A DNA stretch of 64,000 nucleotides from a virus, in IMG/VR virus record IMGVR_UViG_3300042892_003562, positions 9,926 to 73,925 of that record. One strand, written 5' to 3'. Shown in pieces: positions 1-64,000 of this stretch. A program made the translations under genes and the position numbers. The notes under the pieces were generated by a model. That model did no database searches and was not told the origin of the DNA. It was given only the letters and a program-made list of their open reading frames with translations. The stretch's first letter is position 1, and each line of letters opens with the position of its first letter.

Positions 1-208
1 TGGGGAATCAGCACCCCTTTTCCTCTAAGGAGTGGGATACCGGGTATCACCTCCCGCGTTTGAGCTACCTGTAAGCGATGCGGGAAGGGTGAACGAGATG
101 CCGGAGACCCTTTGGCGTAACAGCACACCGACACCATCTTTGAGCATGAGAAGCGCCTAGGCGTTAAGCGTAGAAAGCCGCCTCGCGAACGGCCATGCTC
201 ACCCACTC

Positions 209-320
209 TCCGGCGCGTGTGCGCAGATGAAGCCAACATACTCCACTCTGAGAAATCAGGGGGCGTGAGGTAATGGGGTTGATTCAAATGTCGGGTTCAG
301 TCCCGAGCGCGTTCGGACCA
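209..320 (+). ncRNA. tRNA-like structured element (degenerate tRNA or tRNA mimic)
   Basis: 5' TCCGGCGCGT can pair with GCGCGTTCGGA. T-arm-like TCGGG-TTCAGT-CCCGA is present and the element ends in ACCA (317-320). The central region is too long for a canonical tRNA. Confidence 0.35.
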
Positions 321-398
321 CGTATCCGTGTCTGTATGACGGAAGGCGACTGGGCAACCTGCCAAAACGGGGGCCTCACTTTAGCCTGACTAAAACCA

Positions 399-662
399 AT
401 GAACACCCGCACCATCTACCTCATCTACGTCCGTCCCACAGGGTCGGAAACATGGACCCAGCACATGAAAGAATCGGGCGTCCCGTGGCGCTCCAGCAAG
501 CCGTCAACCGCCGACGAATACGCCGTCACCCTTGCCAACAGCAGCAAGTATTGCACCAAGGTGGTGGCAGTGAAGCTGCCGAAAGACCCAGACGACATCG
601 ACCATCCGAAATACGCAGTGCTCTCGGACGGAGACACGCTCTACGTCGCCAACCCGTTCTAG
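399..662 (+). CDS. hypothetical early protein
   Basis: 87-aa ORF with phage-typical codon usage; palindrome 4 nt upstream of the ATG. Confidence 0.75.
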   Translation: MNTRTIYLIYVRPTGSETWTQHMKESGVPWRSSKPSTADEYAVTLANSSKYCTKVVAVKLPKDPDDIDHPKYAVLSDGDTLYVANPF

Positions 663-828
663 GCCATGACCTTCCTCGTCGATCCTGAATATGGCAATCA
701 CAACGGTGACAACCTCGTCTATTGCGAAGACGACGAATACGACGAGAACGCCTGCTTCAACTGGGTGAACCACCCGGTGAGACAACTCTACGACAATCCC
801 AAAACCCAATTCCATCCATCCAACCCCT

Positions 829-1110
829 ATGAAGAAGAACCGAACCCCGAGCACCCTTCCGAAGATCCCCTGTGGAGACCAACTGCGCGAGGCGTGGCTG
901 GAAGCCGTCGAACTGCACGCCATCGTAGCCAAGCTCCTTGGTGACTTGGACAGTGCGGTGACGCTTGCGAACGACGAAAAGCCTGACGCGAAGGTGGAGG
1001 CCAAGGAGGCCAAGGAAGCCATTCACGACCTGACCGTCAAGGCTCTGGCCATCCGCGACATGATCACCGTGTGGCAAGCGTGGGCCTCGGAAAGCTCCGA
1101 CATCGACTGA
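829..1110 (+). CDS. hypothetical protein (helical)
   Basis: 93-aa ORF in the + strand early gene array. Confidence 0.65.
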   Translation: MKKNRTPSTLPKIPCGDQLREAWLEAVELHAIVAKLLGDLDSAVTLANDEKPDAKVEAKEAKEAIHDLTVKALAIRDMITVWQAWASESSDID

Positions 1111-1203
1111 CATGACCGCCAAGCAAATCCGCAAGTGCCAAGACGAGATGATCCGTCTCCGTCTGAAGTGGCTCGACGAGAAAATCCGTAACAACCGAAG
1201 AAA

Positions 1204-1449
1204 ATGAACAACATCCTTGAAGAAGTATTCCTCCATTCCGACGTGCGGGGCGGCTATGCCGTCGGCTTCCAGATATACGGCGCTGGAGGCGTCGGAGACA
1301 GGATTGGCTACATAGTGAAGCACCAACATCTAGGACACGTCCTAGGCGTCACGGAGGGACTCAATACGCCGCATCTCTCGCCTTCGCACTTGAAGACCAT
1401 CGCCGAACGGCTACAAACCCTCAATGAGCGCCAAGAAAAAGCCCGTTAA
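1204..1449 (+). CDS. hypothetical protein
   Basis: 81-aa ORF in the early gene array. Confidence 0.6.
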   Translation: MNNILEEVFLHSDVRGGYAVGFQIYGAGGVGDRIGYIVKHQHLGHVLGVTEGLNTPHLSPSHLKTIAERLQTLNERQEKAR

Positions 1450-1516
1450 ACGCCGAACTGACATCACCCGTCCTCGAAACGGTGGACAATGGTCGGAAGC
1501 GATAATACAGGCTTGA
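1424..1516 (+). pseudogene. orphaned 5' fragment of the HNH gene at 1978-2445 (MSAKKKPVKRRTDITRPRNGGQWSEAIIQA*)
   Basis: Repeats the RPxNGGQW motif of the downstream ORF; GGACAATGG occurs at 1484 and 2080, flanking the inserted HNH. Confidence 0.7.
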
Positions 1517-1547
1517 CTGGAGCGAAGCTGTTCTTTACATCATTCAA

Positions 1548-2075
1548 ATGATCACCAATAAAATCGCATCCATTTATTTCTCATACAATCCGGAATCAGG
1601 AGTGATTACAAGGATTGCTCCAACGATCCGGAAAAATGGAAGGTCTCATTCACAAGGAATAGGACAGCCATGCGAAGCCATAATGAATAGTGGATATTTA
1701 TACACATCCATATCCCATGAAGGGAGAAAATGGAGAATCCTTGCTCATCGTTTAGCGTGGTTACTCCATTATGGAGTTCATCCTGAAAATCAAGTTGATC
1801 ACATCAACGGAAAACGCGACGATAATAGAGTCTCAAACTTAAGAGCCGCAACCAACAGAGAAAATCAATGCAATCGGCACAAAAAAGTAGGCATGAGTAA
1901 AGATTTGCCAATCGGAGTCTACAGAATCACTCGAAAAGGAAGACCCGGAATCTGGTATGCAGTTCACCTAGAAATCAATGGACAAAGAAAAAGCACTTCA
2001 AAAAGATGCCTCCAAGCCGCGATTGAAACACGCAAAGACTGGGAAAAGAAATACTTCAATCGAGAGGCCGTATAA
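1548..2075 (+). CDS. free-standing HNH homing endonuclease (HNH_3 type, AP2-like C-terminus)
   Basis: Motif LAHRLAWLLHYG...VDHINGKRDDNRVSNLRAAT...N; AT-rich relative to flanks. Confidence 0.9.
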   Translation: MITNKIASIYFSYNPESGVITRIAPTIRKNGRSHSQGIGQPCEAIMNSGYLYTSISHEGRKWRILAHRLAWLLHYGVHPENQVDHINGKRDDNRVSNLRAATNRENQCNRHKKVGMSKDLPIGVYRITRKGRPGIWYAVHLEINGQRKSTSKRCLQAAIETRKDWEKKYFNREAV

Positions 2076-2445
2076 TGGAGGACAATGGACTCGCGCCAGA
2101 ATGACCTCCTTCATCAAAAGCGCCTTGCGCGGAGCCCGCTGGCCGCAAAAATACGAGTGCATCAAGGCGGCGTTCGTCGAGCACGGGATCAATCCGGCCA
2201 CCGGCCACAAGTGCAAGTTGCACAAATGCCCAGAATGCCAAGGGTTGTTCCCGCAAAACATGATGCACGCCGACCACATTGTTCCCGTCGTTGGACCGGA
2301 AGGTTTCAAGACATGGGACCTGTTCATCGAGCGGTTGTTTTGCGAAGCGGACGGCTTCCGCGCCCTCTGCAAACCCTGTCACAACCTCCAAACCTCAAAG
2401 GAACGCGCCGGACGCACCTTTGAAAAGCTTCTCTTCCCTCTTTAG
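1978..2445 (+). CDS. HNH/zinc-finger endonuclease (NGGQW...FIKSALR phage family)
   Basis: CPEC...ADHIVPVV...LCKPCH motifs; the stop TAG lies inside palindrome copy 2441. Confidence 0.85.
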   Translation: MDKEKALQKDASKPRLKHAKTGKRNTSIERPYNGGQWTRARMTSFIKSALRGARWPQKYECIKAAFVEHGINPATGHKCKLHKCPECQGLFPQNMMHADHIVPVVGPEGFKTWDLFIERLFCEADGFRALCKPCHNLQTSKERAGRTFEKLLFPL

Positions 2446-2501
2446 CCCGGCTAAAGCCCTTCGGGCTGGGGACCATTTTGTATTCTCAGAACACCAACCA
2501 A

Positions 2502-3230
2502 TCAACAAACCTTTGATCCTTTTTTAAGGTTGTCAATCCACCACAATGGTTGCAAGTTGCTGAAATGTAATAAGGGGATTAACGCCTCCAATGTTAATGC
2601 CGATGAGATAGGAACGCGATGATCTATGTGCCAACCACGACTCCCATAATTATCCCAAGACATCCCATCAATAAAACAGGACTCAATATGATTCTTGAGT
2701 TCTTCATAAGAACAGCCCAAATAGCTTTCAGATCCAAGCTTCTTATTCTTCTTAAGAGCGTAATGAATGCGTGACCTTGTGTTCAGAGTGATTTTACGAA
2801 GATGGCCTCCATTCTCAACCCATTGCTTTCTTCTTTTGTTTATTTCAGGACGATTTCTCGATTGATACTTTCCAACCTTAGTTTCCCACTTCTCTGAATA
2901 GGCCTTAACCTTTTCTGGATTCGCTCTCCTCCATGCTTTCGCGTATTCCTTTAACTTTTCTTTATTTTCCAATCTATATTTCCTTCTTTTATCTGAAATC
3001 TTCTCATGATTTTCACTCGCCCAATTGGCGTGATACTCCTTCCTTTTTTCTTTGCTTGTTTTTAATTTCAGCTCATCACGATATCTTCTTGAGGCTTCAT
3101 TCTCATCAAGTTTAATTTTCTGGAACGTTTCTGGATCTGTCCAAAACTCAGATCGTAAACCTCTTCGGCTTTGATACCGAACAAATACTTTTCCGTCCTC
3201 ACGGACCATCCCACGAATAAAAATCTCCAT
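2502..3230 (-). CDS. HNH endonuclease with Lys/Arg-rich helical repeats, inverted relative to neighbours
   Basis: GMSWDNYG..WHIDHRVP...FSNLQPLW..DNLKKG motif; very AT-rich; start placed at MEIFIRG (3230). Confidence 0.88.
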   Translation of the reverse strand: MEIFIRGMVREDGKVFVRYQSRRGLRSEFWTDPETFQKIKLDENEASRRYRDELKLKTSKEKRKEYHANWASENHEKISDKRRKYRLENKEKLKEYAKAWRRANPEKVKAYSEKWETKVGKYQSRNRPEINKRRKQWVENGGHLRKITLNTRSRIHYALKKNKKLGSESYLGCSYEELKNHIESCFIDGMSWDNYGSRGWHIDHRVPISSALTLEALIPLLHFSNLQPLWWIDNLKKGSKVC

Positions 3231-3291
3231 GAAGAAAAAATACAAAACTTCATGGATTAATCAAATTAATTCCCAATAGAAGACCAACACC

Positions 3292-4299
3292 ATGAGCGCA
3301 GGACTTACCGCCAGAGACAGACAAACCGGGCTTGAACAGGCATGGCATCGCGAGACGAACATCGTCGACGTCGTGACCCGTGAGAATTCAATGCCTTACG
3401 AGATCATCGAAGCCCCCATCCAATACCGGGTGTTCGACAACATCGAGGGATTCCCCGTCGAACGGATCATCGAGGACACCGAATATAAGCGGCTGATCGC
3501 CAGCGACGACTTCCAGCCGATTGGCGAGCCGTTCGCCAAGTCCTACTGCCCCGGTTCCATCGCCGGGTTCTGGGAAATCATCCGCAAGGGGATGGGAGAC
3601 ACGCCATATCAGGTGGCGAGCGCCGGAACCGTGGACGACCGTTGCAAGCTGTTCGCCTCCATCAAGGTGAACGAGGGCTTCCACGTCGGCGACCGCGAGT
3701 TCAAGGACTACATCACCCTCATCGACTCGTTCGACAAAACCACCTCGTTGCAAGCACGTTACAGCAACATCTGCGTGGTGTGTGCGAATACTTACGCGAT
3801 GGTGATGAATTCGGGCAGCCAGCTCGGCAAGGCCAAGCACACCACCTTCATGGAGTTGAACGTCGAACGGCTGATCGCCGCCATCGACGCCTTCGCGGGC
3901 ACCAGCGCTTCCAACAAGGTGATGCTCCAGAAGGCCTACGAGACCCAGTGCAGCCGCGACGAGGCCCGCGCATGGGTGACAGGCATCGAGGGACGCAACG
4001 CCACCGCGTCCGGCCTGACCAACGGCATGTTGCAGAAGACCGCACGCATCATCGAGTTGTTCGACAACGGACGCGGCAACGAGGGACGCACCCGTCTGGA
4101 CGCGTTCTCGGCCATGACCGACTTCCACAGCAACGAGTCGACCAACCGCAAGGAGGCCGGATCGCAGCGCTACACCAGCGAGTGGGGGGCTTCGGCCCAG
4201 ACCAAGAACCTCGTGGCCACCCGCTTCGAACAGGACTGGACGACCAACGTCCGCCGTGGAGAGGGACTGCTGGACCGCAACCTCGCCCTCACCGCCTGA
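3292..4299 (+). CDS. DUF932-family phage/plasmid protein
   Basis: N-terminal AWH, DSFDKTTS..RYSNICVVCANT and KHT motifs, C-terminal AFSAMTDFHSN; 335 aa. Confidence 0.75.
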   Translation: MSAGLTARDRQTGLEQAWHRETNIVDVVTRENSMPYEIIEAPIQYRVFDNIEGFPVERIIEDTEYKRLIASDDFQPIGEPFAKSYCPGSIAGFWEIIRKGMGDTPYQVASAGTVDDRCKLFASIKVNEGFHVGDREFKDYITLIDSFDKTTSLQARYSNICVVCANTYAMVMNSGSQLGKAKHTTFMELNVERLIAAIDAFAGTSASNKVMLQKAYETQCSRDEARAWVTGIEGRNATASGLTNGMLQKTARIIELFDNGRGNEGRTRLDAFSAMTDFHSNESTNRKEAGSQRYTSEWGASAQTKNLVATRFEQDWTTNVRRGEGLLDRNLALTA

Positions 4300-4303
4300 A
4301 GCC

Positions 4304-4504
4304 ATGAACCCCTCACTCATCGCGCTGGTCTTCATGGGAGACCCGACAGACAACTTCTTCATTGAAGACGCCCCGGAAGGTCCGCCCGAAAAATGGATTG
4401 GGCGTTTCGTCAACAGCGTCGAAGAGGTTGAATTTGTCGAAGTGTGGGAGTTAAAATCGCCATACGCCTACTGGTCCAACCCCAACTCCAACCCCGAATC
4501 ATGA
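4304..4504 (+). CDS. hypothetical protein
   Basis: ATG 4 nt after the upstream stop; ATGA overlap with the next gene. Confidence 0.55.
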   Translation: MNPSLIALVFMGDPTDNFFIEDAPEGPPEKWIGRFVNSVEEVEFVEVWELKSPYAYWSNPNSNPES

Positions 4505-4812
4505 CCACCAAGATCACCCTCTACAACAACTACGAGTCCCGCTTCAACGGTCTCCCTGAGTCCCTTCCCGAGCTCATCCAACGCCTCACCGAAATGCTGG
4601 AGACCGTCCCCTCCGAGCTCCACGACGAGGTGGTGTTCGAGATGGTCACCGAATACGAATCCAACTCGGCGGACGTCGACATCTACTACTATCGGGAAGA
4701 AACCCCGGAAGAGGAGGCGAAACGTCTCAACGCTGAAGCCGCTGTCCTCCAAGCTCACAAAGAGCGGAAGCGCCGCGAATACGAAAAGCTCAAATCAGAA
4801 TTCGAACCATGA
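4501..4812 (+). CDS. hypothetical protein
   Basis: MTTKITLYNN...; ATGA coupling on both sides. Confidence 0.7.
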   Translation: MTTKITLYNNYESRFNGLPESLPELIQRLTEMLETVPSELHDEVVFEMVTEYESNSADVDIYYYREETPEEEAKRLNAEAAVLQAHKERKRREYEKLKSEFEP

Positions 4813-5054
4813 AGAAATACGAAGCCGTCAGGCACGCCGAGGACTGCGTCACCCAGCTCTCCGACCGCAAGGAAGGGGGCTGGGGGTTCCGCTTCAGGGA
4901 GACGCCCGAGTCGCCGTGGCACACCTCTCCGGGGTTTCCACGGGTGGAGGCGCTGCAAGCCCGCAGGGTGCACCTGATCCGCCACGCGAGACGTCTCCTT
5001 GGAAAGCCCGAGGAGTATGAAGAACGAAAGAAAGACTGGACCTCCCACCTATGA
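4809..5054 (+). CDS. hypothetical protein
   Basis: 81 aa, ATGA-coupled. Confidence 0.65.
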   Translation: MKKYEAVRHAEDCVTQLSDRKEGGWGFRFRETPESPWHTSPGFPRVEALQARRVHLIRHARRLLGKPEEYEERKKDWTSHL

Positions 5055-5311
5055 ACACACCCCACACACCCGGACCTTGGACGGTTGACGGACAATACAT
5101 CCGGAGCAGCCAGTTCCACCTCGCCATCATGACACGTCCCGACTCGGGCATGATGGCGGAATGGAGAGCGAACCGAAACCTGATTGCAGCCGCACCTGAT
5201 TTGCTGGAAGCGCTTCACAACCTCGTCGCCAGAGGCCTCATCAATCCCGACGGAGACCACTACGACGAAGCTATTGAAGCCCTCTCCAAAGCCACCGGAC
5301 AAACTCCTTGA
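5051..5311 (+). CDS. hypothetical phage protein (HTPGPW...ANxxLIAAAPDLLEAL family)
   Basis: Recognisable small-phage-protein motif HTPGPW / LIAAAPDLLEAL. Confidence 0.8.
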   Translation: MNTPHTPGPWTVDGQYIRSSQFHLAIMTRPDSGMMAEWRANRNLIAAAPDLLEALHNLVARGLINPDGDHYDEAIEALSKATGQTP

Positions 5312-5344
5312 CACCTGTTCACACTTTAGCCTGACTAAACACTC

Positions 5345-6493
5345 ATGACCACACCACACACCGTCTATTTTAACGAAGCCCCCGTCGACCAGTCCGACTA
5401 CCCCGCCCTCGCCGAGAAGTTCAAAATCCCTTATGAAGTGGTGTTCCGCTGTGTCGAGGCGCTGGAGAAAACCGGGGAGGTGCCAATCATGGCGTTTTCC
5501 GGTCCAACCAGAGAGCGTGTGAGGGCCTTGGCGATGGCTTTGGGCACTGAGTCCCCGGAAGCCGCTCAGGACGCGCCACAGGAGCCAGCGGAAGCCCTTG
5601 CGGAGCCACCTGCGGAGATTGTCTACGACGCCAAAGACGAACCAACCGAATGGGAACGTGAATCCATTCACTCCCAGCATGTGAATTCCCCGCAGACAAA
5701 GGATTCCAGCGATGTTCAAACTAATTTCGTGACCAAAGACGACGAGTTTGACCCGGAGGAAACCACCGAGCGCGACGAGATTGTCGAACACGCGGCCCAC
5801 GGGCTGATGGAAGCGTTCTCCGACTCGGAAGGCTGCTTCATCATCTCCGACGACGGGTGCTGCCGGATCAATCCGGACAAGCCGCCGACGATTCAGCACT
5901 CGCTGGTCGTCGTTGCCAACGTCCTCAAGCTAAAAGACTTAGGGACCGTGGTGGACGACAAGAGCTCGTGGATGCTCGGCTCGATCATCTCCTCCTTGGA
6001 AGACTTCCACGGCGAGAACTTCTCCGTCTCCCAAGTGTGCGACTCCACCACCAAGGCCTACAACACGGTGGTCACCGCCGTCGGCGTGTTCAACGCGTTC
6101 AAGCTGAAGCGCTACAAGCTGTCGTTCTCGTCGCACAAGGAGGCGCACTACGCCAAGATCCCGGACGCCCACAAGAAGCTCATCCTGCACAAGGCCGAAA
6201 CCTACAAGGTGGGGCCGAAGTCGATCCGGGCGCTGTGCTCCATCGCCAAGACCATGGAGGACGACACCACCATCCGCAACATCCGCAGCCAGAAGCAGGC
6301 GCTCGACCTCATTGCCGCCTACAAGGAGGCCAAGGTCACCTACATCGTTTACGAGGAAGGCGAGTGGACGCGGGTGAACGGACTGGCCGGTGATCCGCCT
6401 GAAGGCAAGATTGTTTTGAACACCAAGGAGTGGACCGCGCAGGTCGGCAACCAAATCCTCCCCATCGCCAAGCGCAGCACCCTCAAGTCATGA
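5345..6493 (+). CDS. putative DNA-binding regulator with LmbU-like domain
   Basis: SSWMLGS...YNTV...V...F...R..LSFSSHKEA resembles the LmbU pattern SxWxLGDW...YQTLRN...V...F..RR..LSFxHHxEV; preceded by palindrome 5325. Confidence 0.5.
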   Translation: MTTPHTVYFNEAPVDQSDYPALAEKFKIPYEVVFRCVEALEKTGEVPIMAFSGPTRERVRALAMALGTESPEAAQDAPQEPAEALAEPPAEIVYDAKDEPTEWERESIHSQHVNSPQTKDSSDVQTNFVTKDDEFDPEETTERDEIVEHAAHGLMEAFSDSEGCFIISDDGCCRINPDKPPTIQHSLVVVANVLKLKDLGTVVDDKSSWMLGSIISSLEDFHGENFSVSQVCDSTTKAYNTVVTAVGVFNAFKLKRYKLSFSSHKEAHYAKIPDAHKKLILHKAETYKVGPKSIRALCSIAKTMEDDTTIRNIRSQKQALDLIAAYKEAKVTYIVYEEGEWTRVNGLAGDPPEGKIVLNTKEWTAQVGNQILPIAKRSTLKS

Positions 6494-6846
6494 TCGAACC
6501 CCTCATCCCCCCCGAGCGCGACCTCTCCGGACTGGTCAAATTCTTCAAGACCGCCAACGAGGTGACCGGGACCATCCAGAAGGACATCAGCATCGCCCTG
6601 CTGAAAGACCCCGCCATGCAGAAGAAGCTCTCGAAGCAGCTGAAGATGTCGGAGAACGACGCACAACTGGAAACCGACAAGGTGGTGAGGGCGTTCATCG
6701 ACGAGATGCCGAAAGCGACGATGAACGGCTACAACCTTGTCGGCAAGGTGTTCGCCATGCACGCCAACATCACCGGAGACCCGACGATGCACGACGTCTT
6801 CGACGAGGTGAACCGACAGGTGTTCGAAGAAATGGAAGACCACTGA
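6490..6846 (+). CDS. hypothetical protein
   Basis: MIEPLIPP...; ATGA overlap with the upstream gene. Confidence 0.7.
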   Translation: MIEPLIPPERDLSGLVKFFKTANEVTGTIQKDISIALLKDPAMQKKLSKQLKMSENDAQLETDKVVRAFIDEMPKATMNGYNLVGKVFAMHANITGDPTMHDVFDEVNRQVFEEMEDH

Positions 6847-6915
6847 ACAACCAGCTCACGGACGCCTAAGCGTTCCGTGCAGCTTCATGTTCTCAACTTT
6901 AGCCTGACTAAACCT

Positions 6916-7266
6916 ATGGAAACCATCACTCCACTCACCGAATACACAAAGAACCAATACCGGTTCACCCTAATCCAGCGCAAGGCCAACTGCGCCATTT
7001 TCGCGGGAACCAAGCCCGGAGTCAGGGCCGTCAACTATGAGGTGGTCAGACTGCTTATCACCCCGTCAGGCTCCCGCGTCGTTCACGATCCCAAGACCAA
7101 CACCGACACCCCAATCCACTGGGACGCCCATGAGCGCCTGCCGGGCGACCGCGAATGGGGAAAGCACGGCTTCACCTGCACCACCCTCGAAGCCTCCATC
7201 GACAAACTCAACACCCTCACCCAATCAACACTCCCACATGAACCAACGCGACCAGCAATTCTTTGA
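6916..7266 (+). CDS. hypothetical protein
   Basis: METITPLTE...; ATG 3 nt after palindrome 6898. Confidence 0.7.
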   Translation: METITPLTEYTKNQYRFTLIQRKANCAIFAGTKPGVRAVNYEVVRLLITPSGSRVVHDPKTNTDTPIHWDAHERLPGDREWGKHGFTCTTLEASIDKLNTLTQSTLPHEPTRPAIL

Positions 7267-9091
7267 CTTACAGGCCATCCGTGACGCCCTTGCAGGACGC
7301 ATCGACGAATTCGTCCTCAACCTGTTCCCCGAAGCAAAACGGGAAAGCAGTTGTTACATGATCGGCGGCATCGACGGCAGCAAGGGCCGCCGGATGATGG
7401 TGAGCACCCGCGCCAACAACCCCGGCTACTACCTCGATTTCTCCGACCCGTCGATCAAGGGCGGTCCTTGGCGGCTGGTGTCCCAAGTGAAAGGCATCAC
7501 CCTCAAGGAAGGTATCGCGTGGCTGGCCAAGTTCTGCAACGTCCCTCCCATCCAGAGCTTCGGCACCATAAGCCAAGCCAAAGACCCGGAGGCGCTGGCC
7601 CGCACGATGAAGGAGCTTTCCGCCAAGTCCATTGAATATGCCAAGGCTCGCGGCATCACCGAAGACACCCTGCGCAAATACGGGGTGGCGTCCGACGTCC
7701 GCGACGGCGTCCTTTTCCCCTACTACGACGCCTTCGGCAACTTGGGAATGACCAAGCACTGGGGCCACAAGCTCAAAACGGACGGCAAGAAGGACACGTG
7801 GGTGAGCGCCGAGCCCGTCATCTCGATCTTCGGCAAGGACGTCTGCGACCCTGAGACCGGGCTGCAACGGCTCGTCATCTGCGAGGGCGAGTGGGACGCG
7901 ATGGCGTGTTGGCAAGCTGGCATTCCAGCCGTGTCCATCCCGATGGGCGCGTCCAACATGAACTGGATTACGGAGGACTACCAATACCTGTCCCACTTCG
8001 ACGAGATCGTGCTGTTGTTCGACAACGACGAGCCCGGCAAGAAGGGAGCCAAGGAGGCGTCCGCCCGTCTCGGGACCGAACGCTGCCTGACCGTCCGCCT
8101 TCCCCTCAAGGACGCGAACGACATGCTCCGCGCCGGACGCGGGGCCGAAATCCTCAAGTGCATCGAGAGCACCACGCGTGAGCCGATGGCGGAGATCGCC
8201 GATCCGGAGTCGATGAAGGAGACGGTGAGATCCTACATGAAGGGCGAACACCTGTCGGACGGCGACGCGTTCTTCCTGCCAAATTTCGACCTGACGTTCC
8301 GCAAGCACGAAATGACGCTGTGGTTCGGGTTCTCGTCTCATGGAAAGTCACAAGCCGTTCAGAACCAAGTGGCTTCGTTGATGAGCCAAGGGAAGGTGAC
8401 GTGTGTCGCCTCGTTCGAGCAGCCGCCGGAAATGACCCTGTCCCAAATCCTCCTCAACTTCACCGCCTATCCCAACCTTCCGTTCCACGAGGAGTTCGAC
8501 CCGGCCTACGCCTACATGGCGAAGAACGTGTTCATGTATAAGGCGCGGAAGCGGGCCGACCCGAAGCACCTCATTCAAACCTTCATCCACGCGCACAAGC
8601 GCTATGGCATCGACACCTTCGTCATCGACAACGTCATGACCATGGACATCGACCGTGGCGACAACACCGCGCAGGCCGAAGCCGCCGACTTGGTGCGTGT
8701 CTTCGTGGCTGAATACCCGGTCCACGTCCACGTCGTCGCCCACCCGCGCAAACCCCCGGAAAACACCGGCAAGGTTCCGGGCATGGCGGAGATCCGTGGC
8801 GCGTCGGAATGGGGAGACATCCCGAACAACGTCATCGCCATCTGGCGCGACATGCCAAAGGCGGAGAAGATCGCGGAGATGGAGGACCAAGGGTCGGAGC
8901 AGTCGGAGATCGACCAGTTTTGGGCGTCCACTCCGTGCGGCAAGATTGTGGTCAGGAAACAACGGGCGACCGGCAACCTGCCGATGGCGTCGTTCTACTT
9001 CCACAAGCCGACGATGCGCTTCATGAACCGAATCGGCAAACCGTCGCCGATGTTCTCCGAACAACCATGGGTCACTCCTGATTCCAAATGA
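7238..9091 (+). CDS. DNA primase-helicase (T7 gp4/Twinkle-like; TOPRIM plus SF4 helicase)
   Basis: TOPRIM ICEGEWDAMA and FDNDEPG; Walker A GFSSHGKS; FVIDN, VAHPRK and RGASEW SF4 motifs; start at MNQRDQQ. Confidence 0.92.
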   Translation: MNQRDQQFFDLQAIRDALAGRIDEFVLNLFPEAKRESSCYMIGGIDGSKGRRMMVSTRANNPGYYLDFSDPSIKGGPWRLVSQVKGITLKEGIAWLAKFCNVPPIQSFGTISQAKDPEALARTMKELSAKSIEYAKARGITEDTLRKYGVASDVRDGVLFPYYDAFGNLGMTKHWGHKLKTDGKKDTWVSAEPVISIFGKDVCDPETGLQRLVICEGEWDAMACWQAGIPAVSIPMGASNMNWITEDYQYLSHFDEIVLLFDNDEPGKKGAKEASARLGTERCLTVRLPLKDANDMLRAGRGAEILKCIESTTREPMAEIADPESMKETVRSYMKGEHLSDGDAFFLPNFDLTFRKHEMTLWFGFSSHGKSQAVQNQVASLMSQGKVTCVASFEQPPEMTLSQILLNFTAYPNLPFHEEFDPAYAYMAKNVFMYKARKRADPKHLIQTFIHAHKRYGIDTFVIDNVMTMDIDRGDNTAQAEAADLVRVFVAEYPVHVHVVAHPRKPPENTGKVPGMAEIRGASEWGDIPNNVIAIWRDMPKAEKIAEMEDQGSEQSEIDQFWASTPCGKIVVRKQRATGNLPMASFYFHKPTMRFMNRIGKPSPMFSEQPWVTPDSK

Positions 9092-9339
9092 AAACCATCG
9101 ACCACGTCCGTCGGGTCCTCAGCGACCTGCAATATCAGTTCCCGAACGGGGACACCACCTTCAGCGCCTGCCGCAACGGCTGCGGTGAAGGGGCTCGGGG
9201 CGGGCAGGAATGCCCCGACTGCCTGACTCTAAAGCTAGGGAAGGTGGTGGGAGAAGACCTCGCCCGCCGACACCTCGTGGCGATGAAGGTTTACAAGTCG
9301 CTCCACAACAAGATCATCGAAACCGCGCAATCCAAATGA
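9088..9339 (+). CDS. small Cys-containing (zinc-ribbon-like) protein
   Basis: CRNGC...CPDC; ATGA-coupled. Confidence 0.65.
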   Translation: MKTIDHVRRVLSDLQYQFPNGDTTFSACRNGCGEGARGGQECPDCLTLKLGKVVGEDLARRHLVAMKVYKSLHNKIIETAQSK

Positions 9340-9668
9340 CCGAACAAGAAGACGTCCTGCAAGAAGCCCTCCGCATCACCAGCGGCGACCGGCAAAACCA
9401 ATACGGCCCTCCGAACAAGGACTTCGCCCGCACCGCCAAGATGTGGACCGCGCTGAAAGGCGTCGAGTTCGAGGCGCGTGACGTGGCGCTATTCCTCATC
9501 TGCCTGAAGCTGTCCCGCGAGACCCACCAAAGGAAAAGGGACAACGCGGTGGACATCGCCGGATACGCCCGTTGCCTCCACTTGTGCAACGAGTCGGCTC
9601 GGGTGAACCGCTCCGAACAACTCCAATCCTTTATCGACTCCATGAAACTTGATCCAAACAAATTATGA
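9336..9668 (+). CDS. DUF6378-family protein
   Basis: GDRQxxYGPP..F.R.A..W...VAL.L..LKLSR....RDN.VDIAGYA pattern. Confidence 0.8.
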   Translation: MTEQEDVLQEALRITSGDRQNQYGPPNKDFARTAKMWTALKGVEFEARDVALFLICLKLSRETHQRKRDNAVDIAGYARCLHLCNESARVNRSEQLQSFIDSMKLDPNKL

Positions 9669-10162
9669 AATCAAAGACACACGCAATGGCGGAAGCCATC
9701 ACCGCAGCCCTCGGCCCGATCTTCCACGCCAACCCCGACTACAAGACCATCACCGAAGCCATCGCGCTGACCGTGGCGCGTGTCGCTCAGTCCACCCCAG
9801 ACAAGGGTAACGAGGAAGAAGAGCTTGAAATCATCATGCAAATCGCAGCCAATGCCCTCAACGTATTCCTCAATGAAGAGCAAACCATCCAAGAAACCAA
9901 AGCCAAGGTCTTGGCTAAAGGAATTGATGGATTTGCAGAGATGTATGGACCCGTCAACGGACTCGCCGCCATCAACGGAGGCGTGTCACCCGAAGCCTGT
10001 GCGGAAGCCGAAGAGTTTGCTGGACAAGACCACTCCGAAGAAAGCTGGGCGAACAGTTCCATCCATCAAGAAATCGCCCGGTTTGAACAAGAGCATCCAG
10101 AGGTCAATAATGGATACGAGCCCGACCGCCACAACCCGGACGGAGCCAGAGCTTACCTATGA
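9665..10162 (+). CDS. hypothetical protein
   Basis: 165 aa, ATGA-coupled. Confidence 0.7.
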   Translation: MKSKTHAMAEAITAALGPIFHANPDYKTITEAIALTVARVAQSTPDKGNEEEELEIIMQIAANALNVFLNEEQTIQETKAKVLAKGIDGFAEMYGPVNGLAAINGGVSPEACAEAEEFAGQDHSEESWANSSIHQEIARFEQEHPEVNNGYEPDRHNPDGARAYL

Positions 10163-10556
10163 GCGCCACGAGGCACCAAGGAAGCGCCGCAGGCTGCCGA
10201 CGGTCAGTGAGTCACGGAAAGCCCTCTCCGTGGCCTACAGGGCGTGCTACGAGGCTATACCGTCTCATCCTCAATGCCCGAGATGCGGGCTATCGCTCCC
10301 TAAAGATCAGCTTGAACGCCACCACCCGGCAGGCAGACGCAAAGCCGCCTTCCTATTTACGGTTCAAACATGCTCTCCGTGCCACCAATGGACCCACGCC
10401 CACCCCAAGGACGCCGAAGCCGTCGGTCTCTTATTGTCCGGTCGCAACTCCAAAATCCTCACCCTTGCCGCAGCAACTGAGCTGGTGGTAAGACAACGGT
10501 TTCCTGCCATGTATTCCATTGACATCCTGAAAGCCTTTAGCCTGACTAAACCATGA
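10110..10556 (+). CDS. HNH-like zinc-binding nuclease
   Basis: CPRCG...ERHHPAGR...TCSPCHQWTH; C-terminal FSLTK is encoded by palindrome 10536. Confidence 0.65.
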   Translation: MDTSPTATTRTEPELTYERHEAPRKRRRLPTVSESRKALSVAYRACYEAIPSHPQCPRCGLSLPKDQLERHHPAGRRKAAFLFTVQTCSPCHQWTHAHPKDAEAVGLLLSGRNSKILTLAAATELVVRQRFPAMYSIDILKAFSLTKP

Positions 10557-10855
10557 ACCACGAATCCATCAGCCTGCGAGTCAGCCACCTTGAGTTCCGC
10601 TGGTCCGACACCAACAAGAAATATGAGCTGCTGCGCTGGCACTCCCGTGACGAGGGCGGCGAGTTCTGCACCGTCATAGCCTTCTTCCATTACCAGAACG
10701 AGGGGTTCGACATGCGCACCGTCGGACGGCGCTACGAGGAGGCGCTCCGCGAATGTCCGGACGCCGTCCAGATCACCACCCGCTACGCCTTCGACTTCCT
10801 GCAAGCCCGCTTCAACGCGGAAGAGTCGCTCAAAGAACTTAAACCTTGGATGTGA
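10553..10855 (+). CDS. hypothetical protein
   Basis: 100 aa; ATG 2 nt after the palindrome. Confidence 0.7.
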   Translation: MNHESISLRVSHLEFRWSDTNKKYELLRWHSRDEGGEFCTVIAFFHYQNEGFDMRTVGRRYEEALRECPDAVQITTRYAFDFLQARFNAEESLKELKPWM

Positions 10856-11055
10856 TGAAATACGAAGGACCCCTCTACGGAAAGATCGGGAGACGCTACA
10901 TCCCGCTCCGTCAAACCTCCGATGACGTGGACGCGATGGAACAGGCACTGGCTGCCGCCAAAGTGAAACATGAATTGATGCAGGTAGAGTTAAAGCAGCT
11001 CCTCCACGACCTTCGATTCAACCCACTCCAACTCAAAACCCACCCCACTACATGA
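10855..11055 (+). CDS. hypothetical protein
   Basis: MKYEGPLYGKIGRRYIPL...; TGATG overlap. Confidence 0.65.
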   Translation: MKYEGPLYGKIGRRYIPLRQTSDDVDAMEQALAAAKVKHELMQVELKQLLHDLRFNPLQLKTHPTT

Positions 11056-11318
11056 AACACCTCTTTATCGGCGGGCCGGTTGACGGCCAGCATTTCGAAA
11101 CCCACGAAGCCCCCTACCACACGGTTGCCGTCGCTCCTTACCGCACCGTCACCTATGTCGATCCGCCTGATGAAACGACGATCAGCGACTACGGCTACCA
11201 CCGAGCCTACTACTTCGCCCACCGACTGCCGGGCAACGTGAAAGTTTACACACCGGAAGACTGGTCGATTGACCAAGCCATCGCAACCCTCATCCGCAGA
11301 TACCCCACATCCTTATGA
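11052..11318 (+). CDS. hypothetical protein (LFIGGPxDG family)
   Basis: N-terminal FIGGPVDG motif common in small phage proteins. Confidence 0.7.
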   Translation: MKHLFIGGPVDGQHFETHEAPYHTVAVAPYRTVTYVDPPDETTISDYGYHRAYYFAHRLPGNVKVYTPEDWSIDQAIATLIRRYPTSL

Positions 11319-11824
11319 AATCTCCTGAAAACTGGTATCATGAAATGATGAAACATGGTGAAAAGGTCATCACTTGGGGTGATTTCCAAGAACTTGTCGC
11401 TGAGATCCAGCGCGACGCCCTGTCCGACCCGATAGCTAAAACCACCGACCAGTTTAATTTTGAAATGAATCAGTCAATCGCCCGCAACGAGCGCATCCGG
11501 GCCGACCAGCTTCACGACGAGCTGATGAAAACACGAGCTAAGTGGCACGAAGCCCGCAAGCACCTCCGCGCCGCCAACAAGGGGGCCGAACGCAACGCGC
11601 AAGCCCTCGCCCTCGCCACGACACGCTATTGGGACTACCGCGACTCCGACCGGAACGAAAAGCAGCGCGACGAATACAAACACAAAACAGTCGTCTGGAA
11701 CTGGCTGCTCATGTCGGACGACGAATACCGCCTGAAGTGCGGCGAGCTGTCGTCCCAAGACCTCCGCAACATCCGGGCCGTGCTCAAGGCCATGCTCGGA
11801 ACCTCTCTCCTCAAACACCTGTAA
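11315..11824 (+). CDS. hypothetical coiled-coil protein
   Basis: 169 aa, ATGA-coupled. Confidence 0.7.
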   Translation: MKSPENWYHEMMKHGEKVITWGDFQELVAEIQRDALSDPIAKTTDQFNFEMNQSIARNERIRADQLHDELMKTRAKWHEARKHLRAANKGAERNAQALALATTRYWDYRDSDRNEKQRDEYKHKTVVWNWLLMSDDEYRLKCGELSSQDLRNIRAVLKAMLGTSLLKHL

Positions 11825-11826
11825 CC

Positions 11827-12291
11827 ATGCCATTCCAACACGCCATCCAACTCCTCGAAAAAGAATCCAGCTACTGTCTCCGTGATTACACCGCGCTCGG
11901 TGAGGTTCCGTCCGACGAATGCGCGGCCAAGCTCCGCAAGCTCAACAACGCCATCACCTTCCTCAAGGTGGCCAACCTCGGAGGGACGTCCGCGCTGGTC
12001 TCGCAGGTCCGCCAGTGGGGGCAGGACCGCAACATCACCGGCCCCAACGCCAAGGCGACGGTCCACACCCAGTTCGAGAAGCTCCGCGAGGAGTTCTTGG
12101 AGCTGGAGGACGCCATCGCCCGCGAGGACCAGCACGAGCTCATCGACGCCATCGGTGACATGACGGTGGTGTTGATTTTGTTGTCGGAGCTGGCAGGGGT
12201 GAGGTTCGAGACCTGCCTTGTCGCCGCCTACGAAGAAATCCGCGACCGCAAGGGCTCCATGATTAACGGAGCGTTTGTCAAACAACTTTAA
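11827..12291 (+). CDS. MazG-like nucleotide pyrophosphohydrolase
   Basis: QFEKLREEFLEL...LIDAIGDMTVVL...AYEEIRDRKG all-alpha NTP-PPase pattern. Confidence 0.85.
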   Translation: MPFQHAIQLLEKESSYCLRDYTALGEVPSDECAAKLRKLNNAITFLKVANLGGTSALVSQVRQWGQDRNITGPNAKATVHTQFEKLREEFLELEDAIAREDQHELIDAIGDMTVVLILLSELAGVRFETCLVAAYEEIRDRKGSMINGAFVKQL

Positions 12292-12294
12292 CCA

Positions 12295-12583
12295 ATTTTG
12301 CGCCGTGCCTGTGCAAGCCGAAGTAGCTCGCAACCCCGGATTGGGAATTCCCGACGAGGCAGTAGTGGTCGAAAAGCGCGTGGGGCAACTGCTCGTCGGC
12401 AGGATCATGACCCTAAACCTGATCACTCACGCGGCGGCGCAATCCCCTCACGGACGTAAAGCCGGACTTGATCCGGACAACCGGACGAATGACCCGAAGG
12501 AGGTTCGAAACTCCGGAAGGCAAGGAGACTACGTGTAAGTGTCTCCCGCTCTGCTCCACGGCGTAAATACTGCTGGAGCACCC
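12295..12583 (+). ncRNA. candidate structured intergenic RNA
   Basis: Nested stems TTGCGCCG/CGGCGCAA and CCGACGAGGCAGT/ACTGCTCGTCGG; possible pseudoknot CGCGTGGG/CTCACGCG; T-loop-like GGAG-GTTCGAAA-CTCC; further hairpins GGAGAC/GTCTCC and TGCTCCA/TGGAGCA. Confidence 0.5.
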
Positions 12584-12603
12584 TTTAGCCTGACTAAACC
12601 ACC

Positions 12604-12825
12604 ATGAACCGAGACGATCTCATCACCGAACTGTATGACCTACAGGCCCAGCTGACCCGTGGCTGTAGGATGAACCACTGCATCATCAACCCGCCTACCG
12701 GCATGGCTCCCAACGGAGGGTGCCGCTGCACCAAGGACCAGATCAGCAGACGCCTGCGCCAACTGTCGGAAGACGTGATGGACATCAGGCGTGACAACTG
12801 GTTCCCACCCACCCAACAACCATGA
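12604..12825 (+). CDS. small Cys-rich protein
   Basis: GC...CII...GM..NGGCRC; ATG 5 nt after palindrome 12584. Confidence 0.7.
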   Translation: MNRDDLITELYDLQAQLTRGCRMNHCIINPPTGMAPNGGCRCTKDQISRRLRQLSEDVMDIRRDNWFPPTQQP

Positions 12826-13031
12826 TCATCCACCATCCCGACATCAAGGAAATCAACAAGTTCCTCACCCACGGCATCCGCCTGCTGCACCATCTTGAGA
12901 AGCAGACCGGCGAACACGCGAAGCACAACCTTGAGACATTCCGTCTTGAGCTCGGGGACGCGTGGCTCAAGATGGCCAACTCCCTGAGCAATCCAATCAT
13001 CCAACTCGAAGAAACCGACCAACAACCATGA
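12822..13031 (+). CDS. hypothetical protein
   Basis: 69 aa, ATGA-coupled. Confidence 0.6.
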   Translation: MIIHHPDIKEINKFLTHGIRLLHHLEKQTGEHAKHNLETFRLELGDAWLKMANSLSNPIIQLEETDQQP

Positions 13032-13585
13032 GTGCCAAGAAGACCGCCAAGAAGAAACCCGCCGCCAAGAAGGCCGCGAAGAAAGCCGCCAAAGTGATGG
13101 CCGACGTGATGGACTCCATCATCGAGGCCGTGGAGCCGATGACCACCTCCAGTCCCCACGAGATGGAAGTGTTCGACGAGGACGACTACAACCCCTACGC
13201 CCCGAACAATGACGGTGGTGGATGGGGCAAAGAGGAGCCAGCGTTCTCGTCGTTGGACGATGATGAGCCGTATCCAGAGCCGGAAGCTATCATCATGCCC
13301 CCTGACGAGCCGAAGCCGCAGCCTGTCCCCGTGGAGAGGCCGTCCTTGCCCGTCCCTGCACCCGTAGGACGCGTCGTAACGCCTCCCGTGGCACCAAGTC
13401 CCACACCACCCCCCAACGAGCCCACAGGCGACGCCCTGATCGTCCACCGCCTCATCAACGGCATCAACCACCTCTACAAGATTGCCCGCCTGACCAAGGG
13501 AGCCAAGGGACCACAACCCGAGCACGTCGCCCGCATCCAGACCAACATCCTCGCCGCCAAAGACCTCATCACCCGCCTGTCGTGA
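13028..13585 (+). CDS. protein with histone-H1-like Lys/Ala N-terminus and acidic/Pro-rich linker
   Basis: MSAKKTAKKKPAAKKAAKKAAK followed by D/E-rich and P-rich segments. Confidence 0.7.
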   Translation: MSAKKTAKKKPAAKKAAKKAAKVMADVMDSIIEAVEPMTTSSPHEMEVFDEDDYNPYAPNNDGGGWGKEEPAFSSLDDDEPYPEPEAIIMPPDEPKPQPVPVERPSLPVPAPVGRVVTPPVAPSPTPPPNEPTGDALIVHRLINGINHLYKIARLTKGAKGPQPEHVARIQTNILAAKDLITRLS

Positions 13586-13869
13586 ACCGCCCCAAGCAAC
13601 GCAAGAACAAGCGCCTGCTCGAACTGCTCGGCTGCGACCCCCACGAGGAAGTCCCCACCTTCGAGGAGGCTCGCGACTCGGTGCCACGGGAAGTGCTCCC
13701 AGAACGAATCATCTGCCCCGCCTCCGGCAAACATTCCTTCCCCTCACAAAGCACCGCCCGCCAAGCCGCCACCAACCGCATGAACAAGGGCTCGGGGACA
13801 GGCGCTGTCAGGCAGTATCTCTGCCCCGACTGCTCGATGTGGCACCTCTCGTCCTCCTTCCACCGCTAG
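13582..13869 (+). CDS. small zinc-finger protein
   Basis: CPASGK..F...A......YLCPDCSMWHLS. Confidence 0.7.
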   Translation: MNRPKQRKNKRLLELLGCDPHEEVPTFEEARDSVPREVLPERIICPASGKHSFPSQSTARQAATNRMNKGSGTGAVRQYLCPDCSMWHLSSSFHR

Positions 13870-13871
13870 CC

Positions 13872-14195
13872 ATGCTCTACAACGAAGACCGTCAGAACGA
13901 AGCTGACGCCCGGATCGACCAGTGGATTGGAGCCCCTATTGCGATGGAGGAACTGAGACGCACCATTCTCCGCCACGTCTGCCACTGCTACCAACGCAAC
14001 GACTGGCGCTGGCCGTGCAACCGTCACACCGTCTCGGACGAAGACGTGCTGGCGGCGGTCAACCACATCAAATCCCTAAGAGGATGGTGGTTCAACAAGA
14101 CAACCAAGGACGCCGCCTTCCGCACCGCCCTGTATGAACAAGGGAAGGCCATCTACAAGCGCGAGGCTCCCGAACGACACGATTACCAAATTTAA
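13872..14195 (+). CDS. hypothetical protein
   Basis: MLYNEDRQ...; 2 nt after the upstream stop. Confidence 0.65.
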   Translation: MLYNEDRQNEADARIDQWIGAPIAMEELRRTILRHVCHCYQRNDWRWPCNRHTVSDEDVLAAVNHIKSLRGWWFNKTTKDAAFRTALYEQGKAIYKREAPERHDYQI

Positions 14196-14213
14196 CCTTT
14201 AGCCTGACTAAAC

Positions 14214-14375
14214 ATGAAGAAAGAACTACAGGAAGCGGCCTTCACCCGTGAGATCGAGAGACGCATCGACCAGCTCGCCACCGAGTTCGACCTGTCCTAC
14301 TCGTTCGTCGTGGGGGCGCTCAGCCTGATCCTCCACGGGATCAAGCAGGAATACTTCGAGGACGATGAGGACTAG
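14214..14375 (+). CDS. 53-aa hypothetical protein (not in the ORF track)
   Basis: MKKELQEAAF...FEDDED*; ATG 1 nt after palindrome 14198; its stop overlaps the convergent giant gene stop. Confidence 0.65.
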   Translation: MKKELQEAAFTREIERRIDQLATEFDLSYSFVVGALSLILHGIKQEYFEDDED

Positions 14376-17300
14376 GGCTCGTTCGCCCACACCGCTTCCT
14401 GAAGCACCTTCTTGGAGGACTGTCTTCCCTCACGGGTGGAGAATAGAATTTCCTGTGCGAGATAGAGCGAGATGTCGAAGGCGCTAACCTCGCCCGTCTC
14501 GTTCGCGTCGTAAGCCAAATTCATTCCGGCAACCAAGTCGTATAGCACCCCGGTCGGAGCGGTGAGCTGCATTGCCGTCTTGAGTCCGCTGCTCTCCATC
14601 TCCCACACGTTTACCGCGTCCTTGTCCCACTTGTTCTCCGCCGATTCCAGTCCGGTGAGCTTGGCCGTGGCCTCCTGCACCACACTGTTGGTGATGCTGT
14701 TCTTGAAGGCGCTTGCCACCGGGAACAACCCGAGCACCGCGCCAGCCACCGGAGCCACCGGCAATACCTCGCTCAACATCGAGCTGGCCAACCCGGCGTA
14801 AGCCGAAGCCGCCGCCGCGTCCGGGTCCTTCCAGTCTTGGAAGAACTGTCCGGGTTTGCCGATGGTCATCGCCTTGATCCCTCCGAGAACCGCGTTGTCC
14901 TCTCCTTCCGTATTGAACAGGCTGTCTGCCTTCTCCTGAGCCTTGGCCATCGCCTCGTCCTCGTCGTCTCCGCCAAGCATGTAGCCGACCGACAACAGGA
15001 TTGGAACGAGGTTTCGGATCTTCAGAGCGTGGAACAACGAGTTTTGCACCATCGTCCCGACAAGGTTCTCCACCGCGTTCTGGTGGGCACGCTTTCCGCC
15101 GTCGGTCATTTGTCCGCCAATGTCCTCACCCGCTTCGTTGAGCGTTCCTATCTCGTGACGTTCGGCCTGCCATAACGTGGGGGCCATAGCACTCATGTTA
15201 CTGGCGGTGGACGCCTGATGGTTCGAAAACCGGACAATCGAGCGCATCAACGCGTTCCATGTCGGAGAGCTGGTCTTGTTCTGGAAGAAGAACGACTTCT
15301 TCGCCTTGTCCGAAACCCCCATGTGGTCATTAAGCTTTGTTTGAGCGGCTTCCACCGCTTCCTGCGGGATGTCGAAACGTCCCTTGTTCTCCGCCTTGAT
15401 CATCTCTGTGATGGAGCTTGGCACCTCCCCGTCAATCAGACCCCTTGACTTCATCCATTGGAGCTCGGCCATCAACTCGGTGAGGAAGATGGCGCGTGAC
15501 AACCAGCGTTCCGGCTTGGCGATGGTCAAATCCAAAGCCTTTTCCTGCCACTCCTGAGTGACCTTCGCCGCCTTGCCGGAATACTTCTTCACATTACCCA
15601 CACCGTGACGGGTCTGGTTGCGCAGATTGGTCTTCACTTGGTCCATTCCGTCCGCACCACGGAAACTCGACCACGGAGCAACCCGCAGCATAAACTCCTT
15701 GGCGTCGTGGTTGTAGTCGCCGGGCTCGTTCTTGTCGAACGACTTGGAAGTGACGATCTGGCCCATCGCCTCGAACATCATCCCCGCCTCGTTCCATTTC
15801 CCTGAAAGCAGCTTTTTCGCGCCGTAACCCAGAAGCGAAGGAGCCGACTGGTTCCACCATTGTTGGAACGAAGCCAGCGCCTTGAAGATATACATCGACG
15901 ACAGGAACTGAATGCTTTCGGAAAACGCCGTGTCGGTCACCCCGTGCTGCATGTCGTTGGCGATTTCATTGTCGAACTCGGAAGCGATGCCCGCCAGCGC
16001 CACCCGTTGCAAACGCTTGTCCGCATTCTGCTCGTCCTCCCCAAGAATCAGTGAATTGACGATCTCGGCTTGGTTTGGACCCGCCTGCTGGACGCTTCCG
16101 ACAATGTTCCGCAACGAACTGTAGACTGGCGTGACGTTCAACCGGTAGAGCGTGTCGTCAAGCATTCCCTCAATCGCGGAAATCCCGTTCAAACTCACAG
16201 GACGGAACACCAACGTCTTCTTGTTCTTGTCACGCTTCTCGGTGCGTCCCGGACCACCCAGCAATGACATCTCTTGGAACCCGACCTCATGCAAAGGATC
16301 GGCCTTGTAAGGCGTCACTTCCAGACTGAGACGTTCCGCAGACGGATCGGTGGCGTAAGCATACCGCAATGGGACAGTCGAGATCAAACGGGCTTGGCCA
16401 TGCAGTCTTCCCGCAAGGAACGCCTCGGACGGATTAATGTCCTCAATCTCTTTCTGGTCGTGACCCATCGCCATCATCATGATTTCAGCCGCGTCGGTCA
16501 TGCCCTTGAACTTGTCACCGATGTAGTCGGCGTAGTCCTTGGCGGCATCCATCACTCCTGACTCTTCCGACTTCGCGTAAAGCCTCTCGATGGCCTCGTT
16601 GATCTGCTGCACCGCATAGGCCTCCTTGTCACCTTTCGGGACAAACGGAGAGTCAACGATGTCCTCAATGATGGAGTAGAGCTCCTTCACCATGTTCTCG
16701 TCGCGAATGACGTTGATGTGGTCGTCGTTGAAAAACCCTTTCACACCACCCGCCGCCTTTTTCAAGGCCCCGTCCGTCACCTTGCTGTGACTTGCGAGCT
16801 GGGCGTCGCGATACAAGGACAAGTCCTTCACCCCTTTCTTCAGGTCGTTCGACCACATCGAGAAGTTGGCGGCGACCGAGTAGGTCCTGACTCTCTTCAA
16901 TCCTTCCAAACTGGCGATCATGTAAGGAATCGACTGCATCAAGGAGTCGTTCCCAAGCGCCAGATGCTTCTTGGCCATCACCTTCTTCTCAGCTTCCAGC
17001 TGGGAAATCCAGCCGTTGCGGCCCGAGTTCATGTCGAAACCGTTCTGGAGGATACCGTGGAGACGCATCGCCTCAAGCTGGGCGAGGTAGTTTTTCCGGT
17101 AACGAATCCGGACGCGAGAGTCGTGGTGGTTCAAATACTTCATCGCCGTCAGTTCGGCGGTGCTCAGGTTGGTGGACAACCCGGTCAACAGCTGTTGCAA
17201 AGCGGCCTCCCCCTCGATCCTCGCGCTCATCCGCTCGAACAATTCGAACAGGCGGACCTGCTGGGCGGTGTTGTCGCTTTGAACAATGCTGTCGTCACCG

Positions 17301-20300
17301 AGCATCTCAAGGAACTTTGCGATGTCCTCCTTGAGTCCGCGTTGGTTGGTCTCCGTGCTGGGCGAGAGCTTGTCGTAACCAATGACCAGCGCCTCCACCA
17401 TGTGGGACAACTGACTCAACGCGTTCTTCATGTCAACATGCTCAACGTCCACCTTCTTGTCCGCCGCCAGCTTGAAACCAGCCACCTTGTCACCCGGACG
17501 GGCGTTGGCTCGGGCGATCAAAAGCTCCGCGTGACGACCGGAATACTCCTTGGCCACCTGTTCACGGGTGGTTCCAGAAGGGGTGAACCTCGCTCCACCA
17601 AACGCATGGGTCCATGTCCCGTCTTTCCATTCACGGGTGAAGCCCATCCGGTTCTTGGTCTGGGGTTGGGGCGTTGGTTCGTCGGTGTCGGGAAGAGAGT
17701 TGAGGACGACGTCGCGCATCGTGATCTTCTTGCCTTTGCGCTTGGCGGTCTTCTCCGCAGGGGTGAGCTCGCTGTTGGAATGGTAGCGGTTCTTCAGGTC
17801 CTGCTCGGCGTTGATCTGACCCAGCATGATCCACTCACCGTTGTTGATGAGATGGCCGATGATGTCCTTGCGGGCGGCGAAGTTGGACGGCACCTTGTAT
17901 TTGGAGACTCGGCGGGCTGCGTTTAGCCGGGCTAAATCAGCCTGAAGACTCTTGATCTTGTTCCGGTTTCCGGCAATCGGATGCTTGAACAACTCCTTGT
18001 CGGCGAGCTTGGTCTCAATGGCTTTGATCTGGTTGTTGATAACCTCAAGATTACCTCTCAGACCACTCCGGAACTTCGGATCAACCGACAGCTTCACCAG
18101 ACGGGTCTTTTCGTTCTGAAGCGAAACCATCTTCTCAAGCATTGGAGCGGCACGCTCTGCCTCGGTCTGACGCTGGGCCAGCTCGTCCCTCACCTTCATC
18201 GCTTCGACCACGTTGCTCGTGGAATAGATGCTGTGGACTCCGGGCTCCGCCAGCAAGGCGATGGCGTCAGGACTCAGTTGGGAACCCGATCCGGTCACTC
18301 CCCCGAAGTTGTTCTTGAACTCGGTCAGACGCGCCTCGGCGATCCTCTCCTGCAACGTGAGCGTGTCGCTCACCTGACGGATAATCGCCGCTGGGTTATA
18401 GTCGTTGAAGTAAGCTTGGTCGCCCTTCACCGCACGGTAGAGCTCGTCGGCATGACGGGCGTATTGACCGAGCGACTTGGTCAGAGCCTCTTTCATAATG
18501 TAGAACTCGTGGTCCTTCTCTCCTTCCGGCGTGGCGTTCCACTTGGCTGCAAGCTGGGCAAGACCCGCCTCAATCCCCATCTTGTTCTCGAAGTTGGGGG
18601 TGGTTCCGGCAGGGTAGAGGACGATGGTGGCGTTCACCGATTCGGTGCGTCCGGTCGGTCCTTTCTCACCGGAGATGAAGACGTGGCGACCCGCCGACCA
18701 CGGGGTGACCGAGCTGTGGGCGAGACGCTGGAAGAACCCTCCCTTCAATGGATTGCGGTCGATACGGACCAGACCAGCCAACTCCTTGTTTGCCAGTTCG
18801 ACATTCTGGCGAGCGACACGCAACTTGTTCATTTCCGACGCATCCAAAACCTTGCCACGCTCCGCGATCTCCATCTTGAGACTTGACGAAAGCTGCATCT
18901 CGTTGAGCAGGGCTCTGGTGTTCTTCTGGCGGTTGGGACGGACCTTGGAATCGTTTTCCAATGAGTCGAACTTCTCGTTCAATTCCCGAACCAACGTCTT
19001 TGCCGCAGCTTCCTTGCCGAACGTGCTGATCTCGCCGATGGTTTGATTGAGCAGCTTCTGGTAACCGCTGCGGTTGGGCGCGAGCTTGGCCGGAAGGTTC
19101 GAACGGTAGATCGCGTCAGCCTCCGACAGCACGTGCTGGAGAATCATCTCACGTTGAGCCTCATCAATAAGGTTGATTGACTGCGAGTTGAACAAGTCAG
19201 GCGTCGCCGCCATCACGGCTTCAATCCGGTCGACCTCCGATTGGTTGAACGCAATCCGGTCTTCGATAAACGCCTTCCGGTCCTTCATCGCCTGAAGCTC
19301 GCGGCGGGCCTCTGCCTCATGGCCTTCCAGCATTGGAAACACATTTTTCATCTCGGCGTAGACTTCGGGCGTCAAGGCCATGTCGGCGAAGGCGCGTGGG
19401 TAGATGACAAGCTTGTCCTGCCCCTTGCCGTTGTCGACCCAAGCTTGGGTTCCTTGGTCAATGGAACGCTGGGCTTCCTTGCGGATCACCGACTCAACAC
19501 CGGAGACACGGGAAAGAAGACCGCCGGAGAACGATTTGAACCGGTTGCTCTCGTGGTGAAGCGTGGACGCGGTGCGTCCGTTGATCCGTCCTTCCATCAT
19601 GTTGTGCCATGCGGTGACAACAGGGACTCCCTCACGGCCCTGAAGCCTGCTCTCCTGTGTCCGGCGAAGCCCCTTGGGGGTGTTCTGTCTGACGACGGGA
19701 CGCGCCTGCGGACTGGTGGACTCGCTGAGAAGTTGTGTTCCCGGAGTTGGCCGTCTCGAAGCCATCCCCTCCATCTGGGTTCTGGCGTCAAACCGCATCG
19801 ACTCATGCTCCTTGGCAAGACCGATCAGGTCGACAAAGAGGTTGATCATCATCGCGTCGCTCGCTGGCAGGCTTTCTCCGTTCCATGCCGGGTCCTCAAA
19901 CCCACCACGTCCACGGTGAAACTCCTCCAACACCGCCTCCATCCGCTTGTCCATCACCCCATACTCAGAGATGTCGTGGTTCTTGTTGCGGAGATACTGG
20001 AGGATGCTGGAAACCGACGGCTCGACGGAACGAAGCAACTCCTTGTCCTCGTTCGACGGCTCGATGTCCAACTCGACTTCCTGACGTTCGGTGGAGTCGA
20101 CGCGGCTGGCGAGGAACTTCTCAAGCTCCGACTCCATCCAGCTCTTCTCCACATCGTCAGCCGCCTGCTCTTCGGCCAGATCCGAATCCTCGTCGGTTTG
20201 AGGCGTGGCCTTGGTTTCCATCGCGTTGTCGAAGGCGTATGGGTCCTGTTCCTCCACCGCGTCCTCGCCCATCTGCTTGTTTGCCAGAAGGATTTCATTG

Positions 20301-23300
20301 AGGGTGGCGTTGGACAAGTCGCTTGATTTCAATAGGTTGTCTCCGAAAAGGAAGCGGTCCAGAAGCTTCTTCATGTTCGGATTGGTCATGGCCTGAGCGA
20401 CCAGCATCGCGTCGGTGATGATGTTCTGCTGTCCTTTAAGACCCGAGAGATCAGTCTTCCCGTCGAAAGAAGCTGACTGAAGTGTATCGGTCGACTCGAC
20501 AAATCCTTTCTCACCCATCCGGTCAAACAAGTCATCCCTATCAAAAGCACGGACGGTCGAAAGGGTCCCGTTTTTCATCAATCCTTCTGAACGAGACAGA
20601 GCTCCAAGATTCTCCATCGTGGCGAAGTGCTCACGGAGGAGACCAGACAGGATTTCAACTTCCGTTTCCTTGGCCGCTTCGTCCATCGCCGCCAGTTTTT
20701 CGGGGTTCTGTTCAAGCAGCGACATCGAATAGTCACCGAGCATTTTGCTCACTGCATCCGTATTGCCCTTGTGAGCCCTCATGAAGCGCTCGATGTGGGT
20801 TATGGGACTGAGTGCCACACGAATCCTTTCAGCGGCTTCCTGAAGCACGGGGGCGACCAATGCAGCCGACTCTGACTGTGTCCCCCACCACGCAAGCGCC
20901 TGAGACACCATCGCCTCGTTGTCGGCGGAGTTGGAACCCTCGGCGGCGTAAAGCACCGGAGGGTTGCCGTCGACACCGGGAAGGAACCGTGAACCAAAGT
21001 AGGCTTGGTTCTTGTCGATTTCGCTCTTGCTCGCCCGGTAGACCAAGACACCCGGAATGTTCTGTGTGAGAAGATTGACGGCCTTGTTGGCGGAGACGAA
21101 GCCCGTTTCATTGTATTGGGCGAAGACGTTGCCCCGATGGAGGTTGATGGCCTTGTTGCCACGGCTCTCCGACTGGAGCATGAGCGCGATCTTGTTCGAC
21201 TCCTCCTGTGAGGCGAAGCCATTGCCCTTGCGCGGAGCGAACAAATCACCCATCCCGAGCTCTGCCATCTTGGACGCTGTCGCGGCGAAACTCGTCTTGA
21301 TTGATTCGGAGTCCTTGGCGAAAACAGCCCCCTGCGCGGACTCGTTGTCGTTCGTCGCGGACAACGCATATCCCACCACCGTCCGGATGGCCGTCAACAA
21401 CTCCTTGTTCGAATCGTTGCCATTGCCGTTCGCCTCCACCACGCGGGCTTGGTCGATGATCTCCATCTCGCTCTTGGCCTTGAACTCGATCAACGACTCC
21501 ATCAATTCAAACGGGTTGATCTCAGTGGCAACGCTTTTCCGTGTGTCCGATGGCACAACCCCCATGCGGGTGACCGTCCGTGTTTTGGTGACGGTGCGCG
21601 TGGTGGCTGCGCCGGGAGCGTTCTGGGCGTTGATCCGCGCAGTTTCCTTCTCCCACTTTGCCAGCGCCTCTTGATGGATGGCGTCTCCGAACATATCGAA
21701 ACTACCCTGAACCGGCTTGATTGGAAGAACCTCTTTCGGAATCACCTCATCATCCTCATAGCTTTCCTCCTGCTGGATTTCCTCGACTCCACGGCTGGAA
21801 GCGTAGTTGTGATACATTTCGACCAACGGAGACAGTTCGCTTTCCTTGGTGACGCCGAATAAGCCACGAATAGCCTTCCGGATGAAAGCATCATAACCTC
21901 TCGGATCGTCCTCCAGTGCGACAAGATCGCGGAGGAACTGACGGGGAGCGTCGGCAGCCGACTCGTTCGAAGAAAGAAGTCCGCCATCCAAGTTTAGCCC
22001 GACTAAAAGGGCGGCTTCAGTCAGACGCTTATTCTGAAGCTGGCGCTGAAGGTCGGTGGTCACCTGTGCTCTCTGTGCTTTTGACCGCCTTGAGTCCTCG
22101 CTGGCGCGTCCATCACGGGTCTCCTGCACCGTGCTGCCCTGCGTCCCCATCTGGGAAGCGAGAGGGAAGTTGCCGGAGTTGTCCTTGTCGGCGATGGCGT
22201 AGGCGATGGCCTCGCTCGGGTCCATGTCGACGTGGATCTGCTTGCGGACCACGAGCATCTCGCCGTTGGAATCGAGCTGGACCTTTGGTTGTCTCACTGG
22301 AACCAAGCGTCGCGTCTCAACCCCGTTGACGGCTTCCGTTCTGTAAGTGACTGCCACCGGCATCCCGGCTTGGTAATCTGGATGAGACGACGAAACCAGC
22401 TCGGTGAACTCCTGACCGTTCTTCCCAACCGACCTCTTCTCAAACATCTCCTCAAACACCACGTCCCCCTTGGAGTCCCGTTCAAACACAGGGACGTCAG
22501 ACCAAACCCAGTTCGGACCGCCCACCACCAACTCACCGTCCTCTTTCGAGAACGAGATACGGCGGAACTTCTCGTAAAGGTCGATGCCGAAAGTGGCGCT
22601 GATCGCTGAAGTCCTGCTCTTGGCGAAGTAGTTGATGTTCCACAATCCGTTGTGAAGCGTCGGGTAGTCGATGTGGCTCTTGCGTGCCTGCTCGAAGAAG
22701 TCGGAGTAGGCCACCATTCCGGCGTCACGGCTCGTCTGGGTGACCTCGCGGGTGACGTTCGGACGACTGCGGACAAACCGCTTCACCGCACCCCGCGCCC
22801 AACGGGCCTCGTTGCGAAGTGACCGGACAGACGCATCCAGCACCTGATGGCTCTGAGAGTTGTAAATCGCGCTGATGGATTCAGCGAGCGCCTTGCCAGA
22901 CAAGCCGGAGCTGACGACGTCGAAGTGAAGCTTGAGGAACCGTGCTTCCTGCTCGTTGATCAGTTGGAGGGCCTCTGTCGCACGCTGATGAATCCGTGAC
23001 GACAGTCGTCCGGCCAAAGTCTGCATTCCTCCGATATTCCCAAGGATCTTCTTGGGGTCGGTGGACTCCTGAAGCTTGGTCGCCCAGTTGCGGAGCTTCT
23101 GGAAATAATCCGCAAAGGTCTCTTCATCATACTCCGTGGTTGAGGAAATGGTAGCTTGATTGACTCGGGCGGTCTCCCCGGAATCGTGTTTGATCATCTC
23201 CGGAATACCGGCGCTGTCAAAAAACGCCTGACGCGTCATGCTCTTCAAGCGGGTCTTGCCGTTGAGGAAGTCAATGAAGTATTTCCCATAAGGGATGTTC

Positions 23301-26300
23301 GGAAGGATGGACTCCAGCTCCTCGTAGGTGGTGGCGTTGAACTCGTCGTTCTCGATGGGTGGAGTGTTGAATCCAAAGCTTCCCTCGTAGCGTTGAGCCA
23401 GCTCCTCGTTGACTCCGATCTCGGTCAACATCTTTTGCCACTGCATCTGGTAATTCGTCCCGATTGCGGCCATGTTGCTGGCGACGTGGCGATTGAGGAG
23501 GACGTCTTTGGCCGTGGCATTGCGCTCCAGCGTGAACACCTTGCTCTTGTCATAGGGCTTCTCGACCATCGACATGCCGTCGGAGGAAGGAACCATCTCC
23601 GGAATGAACGGGACGCCGGGGCGGTCGACATGGTAACGGAGACGGTCCGCTCCGTCCTTGTTCAACACTTGGAAGATCGCGGGATAGTAGTTGACCCCGT
23701 AGGATGATTCGGAATCGGAAGTCGGCATGATGTCGTCAAGACCCTGTTCCGGGTCAAAGAACAACGGGCGACCGTCCATCTTCGCCTTCACGTAGGCCTC
23801 CATCTCCTCGGCGTCTCTGGCGTCGAACTTGGCGTAGACCAAGCTCTGGAACCGAAGACCGAAGTTGGTGCTGTCCAAGGACTCGGAACCAAGGACCAAG
23901 TCCACCACCCGGCGGTTGGTCTCGTTGTATTGGTCGAGCGCCTGCATGTAGGCGTTGAACTTGACCATCTCCTCCTCGGCGAAAGGCTTGTTGATCGCCG
24001 CCTCCGCCCGCAACCGGCGGGCCTTGAGTAGGGCCTGACTGCCGTCCGAACGGCTTTCACCCGACAAATACATTTCGATTTCCTTGGCCGTGTTTAGCTT
24101 GGCTAAAGACTCCTGCTGCTCATCCGTGAGGTTGGCGCGTCCAATCCGCTCTTGTTGTTCCTCGGTCATCACCGCCAGCTTGAACGCGGCGAGATCCTCC
24201 TGAAGATTCAGGCGCTTGGTGTTTTCGAGGTTGGTTGGCTTTGTGTTTGGGAAGAGGATGGATTGGATTGGAAGCAAGGCGTTGCTGCCAAGCAACAGGC
24301 TCTTCCCTTCCAATAACGCGTCGTCGTCCATTGCCATGTCGGCGGCGTGACGGCGCAAGCCGACGAGCCACGCTTCAGCCGTGGTGCGGGGAGACTCAAC
24401 CAAAGGACTCATTCCGGATAATACGTCCAGCCTGTGAACCAAGCGGGCATCATCCATTGCAACCTCGTATCCCAAAGCATTGGCCGCCTTCGTCGCCTTG
24501 ATGCTGTCTGAAACCTTGCCCAGATCAATATTCTCCAACGCCTGAAGCATGTCCACGTTGGCGTTGTGGAGGGTGATGCGGTCGGCGTTAAACATTGCGG
24601 CAAGCTCGTCCTCCTTCTGCTTGATGAAGCGCGAGCCGTTGTCCATCAACGGGGCCGACGCCACGAGCTGGGACCACACCTTGAGCTTGTCCGGTTCCGA
24701 GCCCTCCTCCAACACCGACAGGAAGTTGGGGGTGTTGGCCCGAGCCCATTCCAGCTGCTGCCACGCGTAACCCAAGTCCCGTTGAACCAAGGACAACGCA
24801 CCCTCCTCGTTCAAATCACCCAGAGCCTTGTCCAGATCGTTAAGGTCGGTGCCGGGGTAGTAGCGACCGATCATCCCGCGAACGTCCAAACCGTCCTTGT
24901 CTTCAGACGTCCGGAGACGGATGGCTCCCTGCTTGTAGTCCAACACGATCATGTCGTCCAAAGACATCCCGAGCTTCCCGGCAATGTCACGGATCTCCAC
25001 CATCACCTCGTTGTGCTTCATCGCCACCGAGCCGATGGCCTTCTTGGTCATCTCCCTCGACCGCTGGAATCGCTCCACCGCCTCCTCCAGCCCCTTCTCC
25101 TTGATCTGGTCGACGTCGCCGCGCAGGTTGGTCTTCACGTAGGCCGTCTCCTGCTGGCGGATCATCCGGTTCAGCGAGGTTGGAAGCTGGCCCATCATGT
25201 AACGGAGGTGGGCCATCCGCTTGATCTTCTGCATATAGCGCTTGAGAAGCTCCACCACGGTCTTCCACGGGTTGCTGGTCTCCTTGTTCGAGAAGTCCTC
25301 GTTGAGGGCGATGAGCAGGCGCTTGGAGTCGGTGGTTTGTTGTTCGGTGCTGACGCCGCTGGTGAGGATCTGGTTGAGAGCGCGGAGGGTTTCCGAGGCG
25401 ACCAAATACTTGTCCGCGTCGTCGAAGTCCTCGATCTTCTTGCCCTTCACCCGTTGGGCGGCAACCCGTTGGAACACGTCGTTGACGAAGCGTTGCCTGA
25501 CGTTGCCGCCCTTGTCCAAGTCTTCGGACAGCTCCACGAAGTCGGAGAACGAATTGATGATCTCCTCGTCGGTGAATTCACTCATCGCCACGAAGTGGGT
25601 TTGCTCCTCGTCCACGAACGCCGCGATCTGACGGGCGACTTCGTTGGAGACGAAGGAATCGTAAAGCTCTCCTCGGGTGGCGTCGTAGCCCTTGAAGATG
25701 CTGCGGAGGTTGGCGACGAACGCGTCCTTGTCCAAGTTGATCTTGAGTTGTGACGTTACCGTTTCCTTGGCTTTCTGTGTTCTTGTTGGCGCAACATATC
25801 CATCCACTGGAACTCTTCTTCCGCTCAGCTGAACGTAGTGGGCAACAAGCGTCCTGACCTTCTCTTTTACCTGTGTGCCATCAGGATTCTTTTTGGCGAC
25901 ACGTATCCCGGTTTCCGGATCAGCATCTTCATACACTGTCCGACTTACCACCTTTTTGATCATGTCGATCAACAGATCACCGTTCGCGTCACGCTTGAGG
26001 TTGTCATCGAGCTGGGCTTCGTCAAAAGACGTCCCGTTCGATGTCTCGCGGGTGACGTTGAAGAAAAACCCCTTCTCCATTTTGGCGTCCCAGTTGATCG
26101 CCGCCGGGTTGCTGCCGGGAGCCACCACCTGAAGCACGTTCTCGATCATCTTGCGGAAAGCCGCAGGATCAATCGGTCCCTTCCCAAGAAGGTCCTTCAG
26201 CATCGGCTCGATGGCCTTGCCAGCTTCCGTGAGGCGGTTGCGGTTCCAGTTGGAGTTGAGCTTGCCGAGAAGGACCGTGTCGTTCTTCCGCATCGCGTCG

Positions 26301-29300
26301 CCAATCACCTTCACGTCGATCTGGCGGAAGTAGTAGACGCCGTCGGCTTCTTCAGTGAGGACAAGAACGTGGTCAGGATCGCCTGCAATCTCAACCACCG
26401 CGTTCACCCCGATGGGGAGCGTCTTGCCCTTGGCAGGCTTGTAGTAAATCTGGCTCTTGTCGTCCTTCGACCACACCCCGCCAAACTCGTCCTCCACGTC
26501 CATTGTTGACAAGTCGACGTAGAACTTCGGCGTGGACGGATCGAGGAACAACGGGTCCTCCTCACCGGGCTTGTCGTTGGCCGTGTCTGGCTGGGCGTCA
26601 AGGACGTTGGTTGGCTTCTCTTTGAACTTGCGAACCGCCTTGCGGACGTCGGCTGCATTCTTGATCTCGGACTCGGAGATCAACAGGACACGCTGGTTCG
26701 CGGGAATTCCGTACTCCTCGCGGGCGGACGTCTCGTCATCCCCGACAACCACCGCCACGCCATCGTCCCACAGCTCCTGAAGCGCCTCGTCCACCATCGC
26801 CGCCTTCTGGTGAGGCTTGCGTCCAAGGACGTCCCTGACGGCGGCTGGAGCTTCCGGAGTTGTTTCTTCGGAAGCTCCTTCGGTCAGCACATCCCCTTCG
26901 TTTTCGGCTTGGGCTTCGTCGTCGGTTTCGGTTTGGTCTTCATCGGGTGGTGTTGGTTTCTTGGTTTCTGCCGCCGGAGTGGCGGAGGGAGCTTCTTTAG
27001 CCGGGCTAAAATCGTCCAACTTTTCAGCTGGCCCAAAAATACCTTCGTAATACTGATTGGCTTGATCCAAAGGATCGGAGCTCATCTCAATCGACTCCTC
27101 AAAAGCGTTTTCTGGATTATCAAGAGGCACATGAATGATGATAACTTCATCTACTTCGATCCCACTGACCTTGAGCGCTTCCACGTAGGCCTTCATTTGA
27201 ACCTTGTGAGACATTGCCTTTGAAGCACGCTTCCGGAAAGGAGCCTTCTTCTCCGTATAGCCATTGTTGTAATTCTGATAAGAGGCTTCTTCGCTGGCGG
27301 TCTTGGTATCCACCAGAATCCACTTGCCGTTGGCCTTCGGGATCAGACCATCCACCATCCCTGCGTATTTTTTTGTCGCAAACGCACCTTCAGTGACAAC
27401 TGGCCCGGACGCTCTCTTTTTCAAACCTTTGATAATCTCCTTAACCTTGTCACCAAGTCCGGTGGGCTCGCCCTTAAATTCTTTCTCTACCTCTGCGTGG
27501 AAGGCTGTCCCTTCTTCAGCAGCGAGAGCTCCCGCCGCAGTTGACTTCCGTTGGAAGTGGGGATGCTTCTTCATCAAGGTGGTGACGGACGGCTTCACGT
27601 CCCCGTCCGCCTCGTAAATATGGTTCTCCTCATCGAAGGAAATTCTCTCAGGCTTGAACGCTGAGTCGAAGTCTTCGTTGCCCGTAGGGGTTCTTTTGAC
27701 TAGCCCTTTGACAGGTGCCAAAGGCTCTGGGCCTGATGTCGGGACAACTTTGCTAGGACCTGAAGCTTCGCTATCGACGACTCTTTCGGGGCTTGGAGGA
27801 TCTCCCACACCTTCTTTGCCGGGAGTGGGGACTTTTGGATTAGCTCCTGAATCTGTTCTGCTTTGGATCGGTCTTGCATAGTTGGTGGTTTGAGAAGAAT
27901 CGAAATTGCCGAAGCTCTTGAGCATCCCCTTGCGGATTTTCGCCTCGGAACCGAGAGCCTTCATCGGGCTGATCGGGTCAGCCGCCTTGAGTTGTGCCGT
28001 CGCCTCGGATGGAGACAACACCTTGGTCTCGCCCTTGGAGTTGGTCAGCACCGCGCCCATCGACGTCTCTCCCTTGACCGCGACGCTCTTCATCGTGAAC
28101 GTCTCTCCGCCAACCGTGAAGTTGTGCGTGAGGTCGCGCTTCGGATCGCGCATCTCCGGGTTCCACTCCATGTCGTTTCCGTCCTTGTCCTTCGGTGCCG
28201 GACCCAAATGGTCGGTCATTTCCTGAGCATGGACGGTCTTGGGGTCAGGAGGGGTGTTCCTTGCCTTCTCCTGCGCCTTCTGGGCGCGTTCAACGGGAGT
28301 CGTGGCACTTGGCTCCAGACGGCGGGCAAAGCCGCTCACGGCGTGCTGTGAGAGCACCTTGGCCCGCTTCTCCACCGGGATGGATTCATCGGCCATGTAG
28401 TTGGCCACCGAAACCACCGGAGCTCCGGACGCCGCCTTGATCCCCAGCATCTCCGCAGACGCATCACTGTTGTTTTCCTTGATGTCCTTCCAGATCACCT
28501 CGGCAAACTCCTTGATCTCACGGACGCGGGTGTCCCGGTTCTTCTTGCGGAAGGCTCCAGCCGTCTCAACGACCATCCCTCCACTCTCACCCAACCCGCC
28601 ACCGAACGCACCCATCACGCCCGCCGCCATATACTCACTGAACTTGTCACCGATGTTGTCCCAAACCTCGCCCTTCCACGTCTTGGAATCGTCGAGCACG
28701 GCGAGGAACACGTCGGACAGCGCGGTGTCGAAGGTTTCCTCCATGAACTCGGCACCCATTCCAACCGCAGGGCCGTAGCCTTTCAGACCGTTGGCGCGGG
28801 CGGCGCGGTTGATGGTCTCGCGCAGCGCGGGTGCCAGCGCCTTGCGTAGCTCGGAACCTTCCGCCGCCAATCCCTCAAGGGTCTCGATAGCCGCCTTCTG
28901 AGCGTCTTGAGAAACAGCGCTCTTCATCGCCTTGTTGAACTTGAGATGCTTGAAAATTGACCCGCTGAGCCCGCCCTCGACACCGCTCATGCCTTTTTCA
29001 AGACCCGGAGCAATCCGGTTGAACGCGGCGGTCGCGATGAACGCGGCGGCTCCGTCTGCCAATCCCTTCATTCCCGCCTGATGATACGCCTCCTCGGCGT
29101 CACCGGTCTTGTCAAAAACCTGATTGTAGGTGGAGCCGAAGGACATCCCTCCGGCCTGCAACGCGCCGATGTAGGCGGAAGGGTCCTTGATCGCCTTGAT
29201 ACCGAAATTCTTCAGCGTGTTCGGAGCAAGCTCGGTCATCGCCTGCTTCATCGCCTTCTCGGAAATCGTGATCTGCCTGCCCATCGCTGTGGCGGCTCCT

Positions 29301-30832
29301 GTGCCCTGCAACGCGCCAACTCCCTTGAGTCCGAGACCGCCGCCGATGACACCACCTACAATTCCTCCAACCATCTCGCCCGTGTCACCACCGACGGCTT
29401 CACCAAGTTCGGAGCCAAGATAACCACCCGCTGTTCCTCCTGCCACAACACCGACACTTTTCGCCCCGGCAACCGCCACGCCACGGGCCGCGCCAGCCAT
29501 GGTCAGCCCCTTGATCCCGCCCTTCACCAGTCCGCCAGCTCCAAAGGTGGTCATCATCGACGCAACCTGTCCGGCCATGTCATAAATCCCCTTGTTGGTG
29601 AAATCCATTCCAAGCACCTTGTAGTGCTCCGTGCCGCCCATGCCCTCGAAAGCATTGTCACCCACGCGAGACGAGTCCGCCGCGTATTGGGTGATGGCGT
29701 CGTTACCTCCAAAGAAAGAAGCTCCAAGCAACGCAGCTCCGGCACCCGTCGAACGGTTGGCCGACCAGAACGCGTTGTTCAACTTGTCGAGCATCCCATA
29801 CTGGTCCTTGTCGAAAAGCTCCGGGTTCTGCTCGATGAACGAATACATGTCGCCTCCCGGCGCGTCCATGTGCCTTTGGAACTTGGAGTGGATGTCCTGA
29901 CGGTCCATGCCAACCAAGTCCTTCACCTCACCACCGACGTAGTTCAGGACAGGCGCAAGAACGCCGCCCTTCTTCGCGTCAAACGCGAACGCCTCGGCAT
30001 CAGCAGCCTCAGTGATGAACTGCGAGTCCATCTTGTTCACCGAGTCCCGAAGATTGATCTTCATCATCTTCTTGTCGGCGGCGGAGATGTCCTGTTCATC
30101 AATCGCGGCAAGCAATCCCGGCATGTCGGAAAGCTTCTTGAGGTTGGGAATCTTCCTGCCAGCCACGTCCCAGATGTAGGCGTTCTGGTCCATCTTTGCC
30201 GGATCAAACTCCTCCATCTGCTTTCTCTGGTCGAAGGCCGAGCGCATCCGCTCGTTGTCCTTGTCCATCCGGGCCGGTGAGTCAGCGCTCAAACCCTCGT
30301 TGTGGTGGTCGACGTAGGCGTCGAAACTCATCTCGGGAGTCTTGCCCTCGATGTCCACCGCCTGAATCTGTTCCTTCACCTTGTCATAGTCCTTAAACTG
30401 GTCGGGCTGCTTCTCTCTCTTCTGGGTGAGGAATCCTGAAAGCCCTTCAGCTTCAACGAGTTTGCCTTCAATCGGATCAAACTCCGTGCCGCCAGTCTCG
30501 TGACGCGCAGCCACTTCAAGGAAACTCCGGCTGCGATCAAGATAGTCGCGACCATCCGTGGTGTAGTTGCCGGAGGCGTCAAACAATGGCTTGTCCACTT
30601 CCTCGCCAGCAGCGTTCACCCCCTTCACCGTCCGGGTCTTGTCCTGCTCCAACGCTTCCGTCATCTTAACGAACGCCCGTGGTGCCGCCTTGACACGCTC
30701 CTCCACCGACGCGTTGCGCCACTTGTCCGCGCCGACAATCCCCGCAGGGCTGGTGAAGTCATAAGGAACCGGAGCCGCTGGCTCCAACTCTTCAAATGAA
30801 CTGGAGCCGTCGAATCCGTAATTGAGTTCCAT
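14372..30832 (-). CDS. giant (5486 aa) virion/ejection polyvalent protein containing a PD-(D/E)XK nuclease-like domain
   Basis: Last gene of the structural operon. Gly/Ala-rich hydrophobic N-terminal region typical of podovirus ejection proteins; nuclease-like segment FDEENHIY..PSVTT..GTAFH..E..AGMVDGL..LVDTKT..QMKAY at about 27120-27650. Confidence 0.8.
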   Translation of the reverse strand: MELNYGFDGSSSFEELEPAAPVPYDFTSPAGIVGADKWRNASVEERVKAAPRAFVKMTEALEQDKTRTVKGVNAAGEEVDKPLFDASGNYTTDGRDYLDRSRSFLEVAARHETGGTEFDPIEGKLVEAEGLSGFLTQKREKQPDQFKDYDKVKEQIQAVDIEGKTPEMSFDAYVDHHNEGLSADSPARMDKDNERMRSAFDQRKQMEEFDPAKMDQNAYIWDVAGRKIPNLKKLSDMPGLLAAIDEQDISAADKKMMKINLRDSVNKMDSQFITEAADAEAFAFDAKKGGVLAPVLNYVGGEVKDLVGMDRQDIHSKFQRHMDAPGGDMYSFIEQNPELFDKDQYGMLDKLNNAFWSANRSTGAGAALLGASFFGGNDAITQYAADSSRVGDNAFEGMGGTEHYKVLGMDFTNKGIYDMAGQVASMMTTFGAGGLVKGGIKGLTMAGAARGVAVAGAKSVGVVAGGTAGGYLGSELGEAVGGDTGEMVGGIVGGVIGGGLGLKGVGALQGTGAATAMGRQITISEKAMKQAMTELAPNTLKNFGIKAIKDPSAYIGALQAGGMSFGSTYNQVFDKTGDAEEAYHQAGMKGLADGAAAFIATAAFNRIAPGLEKGMSGVEGGLSGSIFKHLKFNKAMKSAVSQDAQKAAIETLEGLAAEGSELRKALAPALRETINRAARANGLKGYGPAVGMGAEFMEETFDTALSDVFLAVLDDSKTWKGEVWDNIGDKFSEYMAAGVMGAFGGGLGESGGMVVETAGAFRKKNRDTRVREIKEFAEVIWKDIKENNSDASAEMLGIKAASGAPVVSVANYMADESIPVEKRAKVLSQHAVSGFARRLEPSATTPVERAQKAQEKARNTPPDPKTVHAQEMTDHLGPAPKDKDGNDMEWNPEMRDPKRDLTHNFTVGGETFTMKSVAVKGETSMGAVLTNSKGETKVLSPSEATAQLKAADPISPMKALGSEAKIRKGMLKSFGNFDSSQTTNYARPIQSRTDSGANPKVPTPGKEGVGDPPSPERVVDSEASGPSKVVPTSGPEPLAPVKGLVKRTPTGNEDFDSAFKPERISFDEENHIYEADGDVKPSVTTLMKKHPHFQRKSTAAGALAAEEGTAFHAEVEKEFKGEPTGLGDKVKEIIKGLKKRASGPVVTEGAFATKKYAGMVDGLIPKANGKWILVDTKTASEEASYQNYNNGYTEKKAPFRKRASKAMSHKVQMKAYVEALKVSGIEVDEVIIIHVPLDNPENAFEESIEMSSDPLDQANQYYEGIFGPAEKLDDFSPAKEAPSATPAAETKKPTPPDEDQTETDDEAQAENEGDVLTEGASEETTPEAPAAVRDVLGRKPHQKAAMVDEALQELWDDGVAVVVGDDETSAREEYGIPANQRVLLISESEIKNAADVRKAVRKFKEKPTNVLDAQPDTANDKPGEEDPLFLDPSTPKFYVDLSTMDVEDEFGGVWSKDDKSQIYYKPAKGKTLPIGVNAVVEIAGDPDHVLVLTEEADGVYYFRQIDVKVIGDAMRKNDTVLLGKLNSNWNRNRLTEAGKAIEPMLKDLLGKGPIDPAAFRKMIENVLQVVAPGSNPAAINWDAKMEKGFFFNVTRETSNGTSFDEAQLDDNLKRDANGDLLIDMIKKVVSRTVYEDADPETGIRVAKKNPDGTQVKEKVRTLVAHYVQLSGRRVPVDGYVAPTRTQKAKETVTSQLKINLDKDAFVANLRSIFKGYDATRGELYDSFVSNEVARQIAAFVDEEQTHFVAMSEFTDEEIINSFSDFVELSEDLDKGGNVRQRFVNDVFQRVAAQRVKGKKIEDFDDADKYLVASETLRALNQILTSGVSTEQQTTDSKRLLIALNEDFSNKETSNPWKTVVELLKRYMQKIKRMAHLRYMMGQLPTSLNRMIRQQETAYVKTNLRGDVDQIKEKGLEEAVERFQRSREMTKKAIGSVAMKHNEVMVEIRDIAGKLGMSLDDMIVLDYKQGAIRLRTSEDKDGLDVRGMIGRYYPGTDLNDLDKALGDLNEEGALSLVQRDLGYAWQQLEWARANTPNFLSVLEEGSEPDKLKVWSQLVASAPLMDNGSRFIKQKEDELAAMFNADRITLHNANVDMLQALENIDLGKVSDSIKATKAANALGYEVAMDDARLVHRLDVLSGMSPLVESPRTTAEAWLVGLRRHAADMAMDDDALLEGKSLLLGSNALLPIQSILFPNTKPTNLENTKRLNLQEDLAAFKLAVMTEEQQERIGRANLTDEQQESLAKLNTAKEIEMYLSGESRSDGSQALLKARRLRAEAAINKPFAEEEMVKFNAYMQALDQYNETNRRVVDLVLGSESLDSTNFGLRFQSLVYAKFDARDAEEMEAYVKAKMDGRPLFFDPEQGLDDIMPTSDSESSYGVNYYPAIFQVLNKDGADRLRYHVDRPGVPFIPEMVPSSDGMSMVEKPYDKSKVFTLERNATAKDVLLNRHVASNMAAIGTNYQMQWQKMLTEIGVNEELAQRYEGSFGFNTPPIENDEFNATTYEELESILPNIPYGKYFIDFLNGKTRLKSMTRQAFFDSAGIPEMIKHDSGETARVNQATISSTTEYDEETFADYFQKLRNWATKLQESTDPKKILGNIGGMQTLAGRLSSRIHQRATEALQLINEQEARFLKLHFDVVSSGLSGKALAESISAIYNSQSHQVLDASVRSLRNEARWARGAVKRFVRSRPNVTREVTQTSRDAGMVAYSDFFEQARKSHIDYPTLHNGLWNINYFAKSRTSAISATFGIDLYEKFRRISFSKEDGELVVGGPNWVWSDVPVFERDSKGDVVFEEMFEKRSVGKNGQEFTELVSSSHPDYQAGMPVAVTYRTEAVNGVETRRLVPVRQPKVQLDSNGEMLVVRKQIHVDMDPSEAIAYAIADKDNSGNFPLASQMGTQGSTVQETRDGRASEDSRRSKAQRAQVTTDLQRQLQNKRLTEAALLVGLNLDGGLLSSNESAADAPRQFLRDLVALEDDPRGYDAFIRKAIRGLFGVTKESELSPLVEMYHNYASSRGVEEIQQEESYEDDEVIPKEVLPIKPVQGSFDMFGDAIHQEALAKWEKETARINAQNAPGAATTRTVTKTRTVTRMGVVPSDTRKSVATEINPFELMESLIEFKAKSEMEIIDQARVVEANGNGNDSNKELLTAIRTVVGYALSATNDNESAQGAVFAKDSESIKTSFAATASKMAELGMGDLFAPRKGNGFASQEESNKIALMLQSESRGNKAINLHRGNVFAQYNETGFVSANKAVNLLTQNIPGVLVYRASKSEIDKNQAYFGSRFLPGVDGNPPVLYAAEGSNSADNEAMVSQALAWWGTQSESAALVAPVLQEAAERIRVALSPITHIERFMRAHKGNTDAVSKMLGDYSMSLLEQNPEKLAAMDEAAKETEVEILSGLLREHFATMENLGALSRSEGLMKNGTLSTVRAFDRDDLFDRMGEKGFVESTDTLQSASFDGKTDLSGLKGQQNIITDAMLVAQAMTNPNMKKLLDRFLFGDNLLKSSDLSNATLNEILLANKQMGEDAVEEQDPYAFDNAMETKATPQTDEDSDLAEEQAADDVEKSWMESELEKFLASRVDSTERQEVELDIEPSNEDKELLRSVEPSVSSILQYLRNKNHDISEYGVMDKRMEAVLEEFHRGRGGFEDPAWNGESLPASDAMMINLFVDLIGLAKEHESMRFDARTQMEGMASRRPTPGTQLLSESTSPQARPVVRQNTPKGLRRTQESRLQGREGVPVVTAWHNMMEGRINGRTASTLHHESNRFKSFSGGLLSRVSGVESVIRKEAQRSIDQGTQAWVDNGKGQDKLVIYPRAFADMALTPEVYAEMKNVFPMLEGHEAEARRELQAMKDRKAFIEDRIAFNQSEVDRIEAVMAATPDLFNSQSINLIDEAQREMILQHVLSEADAIYRSNLPAKLAPNRSGYQKLLNQTIGEISTFGKEAAAKTLVRELNEKFDSLENDSKVRPNRQKNTRALLNEMQLSSSLKMEIAERGKVLDASEMNKLRVARQNVELANKELAGLVRIDRNPLKGGFFQRLAHSSVTPWSAGRHVFISGEKGPTGRTESVNATIVLYPAGTTPNFENKMGIEAGLAQLAAKWNATPEGEKDHEFYIMKEALTKSLGQYARHADELYRAVKGDQAYFNDYNPAAIIRQVSDTLTLQERIAEARLTEFKNNFGGVTGSGSQLSPDAIALLAEPGVHSIYSTSNVVEAMKVRDELAQRQTEAERAAPMLEKMVSLQNEKTRLVKLSVDPKFRSGLRGNLEVINNQIKAIETKLADKELFKHPIAGNRNKIKSLQADLARLNAARRVSKYKVPSNFAARKDIIGHLINNGEWIMLGQINAEQDLKNRYHSNSELTPAEKTAKRKGKKITMRDVVLNSLPDTDEPTPQPQTKNRMGFTREWKDGTWTHAFGGARFTPSGTTREQVAKEYSGRHAELLIARANARPGDKVAGFKLAADKKVDVEHVDMKNALSQLSHMVEALVIGYDKLSPSTETNQRGLKEDIAKFLEMLGDDSIVQSDNTAQQVRLFELFERMSARIEGEAALQQLLTGLSTNLSTAELTAMKYLNHHDSRVRIRYRKNYLAQLEAMRLHGILQNGFDMNSGRNGWISQLEAEKKVMAKKHLALGNDSLMQSIPYMIASLEGLKRVRTYSVAANFSMWSNDLKKGVKDLSLYRDAQLASHSKVTDGALKKAAGGVKGFFNDDHINVIRDENMVKELYSIIEDIVDSPFVPKGDKEAYAVQQINEAIERLYAKSEESGVMDAAKDYADYIGDKFKGMTDAAEIMMMAMGHDQKEIEDINPSEAFLAGRLHGQARLISTVPLRYAYATDPSAERLSLEVTPYKADPLHEVGFQEMSLLGGPGRTEKRDKNKKTLVFRPVSLNGISAIEGMLDDTLYRLNVTPVYSSLRNIVGSVQQAGPNQAEIVNSLILGEDEQNADKRLQRVALAGIASEFDNEIANDMQHGVTDTAFSESIQFLSSMYIFKALASFQQWWNQSAPSLLGYGAKKLLSGKWNEAGMMFEAMGQIVTSKSFDKNEPGDYNHDAKEFMLRVAPWSSFRGADGMDQVKTNLRNQTRHGVGNVKKYSGKAAKVTQEWQEKALDLTIAKPERWLSRAIFLTELMAELQWMKSRGLIDGEVPSSITEMIKAENKGRFDIPQEAVEAAQTKLNDHMGVSDKAKKSFFFQNKTSSPTWNALMRSIVRFSNHQASTASNMSAMAPTLWQAERHEIGTLNEAGEDIGGQMTDGGKRAHQNAVENLVGTMVQNSLFHALKIRNLVPILLSVGYMLGGDDEDEAMAKAQEKADSLFNTEGEDNAVLGGIKAMTIGKPGQFFQDWKDPDAAAASAYAGLASSMLSEVLPVAPVAGAVLGLFPVASAFKNSITNSVVQEATAKLTGLESAENKWDKDAVNVWEMESSGLKTAMQLTAPTGVLYDLVAGMNLAYDANETGEVSAFDISLYLAQEILFSTREGRQSSKKVLQEAVWANEP

Positions 30833-30853
30833 TGTTAATGTGTGTTTTTGAAA

Positions 30854-32182
30854 TTAGTCACCGAGGATGTCTTCCTCTTCATCAAGGTCGAACGCATCAG
30901 TGAACTGCTTGTCGAACGCCTTCACGTCGTCGAGAGTCCTAATGTTTTTGAGCAAGGCATTATCCTTATGGTTGGTCTTGATGAAGTCGAGCGCCTCTTC
31001 CCGCTTCATGCCTTTCGCCCGGAGGCGCACGGCCACCTTGGTAATGGCGACACGGTCGGTGGCGTTCTTGATCTCACCCATCGACTTGAGGACGCCGATG
31101 CGGTCTTTTTCAAGCTCGCGGTTGCGGTCAATCGCCTTCTCTTGTGACTCGCGGTCGCGGTAGTCCTTGTCCACCTGACCTACCAACGCGCCCATCTTCA
31201 TCCGGATGCCAGCCATCTCCACCTTGAAGTTTTTCTTCACGGTTGGGTCGGTGATATCGTCCTGACGGCTGACGATCTGCTGGAGATTGTCCTGCAACGT
31301 CTTGCGCGACAGCATCGCGTTGTAGAGGGTGGAGTGGGCCTTGATGGCAGCTTCGGCATTGGCGTCCTCCTTGGAACCGGGAGCATACAAATTCTTGGCC
31401 TTTTCATAGGCAGAAGCAATTTGATCGGGAGGAAGATCAAAGCTCAGACTGACACCGCCGGTCTTCTCGATGGACCGGATCGACGGTGACAACACCTTCA
31501 TCGAATGGGTGTTGGCGTCCTCAAGGTAGGCTGAACGGCCAAGACCTCCCATCATCTTGCCCATCTCCCTGACCTCGCGGGCCATCTCGGGGTCGCTGCC
31601 GTAGCGCTCTCCCCACTCCGCCGCCTTCTGCGCCAGATCGGGGAACTTCTCGTTCAAGCTTCCAATGACGGTGGAAAAGTTGTCGGTGACCTTGGCATCT
31701 TCGTCTTCTTGTAAAATCTTCAGGTCATTCTCTAGCATTTTGCCTTTGGAGAATGCGTTCTTAATTCCAAGACGGGCGGTCTCCTGAAGCATTGGCTTTT
31801 GAAGCTCATACTCATCCATCTCATCCGACTCCATCTTCGACTTACGTCCTTTGAAGACGGACTCCGAGGCATTGGTAAGGGCGTCAGCCGCCTCCTTGAT
31901 GCGCTTGTTGCCGGGATTGCGCATCTGTAACTGGGCGAGCGCCTTGGCGTTGCCCTCGTAGTCGTCAGGAGCAATCCCCATCTTCTTGTACTCCTCGTCG
32001 AACGCGTCAAACTGCTGGGATTCTTTCTCCTCATTGGCCGCGTCGCGCTTCATCTTGTCAATCGACAACCCACCTTGTTCGTTGCGTTGACGCATACTGA
32101 TCAAGTTCTCCACCGCCAGCGTCTCGGGCAGGACGTTGAAAGCCGAGACGGCGGTGTCGTAATCGGATGAGGAGTAGGGCAT
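30854..32182 (-). CDS. putative internal virion (ejection) protein
   Basis: 442 aa, helical and charged; directly upstream of the giant gene. Confidence 0.6.
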   Translation of the reverse strand: MPYSSSDYDTAVSAFNVLPETLAVENLISMRQRNEQGGLSIDKMKRDAANEEKESQQFDAFDEEYKKMGIAPDDYEGNAKALAQLQMRNPGNKRIKEAADALTNASESVFKGRKSKMESDEMDEYELQKPMLQETARLGIKNAFSKGKMLENDLKILQEDEDAKVTDNFSTVIGSLNEKFPDLAQKAAEWGERYGSDPEMAREVREMGKMMGGLGRSAYLEDANTHSMKVLSPSIRSIEKTGGVSLSFDLPPDQIASAYEKAKNLYAPGSKEDANAEAAIKAHSTLYNAMLSRKTLQDNLQQIVSRQDDITDPTVKKNFKVEMAGIRMKMGALVGQVDKDYRDRESQEKAIDRNRELEKDRIGVLKSMGEIKNATDRVAITKVAVRLRAKGMKREEALDFIKTNHKDNALLKNIRTLDDVKAFDKQFTDAFDLDEEEDILGD

Positions 32183-32208
32183 GGGCGTGTTTAGTCAGGC
32201 TAAAGTTA

Positions 32209-33816
32209 TCAGGCGTATCTCTGAAGGAAGTTGGATCGTTCAAGAACGTCGTTAATCGGGGCTTGGTAGGCGGCGGCACGCTGCTGACGCTTGTTGTCTA
32301 TGGAGGCTGTTGGCGGAAGCTTTTTTTGATTCTCCTGCTGAAGCTTGTGCTTCAAGGCGTAAGCTGGATCATTGAGAAGTTTTCTTTCATGATCGGATTT
32401 CTTAAAGCTATTCCATGGGTCATTTTTATCTTTGGTTGATTTATTTATAAAGGAATCAAGAACAGCATCCTGACGATCCTGATCCGCAAAAGTCTTCCTG
32501 AGATGATCTCCGGTTTCTCCGGGTAATGATGTCAATATGTTTTCAACACCGGTTGCTCCTTGGATCAATCCATAACCCACGGCATTAACACCTTGATTCA
32601 CCATTGAGTGTGCTGCCGTACCCAAGAGCCTTCCAGAGGTAGATAAGGCTTCTCCAATATTTGCTCCCATTGCGCCAACATCACTCCATATAGAGCCAAG
32701 GAACCCTTTATCCTCACCCGCACCAATCTTGATTCCATCCAGAATCTCCTTGTCGGACTTCACCCTTGGTTTTTCAGCAAGGCGCGGGTTGTTCTTTTCC
32801 ATCTCAGCTTTTCTCACGTCAATAGCCTTGATCTTCTCGGCGTTGGCGGCGAGAAACTTATTAGCTGCGTCATCTCGCTCAATCGCGGCGGCGGTTTCTG
32901 CCTGACGGCTTTTTTCTCGACTCTTATTCTTTTCGGTAAGCGCCCTCAAAGCCTCCAGATTTTCGGGAATGAGATAATCCTTGAACCTCTCGTCAAACTC
33001 CTTCTTAGCGGCCTGTCCCGCCTGCTTAATGCGCTGAGCAGATGCGGACGGCTCTTTGTTGGAAGTTGGTTGATTTGTCGGATTGGACTTGGTGATCTGG
33101 GCGTTGATCTGGTCCTCGTTAATACCGAGGGTCTTGCCGTATTCGAAAAGACGGTCCGCATCGGGACGGTCCTTGGCCGGGGTGGTCGCGTAGTTGGCGA
33201 GGTCAGATCCAAATTTATTGATCGCCGCGAGCTTGTTGATCGCCGCGAGCTTGCGGTCCGCGTCCGAACCCGCTGGCTTGCCGTTTCCCGCTCCACCCTG
33301 TGCCACAGGAGGCGTCGTAGCGGGGGCTGGGGCACCTTGTCCCGCAGGAGGGGTTGGCGAGCCTCCAGCCCCGACCGCAGGCGCAGCAGGAGCACCCGGA
33401 GCTGCAGGGGCGGGCTTCTTAGTAACCAAGCCGGTGTCAGCGGGGTTGTTGTCTGGCGTCCGTAGCGGAGGGCTTGGCATCACCACCTCCGCGCCGTTTG
33501 CGACCGCGTCAGCCGAGGTTTGACTCTTCCCCAGCTCGGCTTCAATTTGTTTTTTTCGATTCGCCTCAATCACCTTGCCCGCCTCGGTGTTCTTCACCCC
33601 TGTCTGCCGATCCTGCTCGGCCATTGCTTCCGCGTCATTCACGCCGCCGCTGTCTACGTGGCCGGGCCTTTTACGTTGATCCGCCAGCATTGCTTCAGCC
33701 TGCAGCTCGACCGAGTCACTTTCCCCGGTCGTTTTCCAACGCAGACGGCGATTGCTCGCAGCCTCACCCTTGCGGTTTCTTTCTGCGTCTTTAGTGGCTT
33801 GGTCTTTTTTACCCAT
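32209..33816 (-). CDS. putative internal virion (ejection) protein
   Basis: 535 aa, low-complexity Pro/Ala linker, KLAAIN tandem duplication; position in the ejection gene cluster. Confidence 0.55.
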   Translation of the reverse strand: MGKKDQATKDAERNRKGEAASNRRLRWKTTGESDSVELQAEAMLADQRKRPGHVDSGGVNDAEAMAEQDRQTGVKNTEAGKVIEANRKKQIEAELGKSQTSADAVANGAEVVMPSPPLRTPDNNPADTGLVTKKPAPAAPGAPAAPAVGAGGSPTPPAGQGAPAPATTPPVAQGGAGNGKPAGSDADRKLAAINKLAAINKFGSDLANYATTPAKDRPDADRLFEYGKTLGINEDQINAQITKSNPTNQPTSNKEPSASAQRIKQAGQAAKKEFDERFKDYLIPENLEALRALTEKNKSREKSRQAETAAAIERDDAANKFLAANAEKIKAIDVRKAEMEKNNPRLAEKPRVKSDKEILDGIKIGAGEDKGFLGSIWSDVGAMGANIGEALSTSGRLLGTAAHSMVNQGVNAVGYGLIQGATGVENILTSLPGETGDHLRKTFADQDRQDAVLDSFINKSTKDKNDPWNSFKKSDHERKLLNDPAYALKHKLQQENQKKLPPTASIDNKRQQRAAAYQAPINDVLERSNFLQRYA

Positions 33817-33835
33817 GGTTTAGTCAGGCTAAAGG

Positions 33836-34492
33836 TTATTGAAATTGTGTTGGCTTCCTCCGCAGGCTGGAATCCATCCCCAAATGAAACTTCTTGGGGC
33901 CATGAACCTGTCTCTCGCTGAGCTTGATGAACTGGTCGAAGCTCTGCCAATGAGACATCGCCTCCGCGTCGTTGCCGACGAACTCCGCGCACACCGCCCG
34001 GATGGCGCATTTAAGCGCCCCGGAGCTCTCCACGGGGATGATGGAGTCCTCGGTCAATACGGGGGCTTCCAGCTTCATCAGGACGTAGTAAGGACCGCCC
34101 GTGGGAGTAAACCCAAGCGGCATCCGATACTTCCTGACCAAGACGTCCGCCACCGTCACCGTCCCCATGTCCACCACCGACAAATCACCACCGTTCACCC
34201 CGTTCTTGAACAGGATGGTCTGGTCCATGATCGACCAGCCACGCGACTGGTTCCTCAACCCGATCATCCCGTTGTAGGTTTGCTCGCTGAAATGGAGGAA
34301 GTATTCCACCAAGTCGGCGTCGTAGATGAAATCCTCATCCGCAAGCTCCACCTGCACCGTCGTCCCCGGCCAACGCCCCATCTCATACACCCGGTCCACC
34401 GCCTCTTGGATCGCGTCCTCGATGGTGATGTCCGTGGTGACGAGCGGTCCGAATCGGACGGCGGCTTCGGAGAATGTCAAAAGTTTGGCCAT
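33836..34492 (-). CDS. putative head-tail adaptor / tail tubular protein
   Basis: 218 aa; size, N-terminal helices and position resemble T7 gp11-like adaptors. Confidence 0.5.
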   Translation of the reverse strand: MAKLLTFSEAAVRFGPLVTTDITIEDAIQEAVDRVYEMGRWPGTTVQVELADEDFIYDADLVEYFLHFSEQTYNGMIGLRNQSRGWSIMDQTILFKNGVNGGDLSVVDMGTVTVADVLVRKYRMPLGFTPTGGPYYVLMKLEAPVLTEDSIIPVESSGALKCAIRAVCAEFVGNDAEAMSHWQSFDQFIKLSERQVHGPKKFHLGMDSSLRRKPTQFQ

Positions 34493-34568
34493 GGTTTTTC
34501 GGGAGAGTATTGATTATCAGGAAAACTTCAAGATCGGAGTGAAATGATTTTATTTAGCCGGGCTAAAG

Positions 34569-36284
34569 TCAATTCGGAGCCACCGCCACCACCACTTGGG
34601 AGGTGCCGAAGCTTTTCATCCAGACTACCGGGGCTGCCGTTGACCCGGAACGAGCTGCTCCAGTGAATGTGGATGTTCCGGCGGCAATGGCGGTTCGCGC
34701 TCCGGGAGCCGCGTCGGTGATGGTCAGGGTGGCTGTTGCGAGCGTGGCGAGAAACGCCGCGTCCGTGTTAATGGCGTTGAGAATGGCCGTTGCGACAACA
34801 GTGTTCGCTGAATTTTTCACAATGACCACGGGCAGCAGACGTCCGCCTGTTGGTTCGGCGGGGGCGGTGCTAGCATCAAGCCCCCCGGTCAGCGCACCCG
34901 CCCCGGAGACCGATAAACTGCCCGCCGTATTCGCTTCACGGACGAGCGTGATGGCGTTCCCCGCCACACCGGGCGTATCCGCCACGATTGAAATCACGGT
35001 GCCGTTGCTGGTCGAGGAGATTAGAGGGCGTCCCGTTACGAGGGTGTTCAGCTCAGCGATGCTGGAGAACTGGTTGGCTCCGGGGGCTGTCGCCTTGTAG
35101 CCGAAGGTAGTTCCGTTGACGATGACCGCCGTGCGGTTGAGTCCTCCGGTGAGGTTGGCTGCTGCAAACCCACTGCCACCGTCGGTGAGCGTCTCAATGG
35201 TGACAATTTCGATGTTGTAACCAGCGGTGATGGCGGTTACGGTCATTGTGTCGCCAGATCCCGCCGCTGCGGTGGCTGTCGCGTTGGCGGTGGTTCCGGT
35301 GCCATACAGAGTTCCCTCCCCGGTCCCAATACCCGCTCCATCCGTGATAGCGGAAATCAAATTGTCGATGGAGTCTGTGGCGGCGGCACCTACCAGAACC
35401 TCATTGGCCACGAGCGCGATGGCGGTAATTGTTCCGAGAACATCGCCCCCCGAATCAGCAACCACAAGGGTCCCCGGCAGATCGTAAACGACAGTCACGG
35501 TGTTCGTGCTGGCCGAGGAGGTGAGATTGGTCACGGCTTCGACAACCAGTTCGGTAGCCGTGGCCACTTGGGAATCAGTGTTCCCTGTGACGATGTCAAT
35601 CTCATTCAATCCGCCCCCCGGATCGGCAGGGGCACCCGTGCCAGCCGCGTCAATATCATACCAGAACCGCTTGGTGGAACCGCCGAAAGTGATGTCAAAA
35701 TACTCGCCTTGGCCGATGTCGGCTGTGGCCTTGCAGACAAAGGATGCCGAGGCGGTGCGGAAAGTGTAGGTTTTCGTCCCAACCGTAACCGTGTCGCCGG
35801 GCGTGGGATTGGCGGCAAGGGTGAGCGTTCCCGTCGCGGCCACCGCTTCGGCAGCAGTTCCGTAGGTGATGCTTCCGGTAGCCGCTTCCGCCGCCATGTT
35901 GAACCACACCCGAACGGGGGCCGCCACGTCAGCGAGATCAAAGTAGAGGCCACTCAGCGAACGGGATGTGTCAGCCACACAAGTGATGGTGCTGATCTCC
36001 CTGCTTTCAAGATTGAGTAGGAGCGCGTCATTAGCGCCGTTCAAGGACAGGGGGTAGGTGCTGCCAGCATTGACGCTGATGAGCAGATCATTTCCAGACA
36101 CCAGCTTGAACAGAATTTGGCGCGGATCAGTAATGTCTCCGAGGGAGACCGCTCCGGGCGTGGTCGTGACAGTGATGGCGTCGGAGGAAAAGCTCTCTTC
36201 AACGGTGGTTCGCATCCGTCCGGAGCTCGCGCTGAGCCCGCTTTCGAGGTGGAAGAGATTAACACTTGATTGGATTTGACTCAT
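34569..36284 (-). CDS. virion structural protein (Thr/Ala/Gly-rich beta domains)
   Basis: ATGTLTLAANPTPGDTVTVG..TYTF and LTGG motifs typical of phage tail/decoration domains. Confidence 0.7.
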   Translation of the reverse strand: MSQIQSSVNLFHLESGLSASSGRMRTTVEESFSSDAITVTTTPGAVSLGDITDPRQILFKLVSGNDLLISVNAGSTYPLSLNGANDALLLNLESREISTITCVADTSRSLSGLYFDLADVAAPVRVWFNMAAEAATGSITYGTAAEAVAATGTLTLAANPTPGDTVTVGTKTYTFRTASASFVCKATADIGQGEYFDITFGGSTKRFWYDIDAAGTGAPADPGGGLNEIDIVTGNTDSQVATATELVVEAVTNLTSSASTNTVTVVYDLPGTLVVADSGGDVLGTITAIALVANEVLVGAAATDSIDNLISAITDGAGIGTGEGTLYGTGTTANATATAAAGSGDTMTVTAITAGYNIEIVTIETLTDGGSGFAAANLTGGLNRTAVIVNGTTFGYKATAPGANQFSSIAELNTLVTGRPLISSTSNGTVISIVADTPGVAGNAITLVREANTAGSLSVSGAGALTGGLDASTAPAEPTGGRLLPVVIVKNSANTVVATAILNAINTDAAFLATLATATLTITDAAPGARTAIAAGTSTFTGAARSGSTAAPVVWMKSFGTSQVVVAVAPN

Positions 36285-36296
36285 GGTGGTGGTGGA

Positions 36297-36518
36297 TTAG
36301 GGAGTTGGTGGATTGAGTGCAGAGTCGCAGCAGCCGGAGATGCGGCGGACGTTTTGCGGGTGGGTCTTTTCCCGGCTGGCGAATAGTGCCTCGGCAAACT
36401 CCGCGTTGTTGTTTCCCTGCGACACGCACGCGATGCAGTTCATGGTGTGCGGGCTGCCTCCGTAAAGGCCGATGGCGCAGCGGTCAGACTCGAAATGTTC
36501 GCAGGGCGGGCGGTTCAT
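36297..36518 (-). CDS. small Cys-rich protein
   Basis: MNRPPCEH...CAIG...CIAC...GCC; overlaps the upstream stop. Confidence 0.55.
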   Translation of the reverse strand: MNRPPCEHFESDRCAIGLYGGSPHTMNCIACVSQGNNNAEFAEALFASREKTHPQNVRRISGCCDSALNPPTP

Positions 36519-36904
36519 GGGAGCGGGGTGAGTGTGACGTAGGCCATGTAGTCGGGATAAGGGCGAACAGTGAATACATCGGCATCCCAGTAAGAGCCAG
36601 ATGGCTCGGCGCGGCCGTCGGGGCGGATGCCAAGGCCAATTGCGCTGATCCCATAAACGGGATCGGTCATGACCCATTCCCCGGCCCCGACATTATAAAC
36701 CAAGGTGAACACGCCACCCGGACCGGTGCCTGTGAATCCCGCGCCGACTGTCCCGGTCATCTCGAAGTATGAGACGACGCTGCTAGGATGGATCAAATAA
36801 TACTCGATGTGCTCGACGTAAAGAGTCGTCCCGCAGCACGTGCAGCTCGGCAGCCCGCCCCGAAGGATGACCTGCCCGCCGCTGTTGAGTTTGATGACTG
36901 CCAT
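36515..36904 (-). CDS. hypothetical structural-region protein
   Basis: 129 aa with an N-terminal CTCC motif. Confidence 0.6.
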   Translation of the reverse strand: MAVIKLNSGGQVILRGGLPSCTCCGTTLYVEHIEYYLIHPSSVVSYFEMTGTVGAGFTGTGPGGVFTLVYNVGAGEWVMTDPVYGISAIGLGIRPDGRAEPSGSYWDADVFTVRPYPDYMAYVTLTPLP

Positions 36905-36907
36905 GGG

Positions 36908-37738
36908 TCAGGTGCACTCGGAGGTTGCGAGCCACTGCACGACGCCGCCCACGCAGCCTAGAACATGGGTGCCGGTGCTCGATGGAGAGCCCACTGTTTT
37001 CCACCTTTTGGTTTCAAAATCATAGTAGAGCAGATCATTGTCGGCGGGAGCGATGCCCGCTGAAATCCAACCTGCCTCATTCCCCTCCGTAGCCGGAACC
37101 CCCTCGCTTGCTTCGGTCGGGGGGGCCGCAGAAACCCATTGCAAAATGTCACCGTCGCTATACCCGACAGGCAAATTACCATCAGTGGACCAAAGAGGAC
37201 GATCCGACTCAGAATCGTAGGTGAGGAATTGCTTTTCGGTCTCCGATGCTACGGGTTTATCCAGAACCGCCCAACTTCCATTTCCCACGTCAAAATAGAT
37301 CAGGCAGCCCTGCGTGGGGATGATGTCGCACTTGCGCCACATAAGGCCATCCCATTGGATGATGTCCCCTATGAAGTCACTTTCAGCAATAGGTGGTGTT
37401 TTGGGACGGGGCGATGGTGGAACCCTTGGTGGTGGTCCCGGGGCTGGGGCGTCCGCAGTCGTCGTGGAACTGATTACCGGAGCCGCCACCTGCGGCGGAT
37501 TGGTGGGCTTCCATCCGGCTGCCTCCATCGTTTTAGTGACAAAGTTTCGCATTTCGTCCTGCTCCTCCCTTTCTGCCTTCACCACCTCCTTGATCTCGCG
37601 GGTGCTCATCCCTCGCGAATCAATCCCAAGCTCGCGGGCCTCGTTCTGAGCGTTCTGCCGATTGCTTGGCGTGGACCGCTTGTCTGCGCGAGACCCGGTC
37701 GGTCCGCGTTGGATTGAAGGATCTTTGTTTTCTGACAT
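36908..37738 (-). CDS. tail-associated protein with GDxLxW repeats
   Basis: Repeated GDIIQWDG / GDILQW / DLLYYD...W units typical of tail fibres. Confidence 0.6.
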   Translation of the reverse strand: MSENKDPSIQRGPTGSRADKRSTPSNRQNAQNEARELGIDSRGMSTREIKEVVKAEREEQDEMRNFVTKTMEAAGWKPTNPPQVAAPVISSTTTADAPAPGPPPRVPPSPRPKTPPIAESDFIGDIIQWDGLMWRKCDIIPTQGCLIYFDVGNGSWAVLDKPVASETEKQFLTYDSESDRPLWSTDGNLPVGYSDGDILQWVSAAPPTEASEGVPATEGNEAGWISAGIAPADNDLLYYDFETKRWKTVGSPSSTGTHVLGCVGGVVQWLATSECT

Positions 37739-37742
37739 GGTT

Positions 37743-39437
37743 TTAGATGTTGGAGGCGTCAATCAGGACAGCGTGGCACCGCGCCCAGCCCCACTTGTAT
37801 GGCTCGACTTTCGACTTGACGACATAGGTTCCAGTGGAGGGTATCTCTGACGGGGTGGTGGCGGGGAGGGTTGTAGGATAAACCGACCCTGTCGCGCTCG
37901 CGGACGCTCCGACTTGCGCATTGATGGACGGGAAATTATAGCCCTGCCAAGAGGCGCTCGCATGAGCCGTGACAGAAGCGCTTTTGGTGGTGTCACCGCT
38001 TAGGGTGATTTCCCCATGGATGGTTGGGCTAATGTTGGTGACGCTCGTGACGATGCTGATGTCGCTAGACTGCCCCGAACCCACCGAGCTGTCGCTCATG
38101 GAGGATTTTGGGGACAGGGCCGATGATGCAGCACCGTTCGCCTTTGCTGTCAGCCCGACTTTCATCCCTTTAGTGACAATCGCGTGACTGGTCGGACGAA
38201 ACATAGGCCACCGAAGCACTTCGCCGAGACCCAGATCATCCATTCTGGCGATGAACGCCTCTTCCGTGACGGTGTTGTTCACCATCTCGATGTAGAAGAA
38301 GTGAGCTGAAGCTGCAATGCCCTTCCCCCAAGGCTGTTCGATTGTCGGCGAGATGTCAGGCCGGATGGACACTGATGAGTGCGCGTCACCACCCTCGGAA
38401 CCACTCAGTGACCATGACTCCCCACTCGCTGAACCCACCCAATTAGAAGAATAGCTGCCCGCCGACGACTCATTCGTCCATGTAATTGCTACGGACTTCA
38501 GGACATTGGGGAGGTCCAAGTCCTCGGTTGTCGGAAAGGACAGCAGGTAGTTTCCAAGATGCTCCGTCGGCACCACCTCGACCACTTTCAACGAGCGGTC
38601 TTGGTTGATAATCTTGTAGGAGGTGTTCGGCTCGGCAAACGGATCGGGATTTTCCTCTGTCACCACTTCCGGAGTGACTGGTGGTTCCACGTATTGCTCG
38701 GTGCGGACAATTTGCGTTTCCAGCTCATCACTCCATTCGCTCCCGGTGTGAACAGGCCATGATTCCACGGAAATGGTTTCCCTAATGGACTTGCCGTTGC
38801 CGAGAGGGGTTGTCTGAGAGTCAATAATCAAGTGGCCTGAATCCACGGGATTGGGTGTAAACACCCCGGAGCCCAAAAATGTCTCAACCAGCTCAGGCAC
38901 CAGCGTTTCGGTGACGGTTCCGATGACGCGTTCGACATAGGCGCGTTGGCCAACTAAAGGATCGGCGTTCTCGTCGATGGTCTCTGTCACCTCGGTCAGC
39001 ACCGCCTTGCCCGTGTTCGGGGTCTGGGTGACACCAGAGGAGACAAGGTTGCCTGTGAGCGCGTTGGGCTGCGTGTCTGGTGCCACCTCCTGCTCGGTCT
39101 TCACCACCACGGTCTGACTCCGGTATTTCTGCGGAGTGAGGTTGTCCTTGGAGTTGGAAGTGGTCGTCCACGCGGGACCGTCGAGCTTCTGAAACACCCA
39201 CAGGTGGTCCTTGCCACCCTTGTCCGCCGGTTCGATGGAGACCAGCGTGTAGCCGGGATACTTGTCCGAGTCCTTCGGAGCCAGACCAATCGCTGTGATG
39301 AGAGTGCCGAACGGCTTGTCCGGAAACTTGGACGCCATCAAGGGGTCCATCTGAACCACCACCTCATACTGGCCCGCAGACGGCTCCAGCACCTTCATGA
39401 TGCGCGGAGAGGAGAAAGGTAGGTCCTTGAGTGCCAT
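37743..39437 (-). CDS. putative tail protein
   Basis: 564 aa, Ser/Thr-rich, beta-rich, in the structural operon. Confidence 0.55.
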   Translation of the reverse strand: MALKDLPFSSPRIMKVLEPSAGQYEVVVQMDPLMASKFPDKPFGTLITAIGLAPKDSDKYPGYTLVSIEPADKGGKDHLWVFQKLDGPAWTTTSNSKDNLTPQKYRSQTVVVKTEQEVAPDTQPNALTGNLVSSGVTQTPNTGKAVLTEVTETIDENADPLVGQRAYVERVIGTVTETLVPELVETFLGSGVFTPNPVDSGHLIIDSQTTPLGNGKSIRETISVESWPVHTGSEWSDELETQIVRTEQYVEPPVTPEVVTEENPDPFAEPNTSYKIINQDRSLKVVEVVPTEHLGNYLLSFPTTEDLDLPNVLKSVAITWTNESSAGSYSSNWVGSASGESWSLSGSEGGDAHSSVSIRPDISPTIEQPWGKGIAASAHFFYIEMVNNTVTEEAFIARMDDLGLGEVLRWPMFRPTSHAIVTKGMKVGLTAKANGAASSALSPKSSMSDSSVGSGQSSDISIVTSVTNISPTIHGEITLSGDTTKSASVTAHASASWQGYNFPSINAQVGASASATGSVYPTTLPATTPSEIPSTGTYVVKSKVEPYKWGWARCHAVLIDASNI

Positions 39438-39471
39438 GGCTTTGATTACATTGAAAGTCTGGAAAGGTCAA

Positions 39472-40059
39472 TCAGTTGATTGGCCCGTCGATAAGAATCA
39501 TCGCGAACCTCTTTAGCCCGGCTAAATGAAGCACCTCGTTGAGCGTGCGGCGGAAGTCGTTCCACTGCTCGGGCGGCAGCGTGAGACACCCCTCGGAGGA
39601 TGTCCCGTTCACCCCGCCCAGATGCAGGTTGATGCCGAACTCGCCGCTCTCGGTCACTCCGATGACGCCGTCCTTCTTGACCCGCTCCACGGTGACGAGG
39701 TCAGGCCCCTGCCCAAACGCCTGATACTTGGCGCGGTGGATGAGCGGGCGGAACCACCAGCAACCCGGCTTGAGGCGAGCCATGAACTTGTCGGCGTTCG
39801 AATTCCAGCCGTAGCGGCTCGGGTCGGTGTTGCCGTTCCAAGCGGTCATGGCGGTGGGCGTGACGATGAAGAACGCGTCGTCGTAAACCGAGATGTCGTT
39901 CCCCGGATCTCCGATGGTCTGCGAGTAGTAACCCCGCACCGCGAGCACGAACCGCTCGGGCAGTGGCGACGTGCCGTGCTTGTCCGCCCACGCCTCGGTG
40001 GCCTTGCGGATGACGAGGTCGCGGGGGGCCTTGGGCTTGCTCTTGGGGATGGGGATCAT
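39472..40059 (-). CDS. putative endolysin (YkuD/L,D-transpeptidase-like H...C motif)
   Basis: GINLHLGG..GTSSEGC motif; adjacent to lysis-type membrane genes. Confidence 0.6.
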   Translation of the reverse strand: MIPIPKSKPKAPRDLVIRKATEAWADKHGTSPLPERFVLAVRGYYSQTIGDPGNDISVYDDAFFIVTPTAMTAWNGNTDPSRYGWNSNADKFMARLKPGCWWFRPLIHRAKYQAFGQGPDLVTVERVKKDGVIGVTESGEFGINLHLGGVNGTSSEGCLTLPPEQWNDFRRTLNEVLHLAGLKRFAMILIDGPIN

Positions 40060-40117
40060 GGCTTGTAAACGATTCGGGTGTCGGGCGGGGTGGCGTCGAT
40101 GGGGATTCCGTTGATGG

Positions 40118-40459
40118 TCATGGCGTCTTCGTTCCTCCGAAATAAGGGACGGCGTGTCCGGCGGCGATCATCGCGCTGGCGAAGTCCGAGCCGTCCGCAA
40201 GGGTGATCTTTCCAAGGTAGCGGCCATACTTCTCCTTCTTGTCCTTGAGCGTGGTCATCACAACGCAGCGCCCGCAGAACAGGATGTGGTCCGCGTAATC
40301 CCTTGCCGCCTTACCCGCGTCGGTGTTGATTTCAGGGCAGTCGATCCCGTAAACACGGATCGGCTGGTCCTTGATCCACAAACCAAAGCCAAGGTCGATG
40401 TCGGCGCGGCAGGTGTCCCCGTCGTAAACGCTGGTGATCTTGGCGCGGTATTCAAACAT
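40118..40459 (-). CDS. thermonuclease (SNase family)
   Basis: VYDGDT..D.DLGF...IRVYGIDCPE...KYGRYLG...GHAVPYFGG. Confidence 0.9.
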   Translation of the reverse strand: MFEYRAKITSVYDGDTCRADIDLGFGLWIKDQPIRVYGIDCPEINTDAGKAARDYADHILFCGRCVVMTTLKDKKEKYGRYLGKITLADGSDFASAMIAAGHAVPYFGGTKTP

Positions 40460-40564
40460 GGTAGAAAGCGAAAGCGAGGGTGATGGCGGCGAGGACGAGA
40501 AGCGCGACCAGCCCCGGCCACCAAGGCGGGGTGTTGACTGGCTCCATGTCGTAATTCGAGGACA

Positions 40565-40702
40565 CTACTTTTCGGAGTAAATGATGATTGCGCGTGCGGC
40601 CTGCTCACCGTTCAGGGACCACGTTCTCGCGCCGTCGCTATCGACGGTCAGGGAACACGAGTTTAGCCCGGCTAAAGAGGCGAGGATGAGGAGTGTTTTC
40701 AT
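40565..40702 (-). CDS. 45-aa lipoprotein, possible o-spanin (not in the ORF track)
   Basis: MKTLLILASLAGLNSC signal with lipobox-like Cys; lies in the lysis cluster. Confidence 0.6.
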   Translation of the reverse strand: MKTLLILASLAGLNSCSLTVDSDGARTWSLNGEQAARAIIIYSEK

Positions 40703-40703
40703 G

Positions 40704-41084
40704 TCAGTGCTTGTAGAATTTTCCGCCAAACATCCGGACGGCGGAGTGGATCGTGTGGCGCTTCAACCACGGAACCTCGATGTTATACATCGCCTCCAGA
40801 AACAAATAATCAGCGCACTCGCGGGAGAGCGGATAGACCGCCGTGCTCTCCGGCGAGTAGAGGAAGTCATGCAGGAGGGCTGCGGGGAAATAACCGCCGA
40901 ACGGCGACATGATGTTCCAGAACGCACGCGGAATGCTCGCCCCGTCCGTCTCGAACCCGGCGGGGACGACGATGACGCCGTAGCTCGTCCGACAGGAGAA
41001 CGGCTTGGCCAGACGGAACACCCGCGACTCGCCGCGCATTCCAGAGTCCTCAAGCAACAGCGGGTCTGGGAAGGGTGTTTTCAT
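40704..41084 (-). CDS. DUF1353-family protein
   Basis: VPAGFETDGASIPR.FW......AALLHDFLY...AD..F.EAM...AVR.FG. Confidence 0.88.
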   Translation of the reverse strand: MKTPFPDPLLLEDSGMRGESRVFRLAKPFSCRTSYGVIVVPAGFETDGASIPRAFWNIMSPFGGYFPAALLHDFLYSPESTAVYPLSRECADYLFLEAMYNIEVPWLKRHTIHSAVRMFGGKFYKH

Positions 41085-41494
41085 TCAGCCAGTTTTTTGA
41101 ACCATTTCTCTGCCAGCGCGGGGGCGGACCGCTCGATGCAAAGAAGGAACGCATAGCCCACAAAAAACGTCCCGATGCAAGTGAGCGAGGACAAGCCACC
41201 GAGCGATATGATGTCCGTCTCGGTGAGCTGATCGAACCCGAGTTTGTGGACGATGGGGCGCGTGGCGAGGATGCCGCCGAGGATCGCAAAACCGCAGCGA
41301 CCGATGGACAGCCGGATGGTTTCGTCAGCCCGCTTGAACATGAGCGCGAGGAAGCCCGATGTCATGGAGCTGGCGGCGAGCGTCACGTAGAGCCAGCGGG
41401 CTTCGCCGGAAGTCATGATGGCTCCCATCATCGAGAATCCAGTGCCTAGCAGAGAAGTGACGCCGAAGAAGACTTTTTCGTGGAAGGAGTTCAT
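41081..41494 (-). CDS. putative holin (multi-TM membrane protein)
   Basis: 3-4 hydrophobic segments and a charged C-terminus; in the lysis cluster. Confidence 0.6.
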   Translation of the reverse strand: MNSFHEKVFFGVTSLLGTGFSMMGAIMTSGEARWLYVTLAASSMTSGFLALMFKRADETIRLSIGRCGFAILGGILATRPIVHKLGFDQLTETDIISLGGLSSLTCIGTFFVGYAFLLCIERSAPALAEKWFKKLAE

Positions 41495-41529
41495 TGGAGG
41501 AGATGGGTGCTAAAGGGTGGGGTCTGGGA

Positions 41530-43542
41530 TCAATAAACGATCATTAGTTGCCCGGTGGACGTCTTGTAAACATCGCCAGCAACTAACCCTCCAGATAGTG
41601 CAGCGGCGTTGTCGGCGTAGGTAGTGGGGGCGGTGACGAAGTTGAGGACACCCGAAGCCTTGATCTTAACGCGGAGCGTCTGCGCTGTCGTTCCTGTCTC
41701 TGTACCAAACCCCAAAGATCCTCCCGACTTTCCTAAAATCACCGAATCACCGGGAACCGCCCCAGAGAAGGAGCTTGTAGCTAGCGCGAAAACGAATCGG
41801 GACGCTTGGCCGGAATCAGCTCCTGTTCTAATTCTAATGCTAGGGTTTGTTGCGTTTTCAATGGTTTGGGGTGTGCCCGTGAATGTGTTTCCCGAAGTGG
41901 TATAGGCGGATGCGCCGTTTGCCGCTTTATCGAAGTGATACTCCAGCAGGTTTGCCCATGCGAAACTTCCGGCTGCGTTCCGCACTCCGAAATTGACGAC
42001 ATCGTTACCTCCTGTGATGACGCGCCTCCACATGTGCCCCCAGGTGGCCGCTGATGCAGCCTCGCCGGATGCGGCGTTTGCCGTGGCCATGCTGTTCGCG
42101 GCAGTAAGCGTGGCCGAGTAAACGCCCGATGCGTAGGTATCAATCTTAACTACACTAGATGAGTTCCAAATTGAGAGGTTCCGACTAATCGTGCTATTTT
42201 GCTTTATTGCGGCGCCATTGGTGGTTGAAGTCACTCCGAAGAGGCAGCCGAGAAATGTAGCCTGCTCTCCCCCTATTTCCACCGAGAAAGTATCCGCGCC
42301 GGGCGTTCCGAAATTTCCGAAATAACATCCGACGCATGTAAAAGCCCTCCCGTCAGTCGTCACAGACTTAATCGACCTGCTGCCTGCTGTCTCAAAGTTG
42401 CAACCGACAATCGTTGTTGTTCCGCTTTTCTGGTGCAGTATTCCAATGTCTTGGGGGCCTGCAAAATCAGAGGAGATAATGGAGCTTCCCGCCCCCCCTG
42501 CCATCCAAATACCGACCGTTCCGGTTCCAGCGACAGATCCTGCCGGGCTAGCCATGATTGTAGTGCTGTTCCCTATCATTATGCAGCCGTAAAAATTGCC
42601 TTGGAAAACAGTTGATCTCAGGGATGAATTTGAAAACTCCTCAAGGTGCGACCCGACGTTGAATGTGCCGAAATAACAGCGGTCGATCTCGCAGAAATCC
42701 ACGCTCGCCCCCGAGCCTTCAGCGCCGCTTTGCAGCGACTCACCGCAAACCACCATGCCGCAGCTCGTCGGGCGGTATTGGTTCGTTCCGCTGCCGACTG
42801 CCGTGATGTCGATGGCTGTCCCCAGTAATGCACGGGGGCGATTGTAGGCGAGCTTGAATGAGTCGTCATCTACGCGGATCGCCCAATACATGCGCTCGAC
42901 ACTGAGCGGAGCGGGCAGGGTATTTGTGGTGGTGCACATCACCATGTCGCCAGTTGTAAGTCCGTGTGCTGTGGCTGCGATGACATCGGTGGCGGCTGTC
43001 GCGGCGCCGGTCACAGCGGTCTGGAGCGTGGCGGATGGCCCTATCACCCTGATCCCCTCAACCTTAAAGGAATTGTAGTCGGCTGGCACCATGATAACCG
43101 GAAGCCGGTTGGATGTGGTGGTGATTTTGGTGAAGGTTCCGAATGCAGGATTTCCCTCTCCGATCACTTCGGCCCCTTCCCAATCGAGGGTGATGGCGAT
43201 GCCAGAAACGAGATAGCTCAGGGCTGGGATATACAGAGGCTTTTTTGCAGCCTTAGCTGCTGCGGTCGCTGCCACAAAAGCGGCGGTGTCGTCGGTTATC
43301 CCGTCTCCGGTTGCTCCGTATTCAATCACATTGATAACTGGCCGAGCGGTATTTGCCGCAGTGAAATCTCCACTCGCCGCAGTCGCCGCCGTGCCGAGGC
43401 CGAGGGCGGTGCGCGTCGCGGCCGCGTCGTTGTCGAGAACGCCGTTTAGAGTGGCGTTTGTCACACCGTCGAGGGTGGCGTTGGTCAACTGTCCGCATAA
43501 CGCGGACGCGGACAGGAGGAGGATGGTTAGGGCGTGTCTCAT
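41530..43542 (-). CDS. tailspike / pectate-lyase-like beta-helix protein with an N-terminal signal-peptide-like sequence
   Basis: INVIEYGATGDGITDDTAAF beta-helix start; inserted AHGLTTGD...FKLA domain; N-terminus MRHALTILLLSASALCG. Confidence 0.8.
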   Translation of the reverse strand: MRHALTILLLSASALCGQLTNATLDGVTNATLNGVLDNDAAATRTALGLGTAATAASGDFTAANTARPVINVIEYGATGDGITDDTAAFVAATAAAKAAKKPLYIPALSYLVSGIAITLDWEGAEVIGEGNPAFGTFTKITTTSNRLPVIMVPADYNSFKVEGIRVIGPSATLQTAVTGAATAATDVIAATAHGLTTGDMVMCTTTNTLPAPLSVERMYWAIRVDDDSFKLAYNRPRALLGTAIDITAVGSGTNQYRPTSCGMVVCGESLQSGAEGSGASVDFCEIDRCYFGTFNVGSHLEEFSNSSLRSTVFQGNFYGCIMIGNSTTIMASPAGSVAGTGTVGIWMAGGAGSSIISSDFAGPQDIGILHQKSGTTTIVGCNFETAGSRSIKSVTTDGRAFTCVGCYFGNFGTPGADTFSVEIGGEQATFLGCLFGVTSTTNGAAIKQNSTISRNLSIWNSSSVVKIDTYASGVYSATLTAANSMATANAASGEAASAATWGHMWRRVITGGNDVVNFGVRNAAGSFAWANLLEYHFDKAANGASAYTTSGNTFTGTPQTIENATNPSIRIRTGADSGQASRFVFALATSSFSGAVPGDSVILGKSGGSLGFGTETGTTAQTLRVKIKASGVLNFVTAPTTYADNAAALSGGLVAGDVYKTSTGQLMIVY

Positions 43543-44168
43543 GCAGTTGTGATGTCGAGTTTGGAAAGCGCGGTGTTGTAAAAAAGGCTGCCGATGGCGA
43601 GGTCCGTGTTGGCGGTGGTGAGGTTGGCCTTGGTGGGGAGGCCTAGCAGCGTGACGACGGACGCGGCTGTCAGGGTTGGGATATCGCTCGTCAGCGCGAG
43701 CGTGCCGCTGGCGTTCGGAAAGGCGATAGCTTGGTTGGCTGTCGGCGCGTGGGAAAGCGTGGTGGCATGGGTTCCGTTATCCAGTTTGAATGTCCCACCT
43801 GTCTGGATGATGCTGCCAACCCCTAACGTGTAAATCTTGGCTCCGACTCCACTGGCATAAATAACGTTATTATCTCCAATAACGGAAATCTCGCCGTCCT
43901 CGCTCGTCAGTGTTATCGAATCTGTGAACGCTGGGCCAGCCAGCGGGGCCTTGAGGGCGAGCGCGGCGGCGAGCGCGGTGTTGTCGGCTGGCACGCCGCC
44001 GAGGTCCGCGAAGTCGGAGGCTCCGCCAGCAACCACGGGCATCCAGCGAACCTTGGTCGAGTTGAACCACCACTCCCCACCGTTGACCGAGTCAGTCCAA
44101 GGGGCTTCGAGGGTGTAAGTGGTGCGCGAAGGAGTGCTTGCGGCGGTTGGAAAATTGATTGCGGCCAT
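43539..44168 (-). CDS. tail fibre-like protein
   Basis: LALKAPLAGPAFT and FPNASGTLALTSD fibre motifs. Confidence 0.7.
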   Translation of the reverse strand: MAAINFPTAASTPSRTTYTLEAPWTDSVNGGEWWFNSTKVRWMPVVAGGASDFADLGGVPADNTALAAALALKAPLAGPAFTDSITLTSEDGEISVIGDNNVIYASGVGAKIYTLGVGSIIQTGGTFKLDNGTHATTLSHAPTANQAIAFPNASGTLALTSDIPTLTAASVVTLLGLPTKANLTTANTDLAIGSLFYNTALSKLDITTA

Positions 44169-44174
44169 GGCGGG

Positions 44175-45455
44175 TTAAAGGGTGGGGTCTGCGGCGACGG
44201 TGACGGTGTAGCCGGTGGGAGAAACTAGGTTTGCCAGAGTGATGGCGTTAGCGTCGGCTTCCGAGATCATCGCGTTGAGCAATTCATTTCCGCCTGATCC
44301 CATCCATGTGCATGGCCCCGAATTCGCTGTGAACCAGCAGGTGATCAGAACCGGGTCGCCATTAACCACGGCAAAACACGGACTCCCTGAATCGCCTCCA
44401 ACTATGGACACCCACAGCCCCGGCTTTGTGGCAACATAGGGGTGCAGAGCAGCGGCTATGTCTGCGTGCAAAATCGCGACACTCTGATTCCCTGTGATGG
44501 GTATCGCTCCGTATGTCGTTGGTTGCGCTTGCGAATAAGCGGTAATCGGGTCGCCAAAAAGACTCAAACCGACCTGTCGGTTCTTGTTCAAGGATAGCAA
44601 CAATCCCCCAGAATAGGACGTGCCATCAACCACTTGCGTGATCCAGTCGTCCGCCACTTTAACGGGGTTGCACCCTGTTGGCGAAGCATCCAATAAAAGG
44701 ACTTTCTGATCCCTGAAATTTCCTGACGCTCCGACAACCCTCCTTGTCCTCACTACGCCTCCGGGTGTCACAAATCGCACGTAGTCCGCTCTGCCTTGAT
44801 ACGTCGTGTCCGCGGGCGAATAGTGGTTCGCCACGACGATGTGACGCGGAGTGATGAGAGTGCCCGGACGCTGCGTTGTGTAATAGGAATCCGATCCGTG
44901 ACTTGTTCCCACTGACAGGCACGACAGGTCAACGGCTCTTGCCCAGCAATTCGCATTCCGCGTGTAGGTGGCGGAAGCGTGGTTGATCACACCATAATAC
45001 CCCAATTCTTGTTTCAGTGGGTCGGAATCAATCAGTGTTTCAACTTCTCCCTGCAATGCGGCGGAAACAGTGCCTGCCGCATACCCCAAAAACTCCCGCT
45101 TCGCACCGCTGCTGATCGGCATTCCGTAGCTCAAAACGCTTCGCGCCTCTCCGAGCTGAAACTCGATTTCACCAAGGCCAACGCCTCCCGCACGGGCCAG
45201 TACATAATCTTCACCCAGCGTCGCCACGGATGGAGTTAAGTTTGTGACAGTAGCTCCTAGCATCGGTGTCACTAAATAATTCGTCCACGTGTCCGCGCCG
45301 CCCGACTCATCGACCTCGGAGTCAAAAAACAACGTCGGTGCTGGCCCGGTCCCACCGGACGACGCCGGGACTTCAATAAGTGTCCCAAGCCCATCGGAGG
45401 GATAGCTTGCTGTCCTGACCTCCACGGTCGATTCGTTTGACTGGATCAGGATCAT
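44175..45455 (-). CDS. virion-region protein with a trypsin-like serine protease domain
   Basis: GTLITPRHIVVANH (His), RDQKVLLLD (Asp) and GGDSGSP (Ser) catalytic-triad motifs. Confidence 0.78.
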   Translation of the reverse strand: MILIQSNESTVEVRTASYPSDGLGTLIEVPASSGGTGPAPTLFFDSEVDESGGADTWTNYLVTPMLGATVTNLTPSVATLGEDYVLARAGGVGLGEIEFQLGEARSVLSYGMPISSGAKREFLGYAAGTVSAALQGEVETLIDSDPLKQELGYYGVINHASATYTRNANCWARAVDLSCLSVGTSHGSDSYYTTQRPGTLITPRHIVVANHYSPADTTYQGRADYVRFVTPGGVVRTRRVVGASGNFRDQKVLLLDASPTGCNPVKVADDWITQVVDGTSYSGGLLLSLNKNRQVGLSLFGDPITAYSQAQPTTYGAIPITGNQSVAILHADIAAALHPYVATKPGLWVSIVGGDSGSPCFAVVNGDPVLITCWFTANSGPCTWMGSGGNELLNAMISEADANAITLANLVSPTGYTVTVAADPTL

Positions 45456-46864
45456 CAGAGGTATTTATAGGTCCACTTTGCGCTAGCGGAAATAGCACCA
45501 ACCAAAGCCACGCTGGATTTTTTCACCCAAATCCCAAATTCTAAAACACCCGCAACGCCTATGACGTAAGGATCGGTGGCAAAATCAAAAACCGCAGCAA
45601 GCGATCCAGAGCTTGGACTCCCTGCGGTGGTAGGATAACTGCTGCACACCGCCTTTGAGTCCGATGAGCACGACATATCAGCGCCCACTAATGTGGTGAA
45701 GTTCAAAATCACCACTCCTTTGTAGGAGTGAGTCCTATTAAGGGACGCGGGCGATACCGGGGCAGGGAAATGCGTCGAATCTCCCGGAGCTTGTCCGGGG
45801 GCTCTGAAATTGAGAGCAAGGTCGGTGAGGTTTGTGAAATTATACAGGTCCGCCACCACGTCAAACGCAACTTGCAGCTGTGCGCCTTCTACCAAGAACG
45901 AGGCGGGCAGCGGTATCTCTCCCAGCTTCAGGAAATAGGTCTGGGCTGCCCCGAAATCGTTAATGAATGCCATCGCGTGCTGCGATGGGAGCGCCACGTC
46001 CTGCATAAGCCGGATACCTCCAGTAGTGGAGTTATTATGCACTACGGCGTTTCCAGCACCGTCTCCGCTCAAACGACCGAGAGGTAAAATGACCGCAGAG
46101 GAATCTCCAAGGGAGATGCCTGATGTTGGCAGACTTTCCGGCATATACTCCGCGCCGATCCGCGTCGGGTCAGCCACTGCTCCTTTAAGCGTGGTGGTGA
46201 TCTCCGCAGCTGTTGGAAGTCCACCCGTTCCGCCACCTCCCACCACCACCCATGCGTCCACATACCAAACCGAGAATCCGCCGGTCTCCGGGTCGAACCA
46301 GATCGCGTCTCGGTCGTCAACTCCCGGCGTGGTGGTGGAGGTGATGAGCGGGGTTTCTCCTGTGTCTCCCGTGGGGCCGGTGGCTCCCGTGAGGCCGGTG
46401 GGGCCGGTGTTGCCGGTAGGTCCGGTGGCTCCTGCAGCTCCTGTGGGGCCTGTATAGGGCACCGCCTCGCTCAGCGTGTGCAGGGGGACGCTCGTCGTCG
46501 TCTGGCGCGTCGTGTCGCGCTTCAGGACCAGCGTGCCGTAAGCCACCGTCAGGATGACGCCCGTGGTCTCGTGCTCCGCTTGGATGTCCCAGTAGAGGGT
46601 CTTGCCACCGAGGTCCCGCGTGTCCACCGGATGGAACGTCACGGAGGCGCTGGAACTGACGACAGGATCGACAATGCCCACTCCGCTGGCGTATTGGAAC
46701 TTGGCCCCGAGGTCGCTCGCCGCGTTGGACGCCTTGGCCGTGAAGATGAGCTGGTAGGCCGAGCCGGGGCTGAACGCCGCTCCATCCACTTCCGTCTTCA
46801 ACGGAATGGACACCGTCTTGGTGTCTCCTGCGTAGAACGTGATCTCCTGTGATGTGAGCGCCAT
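45455..46864 (-). CDS. tail fibre with BppU-like N-terminus and collagen-like repeat
   Basis: GDTKTVS...YWDIQ N-terminal domain; (GxT)n run GPTGAAGATGPTGNTGPTG. Confidence 0.75.
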   Translation of the reverse strand: MALTSQEITFYAGDTKTVSIPLKTEVDGAAFSPGSAYQLIFTAKASNAASDLGAKFQYASGVGIVDPVVSSSASVTFHPVDTRDLGGKTLYWDIQAEHETTGVILTVAYGTLVLKRDTTRQTTTSVPLHTLSEAVPYTGPTGAAGATGPTGNTGPTGLTGATGPTGDTGETPLITSTTTPGVDDRDAIWFDPETGGFSVWYVDAWVVVGGGGTGGLPTAAEITTTLKGAVADPTRIGAEYMPESLPTSGISLGDSSAVILPLGRLSGDGAGNAVVHNNSTTGGIRLMQDVALPSQHAMAFINDFGAAQTYFLKLGEIPLPASFLVEGAQLQVAFDVVADLYNFTNLTDLALNFRAPGQAPGDSTHFPAPVSPASLNRTHSYKGVVILNFTTLVGADMSCSSDSKAVCSSYPTTAGSPSSGSLAAVFDFATDPYVIGVAGVLEFGIWVKKSSVALVGAISASAKWTYKYL

Positions 46865-46883
46865 GGTTTAGCCGGGCTAAAGG

Positions 46884-46928
46884 GGAAAAAGAAAGACAGC
46901 CCGCCCCCGCACTGGACGGAGACGGGCC
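46884..46928 (-). terminator. rho-independent terminator
   Basis: On the - strand: GGCCCGTCTCCG-loop-CGGGGGCGGGCT followed by a U-rich tract (TCTTTCTTTTT). Confidence 0.75.
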
Positions 46929-46936
46929 GGGTTAGG

Positions 46937-47257
46937 TTAGTGGCTGACGCGATACCAAGCGTTTCCAATCGCCCGGTAGGTTCCGGTCGTGGCGTTCGCA
47001 ACGGTCGACGTGGCGGCTCCGGTAGCCGAAGCTCCGCTGTAGATGACGTCGGGACTCACGGCGGTCACAGTGGCAACCGTGGACGTCCCTGCGGCGATCA
47101 CGGTGAACTCCTTGCGGCGTCCCTTCGAGGAAGGAAGTGTCAAAACGGTGGTGGCTCCTGATGTCAGGAGGGTCACTTTACGACTCAAAGTCGCGGCAGC
47201 GGTAACAGCCTTGATCTTGTTGTTGTAAGTGAGAAGTGGGAGAATGACTTTTTTCAT
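46937..47257 (-). CDS. putative capsid decoration protein
   Basis: MKKVILPLL...; Thr/Ala-rich, 106 aa, directly after the major capsid gene. Confidence 0.6.
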   Translation of the reverse strand: MKKVILPLLTYNNKIKAVTAAATLSRKVTLLTSGATTVLTLPSSKGRRKEFTVIAAGTSTVATVTAVSPDVIYSGASATGAATSTVANATTGTYRAIGNAWYRVSH

Positions 47258-47285
47258 GATGATTTTAAGTAGGCCCGTTAAGCAG

Positions 47286-47319
47286 AAAACCCCGGCCCGG
47301 ATGGGCGTCCAGACCGGGG
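47286..47319 (-). terminator. rho-independent terminator after the major capsid gene
   Basis: CCCCGGTCTGGA-loop-TCCGGGCCGGGG-TTTT on the - strand. Confidence 0.75.
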
Positions 47320-47334
47320 ATAACACACTACTGT

Positions 47335-48804
47335 TTAGCCAAGCGAACTGCCGTCCATGATGCGTCCGTCTGGAGCTGCGACCGCGAGGTGACGAATCAC
47401 GATGCCGAACTCCGGAGAGTCGGGACGGGTGCCGTTCGACCATGTTCCACGGAACTGACCGATTGAACCATCGGGGTTGTCATCGCGGTGCTCGTAGTTG
47501 GTCCAGCGATAGCTGCCCGCGTAGTTCATCGCAGGGAAGTTGGCTTGACCCACCGAGGTGATTGGTTTTGGAACCAGCGTGGTGCAGACACCCTGATGGT
47601 AGACGTAGGAATCTTCCCAAGTGGCGGTGAGCCAATTAGGATTAGGAACACGCTTGTAAACACCCGAGGAAGCAGGAGTTTCCACGACATAGAATTGCGG
47701 AACCTTGCACCAGAACGACGCGGCGGTGGTGCCGGTGGTGATGGCAACAAGTGCAGTGGCAGTGGCGCTCTTAACGACGTAAGCGGTCGTGGACGAGCGG
47801 CTGACAACCTCAAGTTTCTGGGAACCGGTGAGGATGGTGGAACCCTTGAAGAGGGTATAGGCAGGGGCACCGTTCAGCACCAGTGCGCCAGTGGTGGCGT
47901 TCAGGGTGTCGATGGTGGTCGTGCCGCTGGCAATAAATTCCCAGCGGTCCACCTTCTCGTCGCAGGTGTGGACGAAACCGTTGTAGCTCCACTTCTTGCC
48001 CATCGCGGCGAGGAGGCCCTCGTTCTGCGAGCTGTAGCGGAAGTCCTCGCGGACATCAGGGTCGGCCATGATCAGGCGGCGCGACTGGCGCGGCGAGGTG
48101 ATCAGTGAGTAGCCTGCGGAACCACCAGCTTGACCAAGAGAGTCCTCTCCTGCACCTTGATGGTTCAGGAACTCATAGATGATATCAGTGAATCCATTGG
48201 TGAGAATTGAGCTGTCCGTTCCACTGTATGCAGGAAACGCGGTGTTGCCGTAATCTCCGCCATCCAAGCTGAAGCTGGAATCAAGGACGCAAAGATTGTC
48301 GGCGATGCGCTTGTATTCCGAGCGGGAGCGCTCAATCTGAAGCTCGCGACCTTGGTCGGCCAGAGCGTTGATGCAGGCACCCATTTGCTTTACCCGGACG
48401 AACTTGTCGCGCAGGTTGTTGGTGTTCATCGGAGGACCCCACACGGCCTTGTGTTGGAGGCGGTAGTCACGAAGGGTTTGCGTGAACTCAACGGTATCCG
48501 AAGGAGGAAGGCCAGCTCCGGTGCCTGAAAGGTGGTTGGCGGTGTTGTCGCTGGCACTCAGGTCCGTGGCGACGTTCGCCCAATCCACTTCTTCAGCGAG
48601 AGCTCCAGTGGTGCTGGCAGCCGTCACGAGTTTGGCGCGGTCGAATTGGAAGGTTTTCTGGACCGAGGAAATTTCGTCAGACCAAGTTTCCTTGCGTCCG
48701 AGGGTGATCCAAGGGGTGGGACGACCCATGATCTTTTGATTGATCATCGGTCCGATTTGGGGTGCTTGTTGGACCATGAGGTCCGCGACAGAATAGGTAG
48801 CCAT
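47335..48804 (-). CDS. major capsid protein
   Basis: 489 aa; order portal-scaffold-this gene; long leader and downstream terminator. Confidence 0.75.
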   Translation of the reverse strand: MATYSVADLMVQQAPQIGPMINQKIMGRPTPWITLGRKETWSDEISSVQKTFQFDRAKLVTAASTTGALAEEVDWANVATDLSASDNTANHLSGTGAGLPPSDTVEFTQTLRDYRLQHKAVWGPPMNTNNLRDKFVRVKQMGACINALADQGRELQIERSRSEYKRIADNLCVLDSSFSLDGGDYGNTAFPAYSGTDSSILTNGFTDIIYEFLNHQGAGEDSLGQAGGSAGYSLITSPRQSRRLIMADPDVREDFRYSSQNEGLLAAMGKKWSYNGFVHTCDEKVDRWEFIASGTTTIDTLNATTGALVLNGAPAYTLFKGSTILTGSQKLEVVSRSSTTAYVVKSATATALVAITTGTTAASFWCKVPQFYVVETPASSGVYKRVPNPNWLTATWEDSYVYHQGVCTTLVPKPITSVGQANFPAMNYAGSYRWTNYEHRDDNPDGSIGQFRGTWSNGTRPDSPEFGIVIRHLAVAAPDGRIMDGSSLG

Positions 48805-49068
48805 AATTTTAGGTGGTTATCGAGAGTTCTTTGTTTAGCCCGGCTAAAGATCGGTGATCTTTCTTGGTTGATGCCAAGGCTTGGAAAACAGAGCTGGCGC
48901 ACTTGCGCTTGCTCAAAGGATGCTTTCTTAGAACGGATAACGACCGAGCCTCCGAATCAGGACCTTTTCAAAACCCGCCTGATTGTTGGGTTCGAGAAGG
49001 TTTTGCCCTAATCCGGAGGCCACGTCAACTACTTTGTTTCAGGAATCTTGAAATTCCCAAAATATTTA

Positions 49069-50268
49069 TCAATGCGTGAACGCGTAGTCGCTGTTCATAG
49101 CTTCCATGAAGTCCTTCGGCTTGTTGCCGTCGGGCTTGGTGGCCTGCACGGAACTCCCGGCCTTGGCTGCCGTGCGGACGCTCTTGACGTCCTCCTTCTC
49201 ATACACTGAAAGGCGCTTCTTGAGGGCGACCAGCTCCTTCATCGCGTGCGGCAGGGCGGACCCGGCGAACGCGGCGAACGCCATGTCGTTTGCTTTAGCC
49301 CGGCTAAAGTCAATCGCCAGCCCCTTGGCCACCAGCTCCTTGAACTTGGGTGTCTCGCCGTCCTCGTCGACAAAGCCCGGAATCACTTCCTTGTATTTGT
49401 CCCAGATGGACTTCTGGAGGGTTTGGACGCTGACGCGTTGGTCGGCCAGCAGCTTGCGCTCGGATTCGACGCGTTGCACCTTCTGTCGTTCCAGTTCGCC
49501 CTCGGCATTGGCCATCATCTGCTCGCGCTTGTCGATGAGGTCGCCGAACTTCTCGCCGAACGACAACACCTTGGACTGGATGACAAGGGACGCCTCGCCG
49601 AAATGGGTGGACATCAGCTCCTCTTGGACAACGGGATCGCGTTCCTTGATGATCTGGCGAAGGATTTGCGGGTCGAGCTGGAGACGCTCGGAAAGCTGGT
49701 CGGCTTGGGTGAAGATGGCGGCGGCTGGCTGAACCACCTCGCGCTGGTAAACGTCTTCCGACTCCACCTTGAGCTTGGCGCTCTGTGAGCTCACCTCGGT
49801 CAAGCGGGCCTTCAGGCCGTCAATCTCTGCGGTCTTGAGCTCAAGCTCTTGCAGTTTGGCTTGAACCTCGGGCGTGACGGTGGACTGCTTGGCGGCTTTC
49901 AGCTCAGCCTTGAGGGCTCTGAACTTCTCCCCGGCCTTGGCCTCCATCCCTTTGACCTCCTCCTCGGTCTGCTTGTCGAAGGCCTCCTCGTTGAAGGCTC
50001 CCTCCTTGACCGGCTCCTTGGCCTCTACGGGCGTCTCTGGCGCGTCGGAGAAGAATTCCTCCTCAATGACAGGGGTGGTGTCTTCCGGCGTCTCCTTGGG
50101 CTCCACGGGAGCATCAGGAACGGCGGCTACGGGGTCGGGCGCGGCTGGCGTTGGTTCCAGTCCGGCTTGCGGGCCGTCAAAGAACGCGTCCATCGCGGCC
50201 ATCACGTCGTGGTTGGGGTCGCCGTAAACAGCGTCCGCCATTGTTGTATCTGTGTTTTCTTGAGACAT
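49069..50268 (-). CDS. capsid scaffolding protein
   Basis: Acidic Pro-rich N-terminus and long coiled coil; located between portal and capsid. Confidence 0.7.
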   Translation of the reverse strand: MSQENTDTTMADAVYGDPNHDVMAAMDAFFDGPQAGLEPTPAAPDPVAAVPDAPVEPKETPEDTTPVIEEEFFSDAPETPVEAKEPVKEGAFNEEAFDKQTEEEVKGMEAKAGEKFRALKAELKAAKQSTVTPEVQAKLQELELKTAEIDGLKARLTEVSSQSAKLKVESEDVYQREVVQPAAAIFTQADQLSERLQLDPQILRQIIKERDPVVQEELMSTHFGEASLVIQSKVLSFGEKFGDLIDKREQMMANAEGELERQKVQRVESERKLLADQRVSVQTLQKSIWDKYKEVIPGFVDEDGETPKFKELVAKGLAIDFSRAKANDMAFAAFAGSALPHAMKELVALKKRLSVYEKEDVKSVRTAAKAGSSVQATKPDGNKPKDFMEAMNSDYAFTH

Positions 50269-50302
50269 AGTGTGTTTGGTTGGAGATTAGTTGCAGGTCG
50301 GT

Positions 50303-50575
50303 TTACAGTTGTTTTTTTGAGGAAGATCTTCGAAGGGCGCTTGTTGAGCGATTGTTTCTTTTGGCGCGAAACAAAACCCGATATTCGTTTGGATCGAGTG
50401 GCTCCTCATGCTGGAAAAAACCATTGGCATCACTTGATGATGCCCTCACAACTTGGAATTCCATATCATGAACCAGATTGCAATCGCAACAAGACATTCT
50501 ATATCCAACCATCACAGGAGGAACCCACCGACTCCATCCGTCTTCGGTTTCTTTTTCGATAATGAATTTTGCCAT
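50303..50575 (-). CDS. small CCDC-motif protein (moron)
   Basis: YRMSCCDCNLVH; AT-rich insertion. Confidence 0.65.
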   Translation of the reverse strand: MAKFIIEKETEDGWSRWVPPVMVGYRMSCCDCNLVHDMEFQVVRASSSDANGFFQHEEPLDPNEYRVLFRAKRNNRSTSALRRSSSKKQL

Positions 50576-50579
50576 GAGT

Positions 50580-50741
50580 TTAATCGTTGGTTGGCTTGCT
50601 TGGAGATTGTTTCCATTGATCCTTTTTTGCGACTAGCCAGTCACTCTTCCAGAACCAATAGCGGCAACGCCCATAAAGAAGTTGAAATCTCAAGCGATCC
50701 TCAAAAGGAAGATCCTTAATCCATGGATGATTACTAATCAT
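50580..50741 (-). CDS. 53-aa hypothetical protein (moron)
   Basis: MISNHPW...KPTND*; AT-rich. Confidence 0.5.
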   Translation of the reverse strand: MISNHPWIKDLPFEDRLRFQLLYGRCRYWFWKSDWLVAKKDQWKQSPSKPTND

Positions 50742-50745
50742 GATT

Positions 50746-51006
50746 TTAGTCGTTGGTCGGTTTGAGGCGGCGGGAGGTGGAGCCTTCAAACTGAGGCTTC
50801 ATCTCCGCCAAGGCGTAGAGCTTCAGCAAGACCGCCACGGCCCCTTCCGTGTGGTTGTAGGCCATCGCACAGGCTTCCAGCGTTGTCGCCCCGCGTCGCT
50901 CGCGGAACACCCCGTTGAGAGCTTCCTCGATGGCCTTGGTCATGGTCTGGCTTTGAAGCAGCGCCTTGAGGTCCTGCTGCTCTAGGACGGATAGTAGTGT
51001 TTTCAT
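50746..51006 (-). CDS. small conserved head-module protein
   Basis: 86 aa, directly after the portal; palindrome 5 nt upstream of the ATG. Confidence 0.65.
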   Translation of the reverse strand: MKTLLSVLEQQDLKALLQSQTMTKAIEEALNGVFRERRGATTLEACAMAYNHTEGAVAVLLKLYALAEMKPQFEGSTSRRLKPTND

Positions 51007-51021
51007 GAATCTTTAGCCGGG

Positions 51022-53343
51022 CTAAACCTGCGTGGCCTTGAGGCGTTGGAGCTTGGCCTGCGCCTCGGCGTCTTTGGTGACCAGTCCGCTCATCGCCTTC
51101 TGGGCCTCGGCCACCTGCTTCCATTCCCCGGCCTTCTTGATGTTCTCCAGCTTGAGCAAACCAATCTGCATTTCCTGCTGCATCTTCTGGCGATGCTTCA
51201 TGTCGCTCATCTGCATCTCCTGCTGGGTCTTCTGCTGGAGCTTCTGGTCCTCGCTGAGCTCCTGTTGCTCGCCGCCGGGGCCTTGTTCGCCGCCCTCTTG
51301 AGCCGCCTTGTTGATCATCTTCAGGCCGTTGACGACAATCTCGCCAACCTGCTGGACCTGCTGGTGATACTGGTTGAGCTCAGGCTGCACGCTCTCGTGA
51401 ACCACCGTCATCTCCAAAGTTGCAACCGCATGATCGTAAAGCATTTGATGCTCCATCGTCCATTGCATGAGGTCGACCTGACCCTCGTCCACCCCCTTCA
51501 ATCCCTCCATGAGCTTGTTGATGTGGATGGGGAGGTGCACCATGTGGAGCTGGCCGTCCTTCGGGTCCATGTAGTCGCCTTCGAGAAGCTGGAAGTTTTC
51601 CAAGGTGGCAATCGAGTCGTCGTATGGAATGCGGGTCTCGTTCGGCGTTCCGGCGTAGCGGTCGGCCAAGTCCACCCCGCCCAACATAATCAAACGGTCG
51701 TAGTCGAAGTTTTTACGTCCCACCGCGTCCCACGTCGAATAGCCTTGCTGGATCTGGTCCATCAGCATGATCCGTGACGCACGGGAACCGGTGCCAATGA
51801 TCCGCGTGGCCTGCACCCGCTTGAAGTCGATTTGCTTGAAGACGCTCTCAGGGACGCCACGGGCCACACAGCGGGCCTTCATCTCGCGCACGCGGGCCGC
51901 AGCCTGCTTGTCCTTCTGCCTGACCGTGAACGCCCGACGGACCTTCTCCTTCGTGATCTTGTCGTAGGGACCGTAGAACAACGTGACGGCGAAGCTGTTG
52001 AGCTTGTTGATGAAATCGAGCTTGGAGCTGACTTCCAGCTTCGTCTGACGGCTCTTGTCGTCGTTCATCATCATGTCGCCGGAAGCAAGACCGCCGGTCG
52101 CCCGGTTGAGGATGGAACGCGTTTCGTTGATGGCTGGCATCAAGGCGTTGTTCAGGTTGATCCCCACCTGCCTGTCCGGCATCTTCATCGTCGGCGGAAT
52201 CATGATGGCCGAGCCGGAGTCGATCAGCATCATGTCCTGCTCGTCTTCCGTGGAAGCTGGCTGGAGAATCAACGACGACCCGACCCGGGCATTATCGAGC
52301 ATCTTGCAATGGAGGATGTCCCCGGCGTTGCACAGCTGGAAGATCAAATATCCCAAGCCGCGCACCGTGTAGAGCCGCCCGCCGTTACCTACGCTGAAAG
52401 GAAAGATTTGGAACGCCTGATCCACCGAATCGTAGTGGCCCGGCGACTTGAAGATGAAATCCTCCGGCCCGCCGTCCTGATCGGACAGCGCGTTCTTGGC
52501 CGAGATGTAGTAGGACCAGCGTCCGTCAAACTCCCTGATCCACGAATGGATGACGGCGATGTCCTCGCACTTGGAGTCGACAAAAATCTCGTTCGCCTTG
52601 ATCTGGCGCTGCATCTCCTCCCAGTCGTTCCAGTCGGACTTCACCTGACGGGCGCTTTGGAGAATGGCCTTGCGAATGGCGTCCTCGTTCCAGCCCTCGC
52701 CGCCAATCTTGGTGAACAACTCGGTGACACCGTAGGAGCCCAGCGAATGCGCCTGCTCGATCTTGGAGGTGATGATGCCGCTCTTGCGCGGAAACTTGAA
52801 ATGGTCGAGACCGGCGACGGAATACTGCATCGTCTCCTTGTCGTCGAAATAGGCAATGGCCACCCCGTGCTTGACGTAGGTGGCGGCGAGCTGGATGTGC
52901 AGGGCCAACGCCCCGTCATCATCCCGGTCCATCACCGTGTATTCCTCGGCCAAAATCTGGCTCCACGTCAGCGCCTGCTGCTTATCCACCGTGGGAAGCA
53001 GAGGGATGTCAGCCAGCACTTTGGGCGTAGTGTAGATGTCGACGTAGGCGGCTTGGGCTTCCGTGAGGATGGTGGCTCCCTCACCGGTGGTGATGTTGAA
53101 GCGGTCGCTCTGGCCCTTGTTCTCCAGCTCGGCGGCGTCGTGCGGCGGCGTGTAATCGGCCAACCCGTCCACCAAGGAGCGGTTGAACGAACTGTCGTTG
53201 TCAGCCTCGCGCAGGAGCTCGTAGCCGTTCCGCGCCGCAGCCGGACTCCCCAGCCTTTCCTTCGGTTCCTCCAGCGTCTCGGCGTCGAGGGTTTTCAAGT
53301 CGTCGAGCGACTGCTCCGATTCGCGGAAGAGGGAGGTGGTCAT
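51022..53343 (-). CDS. portal protein
   Basis: 773 aa downstream of terminase; Gln-rich C-terminal coiled coil as in P22-like portals. Confidence 0.75.
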   Translation of the reverse strand: MTTSLFRESEQSLDDLKTLDAETLEEPKERLGSPAAARNGYELLREADNDSSFNRSLVDGLADYTPPHDAAELENKGQSDRFNITTGEGATILTEAQAAYVDIYTTPKVLADIPLLPTVDKQQALTWSQILAEEYTVMDRDDDGALALHIQLAATYVKHGVAIAYFDDKETMQYSVAGLDHFKFPRKSGIITSKIEQAHSLGSYGVTELFTKIGGEGWNEDAIRKAILQSARQVKSDWNDWEEMQRQIKANEIFVDSKCEDIAVIHSWIREFDGRWSYYISAKNALSDQDGGPEDFIFKSPGHYDSVDQAFQIFPFSVGNGGRLYTVRGLGYLIFQLCNAGDILHCKMLDNARVGSSLILQPASTEDEQDMMLIDSGSAIMIPPTMKMPDRQVGINLNNALMPAINETRSILNRATGGLASGDMMMNDDKSRQTKLEVSSKLDFINKLNSFAVTLFYGPYDKITKEKVRRAFTVRQKDKQAAARVREMKARCVARGVPESVFKQIDFKRVQATRIIGTGSRASRIMLMDQIQQGYSTWDAVGRKNFDYDRLIMLGGVDLADRYAGTPNETRIPYDDSIATLENFQLLEGDYMDPKDGQLHMVHLPIHINKLMEGLKGVDEGQVDLMQWTMEHQMLYDHAVATLEMTVVHESVQPELNQYHQQVQQVGEIVVNGLKMINKAAQEGGEQGPGGEQQELSEDQKLQQKTQQEMQMSDMKHRQKMQQEMQIGLLKLENIKKAGEWKQVAEAQKAMSGLVTKDAEAQAKLQRLKATQV

Positions 53344-53366
53344 AGGTGTTTAGCCGGGCTAAAGGA

Positions 53367-53645
53367 TTATCGTCCGCGCTCTTGCAGGGCTTCTGGGTTG
53401 GCGATAATAATCGCAGTCCCCGTCACAGCGGTCACGACAATCGCCATTTCCGAGTGCGCCCCGTAGTTGATCACGGACTGTTCGGCTGTCACCGTCAGCG
53501 GCGTGGCAAACGCTTGGTAGGTTCCCGGCGCGGTCAAATACTTGATCGTTGCGGTGATGGTGCCTGACGTGGCTAGGCGAAGCGTGCGCCCCGGAGTGAT
53601 GTCAACAAGGTAGGTGCCTGTCGCGGTGATTGTGAGTTTTTGCAT
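53367..53645 (-). CDS. small Thr-rich beta protein
   Basis: 92 aa between terminase and portal. Confidence 0.65.
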   Translation of the reverse strand: MQKLTITATGTYLVDITPGRTLRLATSGTITATIKYLTAPGTYQAFATPLTVTAEQSVINYGAHSEMAIVVTAVTGTAIIIANPEALQERGR

Positions 53646-53708
53646 GAGCTATGAAGAGGTTGGGCTCTTTTCCATCAATCCAGCCTGATTGTCAAGCATT
53701 CAAGATGA

Positions 53709-56492
53709 TCACCGCATCTTTCTGCCCACCGTCGTCAACAAGTTGCGCTTGGTCACCACCTTGGCCCAGCCCTTGTTGACCATCTTCGCCACCTTCTGGA
53801 CCTCGTCGCTCTTGAAATGCCCCAGCGTAATCGCCTTCTCCACCAACAGGTTGAACGTGTCCGCCATGTCCGGACTCCGCTTGAGACGCTTCTTCGCCTC
53901 CTCCTTGCTCTCCACCCTGACCGTCCGCCCCTCCTTCTCGTGGTATTCCCTCTCGATCAACTCCGCGATGAGCGCCTTGCTCACCCCCGTGATCTGCCCC
54001 GAACGGATGAACTCCTTCGGCTGAATCCACAGCTCGCTGTTCTTGTTGAAATAGCCGCAGTCCTCGTTACGGAAGACAATCGTCCGGTCGCTCGCCTTGC
54101 CTTGGAAATTCACCTTCTGAACCGCCGACGACCACTCCATGTCCACGACATGACCGAACGGCGTTCCCGCTCCCGTGTTGTCCATGATCGCACGCGTCGG
54201 CTTCACGTCCCACTCCTCGCACAGCTTCTTCCAGCCCCTCACCGTCTGGTGCGTCAGCGCCACCGCCTTGTTCAGGACGTCGTCCTCGATGGTCTGGTAG
54301 CAGCACAGGTGCAGGTGATCCCTACCGTCCACCTTCCCCAGCTTCCCGATCAACGCCTGACTCCTGTCCCCGCCACGGCTGTGCGCCGGGTCAATCGACC
54401 CCAGCGTGCTCGGCGTGTTGTCCCAGATCGGCTCCCGCTCCTCCATCGCCCCGGCATTCAAAAACTCCACCTCCGAGTAAATCGAATTGCTCGTCCCGTC
54501 AGGACACCAGAACGCCTTCACAAACCGGTAATACCCTCGGCTCGTCTTCCCGCCCCGCTTCTCCGCAATCCGGTCGCAATACCCCTGATCCGTCATCCAC
54601 TTGATGTGCCCGTAAAGCTCAGGGTGGGTGATACGGGGACACTGCTCCGCATTCAACCGGATGCAAGCCCCATACTTGGTCGTCCACCGCTCGTCGTTCT
54701 CCGTCACACTCCGCCAACCTGCCTTCGGCTCGCACAGGTCCCCGAACGGGTCGGTCAACCGGTCCGGGTTGGCCATCCCCACGAACATCAACCGCTCGTT
54801 CGACGTCATGTTCTCATACGCCGTCGTCAGAATCCCGTCCGTCAAATGGTTGAACTCGTCCGCCGCCACAATCACGTTCGGATTCTTGATCCCCAGCAAC
54901 TCGTCCGACGCACCGTCCGACGCACTTCCCGCTGGCTTCAACAACACCCCGCTGTTCCGGTCGGTCCCCATGCTCTGGTTCAGCCCCTTGATGTAGCCGT
55001 TCGAGTCGATCAACTTCCCCGGACACCCCTTCTTCTGAGCCTGCGCCCACAACTGCGTGATGCTCTTCCAAATCCGCGTCCGAGCCGCATCCTTCGTCGT
55101 CGACATCACAATGAAGAACGTCTCCGTCGGACGCGCCCAATACTCCATAAGTCCATACAACGCAACACCATGCGACTTCCCAGAGTTGTGGTGGATTGCG
55201 CCTTCTGCGAAATAATGATGCTCAACCGGAACATTGAGGTCATAAAAATCATGGGTTCCGACACTTGTGATTGACTCGACCTGAATAAGTGGCACCATCA
55301 ATCCCGATGAGTGCATGGAGTAAAAACAAGGAGAGGAATGATCGGATTGTCCAACTGTTTCAAGAGCTTGGCAGCACCCGTCTGGTTGCTGACAAGGTTG
55401 GAATGTCTGTTTCGATGATCGGTCATATTCTGAATAAGAGGGGGATTCCAACACCGAGAACAGGGAGACGCCACAACCCATACGCGGCATGTGACCTCCA
55501 CTCGGCAAAGGTTCTGGAAATGTGCGAAGCTGGATACAACCTTTCGCAAATTGCGAGAGTCGTTGGAACCAAGAACGAAGAGGTGAAGAAGTTCCTGAGA
55601 CGGAACGGCGTGACAAAAGAATTCCCGAAAGCAACCTACGGAGAAAAGCACTACGCATGGAAAGGACGGCTACTCGATAAAGACGGCTACGTCTTGATCC
55701 ATTGCAAGGGTCATCCGAACGCCCGGAAGCACACCCACTACATTTTCGAACATCGTCTTGTCGTGGAAGCGGACCTCGGGCGCTATCTCTTGCCGACTGA
55801 AGTAATCCACCACTTGGATGGAGATAAGCAGAATAACTCGGTTGAGAACCTTCAAGTGTTCCAGAGCAACGGCGAGCACCTTGCCGTGGATCTTGCCGGT
55901 CGCTGTCCAAAATGGACCCCGCAGGGCAAGGAGCGTATCCGTAAAGCTCTTCTCCAACGGTGGTCTGACTGGCGAACTTCCAACCAGAACGAGTCAGAAG
56001 ACGGTGCTCTCCCGTGCATTTGAACGAATTTCCGTCACTCAGCCGAAACTCGAACAGCTCAGCCGTCCCCTTCAAATAAGGGACATCGGCCAGAACCGGA
56101 CCATGGAGTGTCATCACCCATGGTCTTTTTTTGTCTTCACACAAACTCTGAATCGTCGGCTGTTCACCAGTCTTCGGGTCCAGCATCCGCGTGTCACCCG
56201 AAACGCACGACGACGCCCCCGCAATCCCCAGAAACCTTTTATCGCTCCAGTCCCCAATCAACTCCCTCACAATCAACTCCAACCACGGCGTCCACAACAC
56301 CCGGCAAATACTTCCCTCACAGTTAAACGCCAAATCCACCGCCCCCTTGAAATACCTGAACCGATCCGCTGGCTCAATCAACGTCCCGTCCCCCTTCTCC
56401 TTCCCCAACGAAAACATCCACAACAAACACACCAACTCCTCTGCCCCCAAGGGAAACTCACACCCGTCAATCACCGGCCCGCGCTGTATCAT
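53709..56492 (-). CDS. terL: terminase large subunit, intein-containing precursor
   Basis: Spliced Walker A GASS|SGKS, Walker B IVAADE, coupling motif MANP, nuclease IDPA..GGD and SPDMADT; start at MIQRGP (56492) or 56501. Confidence 0.92.
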   Translation of the reverse strand: MIQRGPVIDGCEFPLGAEELVCLLWMFSLGKEKGDGTLIEPADRFRYFKGAVDLAFNCEGSICRVLWTPWLELIVRELIGDWSDKRFLGIAGASSCVSGDTRMLDPKTGEQPTIQSLCEDKKRPWVMTLHGPVLADVPYLKGTAELFEFRLSDGNSFKCTGEHRLLTRSGWKFASQTTVGEELYGYAPCPAGSILDSDRQDPRQGARRCSGTLEGSQPSYSAYLHPSGGLLQSARDSARGPLPRQDDVRKCSGCASGRSDDPCNGSRRSRLYRVAVLSMRSAFLRRLLSGILLSRRSVSGTSSPLRSWFQRLSQFAKGCIQLRTFPEPLPSGGHMPRMGCGVSLFSVLESPSYSEYDRSSKQTFQPCQQPDGCCQALETVGQSDHSSPCFYSMHSSGLMVPLIQVESITSVGTHDFYDLNVPVEHHYFAEGAIHHNSGKSHGVALYGLMEYWARPTETFFIVMSTTKDAARTRIWKSITQLWAQAQKKGCPGKLIDSNGYIKGLNQSMGTDRNSGVLLKPAGSASDGASDELLGIKNPNVIVAADEFNHLTDGILTTAYENMTSNERLMFVGMANPDRLTDPFGDLCEPKAGWRSVTENDERWTTKYGACIRLNAEQCPRITHPELYGHIKWMTDQGYCDRIAEKRGGKTSRGYYRFVKAFWCPDGTSNSIYSEVEFLNAGAMEEREPIWDNTPSTLGSIDPAHSRGGDRSQALIGKLGKVDGRDHLHLCCYQTIEDDVLNKAVALTHQTVRGWKKLCEEWDVKPTRAIMDNTGAGTPFGHVVDMEWSSAVQKVNFQGKASDRTIVFRNEDCGYFNKNSELWIQPKEFIRSGQITGVSKALIAELIEREYHEKEGRTVRVESKEEAKKRLKRSPDMADTFNLLVEKAITLGHFKSDEVQKVAKMVNKGWAKVVTKRNLLTTVGRKMR
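55185..56207 (-). mobile_element. intein (341 aa) in the TerL Walker A motif
   Basis: Block A CVSGDT, block B KCTGEHRLLT, block F FYDLNV..HHYFAEG, block G IHHN followed by +1 Ser. Confidence 0.93.
55307..56023 (+). CDS. HTH-HNH homing endonuclease encoded antisense within the intein
   Basis: Two HTH-like segments, then HYAWKG..DGYVLI..HP..YIFEHRLVVE..LGRYL...EVIHHLDGDKQNNSVENL. Confidence 0.9.
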   Translation: MSAWSKNKERNDRIVQLFQELGSTRLVADKVGMSVSMIGHILNKRGIPTPRTGRRHNPYAACDLHSAKVLEMCEAGYNLSQIARVVGTKNEEVKKFLRRNGVTKEFPKATYGEKHYAWKGRLLDKDGYVLIHCKGHPNARKHTHYIFEHRLVVEADLGRYLLPTEVIHHLDGDKQNNSVENLQVFQSNGEHLAVDLAGRCPKWTPQGKERIRKALLQRWSDWRTSNQNESEDGALPCI

Positions 56493-56528
56493 ACCCACCA
56501 CTTACATTCAACCAACCCTCACTGTCAA
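56493..56528 (-). promoter_or_regulatory. candidate sigma70-type leaderless promoter of terL
   Basis: TTGACA begins 36 nt before the ATG; palindrome 56552 is 24 nt further upstream. Confidence 0.5.
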
Positions 56529-56834
56529 CACTTCCTTACCGCCACCACCTCTTTAGCCGGGCTAAAATATTTTTATTTTTCCACATCGGTTTTTTCATAA
56601 CCTATTGAAAATTAATGTTTTTTTCACGACGAACCCATACTGTCCTTCTCTTCTGTATGTAGTAGTTGGGCTTGATAGGAGGACCCGTCGCCCTACCTAG
56701 GCCCCCTCTGAGGCTCTGTGAGCGTCAGTGAGGAGCCTACGCTACAGCCTGTAGCCACTGCATCACGTTGATGTAGCCTACGACATGAGCCAACACCAGC
56801 AGCGTAGCTCACTGCACTATAGAGACATACGACT

Positions 56835-57182
56835 ATGAAGACACTGATTAAGAGACTGTTCGGTATCCAACGCCTTGAAGACGAACTCACCGGAGTGTGG
56901 GCTGAGCTTGAGGCTACCAACCTTGCGCTGCTCACTGAGCGCATGAGTCACCGTGCATACGTCGAGAAGACGCTGGATGAGCGACGCGCTCGCTTTGGTC
57001 CGTGGAAGGCGAAGAAGGATGGTAAGGGATTCTACCGCAAAATAACGTATCCCAACTCGATGCCAAGCTGGAGAACGGAGTCAGCAAAGAGCCTGCCTCC
57101 TCACACCTTTGGTCACTGCGAGTGTGAAGCCTGCCAAGGCGACGCTATCGTTGATCAAATGAATCGCATGATGGGAGGCTAA
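56835..57182 (+). CDS. hypothetical protein
   Basis: 115 aa; first gene of a small divergent cluster. Confidence 0.65.
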   Translation: MKTLIKRLFGIQRLEDELTGVWAELEATNLALLTERMSHRAYVEKTLDERRARFGPWKAKKDGKGFYRKITYPNSMPSWRTESAKSLPPHTFGHCECEACQGDAIVDQMNRMMGG

Positions 57183-57290
57183 TCCCCCGCTCGGGCGTCC
57201 CCTGCACTTCGGTGTGGGGGACCAAGCCTGAGCTCTCTAGGGACTCTGGAGACACGCACCAGCCGTGAACCAACGCTGGCTTTTGAGATT

Positions 57291-57449
57291 ATGGACAACA
57301 CGAAAGAATGCTTGATTGCGGGCCTTGGCCTGCTGTTTGCCTGCTTCGTCGCGGCTTGCTTCGGCGGCTGCGACAACACCTCAGACCGGGAGGTTCCGGT
57401 CACCACTCCCCATGGTGTCCATGGGACATTGAAAGACACAAACCAATGA
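57291..57449 (+). CDS. 52-aa putative lipoprotein (not in the ORF track)
   Basis: Hydrophobic signal LIAGLGLLFACFVAACFGG|C; ATGA overlap with the next gene. Confidence 0.55.
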   Translation: MDNTKECLIAGLGLLFACFVAACFGGCDNTSDREVPVTTPHGVHGTLKDTNQ

Positions 57450-57682
57450 AAACATACGAACAACAATGGATGGACGAAGAGAACTTCGGCGGAGACACAT
57501 CCAGCTCGGGAGACTCTGATTTCGAGAGCTCGGAAGCCCAATGGGAGGCGCTGATTGCCGAACGGCCACCGGGCTACCACGCCTACGAGCAGGACCGTCT
57601 GGTCATACAGAGAGTGGCAGAGGCGGACTTGGAGGCAAGGAGACAGCGTTACAACGCCGTCGTCGAGAACGAGGGTCTTTAG
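57446..57682 (+). CDS. acidic hypothetical protein
   Basis: MKTYEQQW...; stop TAG inside palindrome 57678. Confidence 0.6.
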   Translation: MKTYEQQWMDEENFGGDTSSSGDSDFESSEAQWEALIAERPPGYHAYEQDRLVIQRVAEADLEARRQRYNAVVENEGL

Positions 57683-57806
57683 CCCGGCTAAAGAGACAAA
57701 CGTCGAGAGACGTCAACACAGCCATCCATTGTGGATGCCGGTCCCAAGCCCGGAAGCCTGAAGGTCAAACGACCGTTGGGTGATGTGGAGGGTAGAACAC
57801 ACGACC

Positions 57807-58028
57807 ATGAACAACGTAGCGCAATACATCGCCCGCAAGGGCATCGCCAAGCACATGACCAGAGACGCAGCTATCGCCATCTGGAAGGACCTGAAACGGG
57901 ACGGATGGGAGAAGGACGGCATCATGCTCACCAAGCACAGCGAGGAGGGGACACAGCGCTTCTTCACGTTCGAGGCCAAGGGGCAGTCCGTCTCCGTGTC
58001 TTACATGGAGCTGGAGGTGGCGCTGTGA
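57807..58028 (+). CDS. hypothetical protein
   Basis: MNNVAQY..., 73 aa. Confidence 0.6.
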   Translation: MNNVAQYIARKGIAKHMTRDAAIAIWKDLKRDGWEKDGIMLTKHSEEGTQRFFTFEAKGQSVSVSYMELEVAL

Positions 58029-58255
58029 GCGTCGAGGACGAGGGCTGGGTGGAGGCTGTGATGTCCACCATGAAGCTGCCTGACGTCTCAAATGTCATCC
58101 TGCCCGGCTCTCTGTGGGTGTCGAGGGAGACAGGGAGACGTGGCAAGGTGAGGTGGTCAACACCGACACAGACGATGTTCGAGTTCCGTGAGGGGCTTGA
58201 TGCTTCCCGTCTCTACGAGACAGACAGCTTCCTCCGTCTCTTCAAGGAGGTCTGA
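58025..58255 (+). CDS. hypothetical protein
   Basis: GTGA overlap; followed by a long hairpin at about 58258-58308. Confidence 0.55.
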   Translation: MSVEDEGWVEAVMSTMKLPDVSNVILPGSLWVSRETGRRGKVRWSTPTQTMFEFREGLDASRLYETDSFLRLFKEV

Positions 58256-58776
58256 GCCTTCCCCGTAGGACATCACCATTCAACGTGGTGGTGTCCTTAG
58301 GGGAGGGACTCACATCCTCTCCTCATTCCATCCATTTCCCCCCATTCTTTATTCCGTCGTCAATCGTCTGCGGGGGCGAGTGGGAGGGGCTTTGCGTCTT
58401 TATTACCTGCGTCGGGGACGCTTCGCGTCTCGTCTCCATAGTACGTACAACCCTCCTTTGTCGTCGTTCTGTCGTCGTTGGATCTAATTCATTTCAGCCG
58501 TAACTCGCTCATACTAAGCATTATCCTAATCCTTAGTAAACTACTCAGGTTACTTAGCTCTTGACCCTGCCAGCCTTCTAACCTTTATAATCCTCCGCAG
58601 AGCGGCTTGATGCGTGTGAATCTCGCCATTCGAGTCGCCAATTCACCACGCGAGGAAGGCAAGTTGGTGCAAGTGGGTAAGTTCTGCCCCTTTTGGAAGC
58701 GAGTTGGGTCTGACGGTGGGTGGAAGGAAGGAGGTTGGTTTAGCCGGGCTAAAGAGGAGCTGCCGCTCCATGAGGA

Positions 58777-59304
58777 TTAGACGTCGATGGTTCTGCGAGG
58801 TTGGAAGCCTTGGGTTGCGAGGAGCTGGATTGAAACGTTGGATTGGGCGGCGGACGAGGCGTCGGGGTCGATGGCCTTGGAGAGGAGTTTCTCGGCGATG
58901 GCGGCTTCGGAGAAGGTTTGCGGGACTGGGGCGAGGGCGAAGAAGCGTTGGAGGGCCTTGTTGGTTCCTTGGTAGAGGGCTTCGCGTTGTCCCTCTTTTC
59001 GTGAAGCCCAGAGAGCGGCCACTTGAGAGGCGGGGTCGGACACGTCTTGGTCGTTGTTCTTGAGTGCGTTGGCCACCCTTGTGGGAGTTGCCCACCGTTC
59101 GTCGCAGGAACGTTCGTGGATGGTGCCTTTGGCGATGTTGAATTGCTTGGCGACGTCGCGGGCGAGGGCTCCGGCTTCGATGAGGGAGCGGATGATGAGC
59201 CAGTCCTCGTCGCTCACCTTCTTGTGAGGGCAGCGAGCCATGAGGACGGGCTTGAGAGGCACCGCTTGGGTGCTTGAATCACTTTCAGGGATGGAGTCGG
59301 ACAT
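58777..59304 (-). CDS. putative terminase small subunit (N-terminal HTH)
   Basis: DWLIIRSLIEAG..ARDVAKQFNIAKGTIHER..DERW HTH; helical core; C-terminus ...TIDV. Confidence 0.6.
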   Translation of the reverse strand: MSDSIPESDSSTQAVPLKPVLMARCPHKKVSDEDWLIIRSLIEAGALARDVAKQFNIAKGTIHERSCDERWATPTRVANALKNNDQDVSDPASQVAALWASRKEGQREALYQGTNKALQRFFALAPVPQTFSEAAIAEKLLSKAIDPDASSAAQSNVSIQLLATQGFQPRRTIDV

Positions 59305-59387
59305 GACTCTCCCTAAACACAATTTGCCGAGTTGGCAAGCACGGACACTGACCCGTTTTAGTCAGGCTAAAGAGAAAGACACACGAA

Positions 59388-59576
59388 ATGAAAGCATTAC
59401 TAAGAGTGATAAGAAACGGAGCGCCTTACGTTCCAACTGGTGAGAGTGTTAAATACTTCGAAGGTTGCACCCAGCAACAGCCGGAAGATGGGCTCTACAC
59501 GGCGTATCAGGAAGACGAAGGAGGAGAATGCTCCATCTTCTTCGTTAAAGAAGAAGGCTCGCCATGGGCTATTTGA
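59388..59576 (+). CDS. hypothetical protein
   Basis: 62 aa; divergent from the putative terS across palindrome 59357. Confidence 0.5.
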   Translation: MKALLRVIRNGAPYVPTGESVKYFEGCTQQQPEDGLYTAYQEDEGGECSIFFVKEEGSPWAI

Positions 59577-59809
59577 GACGTAGGCGGCACACAGAAAGCG
59601 TTTGAAGCGTCTTATGGTCACGTAGTGCCGCAGACACCCCCGAACGCGCTCACGGGCTTATGAGCGCAGCCTGAACCCGAAGCATCCGTCAGCCGTCACT
59701 GGTTGCCGGATGTTTTCGTTCAGGCCTTCAACCCGGATCGGCCAGCACGTTGCTGAGCCCTTCGGGCGGGAGACTGAAACGCTGGACAACCCAGCTAGAG
59801 ACAAACGAC

Positions 59810-61495
59810 ATGACTACATCTGTAAAAGCATACGGAACACAACACGTCGAAGCCTTGGGAGTGGCAGAAACTACCCCTTTTGACATCGTCGCAGCGATGG
59901 AAGAAGCGTTCATGAACAACCGTCCGCTGCACACACCGGTGCGACGGGAAACCACACGCGAGCAAATCCTCGGATCGGTTGAGACCGTCTTGTCCCCCAT
60001 GGACGAGTTTGTCGCCAACCGCATCTTGGCTTCAGCTCGTTGGAAGCAGAAGACCATGCTCTTCACCAACTTCGGGCGCTGGCTCGAAGAGGATGAGAAG
60101 CGCATCGTCAATGCCGCCAAGGAAGGCTTGGAGAGCGTCGAAGACCGTCTTGCAGCCGCGTGCTACGCGGTGGAGAAGATCAAGTCGCGCAAGACTTGGA
60201 AGCTGGAGCAGAAGCGTAACGAGGCGGCATCCCACTTCGGTGAACGCGTGAAGGCGTCCAAGATGGTGGTTGACGGCAAAGCCAGCTGGAACGACGCGCA
60301 GGTGCACGAGCTCCCGCCTGTCTCCCACGGCAAGGCCCACGAACCAGCCTACTACGCGATCAAGCTGCCTGACGGCAACGTGGTCAACCTCGGCAAGTCG
60401 GTTGACGGCTTTGCAGCCAAACTCAACAAGTATCCGAGCCAAGCGATGCAGAACATCGCGCTGCGTCTCGGCATCGAGATGCGCGGCGGCGACACCGCCA
60501 TCCTCAACCACCTCTTGGGTGCTGAGCAGGTGGTCACCGTCAACGACAAGGGCGAGACCGAATCCAACTACAAGTGGCTCCCAAGCTACACCTCGGTGTG
60601 GCAGGGCGTCTGGATTGTCTACGTCGGCTGGCGCTTGAATCCGAAAGTGTCGGATTCGAGCTACTGGCTGGACGACAACAACGAGCTGACCCAGTTCAAC
60701 CCGAACTACCAGATGACGCCGGAAGACGAAGGATACCAAGCCCCGCTGACGTTGTCCCAGCTCGACTACCACCTGTTGGCCGAAAGCTCGGACCTCGCGG
60801 TGGAGAACGAAGATGGTGAAACCGTGGAGTTCATGAACGAGGAGGAAGAATTTCTCACCTTCGCGCCCCAGCGTGAGTCGGGTGAGACGTTCATCGACTT
60901 CTCCAAGTATTGCGACAACGACGAAGAGATGGAGCTCTTCGAGGCTTGTTCCTCTGTCATCGAGCGCAGCGAAGGCGGCATCACCGTCGGCGACTTGGAA
61001 AGCTCACAATTCATCGACGGCTATGTCCACAAAGGAATCATCCGCACCGAACGCACCTTGCGCCAGATGCGGGCGATTGAAGACCCGGACGCGAAGCTGC
61101 TTGAGACCATCGAAGGGATGGAGAAGCATTTCGCCCGGCTAAACAGGCTCGACGGCTTGTGGAACGCCTTCGTTGGAACCCACTACGACGAGCCAATGCC
61201 CAAACAGGCGACGTTTGGCGCGAAGGGCGACTTCCGTGAGCCGCTGAAATGCCAGCCGTTCATGTCGCTCGATCCGCTCAACCTCATCGAAGCGCCGTTG
61301 GCGCGTGAGGTGGAGGTCATGCCCGAACACGCCGTCACCACCTACACGTGGCTCAACGCCCTCAGCCCCAAGCTGATGGCCAAGCGCGAGCGTGAAGCCC
61401 GCAAGGGTCAGGTGCTCCGCAGCATTCAACAAGGCACCCTCGCCGCCGAAATGGCCTTCAACGCAACCTTCGAGCGGATGCTCGGGCTTGCTTGA
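59810..61495 (+). CDS. large acidic hypothetical early protein
   Basis: 561 aa with strong phage codon bias; no family recognised. Confidence 0.8.
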   Translation: MTTSVKAYGTQHVEALGVAETTPFDIVAAMEEAFMNNRPLHTPVRRETTREQILGSVETVLSPMDEFVANRILASARWKQKTMLFTNFGRWLEEDEKRIVNAAKEGLESVEDRLAAACYAVEKIKSRKTWKLEQKRNEAASHFGERVKASKMVVDGKASWNDAQVHELPPVSHGKAHEPAYYAIKLPDGNVVNLGKSVDGFAAKLNKYPSQAMQNIALRLGIEMRGGDTAILNHLLGAEQVVTVNDKGETESNYKWLPSYTSVWQGVWIVYVGWRLNPKVSDSSYWLDDNNELTQFNPNYQMTPEDEGYQAPLTLSQLDYHLLAESSDLAVENEDGETVEFMNEEEEFLTFAPQRESGETFIDFSKYCDNDEEMELFEACSSVIERSEGGITVGDLESSQFIDGYVHKGIIRTERTLRQMRAIEDPDAKLLETIEGMEKHFARLNRLDGLWNAFVGTHYDEPMPKQATFGAKGDFREPLKCQPFMSLDPLNLIEAPLAREVEVMPEHAVTTYTWLNALSPKLMAKREREARKGQVLRSIQQGTLAAEMAFNATFERMLGLA

Positions 61496-61643
61496 GGAGC
61501 GCTTCGCGCTGGGAGGATTAGGGCAAGGGAGGGGTTGGTCGGCTCGGAAGGGTCGGTCAACTCCTCCTTCATTCTCATAAACAAGCCATGACGCGCACAT
61601 GACGACAAAGCGCACCAACCAAACCAATAGAAGTCCAAACCAA

Positions 61644-62087
61644 ATGAATACCAACGAAGCCACCGAAGCCACCATCGCCGCCCAAACCCTGACCACCCCA
61701 GTCACCCGCCTTCAACCCGGCAACCACCCCGCAACCATCACGGGCGCGGCGATTGTCCGCAACCACAACGGCAAGCTCAACGTGGAGCTCGACTGCGACA
61801 TGAACGGACGCCGTCTCCAGCACAACATGTATATGACCACGCCAGCGGGCCAAGCCAACACCGCCAAGCAGCTCAAGAACGCATTCGGCATCGAATCGTT
61901 CAAGGACGTGCCCAGCATCGTCGGCCAGTCCTGTGTGCTCCGCATGGAGAACGAGGAATACAACGGACGCACCAGCCTGAAGGTGGTCTACGTCAACCCG
62001 CACAGCTCGGAAGTTGCCGCCGACATTGACTTCGACGCGCTCGACGCGGGCTTCACCGCACCTGCCGAAACGGAAGTGGTGTTCTAA
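61644..62087 (+). CDS. putative single-stranded DNA-binding protein (DUF669-like)
   Basis: LQPG.H.ATI...OB-like strands, EEYNGR; acidic tail ending in Phe. Confidence 0.6.
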   Translation: MNTNEATEATIAAQTLTTPVTRLQPGNHPATITGAAIVRNHNGKLNVELDCDMNGRRLQHNMYMTTPAGQANTAKQLKNAFGIESFKDVPSIVGQSCVLRMENEEYNGRTSLKVVYVNPHSSEVAADIDFDALDAGFTAPAETEVVF

Positions 62088-62103
62088 TCTCCCCCCAACC
62101 CCC

Positions 62104-62151
62104 AAAAAAAGCGGCGGGCTCGACTTCGGTCGGGCTCGTCGCTCATTTTTT
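62104..62151 (+). terminator. rho-independent terminator, possibly bidirectional
   Basis: A-tract, GCGGCGGGCTCGAC-TTCG-GTCGGGCTCGTCGC, T-tract. Confidence 0.85.
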
Positions 62152-62174
62152 ATAAACACTTCAATCGTAACACC

Positions 62175-62477
62175 ATGAAAACCAAAGCATTACTCATTTT
62201 GACCGCGTCAATCGTGACGCTGCAAGCCCGCACGGAACGCGACTACGACCTCGACTGGTATGGACGCCAAAACGCAGAGCGCAACGCGCAACGCCGCCAC
62301 GAAGAAGACCAACGGGAACGCGGCTACCAAGAACAGCAAGAATGGATCAACCGCATCCAACGCGATTCAGCCGCCAAGAAAGCCCAGCAAGCAGCCGACC
62401 GCGCCGCCGCTGAAAACGCTCGACAACTGCGCGACATCCAAGAGAAGCTCGAACGTCTCGAACGCAACAAGCCATGA
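62175..62477 (+). CDS. secreted or periplasmic coiled-coil protein
   Basis: Signal-like MKTKALLILTASIVTLQA, then a charged helix. Confidence 0.65.
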   Translation: MKTKALLILTASIVTLQARTERDYDLDWYGRQNAERNAQRRHEEDQRERGYQEQQEWINRIQRDSAAKKAQQAADRAAAENARQLRDIQEKLERLERNKP

Positions 62478-62548
62478 AACTTCACCCACCATTCTTCTGC
62501 ATAGCCCGCCAACGCTGGATCTACCCTTAAATTTTAACCGCATCAATC

Positions 62549-62671
62549 ATGACCGCCCACGAACAACACCAGCAGATGATCGAAGATCACAAGCAAGCCA
62601 AGGCCAAGCGCCGGGAAGACCACAAACGCACCGGAGGACGCAAGTTTGTGTATCCCGGACATCTCTACTGA
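62549..62671 (+). CDS. 40-aa hypothetical protein (not in the ORF track)
   Basis: MTAHEQHQQMIEDHKQAK...; palindrome 62673 begins 1 nt after its stop. Confidence 0.45.
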   Translation: MTAHEQHQQMIEDHKQAKAKRREDHKRTGGRKFVYPGHLY

Positions 62672-62762
62672 CTTTAGCCCGGCTAAACGTGGATGGGTTT
62701 GTTTACCCTCGGCACGTAAAAACCCGTAAAGTTACACGCCTGACCGACGTAATCGGTCACTC

Positions 62763-62929
62763 CATTCCAGCCTCCGCAGTGAGGGCATTCTGAAACCGAC
62801 TACTTGGGGTAAAGGGCATTGCCGCCGCCAGCCCTATTCAATCCACCTTGGCCCACCGATTAGCTGTCGGTCACAGCATGTGGTGAGGGAGGGAAGTAAG
62901 AGTGAGCGACCTGGCCGGAGGTTGGAATG
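62763..62929 (+). ncRNA. candidate structured intergenic RNA
   Basis: 14-bp closing stem CATTCCAGCCTCCG/CGGAGGTTGGAATG (one G-U) enclosing about 140 nt with internal hairpins. Confidence 0.45.
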
Positions 62930-63056
62930 TGGTAACGAGTAGAACCATCCATCGGGCAAGCACACCGCTTGCTGCCACACGAATTAAACTGCCGCCTCGT
63001 CAGAGCGGACACCGGATCAGTAACCGGATATTCAACAAACCAGAAACCATGAAACA

Positions 63057-63344
63057 ATGAAACTAAACGAAGAACAACTAAACACCATCATCGCTTCATA
63101 CGAGAGATTGGATATTGCAACTAAGAACGCCGAAAGGGCAGGTTGCCTTGACATGAATGGTCCGCTTTTCGACGCAATCTGGCGTGGGTTTGAAAACGTA
63201 GTGAGCGTGGTGGATGAGGATACATGGATATCATGGTTCATTTATGACAACGACATGGGCAAAAAAGGCTTGAGCGTCACGATCAACGAAAAGAAAATGA
63301 AGGTCAAGACAGTAAAGGCACTCCTGAAAATAATGAACTCATGA
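63057..63344 (+). CDS. hypothetical protein
   Basis: 95 aa with a WISWFIYDNDMGKK motif; AT-rich. Confidence 0.7.
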   Translation: MKLNEEQLNTIIASYERLDIATKNAERAGCLDMNGPLFDAIWRGFENVVSVVDEDTWISWFIYDNDMGKKGLSVTINEKKMKVKTVKALLKIMNS

Positions 63345-63739
63345 AAACTATGAATACAGACACACCAGAGACAAATGCTGTTAAAAGACCACAGGGATTA
63401 CGCGCTTGTGCCGATGGCTTAGATGTAAATCCAGATAAGGCTTTTGCACAGAAGTGCATGAGGCACGCTGCCGACCGTATGGAACAACTCGAACGCGAGC
63501 GCGACGAGGCGCGCGAAGATTTGAAATTCAAAGAGAAGTTATGCGCCGAGCTGACGAAACAGCTACGCGAGGAGCAACAGCTGCATGTCCAGACGCTGAA
63601 CGAGCGCGACCAATGGAGGAACGAGCACGACCGAGTGGTGCATGAATATCAACACCGTATGATGGTGATCGGGATATCCGTGATCAATGCAACCAGTTAT
63701 CCAGAGAACGTCGATGTGGAGGCACGCTGTGAGTCCTGA
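63341..63739 (+). CDS. hypothetical coiled-coil protein (TPETxA...LERERDEAR family)
   Basis: Typical small-phage motif; ATGA-coupled. Confidence 0.7.
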   Translation: MKTMNTDTPETNAVKRPQGLRACADGLDVNPDKAFAQKCMRHAADRMEQLERERDEAREDLKFKEKLCAELTKQLREEQQLHVQTLNERDQWRNEHDRVVHEYQHRMMVIGISVINATSYPENVDVEARCES

Positions 63740-64000
63740 ACAACAAAGAATCGCCATCGCGGAAGCGTGTGGGTGGAAATTGGTTACGGATAATCCAGAA
63801 TATGAGCCATACTGGGAAGACCCAAAAGGAAATATGGTTGCTGTTAGCAACGGTGTTCATAGATTGCCCGACTACCTCAACGACCTCAACGCGATGGCAG
63901 CAGCCGAGTCCATCATCATCAAGGCTGGGGCGCAAACCATTCGGCTTTATGAGGACGCACTCCAAAAGTTTGTTGCTAACATCGTATTTGCCACCGCCGC
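63729..64000 (+). CDS. hypothetical protein, truncated at the window end
   Basis: GTG start; SPEQQRIAIAEACGW...LPDYLNDLNAM. Confidence 0.65.
   Translation, partial: MSPEQQRIAIAEACGWKLVTDNPEYEPYWEDPKGNMVAVSNGVHRLPDYLNDLNAMAAAESIIIKAGAQTIRLYEDALQKFVANIVFATA

Follow-up and report, generated by a model that had tools for sequence, protein, structure and literature searches.

An intein in the Walker A motif of a lake phage terminase, with an HTH-HTH-HNH_3 endonuclease gene on the opposite strand

Inteins normally carry an endonuclease domain at the position where, in the locus described here, an HNH gene lies on the opposite strand. Antisense LAGLIDADG genes are known from the inteins of Synechocystis DnaX and of a Chloroflexus SpoVR-like protein (Gorbalenya, 1998; Gogarten, 2002; both as cited in bioRxiv 10.1101/2025.01.02.630785). 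Actinophage inteins in TerL, capsid, polymerase and ThyX genes were found with antisense LAGLIDADG and VSR-like endonucleases; in that survey HNH occurred in-frame only, and two-strand layouts were proposed to be short-lived (Gosselin, Arsenault and Gogarten, bioRxiv 10.1101/2025.01.02.630785). Out-of-frame HNH insertions hidden in phage DNA methylases were described as the ShiLan domain (Arsenault et al., 2025, PMC11855218). Related arrangements are the fractured genes, with a free-standing-type endonuclease gene between intein halves (Dassa et al., 2009, PMC2677866), and the P-loop terminase inteins of mycobacteriophages, which lie in Walker A of the TerL ATPase and show signs of horizontal spread (Kelley et al., 2016, PMC5050341). 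The kind of layout reported here is already known, and its HNH type alone appears to be undescribed; no report of an antisense HNH version was found in the literature.

The DNA analyzed (the window) was a stretch of 64,000 nucleotides from an IMG/VR virus record. Its source is a lake phage, and an intein interrupts the ATP-binding loop of its DNA-packaging gene. The TerL precursor is encoded on the minus strand (53709-56501; 930 aa, or 589 aa once spliced). The N-extein (TerL aa 1-98; 56208-56501, minus strand) ends in GIAGASS and the C-extein (491 aa and the stop codon; 53709-55184, minus strand) begins with SGKS, so that each carries one half of Walker A. The gene was identified by PHROGs only, through a match to phrog_2 'terminase large subunit' (E 1.9e-9, aa 73-545 of the spliced form, using the intein-less homologue L001). 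Together with a Walker A/B ATPase and a location compatible with the front of a structural module, this profile match marks it as the large subunit. Since Pfam and PDB sequence searches with spliced TerL were both empty, the protein is a divergent terminase large subunit; the TerL region also gave no match to GenBank phages by blastn. Long minus-strand ORFs come after TerL, and a 485-aa shadow ORF lies antisense to the C-extein (53817-55274).

The original prediction of a complete intein in Walker A of TerL, at 55185-56207 on the minus strand, holds in its coordinates and its junctions. The intein is of class 1 (Cys1, terminal HN, Ser+1) and has 341 residues (TerL aa 99-439); its junctions, GASS/CVSGDTRM and AIHHN/SGKS, are both inside Walker A. 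Three minus-strand segments were distinguished: a Hint N-lobe with blocks A and B (intein aa 1-95; 55923-56207), conserved in seven sequences; a middle segment rich in Ser, Arg, Leu, Gly and Pro (aa 96-300; 55308-55922), a linker without a fold; and a Hint C-lobe with blocks F and G, FYDLNVP and AIHHN (aa 301-341; 55185-55307). Block B (CTGEH) was located at 56004-56018 and block G at 55185-55199. Residues C1, T65 and H68 (the block B TxxH), D323 (block F), H339, H340 and N341 are invariant in the seven sequences, as is the Ser+1 after the terminal HHN. The Pfam Intein_splicing profile scored 34.2 bits (gathering cut-off 35.8; E 2.7e-8), with the match split around the insert. In an AlphaFold2 model from the seven-sequence alignment the Hint N-lobe had a pLDDT of 54-80 and the Hint strands were confident. 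The middle segment had been predicted to hold no real domain, and this agrees with the absence of any Pfam match over its 205 residues and with an AlphaFold2 pLDDT below 30; its pI ranges from 4.5 to 9.4 among lineages.

The host gene is a single ORF here and is unbroken in all relatives too, and since no stop separates the Hint lobes the element is not a split intein. It shares with the fractured genes a free-standing-type endonuclease gene between intein halves; their host is in two ORFs joined by trans-splicing, whereas here one ORF is continuous (Dassa et al., 2009, PMC2677866). Insertion in Walker A of the TerL ATPase and signs of horizontal spread are shared with the mycobacteriophage P-loop inteins, whose classic site is Lys/Thr, whereas the insertion here lies before SGKS, and for which an antisense or HNH endonuclease arrangement is unmentioned (Kelley et al., 2016, PMC5050341). 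From TerL essentiality and the existence of cultured carriers, we infer protein splicing of TerL. The locus is not an assembly artefact, because an independent lake metagenome (X2) contains 54781-55996 with no mismatches.

On the plus strand, antisense to the intein, lies a gene for an HTH-HTH-HNH_3 endonuclease of 238 aa (55307-56023). This intact gene, noted earlier from the sequence, was confirmed by matches of its product to Pfam HNH_3 (35.6 bits, cut-off 24.8) and to phrog_10730 'HNH endonuclease' (E 8.9e-27); weak HTH matches were obtained in its N-terminal part. The protein has 118 columns that are invariant across lineages; the HNH residues H168, H169, N177, N181, N188 and H191 are invariant. 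As had been predicted, the last HNH codons overlap block B and the two frames are not codon-aligned: by coordinate arithmetic, HNH positions 1, 2 and 3 pair with TerL positions 1, 3 and 2. An AlphaFold2 model from a seven-sequence alignment showed confident HTH modules and a low-confidence HNH core, and a profile built from the HNH alignment matched nothing in the PDB but a designed HTH repeat. HNH is distantly similar (26%, aa 1-191) to an HNH-like stretch within methylase genes of cluster J mycobacteriophages, a similarity that is not equated with the ShiLan insertions. The ShiLan arrangement resembles the present one in that a host gene with a stop-free frame contains an HNH gene; it differs in that host and HNH share a strand and use different frames, with no splicing domain (Arsenault et al., 2025, PMC11855218). 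In the locus studied here the HNH gene is antisense and has a complete Hint lobe on either side. An opposite-strand endonuclease between splicing blocks B and F, an open intein frame, an in-frame middle without recognizable fold and TerL as a favored host are all shared with the antisense inteins of Gosselin et al. (bioRxiv 10.1101/2025.01.02.630785), whose nucleases are LAGLIDADG or VSR-like, unlike the HTH-HTH-HNH_3 protein found here.

Very probably, the locus is a composite selfish element in Walker A of TerL, made of a mini-intein and an antisense homing nuclease gene of the HTH-HTH-HNH_3 type. On the terL strand, the Hint N- and C-lobes would be linked by about 205 unstructured and unselected residues, and after translation the intein would excise itself and so restore GASS-SGKS. 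HNH, whose expression, timing and cleavage target we infer, would be a separate protein of the free-standing type, expressed from signals within the coding region of the Hint C-lobe. It would most likely cut the intein-less terL of co-infecting phages near the P-loop codons, and repair of the cut allele would copy the whole element in, that is, homing. A TerL-frame stop across HNH would be lethal because terL is essential, and HNH would therefore be limited to codon pairs that keep the antisense frame open.

Selection on both strands, as had been proposed, was borne out by substitution patterns and by stop avoidance. Within the two Hint lobes variation is greatest at TerL codon position 3 (0.60 and 0.51), a coding-type pattern in the TerL frame. 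In the middle segment TerL position 2 is the most variable (0.54) and position 3 the least (0.19), which gives HNH positions the order 3 > 1 > 2. Between the window and its close relative L006 the values for HNH were 0.249 at position 3 versus 0.034 and 0.020 at the other two, and the amino-acid sequence of the middle segment differs by 63% between lineages. Across eight of eight loci no TerL-frame stop was found versus 6-13 expected (P(0) ≤0.0006). Synonymous reshuffling of the HNH codons of the window gave a mean of 6.4 TerL-frame stops, and only 0.06% of the shuffles had none. The same frame is stop-free in 80 of 80 further loci (median expectation 6.8 stops), so that stops in the central region, named at the outset as evidence against the reading, are absent from every homologous intein in both sets. 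Codon endings that would make a stop were used at none of 140 at-risk dipeptides, against about 60% usage elsewhere. The layout is common to six independent lineages. Purifying selection thus acts on two frames, that of TerL within the Hint lobes and, strongly, that of HNH; the middle of the intein is maintained solely as stop-free, not for its sequence.

These patterns bear on chance or artefact, under which one frame would be no more than a shadow of a GC-rich gene, or the insert would be a fractured (split) gene or an intron. The 485-aa shadow ORF shows that the TerL gene does contain long antisense ORFs, but the HNH frame has strong family matches and coding-type substitutions, the terL frame is open in every lineage against the stops expected, and the phase differs from the codon-aligned shadow phase. 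An Rfam search of the locus gave no match at E up to 0.1, and the insert is therefore not a group I intron. We assign this explanation a negligible probability; it is refuted by stop avoidance and the substitution patterns.

At least 575 IMG/VR stretches were matched, and the best 80 were examined; the loci are mutually related, and their counts are not equal to counts of independent events. All 80 had HNH antisense within a P-loop intein, at HNH identities of 33-93% and in codon phase 1-1, and Hint-N was detected in 75. The enclosing open frames had 394-1124 aa, with many loci cut by contig ends. Among the exteins were members of several TerL families and of a single further ATPase family (phrog_5156), and in two relatives (L076 and L079) the insertion is at the Lys/Thr site. 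The layout differs from the cases of Gosselin et al. in not being rare, with at least 575 stretches matched, and in keeping one phase in the best 80; its carriers are phages of Gammaproteobacteria and freshwater phages rather than actinophages. The same layout is present in viable cultured phages, namely the Pectobacterium phage Ymer group and Pseudoalteromonas phage PHS3.

The joint occurrence in these relatives weighs against a free-standing HNH gene that landed by accident in a mini-intein, with no joint movement and with the open frame due to terL essentiality only. Such layouts were proposed to have arisen when free-standing endonucleases invaded inteins (Gosselin et al., bioRxiv 10.1101/2025.01.02.630785), and more distant HNH relatives are annotated as stand-alone in Streptomyces phages. 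However, HNH and the Hint lobes are always together in one codon phase among the best 80 relatives, over the whole range of HNH identity, and none of these 80 has a free-standing HNH. The pair also occurs in exteins that are just 34% identical, and it is gained or lost jointly as exactly 1023 nt. An accidental passenger is accordingly unlikely, and the composite element is the reading retained.

Terminase homologues were found both with and without the intein. The intein-less allele L001, which has 99% identity with the window, is short of precisely the 1023 nt of the intein and has an uninterrupted GASSSGKS; its exteins are 99-100% identical (N-extein 100%) and its junction is identical. Contigs in runs X7, X8 and X19 likewise skip exactly 1023 nt (55184-56206). 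In the lake metagenomes X7 and X8 the intein form coexists with the skipping joint in the same run; X19 has the intein-less joint, and two wastewater 'RNA-Seq' runs, represented by contigs only, are probably DNA. The difference between the window and L001 would reflect a recent gain or a precise loss. The same element, with an HNH 68% identical, was found in a TerL just 34% identical. On the extein tree 4-6 gains or losses are needed, and the scatter equals that of shuffled labels; such a sporadic distribution, which suggests ongoing invasion, was also seen for the antisense inteins of Gosselin et al. (bioRxiv 10.1101/2025.01.02.630785). Judged from these comparisons, the whole element comes and goes as one. 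A distinct two-strand mobile element had been proposed from the window alone; the Hint/nuclease unit that moves together stands, and the novelty of its kind does not.

The intein-less relatives also bear on whether HNH could be an accessory nuclease of packaging, like the HNH proteins beside the terminases of HK97-like phages, and not a homing enzyme. HNH sits inside a terminase gene, and HNH genes adjoining terminase genes are described as common (PMC3592412). Near-identical and more distant intein-less relatives nevertheless have no HNH, and the 100%-complete genome of one of them (G001) contains no HNH homologue. HNH has, moreover, two HTH DNA-binding modules, belongs to an HNH_3 family typical of homing endonucleases, and occurs within the non-terminase ATPase of phrog_5156. 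A packaging role is very improbable, and homing is the function we favor.

A candidate promoter for HNH was located on the plus strand at 55271-55299, with TTGACT (55271-55276), a spacer of 16-17 nt and a weak −10 (CACCAT or ACCATC). The position given earlier for the TTGACT box, 36 nt upstream of the HNH ATG and within the Hint C-lobe, was correct; a good −10 hexamer is absent in this phage. The ATG is 8 nt beyond the weak −10 and has no Shine-Dalgarno sequence, and a leaderless HNH mRNA is possible in the window. A consensus promoter scan of 54800-56800 called no site. TTGAC(T/A) is invariant at the same distance in six lineages, 19 of the 63 different upstream sequences compared carry TTGAC at −34 to −37 under differing Hint codings, and several more distant relatives have TTGACA-17-TATAAT and AGGAGG. 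The promoters of the relatives are clear; since this phage lacks a good −10 hexamer, the TTGACT box as the HNH promoter is only suggested here. The nuclease may be uncoupled from the late terminase gene, being made before it or independently of it, and the HNH transcript may modulate terL expression.

Whether the layout is a stable design rather than a rare or transitional accident is evenly balanced in our judgment: a single ancient capture would have founded a large clade of P-loop inteins with an antisense nuclease in fixed phase and with its own promoter, now in terminases of several families and in at least one ATPase of another kind. A fixed phase at HNH identities of 33-93% bears on the short life proposed for such layouts. 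A homing nuclease does not have to be part of the same polypeptide as its intein, and the two-strand version can persist; this persistence bears on the model in which inteins began as a splicing domain and acquired the endonuclease later. The locus is also a clean natural case of dual coding, one strand being selected for protein sequence and the other solely to stay free of stops.

The cultured carriers (Ymer group and PHS3) put direct tests within reach. Their terminases are mis-annotated in GenBank, where TerL of PHS3 is given as truncated and that of the Ymer group as a 'hypothetical protein'. Gene callers report HNH and overlook the intein.

The 73.9-kb IMG/VR virus record that contains the window is complete and bears direct terminal repeats; the virus is present in lake-water metagenomes. 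An ORF of 930 aa was called at 53709-56501 (minus strand); after removal of its insert, the product matched phrog_2 'terminase large subunit' in PHROGs (E 1.9e-9). The original prediction had placed an intein in the Walker A motif of this terminase large subunit (TerL) and an intact 238-aa HNH ORF on the opposite strand, and both were recovered. The intein (341 aa, TerL aa 99-439; 55185-56207, minus strand) lies within Walker A, with the junctions GASS/CVSGDTRM...AIHHN/SGKS. Blocks A (with Cys1), B (CTGEH), F (FYDLNVP) and G (HHN, followed by Ser+1) are present, and Pfam Intein_splicing matched with an E-value of 2.7e-8 at a score slightly below the gathering score. The HNH gene (238 aa; 55307-56023, plus strand) lies on the strand opposite intein aa 62-301; its ATG adjoins the C-terminal lobe of the Hint splicing domain and its final codons overlap block B. 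The protein matched Pfam HNH_3 over threshold and phrog_10730 'HNH endonuclease' (E 8.9e-27). Profile searches gave weak HTH matches, and aa 1-100 were modelled by AlphaFold2 as two helical HTH-like modules (pLDDT about 80-90). HNH codon positions 1, 2 and 3 lie opposite TerL positions 1, 3 and 2, the phase originally described. Intein splicing, HNH expression and its timing, and the HNH cleavage target are predictions.

Related IMG/VR alleles comprised intein-less loci (L001-L005, L007, L009, L011-L013) and loci with the intein and antisense HNH (L006, L010, L015-L018, L019). In 8/8 intein-plus sequences the TerL frame was open, the HNH ORF intact and the phase identical, so that the HNH and the open intein frame were jointly kept. 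In protein alignments the Hint lobes were conserved, the stretch between them (the intein middle) was 63% different in amino acids, and the HNH retained 118 invariant columns. The fractions of sites differing at TerL codon positions 1, 2 and 3 were 0.30, 0.15 and 0.60 in the Hint N-lobe, 0.09, 0.12 and 0.51 in the C-lobe, and 0.25, 0.54 and 0.19 in the middle. The lobes varied most at TerL position 3 and the middle at HNH position 3, in agreement with the proposed selection on both strands. The pattern of the middle translates to HNH position 3 > 1 > 2, which indicates strong purifying selection on the HNH protein and selection of the middle solely for lack of stops. For the close pair of the window and L006, HNH positions 3, 1 and 2 differed at 0.249, 0.034 and 0.020. 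Intein aa 91-304 were modelled with pLDDT below 30 (AlphaFold2), and the pI of the middle ranged from 4.5 to 9.4 across lineages. In L019 the HNH (2830-3690, plus strand) is extended at its N terminus by a further HTH module of about 49 aa, and the intein is longer by the matching 49 codons (390 aa); both strands therefore tolerate this in-frame indel.

Chance as the source of the open frame was assessed by redrawing synonymous codons according to the codon usage of the HNH genes themselves, with the HNH protein kept constant. The TerL frame of the window then gained 6.4 stops on average. Openness of this frame across the HNH exceeds chance, because only 0.06% of shuffles left it open. A stop arises in the TerL frame where an HNH codon ends in TT, TC or CT and the next begins with A; at such at-risk dipeptides, 0/140 used these endings in six lineages, compared with about 60% for the same amino acids at other positions. 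The earlier attribution of the stop-free antisense codons to selection was thus upheld. A 485-aa Arg/Pro/Leu-rich ORF antisense to the TerL C-extein (53817-55274, plus strand) is in the codon-aligned phase and is no fair comparison for the HNH overlap; it has the appearance of a normal shadow frame opposite a GC-rich gene rather than of a gene in its own right.

Searching IMG/VR with a profile built from HNH relatives gave matches in at least 575 stretches. In the best 80 of these loci (HNH identity 33-93%), the HNH was antisense within an open frame in 80/80, in codon phase 1-1 in 80/80, and Hint-N was detected in 75/80. Host frames, 394-1124 aa long with many loci cut by contig ends, had 0 stops in 80/80 (median expected, 6.8). 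All insertion points in the best loci were P-loops, either before S/TGK[ST], before SGAGKS or, in L076 and L079, at the Lys/Thr boundary. Among the exteins were Terminase_3, Terminase_6 and phrog_2 terminases and members of a non-terminase ATPase family, phrog_5156. The antisense-HNH intein is not limited to terminases, since in L058 and L097 it occupies the P-loop of 1035-1100-aa proteins of phrog_5156, a family of unknown function with weak TraG-D_C/AAA matches. The TerL of L069 (276-2342, minus strand) has two inteins, because its C-extein holds a second Hint domain (Pfam Hint_2, Intein_splicing).

The intein-less L001 is 100% identical to the window in the N-extein and 99% in the C-extein; it lacks exactly the intein, and the junction is identical to that of the window. 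Intein-plus and intein-less alleles coexist in one water sample, since in each of the metagenome runs X7 and X8 a contig joined 55183 to 56207, omitting 1023 nt (in X8, a 6.6-kb contig at depth 20.6), and further contigs had the intein with no mismatch to the window. Presence of the intein on the extein tree calls for 4-6 gain or loss events and is scattered like shuffled labels; in three cases an intein-plus sequence has an intein-less one as its partner. The TerL proteins of L015-L018 are 34-35% identical to that of the window; the corresponding values for the element, at the same P-loop site, are 67-69% (HNH) and about 70% (Hint-N). A role of the HNH as a packaging factor was set aside as improbable because an HNH homologue was absent throughout a 100%-complete intein-less relative genome. 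Relative to L002/L003, the first 60 nt on either side of the insertion (55125-55184 and 56208-56267) had 13 differences, those inside the 36 nt beside the junction being synonymous, compared with only 0-3 per 60 nt farther away. A co-conversion tract or variation of the target site may account for this cluster; intein-less L001, unlike L002/L003, has the flank version of the window. Between the window (above 56501) and L001 (upstream of 3707), the 100% identity gives way to random similarity right at the start of TerL, which marks a mosaic boundary.

The TTGACT box was located, as described, 36 nt upstream of the HNH ATG, with a weak -10 (CACCAT/ACCATC) after it. A consensus promoter scan of 54800-56800 made no call, and no Shine-Dalgarno was found upstream of the ATG. 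The box spacing would put the start of transcription at about the ATG, and we infer a candidate leaderless mRNA. TTGAC(T/A) at the same distance was invariant in six lineages; in the wider family, TTGAC lay at -34 to -37 in 19/63 distinct upstream regions and under at least two Hint codings (Ser-Ile, Val-Lys). Several relatives have a textbook TTGACA-17-TATAAT and AGGAGG inside the Hint C-lobe.

Cultured carriers of the layout fell into two groups. In Pectobacterium phage Ymer (OP748252.2), the intein-bearing TerL (754 aa; 1107-3371, minus strand) is annotated 'hypothetical protein', adjoins the portal gene, matches TerL phrog_10250 in its C-extein (3e-48) and covers an antisense HNH of 232 aa; the same match recurred in seven related Pectobacterium/Dickeya phages. 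The Ymer genus paper mentions neither intein nor HNH. In Pseudoalteromonas phage PHS3 (KX912252.1), the TerL ORF (708 aa; 1191-3317, minus strand) has a P-loop intein (GGAG/CVHPDT...VHHN/SGKS), and its frame reads through the antisense HNH; GenBank gives TerL truncated to 1191-2366 and lists the HNH as a gene of its own. The window element belongs to a large, mostly mis-annotated family.

Inteins of Synechocystis DnaX and of a Chloroflexus protein are known to carry antisense LAGLIDADG ORFs (Gorbalenya 1998 and Gogarten 2002, cited from bioRxiv 10.1101/2025.01.02.630785), and actinophage inteins, TerL included, have antisense LAGLIDADG and VSR-like ORFs; such layouts are termed rare, and HNH was seen solely in frame in the inteins surveyed (bioRxiv 10.1101/2025.01.02.630785). 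The window differs in its antisense HNH, for which full-text literature searches found no report in an intein. The originally proposed two-strand mechanism was supported in its essentials; its distinctness was not, antisense endonucleases in inteins being already known. The element is an HNH-type variant of this non-canonical architecture. Phage methylases have same-strand, out-of-frame hidden HNH insertions without an intein (PMC11855218). The window HNH is distantly similar (26% identity) to an HNH-like stretch in cluster J mycobacteriophage methylase genes, as in Mycobacterium phage KashFlow (MW314846.1, 2001-2495), where it lies on the same strand inside an annotated DNA methylase gene and is possibly an insertion of that hidden kind.
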